Origin: Octopus vulgaris
Lineage: Eukaryota
NCBI GenBank assembly: GCA_951406725.2
Contig: OX597819.1
Span: 34,906,001 to 34,970,000, forward strand
Direction of reading: 5' to 3'
DNA: 64,000 nt
Below, piece by piece: positions 1 through 64,000 of this stretch. How positions within the stretch are numbered: position 1 is the first letter of the stretch; each line of letters opens with the position of its first letter. The position numbers and the translations under genes are program-made. Below the pieces are notes generated by a model that was not told where the DNA came from, did no database searches, and worked only from the letters and a program-made list of their open reading frames with translations.

Positions 1-2315
1 CACTCAACATCACACTTCCTGCTGATCAGTCTCTCCCGAAATCAGTCTCACAGCCAGGCTAGGGAGTCATTTGATGCTTGATGGGTAGCCCCATTTTGCT
101 GGAACCGCTATTCATCTCGATCTATCCCACTGCATTGCTTTATTCAAACAGTTTTATTCAAAGATTTGTGAGTTCTGTTTTTTGGGGAGTAGTTGTTTTG
201 TTTAAAATAATCTTTTAAAAAACGCTCATGAATTATACCTCAATCCAATATTACTTGAGGCATGAATATTTCTACATTTCATTAATGATTTTATAATTAA
301 TAATAACTAATAAGAGAGTATGACGTTCCCTTCTGTGTGTACTTTTTTCATTGCATTATTATTGATTTCAAATTTTAGCACAAGGCCTGCAATTTTAGAA
401 GAAGGAGTAAGTCAATTACCTTGACCTCAGTAATCTACTGGTACTTGTTTTATCGTCTCTGAAAGGATGAAAGGCAAAGCTGACCTCAGTAGTGCTTGAA
501 CTCAGAACATAGACAGATGAAATACTGCTAAACATTTTGCCCAGCGTGCTAATGATTCTGCCAACTTTTTCTGACCACCTTAATATTAATTGCTAATTAG
601 TACATGTTTCATCTTGAAGAGTTACTTTCAGATATCAAATATTAAAATATTTAAATTTTAAGAAAATTTCATGAATAATTATACAAGGAAGAGCAGCATT
701 CCCTGCTTTCTATTCTGTAATTTTCCAAAGGTGGGATATTAAGGTTCGCCTATTGTACCAAGGTCAACCGGGGAATGAACATCAATGAAGATAAGTTTCA
801 CTAATTGCCTATTTTAACTTTTAACCCTTTAGCATTCAGATTATTCTGTAAAATGTAATGCTTATTTATTCCCATTGTTTTGAATTAATCATGCATTATC
901 TCAGTTTCAAGATTTCAATGTCATTGTTTATTTTTAGAATAACATCAAAATGTAAGTGTGAGAGTCTAGATTTGACCAGTTTGAACATTAAACTGGTAGA
1001 ATATTTGGGCTAGATATGGCTAGCTATTGTAGTTCACCACTCTCATCCATATCTGTTGGCAAGTACTATGTCTTGGTATAGTTTTGAAATATATTTTGCT
1101 GCATGTGCATATATTATCATTTAGTTAACATTTAATAATTAGCCAGTATGTATTCCACTTTAGTTCTTGAAATTCTACTTTAAGATTGCAAAGTTCCAGC
1201 CAGTGCAAGGGTGACTTGGTAAGAGGCATAAAAGTGAAGAGATAAGCCTAAAAAGAGATTAGCAAAATGGGAACAGCAGAAAAAGTAGTTTGCAAGGTAG
1301 GTAGTTGACAAGTTTGTTTAGCAAGAGGAGAAGCAGAAAGTAGGTTTTCCAATGTTCTACAACATGAGGACCAGAAGCATAAGGTGTTCTAGATTGCAAG
1401 GCAGTGTATCAGAGAAAAAGTAATATGTTGTTGAATAAAACTGTGTTCAAATGGATAATGGAATACTTGTACTTAATGATTCTGAAAAGAAAAAGGTATG
1501 GAAGTACTTCTATGAAAGGCTGGAAACCATGCTAAGTAGACAACTGAGCTGGAACAGGTTTTTTGTTGTAGAGGAAATACCTAACTACTTGCATTAAACA
1601 AGAGTGGGGCAGAGGATAAAACTAAAAAAAGAGACAAAGATGGTAGTGATGAGATGCAAGGTAGAAGGTGAATAGAAGTGTGAGTGGAAATGGAAGAATA
1701 GGAAGAGTGGGTGAATAAGGGTTACGAGAGTGTACAGGGTGAGTGAGATATGGTTAGAAATGGGTCATGCATAAAAAAGTGAATATGAGGAATGACACAA
1801 GAATTGAGGGGCCAGTTGATAAAATTTATGAGTTGATAGGACAGTAAGAAAGAGTTGATAATGACTGTAAAGCTTTGGTAAGGTTAAGGGGTGGATGTAA
1901 TTGAATGATGAACCAGGGTGAAGGCATACTCAATGATACATATGAGTTAGAGGGAAGGTGGAACAGAGTAAGTGATGACTGGCAGTACAGAAAGGAATGA
2001 AAAGCAGCAGAATATAAATAATAATACAGTAGACAGGAAATGAATTAAATGGAGATGACATGTAGATGGGTATGTTGTAAGAACATAAATGGAGAGACAG
2101 CTGTATTGTGTGGGGAGAGAGGAAGATATCTGGTCATAGAAATAAATCACGTGATTCATAGGAAAGGGAGAGATAATTTGGAGCACAGAAGGGTGGGTGA
2201 TAAATGTAAAATATGAATGGTGAGTGACGGTGTTAAAAGTGAAGAGTGGATGTCAAATGAAGTAGTTCTGAGTAGGGGAGAGAAAAGTGGTAGCACAGAA
2301 AAGGATTATGAAATA

Positions 2316-3267
2316 TGTGGTCTGATTAATAAGTATCTGGACTGCTGCCACAATAACAAAGCAAAAGCATGCAGAGTGAAGCCACATGGCACAGATTGAC
2401 CTTGTACATGTGCACTAAGTTTTAACATTCTAGCCCACTTCTGCTATTTACAGCAGTGCTAGAAAAAAAACATGTGTAGCATGTGATCATTGCATTGACC
2501 ATGACAGAGAAAGTTGAGCAGAGAATCTGCATCAAATTTTGCCATAGGCTTTGCAATACTTGTTCAGAGGGCTACACGAAATTGCAGAAAGTGTATGGAG
2601 AGGAGTGTATGTGACACACACAAATGTATGAGTGGTTCAGATGTTTCAAAGATGGCTGAAAAATGCCATTCGTGACGAACATTCTGGGAGACCTGCAACC
2701 AACAGAACTGAGAAAAATATCGCAGATGTGCTTGCTGTTGTGAGGGGAAATCATTGTATCACCATCTGTGAGTTATTAGAGGATGTGCAGATTAGTTACA
2801 GTTCAGTTCAGTTCATTATCTCTGAAGATTTGGGTATGAGATGCATGTCTGCCAAGTTTGAGCCAAAACTGTTTTCAGCTAACCAAAAAGACACTCAGGT
2901 TTCAGTTGCACAAAATCTCCTTGATTGTGTTGAGAATGATGAAAACTTTTTGAAGACGGCTATAACGGATGATGAATCATGGGTCTATGGCTATGACCTT
3001 GAAACAAAGACTCAGTCTTCCCTGTGGAAGACTCCAACATCTCCGAGACCAAGAAAGCACAAATGAGTCAAAGCAATGTGAAAACACTGTTGACCATTTT
3101 CTTTGACTACAAGGGCATTGTTCATCATGAGTATGCTCCACTTGGTCAGACAGTAGACAAGGAATACTAGTGCAATGTTTTGCAGCATTTGCAGGATGCT
3201 ATTCATTGGGAAATACCACAATTGCATGCATCCAGTGAGTGGCAATTGCACCATGACAATGCACCTG
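2316..3267 (+). mobile_element. Degenerate mariner (Tc1/mariner) transposon remnant
   Basis: Broken frames read EQRICIKFC, YEWFRCFKDG, SGRPAT, ITDDESWVYGYDLETKTQS and WQLHHDNAP, with stops and frameshifts. Confidence 0.88.
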
Positions 3268-3298
3268 TAATGTACAATAAATTTTGTAAATATATTTT

Positions 3299-3625
3299 AT
3301 AGAACATTGCTCCGAATCTCTTGTTCAAATGTTGATAAATAAATCTTTTATTGGTCATAATGAAACCCACTTAATTTCGTTTGCCTAGAGCATGTAGTTA
3401 CTCAGATAGTCACATTTCAAATAATGTCAATGTTTTTGGAACACCCTGTCTATAAATGCCAGTATAGCCTAAATGGGCAAGCCACGTACTTCACCTCTTC
3501 ATAGAACATTGCTCCGAATCTCTTGTTCAAATGTTGATAAATAAATCTTTTATTGGTCATAATGAAACCCACTTAATTTCGTTTGCCTAGAGCATGTAGT
3601 TACTCAGATAGTCACATTTCAAATA
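3299..3625. repeat. ~125 bp direct repeat, two copies (3299-3423 and 3501-3625)
   Basis: ATAGAACATTGCTCCGAATC...CACATTTCAAATA occurs twice, apparently identical. Confidence 0.9.
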
Positions 3626-3718
3626 TTCTAAAGCAGACATTGGAACTTGCTGCAGCCCTCCGTCGAACTGTCCAGTCCATTTCACCATGGAAAAAAGGAT
3701 GTTACGTGATGTTGATGA

Positions 3719-3749
<31 letters not shown>

Positions 3750-4026
3750 CATACATACATACATACATACATACATACATACATACATACATACATACAC
3801 ATACATACATACATACATACATACATACATACATACATACATACATACATACATACATACATACATACATACATACATACGTACGTACGTACGTACGTAC
3901 GTACGTACGTACGTACGTACATACATACATACATACATACATACATACATACATACATACATACATACATACATACATACATACATACATACATACATAC
4001 ATACATACATACATACATACATACAT
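3719..4026. repeat. (TACA)n microsatellite with internal (TACG)n block
   Basis: Directly visible. Confidence 0.98.
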
Positions 4027-4394
4027 TTTTTTCCTGGTGAAGGCGGGTTCATGGGGTTACCCTGGGTTTCTCGTCCATAAAGGGTCTAACTTTACGGTTT
4101 ATCTTCAGATCCCAAAACCTGTTGGCCTATGACCTTTTTAAAATATGGAAGGGAAAATGATGTTAATGACTTTTTTTTTTTTGCCAAAGTTACTTTCAAT
4201 TTCAAACAAAATTAGCTGAAAGTTCTGAAAAAAGTGAAAAATACAAAAATAAAACATTTGAGAGCTGTAAATAAAATAGATTTGTACTACATAAGTATGA
4301 GAGAGTTTAAATTATTGAATCTGAAACGGTAATGTCGTTTTCAACACCACCTACAACTAAGGGAGATTATTTAATAAAGGGAGACTACTCTATT

Positions 4395-4553
4395 CACGAG
4401 TATCACGAGTTTTTTTACAGGGCTTAGAAAAACTGAAGGACCACTGCAATAAATATGTGAATCTGAAAGAGGAATATGTTGAATAATTGTAATTAACTGA
4501 TCCTCCTGTATTTTCATTTACCCAAAGCCAGGAACTTTTCAGCACTTCCTAGT
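4395..4553 (+). mobile_element. 3' end of a second mariner-like element
   Basis: GLEKLKDHCNKYVNLKEEYVE* resembles a mariner transposase C-terminus; followed by a TIR-like AACTTTTCAGCAC...TA. Confidence 0.6.
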
Positions 4554-4738
4554 ACAGGGCTTGATTTAATTCACTGACACTTTTGTCTCCTTGGTTTCTT
4601 CAAGAAGTGATTATAGCTGAGAATCTTAAAGAAATCTTCTTCAAACCGATTGCAGTGTTGGGGCAGATGCAGGTATAAACCCCAAGAATTACAGTATTCC
4701 TGTGAGGAACAGCAACCCCAGTATTATTAGCTTTGAAA

Positions 4739-5150
4739 AAGGCAGCAAGCTAGCAGAATCATTAGCATGCCGGACGAAATGTTTAGCAGCATTTCTTCTG
4801 ATTTCATGTTTTCAGTTTAAATTGCCTTTTATCCTTTCAAGGTTGATAAAAAAGTAGTAGTTGATCTCTAAATTCAATGTAATTGCCCTTAAATTTGTTA
4901 ACCTTATATCAAAACTGAAACCATTATTTAAGGCAGTGAGTTGGCAGAATCGTTAAAGCATTGGATAAAACTATTTAGCAGCATTTCATCTAGCTGTTTA
5001 TGTTCCCAGTTCAAATCGCAACAAAGTCGACTTTGTCTTTTATCCTTTCAGGGTCAATAATATAGGTACCAGTTAAGCACTGGGGTCAATGCAATCAACT
5101 TAACCTTCCTCTAAAATTGCTGGCCTTGTACTAAAATCTAAAACCAATAT
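4739..5150 (+). mobile_element. Two tandem tRNA-derived SINE copies (AAGGCAG..GCAGAAT head); related minus-strand copies at ~363-570 and ~19470-19680
   Basis: Shared head with GTTCAAAT B-box and shared core TTTGCCTTTCATCCTTT...TAAGTACCAGT, repeated across the window. Confidence 0.7.
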
Positions 5151-8130
5151 TATCTTTAATAGACAGTGTCCAATGTCGGTCAAAAGAAGTAAAAGAGTAG
5201 TGAAACTGTATTGTCAGGTTACTTCTTTAATTTGTCTCTTGAAGCCATTCTTCATACAATATTTCTTCTTCATATCTGCCAAGGTCAACTTTGCCTTTCA
5301 TCCTTTCGTAGTCAATTAAATAAGTACCAGTTATGCACTGGGGTCGATATAATCGACTTAATCCCCTTGTTTGTCCCTCTATGTTTCGTCCCCTGTGGGC
5401 AATATTTCTTCTTCATAAAGATAATTAAATCTTTTATTGTTTACTTGTTTCAGTCACTGGATTGTGGCCATGCTGGTACATCACTTTGAAGGGTCTTAGT
5501 AGAATGGGTTAACTCCAGTACTTATTCTATCAATCTCTTACACTGAACCACTAAAATACAACAACATAAACAAACAAAAACGTGTGGTGAAGCAGTAGTA
5601 GGAGACAAACACAAACACACACATACATATATATATATGATGAGCGTCTTTTAATTTCCATCTACCAAATCCACTCACAAGACTTTGCTCAACCTGGAGC
5701 TATAGTAGAAGACACATTGCCCAAGGTGCCACACAATGGGACTGTACCCAGAACCATGTGGTTGGAAGCTAACTTCTTCCCACACAGCCATACCTCCATC
5801 TATGTAATAAACTACAAATATTTTATTATTGGATCTTGTCACAAATGGCAATTGAATTTTCATTGTAACTAAAATTGAGATCTGTTAAATTTGTCATTGC
5901 TGATGTTGTTTAGCTTCAAGTCACCACTGGGCAAACCTATGATCAAAGGTGTGACAGCCATGACTATGTCGTCCTTTTGTATATCAAGAACTGTATTGTC
6001 CAATGTGTCTTATTTTTTAAAGCAGAAAAAAGTAATGTGAGGAAGGCTTAGCTGTTATTTCTAGCAGATTGCTGAACCCTGTAAAAAGACTTTTATTTGC
6101 CATCTTCAAGGAATATTAACTGTAGAATGAGTATTGCAGAGACTGGTTATTTGTAAAGCAAGTGTAGAGAAACTGAATGACTGACAGAAGAAAACATAGC
6201 GATTAAACCAGCCATGTCCAGGCAAAAGTATTTACTTGTTTTTATCTTTAAACTGGCCAAATCTGGTCTCTCATATTTACCCTACAATATTATTTTTAAA
6301 ATAAACAATCGCATCGTCAAAATCTCAAAACTACAAAGTAATGCATATCTAATTCATTTCAATGTGAATAAATAAGCATTACATTTGACAGAGTAATCTA
6401 GAGCTCCCTTTAATTTTACTCAGAGTGCTTTCAGTTTTGGTATATCATTGCAACTCTGAATTTTGACTATGATCAACCAATTACTTTATCTCATAAAATA
6501 AAGAATCTGATGCTATTTGGAATTAAAGTTGGGAAATTTGGGTAATTTTAACCAATCAACAGACAGCAAGGCATTAAACAGTTTGTAACTATGACAACTG
6601 CACGTTGTGTTTCACCTGCATGTGTAGATTCTTCACACTAAGAGATTTACTTCATCAGCGTGTTTTGTTTTAGTAAAAATTTATACTTATCAATTAGAAT
6701 TTTATTATAGATATTTTTCCTCAATTGTCTTAAAATTTTACATATTTTCCATATATAGCAAAAGTTGTTTGCGATGTTTATACAGTTTCTTGACATTATG
6801 AAGGTGATTGAAATATGTGAACTTAGTACAGATAATTTGACATTATTTTTGAATTCTGCATGCAAAAACCTATAAGATACAGGTATTCTTTTTCTTAGTA
6901 CAAATTCTTTGTTGTCCAGTGTTATTCCTATCATAGTTTATAAATCCAAACATGAAAATGTTACTCAACTTTGAAGTTTTGGAGATAGACGCCCCCTTTT
7001 CACGCACACACACACACACACATGCACTTATATAATAATGATGTACACAAATACATGACAGGTATACATAATACTGAAATACGCATAAAGCAAACACATG
7101 CAGACAAATATATTACTATAACAAATTTTTAGAAAATAATAAAAACATACAATCAATGAAGAGACAAAAGAAACAGTAAGATGATACATGTTGATTTGAT
7201 TAGGTATTTCTGTTTATTTAGAAACCTACAATGAAGAGGTCATTTCACAGACACTAAACTATAAATTTCACAGGGTACAACTTTAAAGTTGACACCACTA
7301 AACTTCTGTCACACCATTGGCTAAAAATACACAATTTTTTTTATTTTTAAACCTCTGTAACTTTTACCTCTAATTTTTTTCTCCACAACATCATACCTTC
7401 ATGGCAACTAGACTGGAAAACTTTATTATTATAGCCAATTTTCAGATTCTTTACTGTCTTTTAAAAAATGTATATTTTGCAAATGAAAAAAACTAGATCC
7501 AGTTAATCTGACGTTTGGATTAAATAATGATAAAGAACTGAGTTTATCTGCCACACCCACATCTAATGGTTTTAAAATGGTATAGAAGTATCTAAAGTTT
7601 ATTTTCCTTGCCTAATGGTATAATGATGGTTTAGAATTTATTTGTAATCTAAATCACTCATACTGAATAATAAAATAACCATTGTATTACCATTTTATTA
7701 CTCTATCAACCAGAATGTTTTTATACACCATTGGTCACAATGCACTTCCTCACATGGCTCGGCAAGCAGGGCAACATTTGCCATGAACCGAAGACCAATC
7801 TGCCATAGAGTTACCCATTTACAGCTGGGTGAACTAGAGCAATGCAAAATAAAGTGTTTTGCTCAAGTACACAGAACATAGCAAGTCTGGGAATCAAAAG
7901 CATAGCTTGCGATTGTGGGAACAATGCCCTAACCTCTAGGGCCATACACCTTCACACATAAGTGATTTTATTTAATCTCAAAGCCAAGAAAATAATTTGA
8001 ATCAATATGAAATTAGAAAAAAATAATAAATGCTTTGTTAGTTTTTTTTTTTTTTTCTTTACTTCTTTTTTTTCACGCTTTAATTAGAAAAATAGGGGGA
8101 AATATATATGAACTTTTCGAAAATCTTAGT

Positions 8131-8337
8131 TTAATCATCAGATTCAGTGTTATCAATCTTTTGTCTCTTCACACTTCCATTTTGATGTTCAGCAGCCATT
8201 CGTATTAGTTGTAACAAGTCATCATTGTCCTCACGTGTAATCAGCTCCATTTCACATGCCTCCTTGAAATTTCTTGCAAACTGTTCACTGTCTACTAAAA
8301 TAGTAGCTAGGTCAGAAACAGGTATTTTAGTAATTTC
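8131..8337 (-). CDS. DFFA: DFFA-like last coding exon
   Basis: Polypyrimidine tract plus CAG acceptor; EITKIPVSDLA...KRQKIDNTESDD then TAA; basic KRQK tail resembles an NLS. Confidence 0.85.
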   Translation of the reverse strand, partial: EITKIPVSDLATILVDSEQFARNFKEACEMELITREDNDDLLQLIRMAAEHQNGSVKRQKIDNTESDD

Positions 8338-11300
8338 CTGATGACAAAAAAAAAAAGAGAAAAGAAACATAAAGATCATTAACAACTGTTATTGTAGATG
8401 AGTAAGAAACTTAATTTCTGAGATATTTCTCAGTTTCCCTTTCTTATTTCCATTACATATATTCAGTAACAATGGTATCTTTATGGCATGTTTGGGTTAA
8501 AAGAAGAATCTAAGACAGTAGTTTTCAACTGGGGTTCACATAAGAATTTGTTGTTAAAATTTATGTGCAATAAATAGGTTATACTGCGACAAAATATTTA
8601 AGCATTTTTTAATACAATTCTAGGTGCAGGCATGGCTGTGTGTTTAGGGAGCTAGCTTCCTAGCTACATGGTTTTGGGTTCAGTCCCACCGTGTGGCACT
8701 TTGGGCAAGTGTCTTCTGCTATAGCCCCGGGCCGACCGAAGCTTTGTGATTGAATTTGGTAGGCAGAAGTAACTGCCGCGTGTGTATATGTGTGCGTAGG
8801 TGCTTGTGCCTCTCCGAAAGAGAGAGAGGGATTTAATCATAAAAATGTAAAAGGAGATTTTAGATGCTGAATGGCCATCAGGGTCCCTCTTCCCTGAGCA
8901 AAATAGGAATCAAAGGAGTTCATAGGTTAAAATGGTTGAGAACCATTCATCTAAGAGGCTACTGATTGGTTCACTACACTGTTGAAATTGGGGAGATCAC
9001 AAGGTGCCTCGTACACTCAACTTTTGAAAGCTTGTATTCAAAATGATGAAATAATTCCAATTGTAGCTTTTGGAAGTGAGTACATGTTAACAGATGAGTG
9101 AGCCAAATAGGCTAACCACTAAACCACAGCAAATATTCACAACAATAAATCAGTAACATCAACAGGAATGTGAATATTCCTGATATCCAGTACGGTCAAT
9201 TCACAACTCACCTCCAAATGATTGTCAGATAAAGCCAAACATTTGGCTAAGTCAAATTTTATTCCAGATAACAGCAAAAGAAGATCATTAGGTAAAGCCG
9301 GTGGTCCATCAGAAACATCATATGAAGCTCTCACTGTAAAAATAAAGTTTATACATGTTTACCTATATATATATGTGTGTGTGTATATGTGTGTGTGTAT
9401 ACGAATTTTTTGTGTAATGAGATAAAAAAAACCAAGGCTGTATAGATATTAGAACATTTATAGATAGAAGGTCTTACAGCTGTTTCTAGGATATTAATTA
9501 ATAATATCCCTTCATCGGAGACGGTGTGAGAGGATAGTTAGGTCATAGTTAGTTTCGATGTGATACAAAATAGAGAGTGAGGTGGAGGAAAGAAAATAGA
9601 TGCAAGATATGTAGGGATATTGAATTCGTAAATCCGTTTTATAGACATAATGGTATATATGTGTAATATTCCAATATCCTTTGAGTAAAAGGTGAAGACA
9701 ACAACGGCGGCGCCGACGAAGACATCAGCAGCAACAGCAACGATGACAGGATCTTTTCGGTTTGAACGGCAGTTTTTTTCTAGCGGTGTCATATGAAATT
9801 GTCATCCATAATTATGACCCTAGTATCGATCTATTGCATTTCAATCTGTTTTAGGGTTAGGGTTAGGGGTGGGGAAAGGTATCTTTTTTGGCGTAACTTC
9901 GGTATATGTACCGGAAGTACCGGATACATTTCAAGAAAGTGGTTTTTTTTATATATGGGGGGTTAGGATTAGAGGTGGGAGAAAAGGGTTTCTGTTATCT
10001 TCAGAAATGTAAACAAAGTCACGTGTGTACCTATACCGAAACATCGCCCTTTTTTTTAGGGACATTTTCATACGGCACAATGTTTTCACCTCAATAGACG
10101 TCATTGATTGGTTAAAATTGCATAAATTGAAGAAAAAAACAACAAATATCTTACAAACTATAGAATTTTCTCAATAAAGTCAAGAGAAAAAGGTGTTTTA
10201 TCAACACATTCTACCAGTATACGAAGTTTAAAAGTGTTTAGTTACGTGGAAATTATCTTAAAAAACTGCCGTTCAAACCGAAAAGATCCCGATGACGATA
10301 TATTTATTTTGGGACTAAAAATTTAATATATGAGTTAAAATTGGAATTATAGCAAGATTTGAATTAAAAAATTATTAAATTATGAAAAATCTGTTGAGTA
10401 AAGGGAGGAGGAGGAGCCTCGTTCTGAGTAATATTTTATGAATGAGCAATCCACGCGCGTTTGGCATAGAATTCCATTCATGTATGTTGTGAACGACAAC
10501 TAATCACAAGGTTACTAAATTCTAACAGCTATGGAAGTTTCTCAGGAAGATACGGCTTTTCTAGCTACTTTGTATGCAGCATGCGATCTGTTTCTAATGG
10601 ACGATTGTTTTCCTCTCAGGAAAAATAGCTTGTCTGCCAACAGGGATAATAACATGGCGACCTCGTTGCTGGCGACGTTAGCGAGGAAAGGTGAATCAGC
10701 GGCAACATCTAACAAACAAAGCAAAGCTCAAGCACGAGGTTCAAGCGAAAGAGATGTGTTATTTAATTTTAGGGACAACCAATTCCGTCAACATTTTCGA
10801 ATGGATCCGGAAACATTCGAAATACTGTGTTCAAACCTATCGCCGCATATCCTGAGAGAGAATCAAACCCGAGGCAGGAAACCAGTTCCGTTGGACAGGA
10901 AGGTAAACATACAAATAATAACATTAAATAAACAATGTATTTACTACCAACATCTGGGGATGTTTATCTCTTTTATGGCTATCTTTCGTCTCTAGTAGAC
11001 CTTTCCGTCGATTTCCGTAAAAAAATTTTTTTTTTTACATATGGGCTTGCGGGAATTTTTGAAGTAATATACATACATATACACATACACCGAGTAAAAA
11101 ATTTCAGTTATCTCTTTCTTTCACACATTACTCTGTCTCTTCACACACACTAACAGAAGCACTTCACTTACACAACATACTGTCTGTCTCCCACACCCCA
11201 TCAAACACACACATGTACATCAATGCTTTCCATGCACGGTAACTTCAAAAGAATTTCCCTCGTCATACAATCGCTTTCTCTTAGTCTCTTTCGCTCTCAT

Positions 11301-14300
11301 TACTTCAAAAGTTCCCGCAAGCCCATATGTAAAAAAAAAAAAAATTTTTACGGAAATCGACGGAAAGGTCTACTAGAGACGAAAGATTGCCCTCTTGGCG
11401 TTGCCCTCTTTTATCACTGTCTGCTTATTTGTCTTTTATTTATTGTTTCAACGCCTGCACCGTGTTTACGAAGTTGGCTTAGCCCCAGGTTAACTGTTAT
11501 CGAGCAGGCCAATGATGGAGGAAGTTCTAGCTATTATCACTTTTAGTCTGATATAAGTATATCTAGGACGTTATTTTAACATGTGCTTCCTTTTATTTTA
11601 TATTTCTTAAAACTGCAATGTGTGTGATTTACAGAAGATTTGATTGCTATTTCTAGCAAATCGAGTGACTACGTAGAACCAACGGCGTAAAAATTTACTG
11701 AACCAACCTCGTTAACTTGAATATATACCAATATATACTGTCTCAAGTACTTTCCTATTATAGCATGGAAAATTAAAATGGTAAAAATCACGTAAGGAAA
11801 TAGACTTCATACATAATTTCATGGTGTTAGTTATAATTTTGTTATTTTGACAATTACTTATAACCAGTTATTTCTCTGCTGCTTCATTCAGTAAAATGTA
11901 GAATAATAAACTGTTGTTCAACTCTACAACGACAGTCTCTAAGTGCTGGAAATAGCAGCTAAGTCTCCCTCAAATCCTGGCTGACTTAACGGAGAACAAC
12001 ATAAAAGTTATTCGTCATCTGTTGAGTGTATACGAAGACAACACCACAAAACTCGTCATCCCAATGTAACAAATATTTTTAATATTAAAAATTAGATGTT
12101 CCTTTAATTTTTCGTCAGCAAAACCTAAAGGCAGCAAACTCATAGGCTAATTAAATATTTTGAGGAGATTCATCGTCCGAAAAATGATCTTAATACATCT
12201 CGAATCTTTAAAACGTTTAAAGAAAATATTTATTACGGGTTATTTCTGTTAGATTGCGAAACAAACCTATCTATCTTGGTTTTGTTCTTTCTGTGTAACT
12301 TGTAGAAGTATAATGTTAATGCTTTACTTGTTTGTTTTCAGTTAGGATTACAGGTTAATTATTGAAAGGAAGTGGCAACCAGTGCCGGTGGTACATAAGA
12401 AAACCATCCGAACGTGACCGTAGCCAGTACCGCATCGACTGGCCTCCGTGCTGAGGGCACGTAACAAACACCATCCGAGCGTGGCCGTTTCGCCAGCCTC
12501 GTCTGGCACCTGTGTCGGTGGCACATAAGAAAACACCATCCGAGCGTGGCCGTCTGCCAGCCTCGTCTGGCACCTGTGTCGGTGGCACATAAAAAACACC
12601 ATCCGAGCGTGGCCGTCTGCCAGCCTCGTCTGGCACCTGTGTCGTTGGCACATAAAATCACCCACTACACTCTCGGAGTGGTTGGCGTTAGGAAGGGCAT
12701 CCAGCTGTAGAAACACTGCCAGATCTGACTGGCCTGGTGCAGCCTTCGGGCTTGCCAGACCCCAGTTGAACCGTCCAACCCATGCTAGCATGGAAAGCGG
12801 ACGTTAAACGATGATGATGATGATGGTGAAGTTAGCCCGTGGTACACAGTCTATGTAGCCATTTTTTAAATGTAAATTATTTTTGACAAAGTAGCTTTGT
12901 TGATCCAACACGAGAAAAACAGGACAAGACAGACCTTCCGATTCCTTCAAACTGAGCACTTTGAGGAGAAATCCCTCCTCGCTTGCTCTCTCATACTGAA
13001 GTCTTTCAAAAACAAATGATCAAACATTCTCAAGAAACTATTGCTAATTGGTGTTCGCCGCTGACTATTTTAAACAGTAGAGTAGCTAAGAACAGGTGAA
13101 TAATGATACATGATGCATGAAAAGATTCAAGAGTTAGACTTCTCTGAACATCAGTCAAGAGGACAGCATTTGGAGAAAGAAGGACTGGGATTACGTGATT
13201 AGTATGGGGTCTGAAGCTGGTACACAAAAAGGGCGATAAAAGGAGCAGAAATTAACGGCTCTGGGATGCCTGTGTGAGACAGTATGGATCCAGCTAGCTC
13301 TGAGGATCAGAGGATATTATAGTGTCAGTAGAAAAGACTGGGATTACGTGATTAGTATGGGGTCTGAAGCTGGTACACAAAAAGGGCGATAAAAGGAGCA
13401 GAAATTAACGGCTCTGTGATGCCTGTGTGAGACAGTATGGATCCAGCTAGCTCTGAGGATCAGAGGATATTAAAAGTGTCCAAGGACTAATCAGTAACTT
13501 ATCTAGCCTGCTTTGCCTCAAAATAAAATGCCACAATGTTAGTTACAGCACTGGTACAAAAGAACAAATGCTATCCCTAAATTCTTTTGTAATTTGGTTT
13601 ACATTTGCTTAATAATAATGATTGAATATATAAATGAGGACAACATTCTTCATATTAATTGCACAGTTCTAATGGAAAATCAGCACTGAGACATTGGTTT
13701 ACTAGCATATCAAAGGCAGTTGACACATTCAGCTATTGGAAGGAATAATTTCTATCGTTTTTGTGTTATTATTATTATTATTATCATCCCATTTTGTTTC
13801 CTTTGAAATTAAATGCATGAGCCTGGTGCAGCCTCTGGCTCACCAGTCCTCAGTCAAACCGTCCTACTCATACCAGCATGGAAAGCGGACGTTAAACGAT
13901 GATGATGATGATGATGATGATGACAGGTATTTTGAGGATAAACCCTTTAGCATTCAGATTACTCTGTCAAATGAAATGCTTATTTATTCACATTGCTTTG
14001 AATTCATCATGCATTATCTCACAGCTTTGAGATTTCAATGATGTGATTGTTTACTTTTATAATAACATTGTAGGATAGATGCAAGAGGCTGGATCTGGCC
14101 AGTTTCAACATAATGTAGCTAGAGAATATTATAGCTGCTTTAAATGCTAGAGGGTTAACAGAGCTAATCGGTGTTTCTATAATTAAATGGGGGTCATAAA
14201 TTTTTAGTTGCAAAATTAATTCTTTGTTTTTTTGTAATATTTTTTATCAATATCATTATAAAAGGACATGTAAACAGTTTTTGACTTGTCTCCGTATCAC

Positions 14301-17300
14301 TTTATACTACAGACCATCTCCCTGTTATTCTACTGATGACATCCACTCCTTTGCTCTTAGAGCTGAAAGGTTTAAACTTAACACTGTTAATTAATAAAAC
14401 ACTCAGAACACAAATACACTGCTCAGTACTTATGTCACTGAGCTGTAATTAGAATTTCTGAGCCAGCAATTGTTGATTTTCTTTGCTGAGGGCACAATGG
14501 TAATGGTTTACAAACTGTGAACCTTCATTTTCACAAATACACATCTTTAAAATACTTTAATTTACAAACCTGTTTTCCCTGAAGAATAACTGAAAGATGA
14601 AACTAATTATTTAAGGAGATAAAGGTATGCTGTTTCCTCATATAATGTCTTAAAGAATAGTTGAAATATTAAAATCCATCTGACCTATGCTTTAAAAAAA
14701 AAACTACAGATTTCTCAAGCTTTCACATTTTGTATATTGATGTTTAGTCTACATTTTCCTACTTTCATTTTGGATTATTATTTGCTATAAACATTTTACC
14801 ATTCAGGTGCTGATGTGTTTGCGGTTTCTTGGTGCCAAAGGTGAATCAGTACGTAACATTGCAAAACAATTTCAAGTCTGTGAATCTTCTGCATCAGTTA
14901 TTCTTGACAGCATAATCAAAGGATTAAACAAACTGAAAACAGTTGTTATCAAATGGCCAAACCAAACTGAGGTTGAAGACATTGTTCAAGGTTTCTACAA
15001 CATCAGCGCATTTCCAAATGTTCTTGGTATCATGGCTACTACACACATATCAATTCTCAGCCCAAAAGATCACCCTGAAGTATACATCAACCGTAAAAAG
15101 ACTCATACAATGGTATTACAGACAATCTGTGATCACAACATGAAGTTTACTGATTGTTATACTGGCTGGCCTGGTTCTGTCCATGATTCTGTTGTTTTGT
15201 GTGAATCAGATATATTCCATGAAATAGAAAATAATCCAACAAATTTCTTTATTAAAGAAGACATACACTTGCTCGGGGCTGCAGCATATCCACTGAAAAA
15301 ATGGTTGTTGACCCCTTTCTTAGATGAAACTTGCCTCGTTCCAGATCAGCAAGAGTACAATAAAAGATTAACTGAAACTCGACTGGTTACACAACAAGCT
15401 TTTAATCTGCTTCGAGGTCGATGGTGTCGACTACAATTTGTTGGAATGACCCGCACTGCACTCATTCCAAATGTGATAATGGCTTGCTGTGTCTTACATA
15501 ATTTCTGTCTTAACACTGAAGAAGAGTTTAATGACTTTTTAGAAGAAGACCAACTTCCTTTCGATGATGGTTTTCCCACTCCTGCCAATACCTATGAAGA
15601 TGATGAAGTTGGTAAGATTAAAAGAGACAATGTAATGATATATATTAGTACCAACTAAACTGATTTTCAAGAACTTTACAACAGTATTATAACTTCTTAT
15701 TTATTTTTCCATATTACATCATAGGAAACCAGGAGTGAAATCGGCAGTGAGAAGTATAATCAAACTCATCTTTGTCATTTTGTACATTGGAAATGGAGTA
15801 TATTTTAAACAATGTACTCACAAATTTGTTTTTAATTTGTAAAGCTGAACTCTTACACATAAGTTATGGTGCTTTAAGTTAAAATATATTTTTTACTTTT
15901 GCTTTGAAATCGTTGTCCTGATCCAGGTGCTTTATGGTGAACTACGGCTGAAGGTTGTCAGCTACCATTTGCAAAAATAGCAAGCATACACTTATACATA
16001 CAGACAACTGAAATCAAACATTTCAACTAAATAAAATATGATTCTTAGCAATTGTTTTGTCATAAGAGGAATTTATTTAGTTTAAACATTCAGTTTTAGT
16101 ATTCAAAGAAATGGAACCCAGTTCACTATGAATTTAACCCTTTCGTTACTAACCCGGCCAGAACCGGCTCTGGCTCTGTAGTACAAATGTCTTATTTTCA
16201 TAAGTTTTGCATCAAAATATACCACCAAACATTAGTTGCAATTTATATTCCTAACACTAGCTTAATGATAGCTAAGTTATTTTACTAAATTCTTTGTTAT
16301 ATTTAAAATAATTGAAAGAAACACAGAGCATCTCAACATAAATACAGTAACGAAAGGGTTTAATGAAGATATCAAACAACAGGCATGGTAGCGAAGGCTA
16401 AATAATTCCAATCACTAAAAGGGTAGTAATTAACTCATTAACAATGTAGTAAATGTCATCCATTATCAACCAAGTGATGGATGGTCACAGTTGCTATTAG
16501 ATACATCAACTGCAGATACTAATGCCTTCATTCATATTCAGCTTTCAGGCAGGAAACAGATATTGTCAGATGGTGTCCAATACATTCTGTGTTGTGTCTC
16601 TCAAGGGGACTATGGTAAGTGTGGGGGGTGATGTTCGATGTGAGAGGGCATTGAGAATGATAGTTAAGAGGGATAAGCTGTAGCTGAAGGCAGAAAGGGA
16701 GGTGACTGATGGAAATAGTGTGGACAGGGATGATAATGATTAATGAAAGTGATTACAGCAACTGAGTATTACTATAGATGACATGGAGGCGCAATGGCCC
16801 AGTGGTTAGGGCAGCGGACTCACGGTTTTGCTTCCCAGACTGGGCGTTGTGAGTGTTTATTGAGCAAAAACACCTAAAAGCTCCACGAGGCTCCGACAGG
16901 GATGGTGGTGATCCCTGCTGTACTCTTTCACCACAACTTTCTCTCACTCTCACTTCCTGTTTCTGTTGTACATGTATTTCAAAGGGCCGGCCTTGTCACT
17001 CTCTGTGTCACGCTGAATATCCCCGAGAACTGCGTTAAGGGTACACGTGTCTGTGGAGTGCTCAGCCACTTACACGTTAATTTCACGAGCAGGCTGTTCC
17101 GTTGATCGGATCAACCGGAACCCTCGTCGTCGTAACCGACGGAGTGCTTCCATATTACTATAGATAGAGAAATGAGAGGTGTTAGGGGATGAAATGTGGG
17201 AAAATGCCTAACAGGGCAGATGGGGGGGGGGCTGGACAGGGTCCTACAAGCAGAAGCATAACCTAAGTAGTTTTAGGATATCATTTCTGTTGTAATGGAG

Positions 17301-20300
17301 AGGGTCTTCTTAAGCATAGCAAATCACCAGTCATCCACTCCATAAGATTCAGCATCTTGAGATAAGCCATCACTATTTTGTCCCCTATTTTCCTGGGTCT
17401 CCCTCTTCTGCAAATTCCATGCAATTCAATCAACTTAATTCATCTGTTTATCGTCATCATGACAATAGGCATTGAAAAGAATATCAAGTAAAAGTGTCTG
17501 ATGTCAATCTGCAGTAAAAATCAACTGAAAAATAGTCATCATAATCATTTATTATCATCTGCATTCCATGCTGGCATAGGTTGGATGGTTTGATAGGATC
17601 CAAGCACTGCATTGTGCTCCAGTGTCTGTTTTGGCATGGTTTCTACAGCTGAATACCCTTGCTAACGTCAACCACTTTACAGAGTGCACTGGGTGCCTTT
17701 TTTTTCATGCCACAAGCACTATTGAGGTCAACATGAAACTCACAAGACTACAAGCCCCAAGCGAGTGGGAGGTGAGTCAGCTTTATGATGGGGCAAAAGT
17801 TAAAGCACAAAAGGAGGGGATGAGCAGGTTCTTGTGGAAGAGTTGCATGGTTACACACATTTAGAAAGAGAAATGTGCATGTAAATATGTTTTTTAATGT
17901 TCAACTCTAAAGATGAGATTAACAGTTTAAAAAATTCTCATGTTAACAGCAGTTCATCTCACCGCAAATCTTTATATATAAAAGAGAAGTTGTGTGTCTG
18001 TCTCCTATGATTTAGATTCCTAACTACTCCCACATTTTGCGGTGCAGTTTAACCAAAACCGGGTATCTTATAGTCGTGATTCATATCGAGCCCTTCTGGG
18101 TATTAGCGCGCGTCTACGATGAGTCTGCGATTTTAAAAAAAATTTACCATAATTTTTCCGTATTTTTAATGCATTTTCGCTCGGTTTATATAAGGGAAGT
18201 AACTCTCTAAAAATGTATTATTAAATCTCAGAACGTAAAAAGCTACAGTAACAAACCCCCCCCTTTGTGGTTAGCCATATTGAGATGGCTATTATACTTT
18301 ACATCTCTAAAAATGCTTATATAGTTATTTCCCTTACAAACCCGAGCAACGCCGGGCGATACTGCTAGTTTAAGTATAAAATACTTATTATAACAACAAG
18401 TGAAAAACTCAAGTTTATAAATTTATGCAAACCAGAAAGATTAAATGTAAAATACAATATAATTTCTAATGGTTAGCATGATTCCAATTGACTTGAGAGC
18501 CCTGTGATGAAGGTTCTTTTCTAGTTATTGAAACCCTCAAAACATGGATAGATATAAACTGACAAGATTAAAAACAATGTTGTTGCATATGGAAAATATT
18601 ATCTGTATATGTGTAGACATTGGTTGCTTCAATATTCTCTACCAGCTTGATGACAGTGTTCTCCTAACACCAACAGAGAAATTGCTATGGTGTTGAGACA
18701 AGCCATTTACTCCATTAATGTCACCATGCAAAAAAATAAATCCAGAACAACTTTTTAAAGGCAATTATCATCATCATCTTCATTATCAACATTTAATGTT
18801 CATTTTCCATGCCAGCATGGGTTGGACTGTTTGACAGGAACTGGCAGGCCCAGGGGCCACACCAGACCCTATGGTCTGTTTTGGCTTGGTTTCTTCAGCT
18901 TGATGCCAACTACGAAATCTCTAAAACATTGTTTTACCTGTAGCATCTTGCAACATTGGAATCAATACCAAAAAAAAATCTCCAACCTGTAGGATTTACA
19001 ATAGCCTTGAATGCAATGTGGTAGTTTTATACTTGACTCTTCTTGTAAAGGACTTGCCAATTATATAGCTACTATGACTTTACAGAATTATTGATCTGAC
19101 ATTGTACAGAAATATTAGAAAAATATATGCAAAATTTGCTCATGTGTATTCAGGAAGAGACTTTTTTTATACTTTCTTATTTGAAATAACAGTTGTTAAT
19201 TAAGACGTTCAAGAGAAAACATAAGGTATGTTATTAATGGATACTCACATAAATGGATAGGTGACCATGATTGAAATGATAACAAAATTTGAAGTGTTGT
19301 GTCTGAAGAAACAAATTGAAAGTAGTCTTCATCATCAACTTCGGTACCATCTTCATCCAAAACTAATTTTACTTCTGTTGTAGAATCAATACCAAATTCA
19401 GCTTTTGCTGGAATTTAAAAAGAAATAAGTAATATTATTAATAATTTATATAATATTGGGTTAAATATTGGTTTCAAATTTTAGCACAAGACCAGTAATT
19501 TGGGGGTGAGTATAAGTCGATTATGTTGACCCTTGTGTTCAACTGGTACTTATTTTATCAACGCTGAATGGATGAAAGGCAAAGTGAACCTCACTGGAAG
19601 TTGAACTCAATAAAAAGGCAGATGAAATGCTGCTAAGCATTTTGCCCAGCATGCTAACAACTCTGCCAGATCGCCGCCTCTATTGGGTTAAATATTATTT
19701 TTTAACAAATGGTAAAATGCACCAAAACATAATGTATTCTTTCTCTTTCAGAAGTGAAAATTATATTTTCTTCCTTTACCCTTTAAGCATTCAGATCACC
19801 CTGTCAGTTGTAAAACTTATTTATTCACATCATTTTACATTTATCATTCATTATCTTGCTGTGACTGTGTACTTTTAGAATTACATTGTAGGGTAAGTGT
19901 GAGAAGCCAGATTTGTCTTGTCTGAACATAAAACAGGTACAATAATTGAGCTTGATATGGTTGGTTTAAATGAGACAACAGCAAACAAAATAATCAATGG
20001 AAAGAGCCTCTATGCAGCCGAAGGAACATGCACCTTTACACAATGATATTCAATATGTTAAGCACTTAACACACTGCCCACTTTAATAACCCTGTATGAA
20101 TGGTCACTAACATGCTCCACTTTCATATTATTTCATGGTCAGTTGTCAACACACTGCCAACTTGAATACCACTACATGGTCCTTGGACACTTTAGGTAGA
20201 ATTTACTTTGCTACAAACATTTGAACTATATTCTCCATTCTTTCCCTGCCCCACAGGTGTTCAGAATGTGTATCATTCCCAGCATTCTCACCTGTCTGAA

Positions 20301-22984
20301 AAGCCTGCTCTCAGAACCTAATTAATTCGTTCAAATGGTAAACTGGTAAATTACATCAAATTTAGAGAAACAGACAATACTAAAAAATTAGCATATTGTC
20401 CCACATAGATTCCAAATAGAAATAGAATTTAATCAACATTTTTAATTTACAAATAGCAAGATATACATGTTTTAGAAAATGTTATAAAAATACATTAATA
20501 GGCTACAAGGAACTTAACAGACACTAAGGAATTATCAATAACAAGAAAAAAATGAAAAATTGATAAAGAGAAAAACCATAAATAAGAAGACTTAGATGTA
20601 ATACACAAGAAAAAAGATACAGGTGCAAACGTGGCTGTATAATAAGTTTGCTTCCCAACCACATGGTTCTGGGTTCAATCCCACTGCATCGCACCTTGGT
20701 CAAGTGCCTTCAACTATAGCCTTGTGGGTGGATTTGGAAGATGGAAACTGAAAGAAGCTTCCCATATATATATATGTGTGTGACTTGTATCAGTGTATGT
20801 CCCTCACCACTGCTTGACAACTAGTGGTGTTGTGTTTACATTCTTGTAACTGAGTGGTTCAGCAGAAGAAACCAATAGAATAAGTAAGTATCAAGTAAAG
20901 TAAAAAACATAAAGTAAGTAAAAAAAACTACTGGTGGTACCCCAACATGGCCACAGTCTAATGACTGAAACAAGTAAAAGATATGTATGGAGGATTACAG
21001 GGTAAAGAAATATTAAGCGATCCAAACGAAAAGTATGTGGAAGGAAGACAGAAAGTGGTGAAAGATGATGCTTTGTCTCTCATAAAGATGACAAAGGACT
21101 GCAACAAGTGATGAGATAGAAAAGAGTTATGCAAGCATGGAAAAACAACAGTGGCAGCTACTATTAAAATTATGCCAGATTTTCATGAAAATCAAGATAT
21201 TAAAAAATGCATAATGTTCCATAAGATCTACTCTTGAGCAGTTTGTCAGAGTTAATGGAAATACTCAGCTTTTTGTGAAGTTAATAATGGTTAATGTTTT
21301 TGTTACAAATACCAGGAGAAAGGAATACTGTTCTGGAAAGGAAGATTTAAGCAAGGGTATTTTGGGGTTTTTTATGGCTTAATCAGAGGAAGAAAGGCAG
21401 TGGCCATGGCCTTTGTTAGGGTCTCTGAGACTAGTAAGAGGTGTGAGTGGTGGTAATCTTCACACTGGAGAATACTTACAACAGAGTGGACTCTGCTAAA
21501 GCGACTGGTTGTGTTAACCCTTTAGCATTCAAACTGACCATATCCAGCCTAAATATTCTACCTGTTTTATGTTCAAAACAGCTGGATCTAGCCTTTCACA
21601 CTTACCCTACAATGTCATTCTAAAAACAAGCAATCAAATCGTGAAAATCTCATAGCTACAACATAATGTGGGATTCATTCAAAACAATGTAAATAAGCAC
21701 ATATTTGACAGAATAATCTGAATGTTAAAGGGTTAAAGTGGGCCCCAACAGATTAAGTCTAAAGTTGATGGTGATGGCGGTGAGACAATAGAAATAAGAG
21801 GAAGGTTAAATCAATATGATATATAGTCAACTAGTAGTGAAAAACAAATATTGAGACAGCAGCAAGAGAAAGGAAATTATAGGTAAGTAACTAAATGTGT
21901 GTGTGTGTGTATATGTATGCCATCATCACACTCATCATTTAATGTCCACTTTTCCATGCTTGCATGGGTCAGACAAAATTTATTGAAAGATTTTCTATGG
22001 CCAGATGCCCTTCCTGTTGCCAATTCTTACATATTTCCTAGTAAGGTAATACTTTACCATGGAAGACTGAAAATGGGCATCACCTGCACCTACCATGTGT
22101 CATACACAATTATTTGTTGCAGTACTGCATAAGATCAGTAACTGTTTAAAACTGCAATATTTTCTGCTGTTGCCAGTATTATAGGTATTCATACATATCA
22201 AACCCAGTGCAAGAAGTTTCATATTCTTCAAGAACAGACAGTATAGAGCTGATAAAGATTCATTTTAAATGTTAATTTCTATGTGATCTAAGATGTCCAA
22301 TTAATATGTCAAACTAGAATTTTCTTTCATTAACTTTGAGTTTTAATAAAAGATTAATGACATTCGTGTAAAATGTATGATTTGTATGTGATCTTTTTTA
22401 AATAGACTTTAAAGGAATGTCCAATACAGTAAAGCAGTTCTGATTTGCAAATACTGAATGTCAGTGATAAAATATGGACCACTAATCCCTCAGCAAATTG
22501 TCCAAACATCCTTACTTTCTTACCTTATCAAACCTCATCCTTCTACATAGTCAACAAGCCTTTAAGAAATATGTATATCATTTCAGGGTCTTAGTACAAG
22601 TTATAATGACAATACAGCAATATCACTTTCAAATATGATTTAGAGATATCAAGATAAGAGTGCAATTTGTGATGTCAGTGTCACTTAACAAGAGACACAC
22701 ACACCCCCCTGTGGTTGTTCAATCTATTAGAAATAACTACAAAATTGATAGAATTATCAGAACGATGGAAAACTTGATTGCAAGTCCGCTCAGCCAGAGC
22801 TAACTTGAAGCAAAATAAATTAGAAGTTTAAGTTGGATTTTAACAAATTTCAATAACAATCCTATCTTCAAAAAAAAAAGTCATATTTACCTTTAATGAG
22901 CAAATCTTCCAGACTTTCTGCTTTCACTTCCTTTTGAACATTATGTTGTGTGTTCCAGACTTTGTATTCTTTATAAAATGACAT
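8131..22984 (-). CDS. DFFA: DNA fragmentation factor subunit alpha (ICAD/DFF45)-like; complement join(22891..22984,19249..19407,9212..9333,8131..8337), 193 aa
   Basis: Manual splicing gives four exons with GT/AG boundaries and consistent phases (1,1,0), 582 nt. Protein: MSFYKEYKVWNTQHNVQKEVKAESLEDLLIKAKAEFGIDSTTEVKLVLDEDGTEVDDEDYFQFVSSDTTLQILLSFQSWSPIHL (CIDE-N, with the LVLxEDGTEVDDExYF signature), then ...IKFDLAKCLALSDNHLEEITKIPVSDLA...ELITREDNDDLLQL, which resembles the DFF-C region of vertebrate DFFA. Confidence 0.88.
9212..9333 (-). CDS. DFFA: DFFA-like coding exon 3
   Basis: Acceptor TTTTACAG, donor GAG|GTGAGT; encodes RASYDVSDGPPALPNDLLLLLSGIKFDLAKCLALSDNHLE. Confidence 0.85.
9471..9522 (-). 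ncRNA. Minimal type I hammerhead ribozyme-like motif (Penelope-associated type)
   Basis: Minus strand reads GTCT CCGATGA A GGGATATTA-TTAAT-TAATATCCT A GAAAC AGCT GTA AGAC: stem I GTCT/AGAC, 9 bp stem II, palindromic stem III, GUA cleavage triplet; core differs from CUGANGA at one base. Confidence 0.6.
9749..10289. mobile_element. Non-autonomous DNA transposon (MITE) with 29 bp TIRs and an 8 bp TSD (possibly Merlin- or hAT-type)
   Basis: GGATCTTTTCGGTTTGAACGGCAGTTTTT at the left end and its exact reverse complement at the right end; flanks CGATGACA / CGATGACG. Confidence 0.88.
10531..10902 (+). CDS. HARBI1-like exon 1
   Basis: 124 codons from ATG to GT donor at 10903; FRxHFRM motif of the Harbinger N-terminus. 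Confidence 0.82.
10531..15658 (+). CDS. PIF/Harbinger transposase-derived (HARBI1/ALP1-like, DDE_Tnp_4) protein; join(10531..10902,14807..15658), 407 aa
   Basis: Exon 1 contains FRQHFRMDPETFEILC and ends RK AAG|GTAAAC. Exon 2 follows ATTCAG in phase 0 and contains IKWP, FPNVLG, YINRKKTH, GWPGSVHDS, AYPL, YNKRL, AFNLLRGRW and ACCVLHNFC, all Harbinger-family motifs. No stops or frameshifts; AATAAA at 16030-16035. Confidence 0.9.
10977..11405. mobile_element. MITE with ~90 bp TIRs and a 9 bp TSD (Mutator-like) in the HARBI1-like intron
   Basis: GGCTATCTTTCGTCTCTAGTAGACCTTTCCGTCGATTTCCGT... mirrored at ~11299-11391; CTCTTTTAT at 10968-10976 and 11406-11414. Confidence 0.85.
12360..12825 (+). mobile_element. 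SINE-like retroposon with (GAT)n tail and internal ~60 bp tandem units; related copies at ~13820-13922, 23225-23470, 34755-35212, 37040-37655 and mirrors
   Basis: Shared 3' end CCAACCCATGCTAGCATGGAAAGCGGACGTTAAACGATGATG in many copies. Confidence 0.8.
13183..13472. repeat. Tandem duplication, ~153 bp period
   Basis: GACTGGGATTACGTGATTAG...GAGGATATTA repeated with about one mismatch. Confidence 0.9.
14807..15658 (+). CDS. HARBI1-like exon 2 (HTH and DDE_Tnp_4 domain)
   Basis: 283-codon open frame after a CAG acceptor; Harbinger motifs as above. Confidence 0.92.
   Translation: MLMCLRFLGAKGESVRNIAKQFQVCESSASVILDSIIKGLNKLKTVVIKWPNQTEVEDIVQGFYNISAFPNVLGIMATTHISILSPKDHPEVYINRKKTHTMVLQTICDHNMKFTDCYTGWPGSVHDSVVLCESDIFHEIENNPTNFFIKEDIHLLGAAAYPLKKWLLTPFLDETCLVPDQQEYNKRLTETRLVTQQAFNLLRGRWCRLQFVGMTRTALIPNVIMACCVLHNFCLNTEEEFNDFLEEDQLPFDDGFPTPANTYEDDEVGKIKRDNVMIYISTN
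16134..16363. mobile_element. piggyBac-type MITE
   Basis: TTAA CCCTTTCGTTACT ... AGTAACGAAAGGG TTTAA. Confidence 0.8.
16785..17152 (+). mobile_element. tRNA-derived SINE (MetaSINE-like core)
   Basis: Head GGAGGCGCAATGGCCCAGTGGTTAGGG (A-box); core TTAATTTCACGAGCAGGCTGTTCCG. A related head occurs at ~63364-63436. Confidence 0.75.
17969..18368 (+). mobile_element. Non-autonomous Helitron
   Basis: 5' TC after A, 3' CTAG before T, subterminal GC hairpin CCCGAGCAACGCCGGG; no TSD. Confidence 0.8.
19249..19407 (-). CDS. DFFA: DFFA-like coding exon 2 (CIDE-N core)
   Basis: Acceptor TTCCAG, donor GTGAGT; encodes KAEFGIDSTTEVKLVLDEDGTEVDDEDYFQFVSSDTTLQILLSFQSWSPIHL. Confidence 0.9.
21514..21736. mobile_element. 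piggyBac-type MITE family (TTAA CCCTTTAGCATTC); other copies at ~821-1020, ~6200-6400, ~13940-14158 and ~19777-19970
   Basis: TTAA at both ends with CCCTTTA/TAAAGGG TIRs; dispersed copies. Confidence 0.8.
22891..22984 (-). CDS. DFFA: DFFA-like coding exon 1 (start codon, N-terminal CIDE-N)
   Basis: ATG at 22984-22982 (GACCATG context); donor G|GTAAAT after 22891. An upstream acceptor (ATACTTTAG ending at 23007) implies a short 5' UTR in this exon and a further non-coding exon upstream. Confidence 0.85.
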
Positions 22985-24584
22985 GGTCTTCAGTTATTAA
23001 ACAGCTCTAAAGTATAAATAAAGTACAACTACAAATGAACCTACATATCATTTGATAATGTTGTTGTTGATTACATTTATTTAAATAGCTACCCCCAAAT
23101 ACTGTTGCTCTTGTTATATCTATTTAAGGAGGTACCTCATATGAATCTTCACTACATGCTGGAGTGTGCAGTAAAGATCCTCAACTAGACACAGACCTTG
23201 TATATCTGGAAAAGGTTTGCAGCTTCATCATCAACATCATCGTTTAGCGTCCGCTTTCCATGCTAGCATGGGTTGGACGGTTCAACTGGGGTCTGGGAAG
23301 CCAGAAGGCTGCACCAGGCCCAGTTTGATCTGGCAATGTTTCTATGGCTGGATGCCCTTCCTAACGCCAACCACTCCATGAGTGTAGTGGGTGCTTTTTA
23401 TGTGCCACCGGCACAGGTGCCGGACAAGTCTGGCAAACGGCCACGATCGGATGGTGCTTTTTATGTGCCACATAAAATGGTGCTTTATAACAGATCTGTA
23501 ACAGATTTTAGTCCTTGGGTAGTAACTGTTATTTCCTATTTGCTTACCCCTAGAAAGTATTAAAAAATGGCTAATATTTCCTTCAAACTTTGCTTTTCTT
23601 ACATTTATGCAAACCCCAAAGAATACCCTCTCAATACATGGCTATGATGCTCCCCCACTACTCCTGCTCATGATCAGAGATGCACATATTGTCAGCCACT
23701 GAGGGACATGCTCAATTGGTTATGGTCAAGCAACTGACAAGCAAATCTGTAGTATTGAACTGAATATTTGCTATAACAATATTTCTACTTCAGCAACTCA
23801 TCAATGAATGTCTTAAATGTAATGGAAAATAGGTCAGTTTCAAAACACTGAAATCCAGGTCACGAAAGCAAAGTTTGAAGGGAGTAGTAGTAATTTCCTT
23901 TGATTTCCAGATAGAAACAAATAGGAAATAATGCTTACTAACAAAAGACAATGTTATACATGTGCTATATGTCACCTAGCTTACAGTTAATCTAAGGCTA
24001 CAGAACGATTGAGGAAGCCTCTACTTGCTTGGTCCCAAATCTCTCTGTATCCAGTCCCTACTGTATTGCAAAAGGAAAAACACATTGAGTAATCACATGC
24101 ACACATAGTAAAAATGATGAGATGGTTGCCATTGCTGGAATATAGGTTTGTTTAAGGTCTGAGGTATACAACATTAAGCAATGTGGATTGCTGAATGTCA
24201 TGACCATCAGTAATAGAATATGTGCCACTCATCCCTCAGCTAACTGTCAAAACATCCTTACTTCCCTATTTTACCAAACCATTTCTTTCTATATGGTCAG
24301 CAAGCTTAGTAAAAATATCAGCCAAATCTCCTACAAACCAAATTCTGCAGTTTAAAAAAGGATATATAATATATAATGAAATTATTGTATACAGTGCTCA
24401 GATGCACCACAACTTGTCAGAAAGTGCATATAAAGTACATGCAGTACTGCCGATTTTAGCAGTTTTGCAACTTCTTGCGGAACCCTGGTTGAAAACCACT
24501 GGTCTAGCATAACAGTATGTTTTGCTGAGAATTAATCCACTTTTTTTGACAGCAAGAGGTAAGTTTGTCTGAATTTTATCCATT

Positions 24585-24712
24585 ACATTATCCATTATAG
24601 TATATACCCGTTTTAGGCGGTCAATAGTTTAATTGAAGATGTGTCTATACATGTATATATATATACATGTGTATATATATATATTTATATATACATGTGT
24701 ATATATATAGAC

Positions 24713-24750
<38 letters not shown>

Positions 24751-24875
24751 ACACATGTATATATACACCTGTATATATATATATATATATACATGTATAG
24801 ATACATCTTTAATTAAACTATTGACCGCCTTAAAACAGGTTTCAACAGACAAATATTACTATAATGGATAATATA
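24585..24875. repeat. Fold-back inverted repeat around a (TA)n-rich core
   Basis: GTTTTAGGCGGTCAATAGTTTAATTGAAGATG is mirrored by CATCTTTAATTAAACTATTGACCGCCTTAAAAC; outer arms ATTATCCATTATAGTA / TACTATAATGGATAAT. Confidence 0.8.
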
Positions 24876-25237
24876 AGCATATAACTACTTATACACACAT
24901 ACAATAAATACAGACACACACATTAGTCAGACATATAGCCACATATACACACACTGCAAGAATATATTTATTTATAAAGTTTAAACAGAACATGGAATGA
25001 AATGTATTTATTTATAAACTTTAAACTGAACTTCTATTGTTTTATAAGCCTAACAGCGAACCTGACGCAAATACACGAAGTTGACGACTTTCACTTCTGA
25101 CAGCTAAAAGCATGACAGTATGCCAAATCTTCTTTTGCCCAATGATTTGTTCACACTTCAATTTTGCCCAATAATTTGTTGACACTTCAATTTACTATTT
25201 TCTAGAAATGTTTCTTTTCTAAATTATTGATATGTTA

Positions 25238-25540
25238 TTTTTTTTTTCCTTGTGAAAATTCCGGGGGAGGGGGTAACCCCCCCTTTCCGGAGCAATTCCG
25301 GACCAAAATATGGGATTTGCAGCATATTAGGAGGTCAGGGTACTTGATTCCACGCTAGAAATCTGATTTTTTTTTTTTTCCTTGTGAAAATTCCGGGGGG
25401 GGGGGTAATACCCCCCCTTTCCGGAGGAATTCCGGACCAAAATATGGGATTTGCAGCATATTAGGAGGTCAGGGTATTTGATTCCACGCAAAAAATCCGA
25501 GTTTTTTTTTTTTTTTCTTAGTGAAAATCGTGGGGGTGAT
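25238..25540. repeat. ~132 bp tandem repeat (2 copies plus a partial) with a G-run/C-run hairpin
   Basis: CCTTGTGAAAATTCCGGGGG..GGTAA..CCCCCCTTTCCGGAG...GATTCCACGC repeated. Confidence 0.85.
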
Positions 25541-25877
25541 ATTTTCGTCGCTTTAAAACCGCGACCTGTTCACTGACAAAACTTCGTGCTGCATAGTTTC
25601 ACTATTACATTTTTTTTTTTTTTTTTAACATTAGCAACAGTTTCAGCTTAACAATAATACTTTGTTGGATGCATAAAATCGTAACTCCATACATGTATGA
25701 TATTTTCAGTCAGAAATATTTTTGCAAAACTATCGTACGTGGAACTTACTACACTTGGACAATTTTCATATCTTAGCATCTGAAGCAGCTAGAGAAACGA
25801 TAGTTTGGCCAAAAGAACTAGTTATTGCAAGCAAAATTAAATATTGAAAAAAAAAAAAAAAAAAAAAAAACCGCAAT

Positions 25878-26252
25878 AGGCGCAGGAGTGGTTGTGTGGT
25901 AAGTAACTTGCTAACCAACCACATAGTTCCGGGTTCAGTCCCACTGCGTGGCATCTTGGGCAAGTGTCTTCTGTTATAGCCCCGGGCCGACCAATGCCTT
26001 GTGAGTAGATATGGTAGACGGAAACTGAAAGAAGCCTGTCGTATATATGTATGTGTATGTTTGTGTGTCTGTGTCATTGATTGACAATCGATGTTGGTGT
26101 GTTTACGTCCCCGTCACTTAGCGGTTCGGCAAAAGAGACCGATAGAATAAGTACTGGGCTTACAAAAAAGAATAACTCCTGGGGTCGATTTGCTCGACTA
26201 AAGGTGGTGCTCCAGCATGGCCGCAGTCAATTGACTGAAACAAGTAAAAGAG
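25878..26252 (+). mobile_element. tRNA-derived SINE (AGGCGCAGGAGTGG head); related copies at ~5430-5790(-), 8621-8780, 20620-20980, 29000-29170(-), 60530-60690
   Basis: A-box TGTGTGGTAAG, B-box GGTTCAGTCCC, core TTGGGCAAGTGTCTTCT, tail GACTGAAACAAGTAAAAG. Confidence 0.8.
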
Positions 26253-27414
26253 TAGGCCAAATTTGGACAAACGACAGTTTAACATAATAGAAACGTTAGC
26301 TACTTTTTCTCGCTGTAAAATTAGTCCCACGGGGGTGTTTTTCGGCAGCTTAGGATAAGGGTTGAACCGGTCGCCTTCAACGTTTTTAAACAATTCATCA
26401 GAATGGTTCACCTCCCTACTACTGAGATGGCGATAAAGTAATGGAATATTACTTATTGATAACTAAACTTGTAATAGACACATCGTTCTCGTATTTGGGA
26501 TAATGTACCGACCATAATCAATAGAGAACCAATACAGTATACCAACCATTATGTAAATAAGTTGTGACTGGACACACAAGTTGTTTACCTTTTGATAAGG
26601 AGACTTCCGCTAATTTATCGTTGGTAAGAGAGAAGAGGAGGGTATTCCCATGAATTGTTTAATAATGAAACTCACCAGTTCTTTCCTCCTTACCAGAGCC
26701 TGCCAAAAGGGTCCACGTGAAACTTAATACATAAATATTTAACGAGCCAACAAAGAAAACACTTCTACATACAATTTCTCGACATGCTAAAAGCAGCAAT
26801 CAAATTGCCTAGTATCTTCTAACTAACGTCTTTTTAAAAAGAGGATTAATACATTATGATGTATTCATCCTAGATACTCCTAGAAATATAGGATGATTTG
26901 CGTTGGAATGCCTTTCATTAAGGGTGTGATCGAATGTGTCTGAACTTGAACGAAACAAGGTATCGTTTCTTGCGTAATCAAATGTGTGTCGTTGAGGAGG
27001 AAGTAACAACGGACGTGAAACTAAATTTGATATTTGTGTTTTTAAATTGGGACATGATGAAATTGCAAACTTTATACTCAGCGGTAGGTAGCAGCTAAAT
27101 CTCCTGCGAACTATATCTTACACCACTGCAGACAATATTTCGATAATCTTATAATGTTCAATGTTTTTTGTTTTTTTTTTAATAAATAAATAAATAGTAA
27201 ATACCTAAAGTTTTCTTGACAGCATTTTTTATGAACCTAGAAAATCCAACAACGGAGCAAGAACAGTAACTCTTGTAAAATAAAAATATTAAAGAGCGAT
27301 AACTCGAGGAGCCTTAATGTTTTTGGTGGTTGGATGAAAAAATGTGCAATTAAAATAATGATTAATGATAAAGAAGGATTTAACTCATTATGTATAATTA
27401 AACAAAGAAATAAC

Positions 27415-27605
27415 GGATCTTTTCCTTTTGAACGGCACTCTTCAACACAATTTCTAGTTAACTAAACACTTTTAAACTTCGTATACTTCATTTTTTCTTG
27501 GCTTTATTGAGAAAATTCTATATGTTATAACATATTTCGTCTTTAATTTCGAGCATTTCGGCAATTTTAACCAATCGCTGACCTCCATTTAGGTAAACAA
27601 CATTC
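27415..27605. mobile_element. Truncated relative of the 9749-10289 MITE, cut by the gap
   Basis: GGATCTTTTCCTTTTGAACGGCA terminus and TAACTAAACACTTTTAAACTTCGTATAC match the reverse complement of 10210-10289. Confidence 0.75.
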
Positions 27606-27705
27606 NNNNNNNNNNNNNNNNNNNNNNNNNNNNNNNNNNNNNNNNNNNNNNNNNNNNNNNNNNNNNNNNNNNNNNNNNNNNNNNNNNNNNNNNNNNNNNN
27701 NNNNN
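27606..27705. other. Assembly gap (100 N)
   Basis: Exactly 100 Ns, the usual placeholder for a scaffold join of unknown size. Confidence 0.99.
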
Positions 27706-29648
27706 AAAGGCAGTTTAGCTGAGATGCTCCTAAAGTTCAACATAGTTGAAAGGCTTATGGACAATACTTTTGCTAAGTTCTCAAGGATAGACATAAGAGA
27801 ACTGGTCTCTAATATGTTTGACTCTGAAAATGTACTGATGGTTCATGAGAAAGAAGAGAGACTCAATATGTTGAAGGAAGCAGGTTCTTGATAAATATTT
27901 CTATCAGCCTGAGATGTTAGAAGGTTTAAGTGCAACAAATAGGTCAATAGTTAGCAGGTCAGAGATGATGACCTTTATCTGAACAAGGCCTACTGTAATG
28001 TATTTCAACAGATTAAGAGAGATTTCTTTAGAGAGAGGATGTTTATTATGAATCAGCAACATAGACTCACTGAAGTTAATTTCAACATTTTGGAGTTTCT
28101 GCAATTGTATTTCTCCAGTGCAAATTTATTTACACTAAAGTTGCAGTCAATGATGACACTGCTATATTACTTCCTACGCTGCTTGATTAACTAGAATAGT
28201 AACTTACTTGAAGTACTAACACCTCTCTCAAATGAACTTACAGTAGCTTTCCCAACCTCCATTTTTTTTATTGATTAACTAACCTCAATAGCTGGCCAAC
28301 TGTTGATTTCATTCAAAGAACTTTCTATCCCACTCAGTTCCTCACACATCAAACTTTTAGAGTGACACTTCAATGCTTTTGATTTCTTTCAGCGTTACAG
28401 AGAATAAGTAGCCACACAGCAACAGAATAGCATTTCTACCTGCATCTCAAGAAAACTGATCTGATATTTTAAACCTTGATCTACTGATTGATTATAAGTC
28501 TCCTCGGTCTAACATGTATTTCTCCAATTGACATAATACCCAGTGTTATTGTTGTTTAACTCCAGATCATTTAATTATAAGTCCATAATTAAAGGGGTTC
28601 CAGCCAAGACCATTCTGTCTTATCAGATTTATACTTCCCTTTTCCAAGACAGAAGAGTGATGTGAGGGAAATTTGACTGCTGTTTATAGTAAGCCATGCA
28701 AACCCATCAAGAGTTGAAGGCCCAAAGCAAGGCAATATGTGAGTGTGTGTGTCTGCAGCAGCATTATTGTTTTAACATCCACTTTTCCATGCTTGCATGG
28801 GTCATGGAAGTCACTGAGAGATTTTCTACAACTGATGCCCTTCCTGTTACCAACACACCTGTTTTCAAGCAAGGAAATATTTCCCCATAGCCAGACAAGT
28901 TTTCATGGAAGACTGGAGATTAGTCTCTACTTGTATGATGGTGATGCTCATTTATAACTATCCTATGATGTCAAAACAAAACAAGGACACACATACACAC
29001 CTATTTCACTTTCCATCTACCAAACCCACTCACAACTCTACTATTGTTCTGGACTGACCAAAGCCTGTAGTTATAGAAGATACTTGCCCAGGATAACAAG
29101 CAGTGGCACTGAACTCAAAACCAAGTGGTTGGGAAGCAAACTTTTTAATCACACAGCCATGCTTATGCCTATACACACACATCATTATCATTACCAATTT
29201 ACATTGTTTTCCATCCAGGGATGGGTTGCAGTAGTTCATTGTTTCATTTTAGCTTAGTCCCTGCTTTCTGTCATCAACTACTTTGCAAGATGTATTGAAT
29301 GCATTCTATCATGGCACCAGCACTTTAAAGGTTACACTGTCTTAGACAGGCCAAGGCAAAAGAGTCCCCTTAACTCTATGATGTCCCCACTTGTCTGCCA
29401 ACCACTTTATAGAATGCATTTTATTTTACATTTTACTGTGGCACCAGCACAAGAGAAGTTACCTTAACATGCGAGACAAAAGGGGTACTCACTTTTTTAC
29501 ATTGTCTTCAATCAGTCAGAATGTGACTAACAAAGTATATAAAAGTGAAGGTGATTGCAGAAGATGAACTAGAGTGAGAAGGAGAATGAAGAGGGAATAT
29601 GAAAGGAGAAACCAAGTTATTGAGATGATAGTGTAGAAGAAGAGGAAG

Positions 29649-29720
<72 letters not shown>

Positions 29721-32013
29721 AATAATGAAGAAAGACAGTAAAAGAAGGCCCTGTGTAGAGACACTAATGGCAGTCACATGTTTACAGGTAAAAGACAGAG
29801 GGTAAGTGATGGGTGGCTGAAGAAATGGTCAGTGAAAAGGAAGTGTGATGGCTGTCATAAATGATTGACATGGAGAAGAGGGAATGGCAAGTAGGGTATA
29901 GAAAGGTAATGTTAGTTGGTAAAATAGAACATGACTGGTGGACGTCCCCAAGAGATGACAATAAAAACAGAGTAACCTGAAAGTGGGGTGGAAGGGGTTG
30001 TAAGAGGAGACTGCATAGGTTGGATAAATGGGGAGGGGACCAGATACAAATAAATCTTATGCACTTCCTTGTAACAAAGGTCTTGTAATGGTAGGGAAAT
30101 ACTTGTGGCAGCCATATGTGTGTTGATTGAGAGGAAGGGCAAATGAGTGGCATGGTGCAGTGAATAGTAGAGGGGACAATACAGAGAAGAGGTTATTGAA
30201 TAGGCAAGAGGAGCAGCAGGTGGAGACATACGGGGGGAACAAGATGAGTGAAAGGTTCAAAGGTAGCTCCTAGATATATCCCACCCCCCTGTCACTACCT
30301 CCATTTTAACAGATGCACCACATTAGTGAGTTATGGCTCCCGACTCATATAAGAGGTTAATAACACCAAATAAGAATTGAATTGAGATGATCTGTCCGAA
30401 CCATGCCAGCATGGAAAAGCTGACGCAAGATGATAACACACACACACACACACAAATACAAACAACACAATATATATAGCATGTACATACACAAACGCAT
30501 CTATGCACAGAAATGAGACCAAAATGGTGTGTACGTGTATGCTATTATCCAGGTCAGTCCTACTCGAAAAACTAAGAAAGTCGTTCCAGTGGTGACCATT
30601 CCGTCTTTTGAAGTATGGTGTACACAGGACTGCCTAGCTCAAGGAGTTCTTCTTTCGTTAAGCGACAGAATAATTTGAGATTTGGCGACTATTTCCAGCA
30701 CACCAAACGACCCGCGTACGGATTTAGCTTCTATTTCTAGCTCAACATCGTATGTGTCTATCTATATACATACGTCTACTACAAATGATATTAAACAATG
30801 ATATGGTAGATTATTTGTATATTGTACAACAGAGATTTGAATCCCAGAAACATTTTTCTCATTTAGATTTTTAAAAATCTTTACTGATATAGTTCTCAAG
30901 ATTAAAAACAAGCTTCGGAGTTAATGACATAATTTAGAACAGATAATCGAGTACTTCTTTAGAATAATTATGTCGCCCAAACGTCTTTTTATTACTATGA
31001 TTTATTACGTGTAATAACCAAGAAAGGTGAACGGATACTTTATAACAGGACACTAAACATTTAGTTCATATCCACCAGCATCCCAATGCCCGTTGTACGT
31101 GGATAGGAAGTTACAATAGTCTTCCGGGTGGTGCGTGTAAGGGAAGAAAAATTCTTTCCAAGCAGTTTCTCAAACAGTCGCTAACTCTCACGAGGATAAA
31201 GTGGTGGTTATAAAAGAGATGTCTAGATTTCACTTAAGCGATATCTTGAAACTCCCAATCCAGGCTGCCTAAGTAAAAATAATTTCTTACTTAAGCAGAC
31301 AAGGTTTCAAATTTAAAGGAAAGATGTTGTGATGCTTACGCCTTTTCCGGGATACTTAAACGCTAACCAAGACAAGTGCAATGACCAAGGGAAGTTATGA
31401 ACATTAAAGATAATAATAAGAGAAGGAGGGATGTTATTTTGACACTATCTCCAATTGAAGTGATGTGTAATTTTTCTATTTCATACAAGTTTATATTTTA
31501 TCGCAATTTCTTGAAAAGCTCTATTAAAATTAATATCATTCAATAAAATTAAAATTACGAAACCATTAGAAATATATAAAAATTAAAGATGAAAAAAATT
31601 AACGATGCTCACATGTAAGAAATATACTTGAATTTACAGTTTCTTTAACGCAAATTCTTCTGGGACAGTAATCCAAGCTACAGAAATAGCAGAAATAAAA
31701 TAGAGTAATAATAATGATCAATAAATAAACAAAATTTTCAAAAAAATACCCTAGCGTATTTTAAATCACGTTTCTCTAATAAGCTGCATGAAGGATTTAG
31801 TAGAGATAAGTACTATAATTGATCTTTCTCAACAAGTCTTTAGTGGTAAACAAATCTTACATCAGATTGAGAGCGATTTTTTTTTTTTTTTATCATGGAT
31901 CAAATGTGAATACTATAGATTCATAGTTTATTATACACACCTACATAGAAACGTGTGTGTGTGTTGTGCATGTATATATGTATATATATATATATAGATA
32001 GATATATATATAG

Positions 32014-32066
<53 letters not shown>

Positions 32067-33989
32067 GTTCCTACATATGCACGTATACAATATATCCATT
32101 TATCACTGTAGGCATAATAGGAGAGAGAGCGAGAGAGAGAGAGAGAGAGAGAATGCAAGAAAGTTAATTGAATTTCAAATTAGAGATTCTACTGATTACA
32201 GCAGACAAAGGTAAGAAACAAAAGAGAACATCGATTAACAATAAACAATGTCGCTGTAAAGAGATAACAAATGTAACTGACAACTATTTATCCGTGGACA
32301 AAAACAGGAGGATAGGGAGGGTAACTAAAGCCGATTAACAGTAAACACCAGAATAGTTTCGGCTGATTTATAATGTCACTCATAAGACATATTTATTCAT
32401 TTACTAGTGAAGTTATAATTCACCAGAATATAAATCTAGAATCTTAGAATTTCAATTTCAAAAAAATTATTTTTAAAGAAAGATAAAGAAAAAAATAATT
32501 GCTACAAGAAAAATAATTACATTTGACGAATTAAAAAAAAAAATCTTGTTAATGCTTGTACTTTTAGAAAAAAGGAAAGGATTAAAGATGAAATAATCAT
32601 AAATACCACTTAAATGCGGATGGAATCAGTCAACAGCTCTGGATCTCATATTAATAAAAGATTTTTGGCTGGAATTTGGAAATGCTGGACGCAGAGTAAG
32701 TATTCCGACATAACACAATCAATTGAACTTCTAACAGACCGGTGTAACCGGTGCTGTGTAAACGATAAAACATATGTTGGGTAGTAAATACACGGGTGTA
32801 TTTCTCAAGTATCCCTTTACTTAAAAGTAGGTAAAACATCTAGTGTTCGAAAGCATGTTCCAATGTAGTCACTCATACAAAGAAAAAAGTGCAAGAAAGT
32901 AAAAATTCTGTTGTGTCCAGTGTATACAGGACTAACTCTTACATATGGTTAGCTTTCACTTACTTTATCACATGGTTGTCAGATTATTCTCGATTGAGAA
33001 ACCCGTGATGGTCCTTTTTCTCCACCTCATGGTTTCTTCCCACACCCATGTACTATAAATTTCCCGGCTGGAGTATAAAATTAGTTCATTCATGGTATAT
33101 AGTGTTGTATTTGAATTCGCTTTCATTTTGTTTATTTTATTTTCCAGCGACTTTTAAAAAGTATCAAAGAATAAGATGAAGGTTATATTTAATGGACTTG
33201 TTTTTGTTCTTTAAGTATGGGTCCTTTCAGTAATTCTTCCATGTCTTAGGAATTAACGACTGATATAGAAAAACTATGATTTGAAATAACAGTACAGATG
33301 ATCTATAAGGTTTTTACTAATTTTAGTAGTTTCGATAAGTATATATATATATATATAAACATACACACGCACTTATATATTATTGTTGTTGTTGCTTGCT
33401 ATATTCTGGGGTTTCGTGAGATCAAGGTTAATAATGTTCCTCTGAATTGTAGCATTTAGACAGCTGATGGACAGACATAGACCGAGAGGGAATTCCAGTG
33501 GGGTAATATTTAGGGACATACTGGTTAGGTTAGGATTCGAGGGAATAACACACTATATACGTTGGTCGGGAATGTCCGAGTAGAAGTGTCATGAGACTAA
33601 AAGCTCTGAGGGACAAAGGCCATTGTAGTAGTAGTAGTAGTAGAAAAAGCTAGAGGGAGAAAACTGAAGTGTGTTGTCATTCAGTTGGGTGACCTTTCAT
33701 GGGGATGTGGTTTTGGATGTCTGGATGTTTAAGTAGTATACCATTGTAGGTCTCACTTTAGGACTGGAAAGAGTTTCTATCGCTGGGGCCGAAGTACTCT
33801 CATGACCCAAAATAGGATTATTGAATAAATTAATATTTTATTAGCCTGAAATACTAAATTTATTGAATTCAGTCTCATTGTATAACACCTTGGACTAACC
33901 CAAGCCTTGTGAGTGAATTTACTAAACGGAAATTGGAAAGAAGCCTAACACCCCCTACACCCACACACAAGCTTAGATAGAAACAATTA

Positions 33990-35780
33990 GAAGCATCAAA
34001 TTGCTGGAGGAGGTGATGAAAAAGTTACTATGGGTCATAGTTCAACTAATTAGGAAGAGAGCTAGCCTAGATGAGATGCAGTTTGGTTTTGTGCCAGAGG
34101 GAAGCACTACTGATGTTATCTGCCTGATAATGCAACTTCAGGAAAAGCATTTAGCTAAAAATAAACTGCTGGAGAAAACTTTTGACAGACACCCCACTCC
34201 TTTATCTGCTGTTCAATGTAGAAGCTAGGGATAGATGAGTAGTTGGCAAGAGCTATAAAGGCCATGTACAGGGATGCTGTCAGTAAGGTGTAAGTCAGCC
34301 ATGACTGTAACAACAAATTTAGTGTACACATGGGAGTTCACCAAAGATTGGTTCTCAGCCCCATCTTGTTTATCATAGTAATCCAGAACAGAGAGAATTT
34401 TAAAACTGCTCTTGAGAGCTTCTCTACTCTGATGACTTTGTTCTTATAGCTGAATCATTACTAGAACTAAAGAAGAAATTTCAGGTGTGGAAGTAAGATC
34501 TGAAATCCAAAGGCCTTAGAGCTAATTCAGTAACGGCCAAAGTCCTAGTTAGTAGGAAAACAGACAAATCATTAATCTCTTCAAGGAGAAAACCTGCTCG
34601 ATATGGTAAGAGGTGCAGTGGTGTTATAGGAAGCTTGGCAGAGAAAGTGGTCTTTGTGTGTGAAAAATGTGCAGGTACAATAAACACAAAGAATGTACAG
34701 GAAATAGACATCCTCAAATGCCTGGAATAATCGAAATTGAAATAAAATTCGATGACTGGCATCCATGCTAGTGGAGCGCTAAGAGTACCATCCCAGTGTG
34801 ATCGTTGCCAGAGCAGCTGACTGGCATTTCAGTGCCGATGGCACATAAAAAGCACCATTCGAATGTGATCATCACCAGCGTCGCCTTACTGGCACGTGAA
34901 AAATATTCATGCGAGGTCGTTGCCAGTGCCGCTGGACTGGCTCTGTGTAGGTGACATGTAAAAAACACCATTTGAGCATGGCCGTTGCCAGTACCACCTG
35001 ACTGGCCCCCTCAAGTGCCGTGGCACATAAAAGCACTCACTACACTCTCAGAGTGGTTGGCATTAGGAAGGGCATCCAGCTGTAGAAACTCTGCTAGATC
35101 AGATTGGAGCCTGGTGCAGCCATCTGGTTTGCCAGTCCTCAGTCAAATCGTCCAACCCATGCTAGCATGGAAAGCGGATGGTAAACAATGATGATGATGA
35201 TGATGATGATGATCCTTAGAAGTAGTAGATAGCTTCTATCCTCTAGGCAACCAAGTTAGCGGCAGAGGAGGATGTTTTAAGAATGTAGTTGCTAGAATAA
35301 GAATGGGCTGGCCAAATTTCAGCGAGCTACTATCTTTGTTGGTAATAAAGGGCTTCTCCTTCAAAGTGAAAGACAAATTGTATGATGCCTGTATACAAAC
35401 AACCAAGCTACATGAGGGAAACATGGGCTGTGACTGCAGAGAACGTATGAAGGCTTCAAAGAAATGAACCCAGCATGCTCTGCTGGATGTGCAATGTCAA
35501 TGTGTATGTACAATGGGGTGTAAATGTTTTAAGAGAAAAATTGGGTACAAGAGGCATCAGATGTGGTGTACAAGAGAGAAGACTGCATTGGTATGGTCAT
35601 GTGATGCATTTAGACGAGAACAGCTGTGTAAAGAAGTGCAAATCTCTAATGATGAGGAAGGAGTAGACCAAGGAAAACATGAGATGAAGTGAGAAATGAT
35701 CTTCAGATGTTGAGCCTCACAGAGGAGAGTACAAGTGACTGAGACTTCTGGCAATTTGCTGTGCTTGAGAAGACACATCA
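33990..35780 (+). mobile_element. Degenerate RTE-like LINE reverse transcriptase fragment interrupted by a SINE
   Basis: DEMQFGFVPEGSTTDVICLIMQLQEK, GVHQ..VLSP.LF, LLYSDD and RRLHWYGHV in broken frames. Confidence 0.82.
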
Positions 35781-36617
35781 AACTAAATGAAATCATTGGT
35801 ATCTCCCCTCCCTCCACATACATGTCTTTTATGGTCTTTTCCCTCCACCTCACACATTCAGTCATCTGACCAATGTCAAAACTCACCCTTCTTCCCAACA
35901 CTTGCTACAGGACCCACCCTTCACTCTCTCTCCCTTGCCTATCTGCACACTCTCCATGCTTTCTCATTCCTACCCCTCCCAGCCACAACAATTTCCCTAA
36001 CCCTCACTTGCTGCAGTTATGTCTTCCTCCGTCTCTAAACAGCTCCTCACACACTTGTGGAACATCTCCCTCTACCCCCTCTGTACTACTTATACCTGCT
36101 CTCACTGTTCACTGTGGATAGGCCCCAATACATCTCCAGCACAATCTGTTTTTCTCTCTCTCTCTCTCACTCTGATTGTCTATCTTCCTTTTTAACTTTC
36201 TCCCACCTTCCTTGTCCTACATGGGTAGCCAAGTATTTTCTCTATAGTAAGACAGCTATTATACTTTAACTTCTTGCCTAGCACACAGCCACTTCCCTTG
36301 ATTCCACTCCCCCTCTCTCACCTAAGAGATCTTTGTCTTGAAAATTATTTGGTAACCCTACAGGTGCCAGTGCTACATAAAAAGCACCCAGTACACTCTC
36401 TGAAGTGATTGGCATTAGGAAGGGTGTTCAGTTTAATTAAAGCCTGGTGCAGCTCTTCAGCTTGAAATCTCCTGTCAAACTGTTCCACCCATGCCAGCAT
36501 GGAAAATAGACAATAAATGATGATGTACATAAACATAAATTGATTTTGTTTTTGATTGATTGATTTATATCATTTTGAGTAGGTAATTAGTCTCAGGTCA
36601 GACTCTTTACTTACCTA

Positions 36618-36656
<39 letters not shown>

Positions 36657-37659
36657 GTATACACACACACACACATATATGTATGTATGTACACACAGTC
36701 ACTATGAGGATATATAAAACCTATTATATGGATAGTTTTATCCAAGTTAAACTGGTTTATTATATATGTGTTTTGTAATTTGTATAGAGTGTAAACTGAA
36801 ACAATTGGTGGCAATTTTAATTAATTAATAAATTAATTTATATCCATTAAATCTCTCCATTTTCTTATTTCATAATATAAGTATATATTTATGTATGTAT
36901 GTATGTATGTATGTATATCACCATCAAGCCTTATTGTTTCCCCCTTTTATTATCGTTGTCTTTCGTCTCAAATGCTAGCTGAAGCATTTCTCCACAACAT
37001 ATAAACTTATTCACACGACCGCAAAGCATTTCATCTCAAATCTTGTCTTTCTGTCGCTTAAATCTCTACCCCATCTTTCCCAGTGCGAGGCAACTAGTGA
37101 GGCCATAACCCGTGGCCCCTACCTAAGACGTAGTCAGTCCACCTGTGCATACCTTCCTTCTTGTGACACTTGTGAAGACCTGTTGAGGCAAGTGAAAATC
37201 AAAAAATCAAAAATCAAACCAAAGTCAAACCAAATTAAAATAGATGAACATCAATGGAATTTGTATCTTTGTGGTACCAGTGCCGGTGGCACATAAGAAA
37301 ACCATCTGAACGTGGCCGTAGCCAGTACCGCATCGACTGGCCTCCGTGCTGTGAGCACGTAACAAACACCATCCGATCGTGGCCATTCGCCAGCCTCGTT
37401 TGGCACCTGTATTGGTGGCACATAAAAAACACCATCCGAGCGCGGCCGTCTGCCAGCCTCGTCTGGCACCTGTGTCGGTGGCACATAAAATCACTCACTA
37501 CACTCTCGGAGTGGTTGGCGTTAGGAAGGGCATCCAGCTGTAGAAACACTGCCAGATCTGACTGGCCTGGTGCAGCCTTCGGGCTCTCCAGACCCCAGTT
37601 GAACTGTCCAACCCATGCTAGCATGGAAAGCGGACGTTAAATGATGATGATGATGATAT

Positions 37660-64000: not shown

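Follow-up and report, generated by a model that had tools for sequence, protein, structure and literature searches.

The window examined here, 64,000 nucleotides of Octopus vulgaris DNA, carries on its forward strand a PIF/Harbinger-type transposase gene in which the catalytic acidic residues appear to be missing. The question that it raises is whether this is a transposon in decay or a gene that the host has kept and, if the latter, what a nuclease fold without its active site would do. The locus is almost certainly a spliced, conserved coleoid host gene that descends from a PIF/Harbinger transposase. A preliminary description of the sequence had proposed domestication with loss of the catalytic D/D/E triad, and this is supported by splicing, by the single copy, by the same losses in three genera, and by variation that avoids family-conserved columns. 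Tamed Harbinger transposases are a known kind of gene; literature searches found no published cephalopod case.

The gene has two coding exons, 10531-10902 (residues 1-124) and 14807-15658 (residues 125-407 plus stop), which join to give 1224 nt encoding 407 amino acids and a stop codon. Between them lies a repeat-bearing, phase-0 GT-AG intron of 3904 nt (10903-14806) that starts with GTAAAC and ends with ATTCAG, so the undisrupted 407-residue frame and 3.9 kb intron first described are borne out. The 10902/14807 junction, for which a check in RNA had been suggested, is spliced, with 3904 nt skipped, in contigs of all four runs compared (four studies); these runs were taken to be RNA by guess, which the spliced joint bears out. 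The exon pieces listed from these runs contain 0 letters differing from the assembly, and the triad substitutions are therefore not assembly errors. Spliced contigs start at 10438, 10439, and 10471, giving a 5' untranslated part of exon 1 (10438-10530) in which 10438, the furthest contig end, is only a putative start; contigs end at 16019-16051, giving a 3' untranslated region (15659-16051) with AATAAA at 16030. Exon 1, which is found at a single place in the genome, encodes a conserved N-terminal helix, a low-confidence linker (residues 17-78), and the beginning of a helical N-domain (FRDNQFR..FRM).

Exon 2 matches Pfam DDE_Tnp_4 (PF13359) with an E value of 8.4e-30 and 103.9 bits (curated cut-off 24.8), the outcome of an alignment check proposed at the outset. 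The RNase H-like DDE transposase core spans residues 196-361 (15020-15517), as judged by PF13359 and by structure matches. The predicted model of the whole protein (mean pLDDT 78.9) contains a confident transposase fold, and its best fold matches are piggyBac (Z 10.1, rmsd 5.0, 242 residues aligned) and Tn5 (Z 9.0, rmsd 5.8, 230 aligned). A Foldseek search gave no match at E 0.001, and searches by sequence for a relative of solved structure gave 0 matches in one case and nothing credible in another. The model and the alignment also place a helix-turn-helix at residues 139-166 (14849-14932), so that the protein is predicted to have both the RNase H-like DDE fold and the N-terminal helix-turn-helix of the family; the second helix of this motif is acidic, with a net charge of -2/-3 versus +1.35 in intact relatives. 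Near the N-terminus, a predicted hydrophobic helix (residues 5-22, 10543-10596; pLDDT about 52-54) keeps the motif LY/QxACDxFL across the 17-sequence clade to which the protein belongs, and is a candidate protein-binding element.

All three triad positions have changed. The codons singled out in the preliminary description are confirmed: the first catalytic Asp position is now Ala201 (GCT, 15035-15037, in GIMATTH), within the predicted strand 196-207; the second is Ala282 (GCT, 15278-15280, in LLGAAAYPL), just past the predicted strand 278-280; and the Glu position is Gln320 (CAA, 15392-15394, in TQQAF), within the predicted helix 303-329. These columns were identified by their conservation in the family, by the predicted secondary structure, and by background knowledge of the triad. 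They do not form a chance pattern, because D, D, and E stand there in 151, 159, and 138 of 167 relatives. Whereas D/D/E is kept in 130 of 161 scored relatives, every one of the 17 clade sequences has Ala, Ala or Val, and Gln, with Val at position 282 in 5/17. Neither the exon pieces, with 0 other letters, nor the orthologues retain the acidic residues. That each substituted codon lies one base from Asp or Glu is true but scarcely informative, since a single base suffices for the majority of amino-acid substitutions. Asp251 of GSVHD (GAT, 15185-15187) is retained, as had been noted; it is the first residue of the predicted helix 251-256 and likely a structural cap outside the triad. The protein is in all probability non-catalytic, and would be unable to cut DNA.

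The loss extends to the surroundings of the active site. Among 95 intact relatives, positions 253, 256, 296, and 321 are Lys or Arg in 84, 74, 83, and 77, respectively, whereas at each of them the count in the clade is 0/17. Since none of the 95 lacks all four of these basic residues, binding of substrate DNA at the catalytic face is likely gone as well, to judge from the alignment. This is not special to the octopus gene, because some other triad-damaged relatives also lack the four residues. The core of the octopus protein has a net charge of -6, which only 2 of 93 intact relatives reach; an acidic core is not universal in the clade, however, because one paralogue type on the cuttlefish branch has a core charge of -2 to +1. 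Despite the loss of triad and basic residues, the clade retains the residues that form the fold.

Orthologues are present in Octopus bimaculoides, O. sinensis, Argonauta (A. hians), and Sepia (S. pharaonis), at 60-98% identity. The search for the same D/D/E losses in other cephalopods, which the preliminary description had called for, thus succeeded in Octopus, Argonauta, and Sepia (17/17). Its broader suggestion of a molluscan domestication stands for coleoids, that is, octopods plus cuttlefish; an extent across molluscs in general is not supported. Over residues 125-365, 218/241 positions in Argonauta and 188/241 in Sepia are identical to the octopus protein; for the linker the figures are 29/53 and 17/48. 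Variable sites shun family-conserved columns (24/103 versus 80/181; Fisher p 0.0005), one of the protein-level signs that suggest selective constraint. The nearest relatives outside the clade are Harbinger transposons at 45% identity or less, and a metagenome scan for orthologue DNA gave 80 loci, none above 44% identity. Within the octopus genome the gene has one copy, with two other matches 32-36% identical, and the same three loci are recovered when an intact relative is the query; these copy counts are lower bounds.

Could the locus nevertheless be a copy of a transposon that is decaying or non-autonomous, or an artefact of assembly? It has transposase homology, with the fold and most conserved motifs of active PIF/Harbinger elements (PF13359), and repeats fill its intron and flanks. 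Unlike those elements, however, it lacks the triad, a TIR with TWA duplication, an adjacent Myb gene, and multiple copies. The 11-mer inverted matches around the gene (within 5 kb each side; TIR/TSD searches reached 5-6 kb) include no pair of TIRs bordered by a TWA duplication. Of 39 overlapping 11-mer matches, a single one shows a duplication of 3 bp, ATA, and the right arm of this match falls within the transcribed region; the earlier remark that no element termini surround the gene holds, as does the single copy where many near-identical copies with TIRs would have spoken against domestication. A profile search of 9698 frames for a Myb/SANT/MADF gene in about 100 kb on each side gave 0 matches, although a domain split by an intron could be missed; the 16 flank ORFs scanned, out of about 400 long ones, encode for the most part domains of mobile elements, along with one exon of Sec62. 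That the gene is a single copy without TIRs, is spliced in four studies, keeps its frame open, and shares its substitutions all the way from Octopus to Sepia leaves decay or artefact barely conceivable. With an intact frame, expression, and orthologues across distant species, it instead has the features seen in domesticated Harbinger genes.

Such genes are best understood in plants, where, in the sources cited here, a chromatin-regulator role is proven; the functions of animal cases are described as largely unknown. Like the octopus gene, Arabidopsis ALP1, which works with ALP2 and a variant PRC2, is an immobile gene of Harbinger nuclease origin with a damaged triad and one intron near its 5' end (PMC4671723, PMC7282668). 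The ALP1 clade, as described there, alters one or two triad residues (DGA), unlike the octopus gene, which alters all three; its PRC2 link and partner are its own, and because the two genes belong to different kingdoms, their origins are separate. Arabidopsis HDP1, which acts with HDP2 in the IDM1 histone acetyltransferase complex, also has a non-conserved triad and no TIR/TSD, and there the nuclease-derived subunit itself bridges to the chromatin enzyme, the role proposed for the octopus protein; the partner and complex of HDP1 are proven, while the octopus counterpart is proposed only (PMC5339849). In ALP1-ALP2, HDP1-HDP2, and Ping, the nuclease is reported to be bound by the C-terminal part of its Myb partner (PMC7282668, PMC5339849).

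Database labels on the octopus protein, assigned by similarity, read 'putative nuclease HARBI1' or 'ALP1-like', so that a coleoid-wide gene with full triad loss is mislabelled as a putative nuclease. HARBI1 itself, compared by description, presumably retains its triad, unlike the octopus protein. It too is an animal host gene of Harbinger transposase origin, acting with NAIF1 and detected, by one account, in jawed vertebrates only (PMC9392472), and is described as a predicted nuclease (PMC3424704). Closer in form are the insect genes DPLG1-7, APLG1/2, LPLG1/2, and BPLG1/2, which are single-copy, intron-bearing, TIR-less, lineage-restricted, and 350-430 amino acids long, some without an adjacent MADF gene; the octopus gene differs in its mollusc lineage, and the main text of that paper does not mention molluscs (PMC9710019).

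By analogy with ALP1 and HDP1, from which the scaffold and chromatin-regulator roles are drawn, we lean slightly toward a non-catalytic chromatin adaptor with a Myb partner. The protein would still bind a Myb/SANT partner of Harbinger type by the partner's C-terminal helix; this partner would provide nuclear import and a DNA address, and the dead transposase would bridge to, or compete within, a chromatin-modifying complex. A partner search gave a divided result: none is linked within about 100 kb, and two unlinked, single-locus Myb/SANT genes, L016 (C6:316 kb) and L017 (C3:1.297 Mb), are the best candidates. A broad clade joins the octopus gene with intact Myb-carrying elements (FastTree support 0.90), whose second gene is most like L016/L017, including the C-terminal helix. 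The branch of a paralogue, C11, lies nearer than the octopus gene to elements carrying this Myb type, and L016/L017 could equally serve that paralogue. A predicted complex of the octopus protein and the last 63 residues of L016 scored 0.00 in two runs, made without alignments and with an uncertain partner fold, and speaks neither for nor against binding. Against a partnered adaptor stand the flanks of about 100 kb, which are empty of Myb genes, unlike insect co-domestications, which stem mostly from one insertion; several insect cases are transposase-only (PMC9710019).

The same flanks favor a dead scaffold that works free of Myb, as a homodimer, as a heterodimer with other Harbinger-derived proteins, or as a platform outside chromatin. 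The clade-specific N-terminal helix would suit such a role, as would the transposase-only insect genes (PMC9710019) and the partner-independent functions suggested for HARBI1 (PMC9392472). This is rather unlikely, given that all sequences covering the helical N-domain retain it together with the basic residues R86, R90, R116, R123, and R140, and that Myb genes of the matching type are still in the genome. A dead subunit might instead restrict transposons by poisoning Harbinger transpososomes or sequestering their Myb protein, a triad-dead, fold-intact subunit being the classic dominant-negative form. No intact Harbinger transposase of the same kind was found in the genome (counts are lower bounds), which could reflect such restriction but also leaves the strong conservation without a target; this function is unlikely, and plant ALP proteins, reported not to bind Ping proteins, indicate that domesticated pairs grow specific (PMC7282668). 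Very unlikely is another chemistry, or DNA/RNA binding of its own, via H250-D251, the NRKK loop, and R316/R329/R332. H250, D251, R316, R329, R332, and H355 are invariant (17/17) and NRKK is present in 11/17, but all three metal ligands and the basic sites by the active site are lost, NRKK is NSWK in 6/17, and one triad change is cited as crippling rice Ping transposition (PMC4671723).

The gene offers a clean way to test in an animal, with candidate partners named, whether dead nuclease folds are recruited time and again as chromatin adaptors; gene knockouts are feasible in squid. With it, coleoids have one more lineage-specific gene of transposon origin. Two further triad-damaged Harbinger genes are present in the same genome. 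It is possible, though on balance doubtful, that coleoids made themselves a kit for targeting chromatin out of Harbinger transposons, with three or more catalytically damaged transposases, each tamed separately (the octopus gene described here, C11, and C25), and clade-matched Myb/SANT partners scattered on other chromosomes. In that tentative picture the present gene would be the most fully disarmed, without triad or DNA-facing basic patch, and would have been duplicated again in the cuttlefish line; the kit would have arisen with the coleoid body plan, as the animal equivalent of the ALP/HDP complexes of plants. A single origin with the C11 gene is weakly rejected (p-AU 0.033 under a mixture model, with long branches in play), and the introns of the two genes lie at different places. 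An older origin shared with the triad-dead proteins P0053 and P0095 depends on the tree: these are sisters in FastTree (0.97-0.98) and in one IQ-TREE run (100), a grouping absent in another IQ-TREE run and under the mixture model. Scoring of 150 candidates out of 448 gave 43 Myb_DNA-bind_4 matches, most of which were discounted as a domain of LINE ORF1 present in repeated copies (two were read, L021 and L025). Nine of 12 DDE_Tnp_4 matches in the genome were likewise discounted: in the 7 loci that were tested, tblastn with three Harbinger queries gave nothing, and those that were read appear to be THAP-linked.

The Harbinger-derived gene of the window is spliced. Exons 10531-10902 and 14807-15658 join into one uninterrupted 407-codon frame, separated in the genome by a 3904-nt intron with GT and AG ends, and the 10902/14807 junction is crossed by contigs of all four runs, from four studies, which bears out the intact 407-aa ORF and 3.9 kb GT-AG intron of the preliminary description. 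(The run type, RNA, is a tool's guess only, which the splicing supports.) At their widest the transcript contigs extend over 10438-16051, with no letter differences from the window in the listed exon pieces and little or no cover of the unique intron parts; an AATAAA lies at 16030, downstream of the coding part. A 415-nt foldback element with arms of ~90-110 nt sits inside the intron at 10977-11391, where no target duplication was seen. Another element, of 541 nt at 9749-10289, lies upstream, ~150 nt from where the longest transcript contig begins. Its 30-nt inverted ends, which begin with GG, match perfectly, a direct repeat matching at 7/8 flanks it, and it is presumably a Merlin- or hAT-like MITE.

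A genome search with the window protein finds one copy, the sole other matches being 32% and 36% identical, and a triad-intact relative used as query returns the same three octopus loci; these copy counts are lower bounds. The preliminary description noticed no element TIRs around the gene, and a search for a TIR pair with a TWA duplication there found none. The window protein shares 97.5% identity with a protein of Octopus bimaculoides and 97.8% with one of O. sinensis, and a search of 1.84 billion representatives gives two matches at 85% and 68%, with the next at 46% or less. Orthologues are also present in Argonauta hians and Sepia pharaonis, and the remaining clade members group with Sepia. 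The clade is fully supported, as are its octopod and cuttlefish branches (100/100), lineages that split ~270 million years ago. The orthologues are much alike in the folded part but not in the linker, and the sites that vary tend to lie outside the columns conserved in the family (p 0.0005). Two relatives, P0005 (284 aa, starting at its own first Met) and P0037 (282 aa), both called from genomic contigs of 195,241 nt, have the length of exon 2 only, which hints indirectly at the same intron; the pair may be neighbouring duplicates in the cuttlefish line. With one copy found, no TIR pair, splicing, and orthologues from Octopus to Sepia, the proposed domestication is supported: this is a real host gene of Harbinger descent, found across coleoids and very probably dead as a catalyst, not a transposon. 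A Sec62 exon ~150 kb downstream (L068:8752-9213, chromosome 6 at 35.069 Mb) is a usable synteny anchor.

Pfam assigns exon 2 to DDE_Tnp_4 (E 8.4e-30), and the catalytic positions were read from an alignment of 183 of the 191 fetched proteins (8 shorter than 200 aa were omitted), the window protein and two octopus paralogues. Among 167 relatives outside the window's clade, column 201 is D in 151, column 282 is D in 159 and column 320 is E in 138; the full triad is kept in 130 of the 161 that are ungapped, and only 4 keep none. The window protein has A201, A282 and Q320, so that the three claimed substitutions of acidic residues are real, and the orthologues share them: all 17 clade sequences, which form six 90% clusters, read A, then A or V, then Q. 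The AlphaFold model (mean pLDDT 78.9) places A201 within strand 196-207, A282 shortly after strand 278-280 and Q320 within helix 303-329; we take these to be the usual metal-ligand sites of the RNase H-like fold.

The clade has also lost basic residues. Positions 253, 256, 296 and 321 are K/R in 84, 74, 83 and 77 of 95 triad-intact relatives, none of which lacks all four together, versus 17/17 clade members; being conserved and close beside the triad, these positions probably face DNA. Net charge of the core (171-365) is -6 in the window protein versus a mean of +4.3 (sd 3.9) in intact relatives, of which 2/93 are at -5 or below, and in the helix-turn-helix the second helix is likewise acidic (-2/-3 versus +1.35). 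One paralogue type on the cuttlefish branch has a near-neutral core (-2 to +1). Several other triad-damaged relatives share the loss of these basic residues, which therefore seems to be a route taken repeatedly and not something special to this gene. In fold the model is closest to the transposases piggyBac (Z 10.1) and Tn5 (Z 9.0). The retained D251 is the first residue of helix 251-256, where it more probably serves as a structural cap than in catalysis. With the triad and these basic residues both gone, a residual nucleic-acid activity is quite improbable.

The simplest account is that the fold has been kept for its protein surfaces. The protein would bind a Myb/SANT partner, be brought to chromatin and there bridge to a modifying complex, a role that we somewhat favor by analogy with ALP1 and HDP1. 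In Arabidopsis, ALP1 (triad DGA) reaches PRC2 via ALP2, HDP1 binds HDP2 and the acetyltransferase IDM1, and in ALP1-ALP2, HDP1-HDP2 and rice Ping the Myb protein contacts the nuclease through its C-terminal part (PMC4671723, PMC7282668, PMC5339849). A scaffold that needs no partner is a possible, if unlikely, alternative; no Myb/SANT gene was found within ~100 kb either side of the gene, and candidates exist elsewhere in the genome. A transposon restriction factor could likewise be built on a dead transposase, and we think it doubtful beside the Myb-partnered bridge. That the gene is a decaying element is scarcely credible: it is spliced, found as one copy and free of TIRs, and its open frame and its substitutions are shared from Octopus to Sepia.

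In Harbinger elements the second gene encodes a Myb/SANT protein. The partner search that had been proposed found no gene within ~100 kb, and unlinked candidates, L016-L019, that resemble element second genes. Five Myb/SANT-like loci, L016 to L020, lie on chromosomes 6, 3, 26 (two, 18 kb apart) and 20, and four of the five have this resemblance. In a metagenome set of 80 related-transposase loci, at least 9 have a frame matching L016 (chromosome 6 at 316 kb), most of which also match L017 (chromosome 3 at 1.297 Mb), C-terminal helix included; apart from L016 itself, L017 is the sole octopus locus that L016 matches. Seven transposases of these L016-type loci are placed within or beside the broad clade holding the window gene and its chromosome 11 paralogue, nearer to the paralogue. 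In L092, L100 and L140 the second gene is most like L018/L019 (chromosome 26), and the transposases fall with the chromosome 25 paralogue. Octopus thus seems to have kept Myb genes, too, from each of the two Harbinger lineages behind its transposase genes, and these are candidate partners.

The chromosome 11 paralogue (L002, 75.969 Mb) is a second Harbinger-derived gene; its catalytic E has become T, and O. bimaculoides and Sepia have orthologues of it. One origin for it and the window gene is weakly rejected (p-AU 0.033). The third, on chromosome 25 (L003, 13.407 Mb), has two exons, belongs to another lineage, reads N at the first catalytic D and at the aspartate of HD, and was seen in two Octopus species only. 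Three trees support an older origin shared by the window gene and the triad-dead proteins P0053 and P0095, and two others do not. A fully supported clade of P0017, P0062, P0094, P0126 and P0173, which includes Nucella and Haliotis proteins, lacks the catalytic E throughout and is possibly a separate gastropod domestication. An open 439-aa frame with THAP and DDE_Tnp_4 domains (L010:1474-2790, chromosome 3 at 6.87 Mb) looks diverged from broken THAP-linked copies and is possibly another domesticate.

Domesticated Harbinger transposases are known in jawed vertebrates (PMC9392472), insects (PMC9710019) and plants (PMC4671723, PMC7282668, PMC5339849). No cephalopod case was found in the literature searched, which was largely open-access; a genome paper may mention one. 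The single paper of relevance, PMC10027918, treats other transposon-derived families in Octopus, with MADF genes excluded.

Elsewhere in the window, 27706-39885 and 49823-61983 form a 12.2 kb inverted duplication, 99.3% identical. It lies 35 Mb into the contig and adjoins a gap of 100 N (27606-27705). Between its arms lie ~5 kb of a GGCCA-type repeat (~39.8-44.9 kb) and ~5 kb of the telomere repeat CCCTAA (~45-49.7 kb), and the whole is either the product of an assembly that folded back at a chromosome end or the scar of a real fusion.
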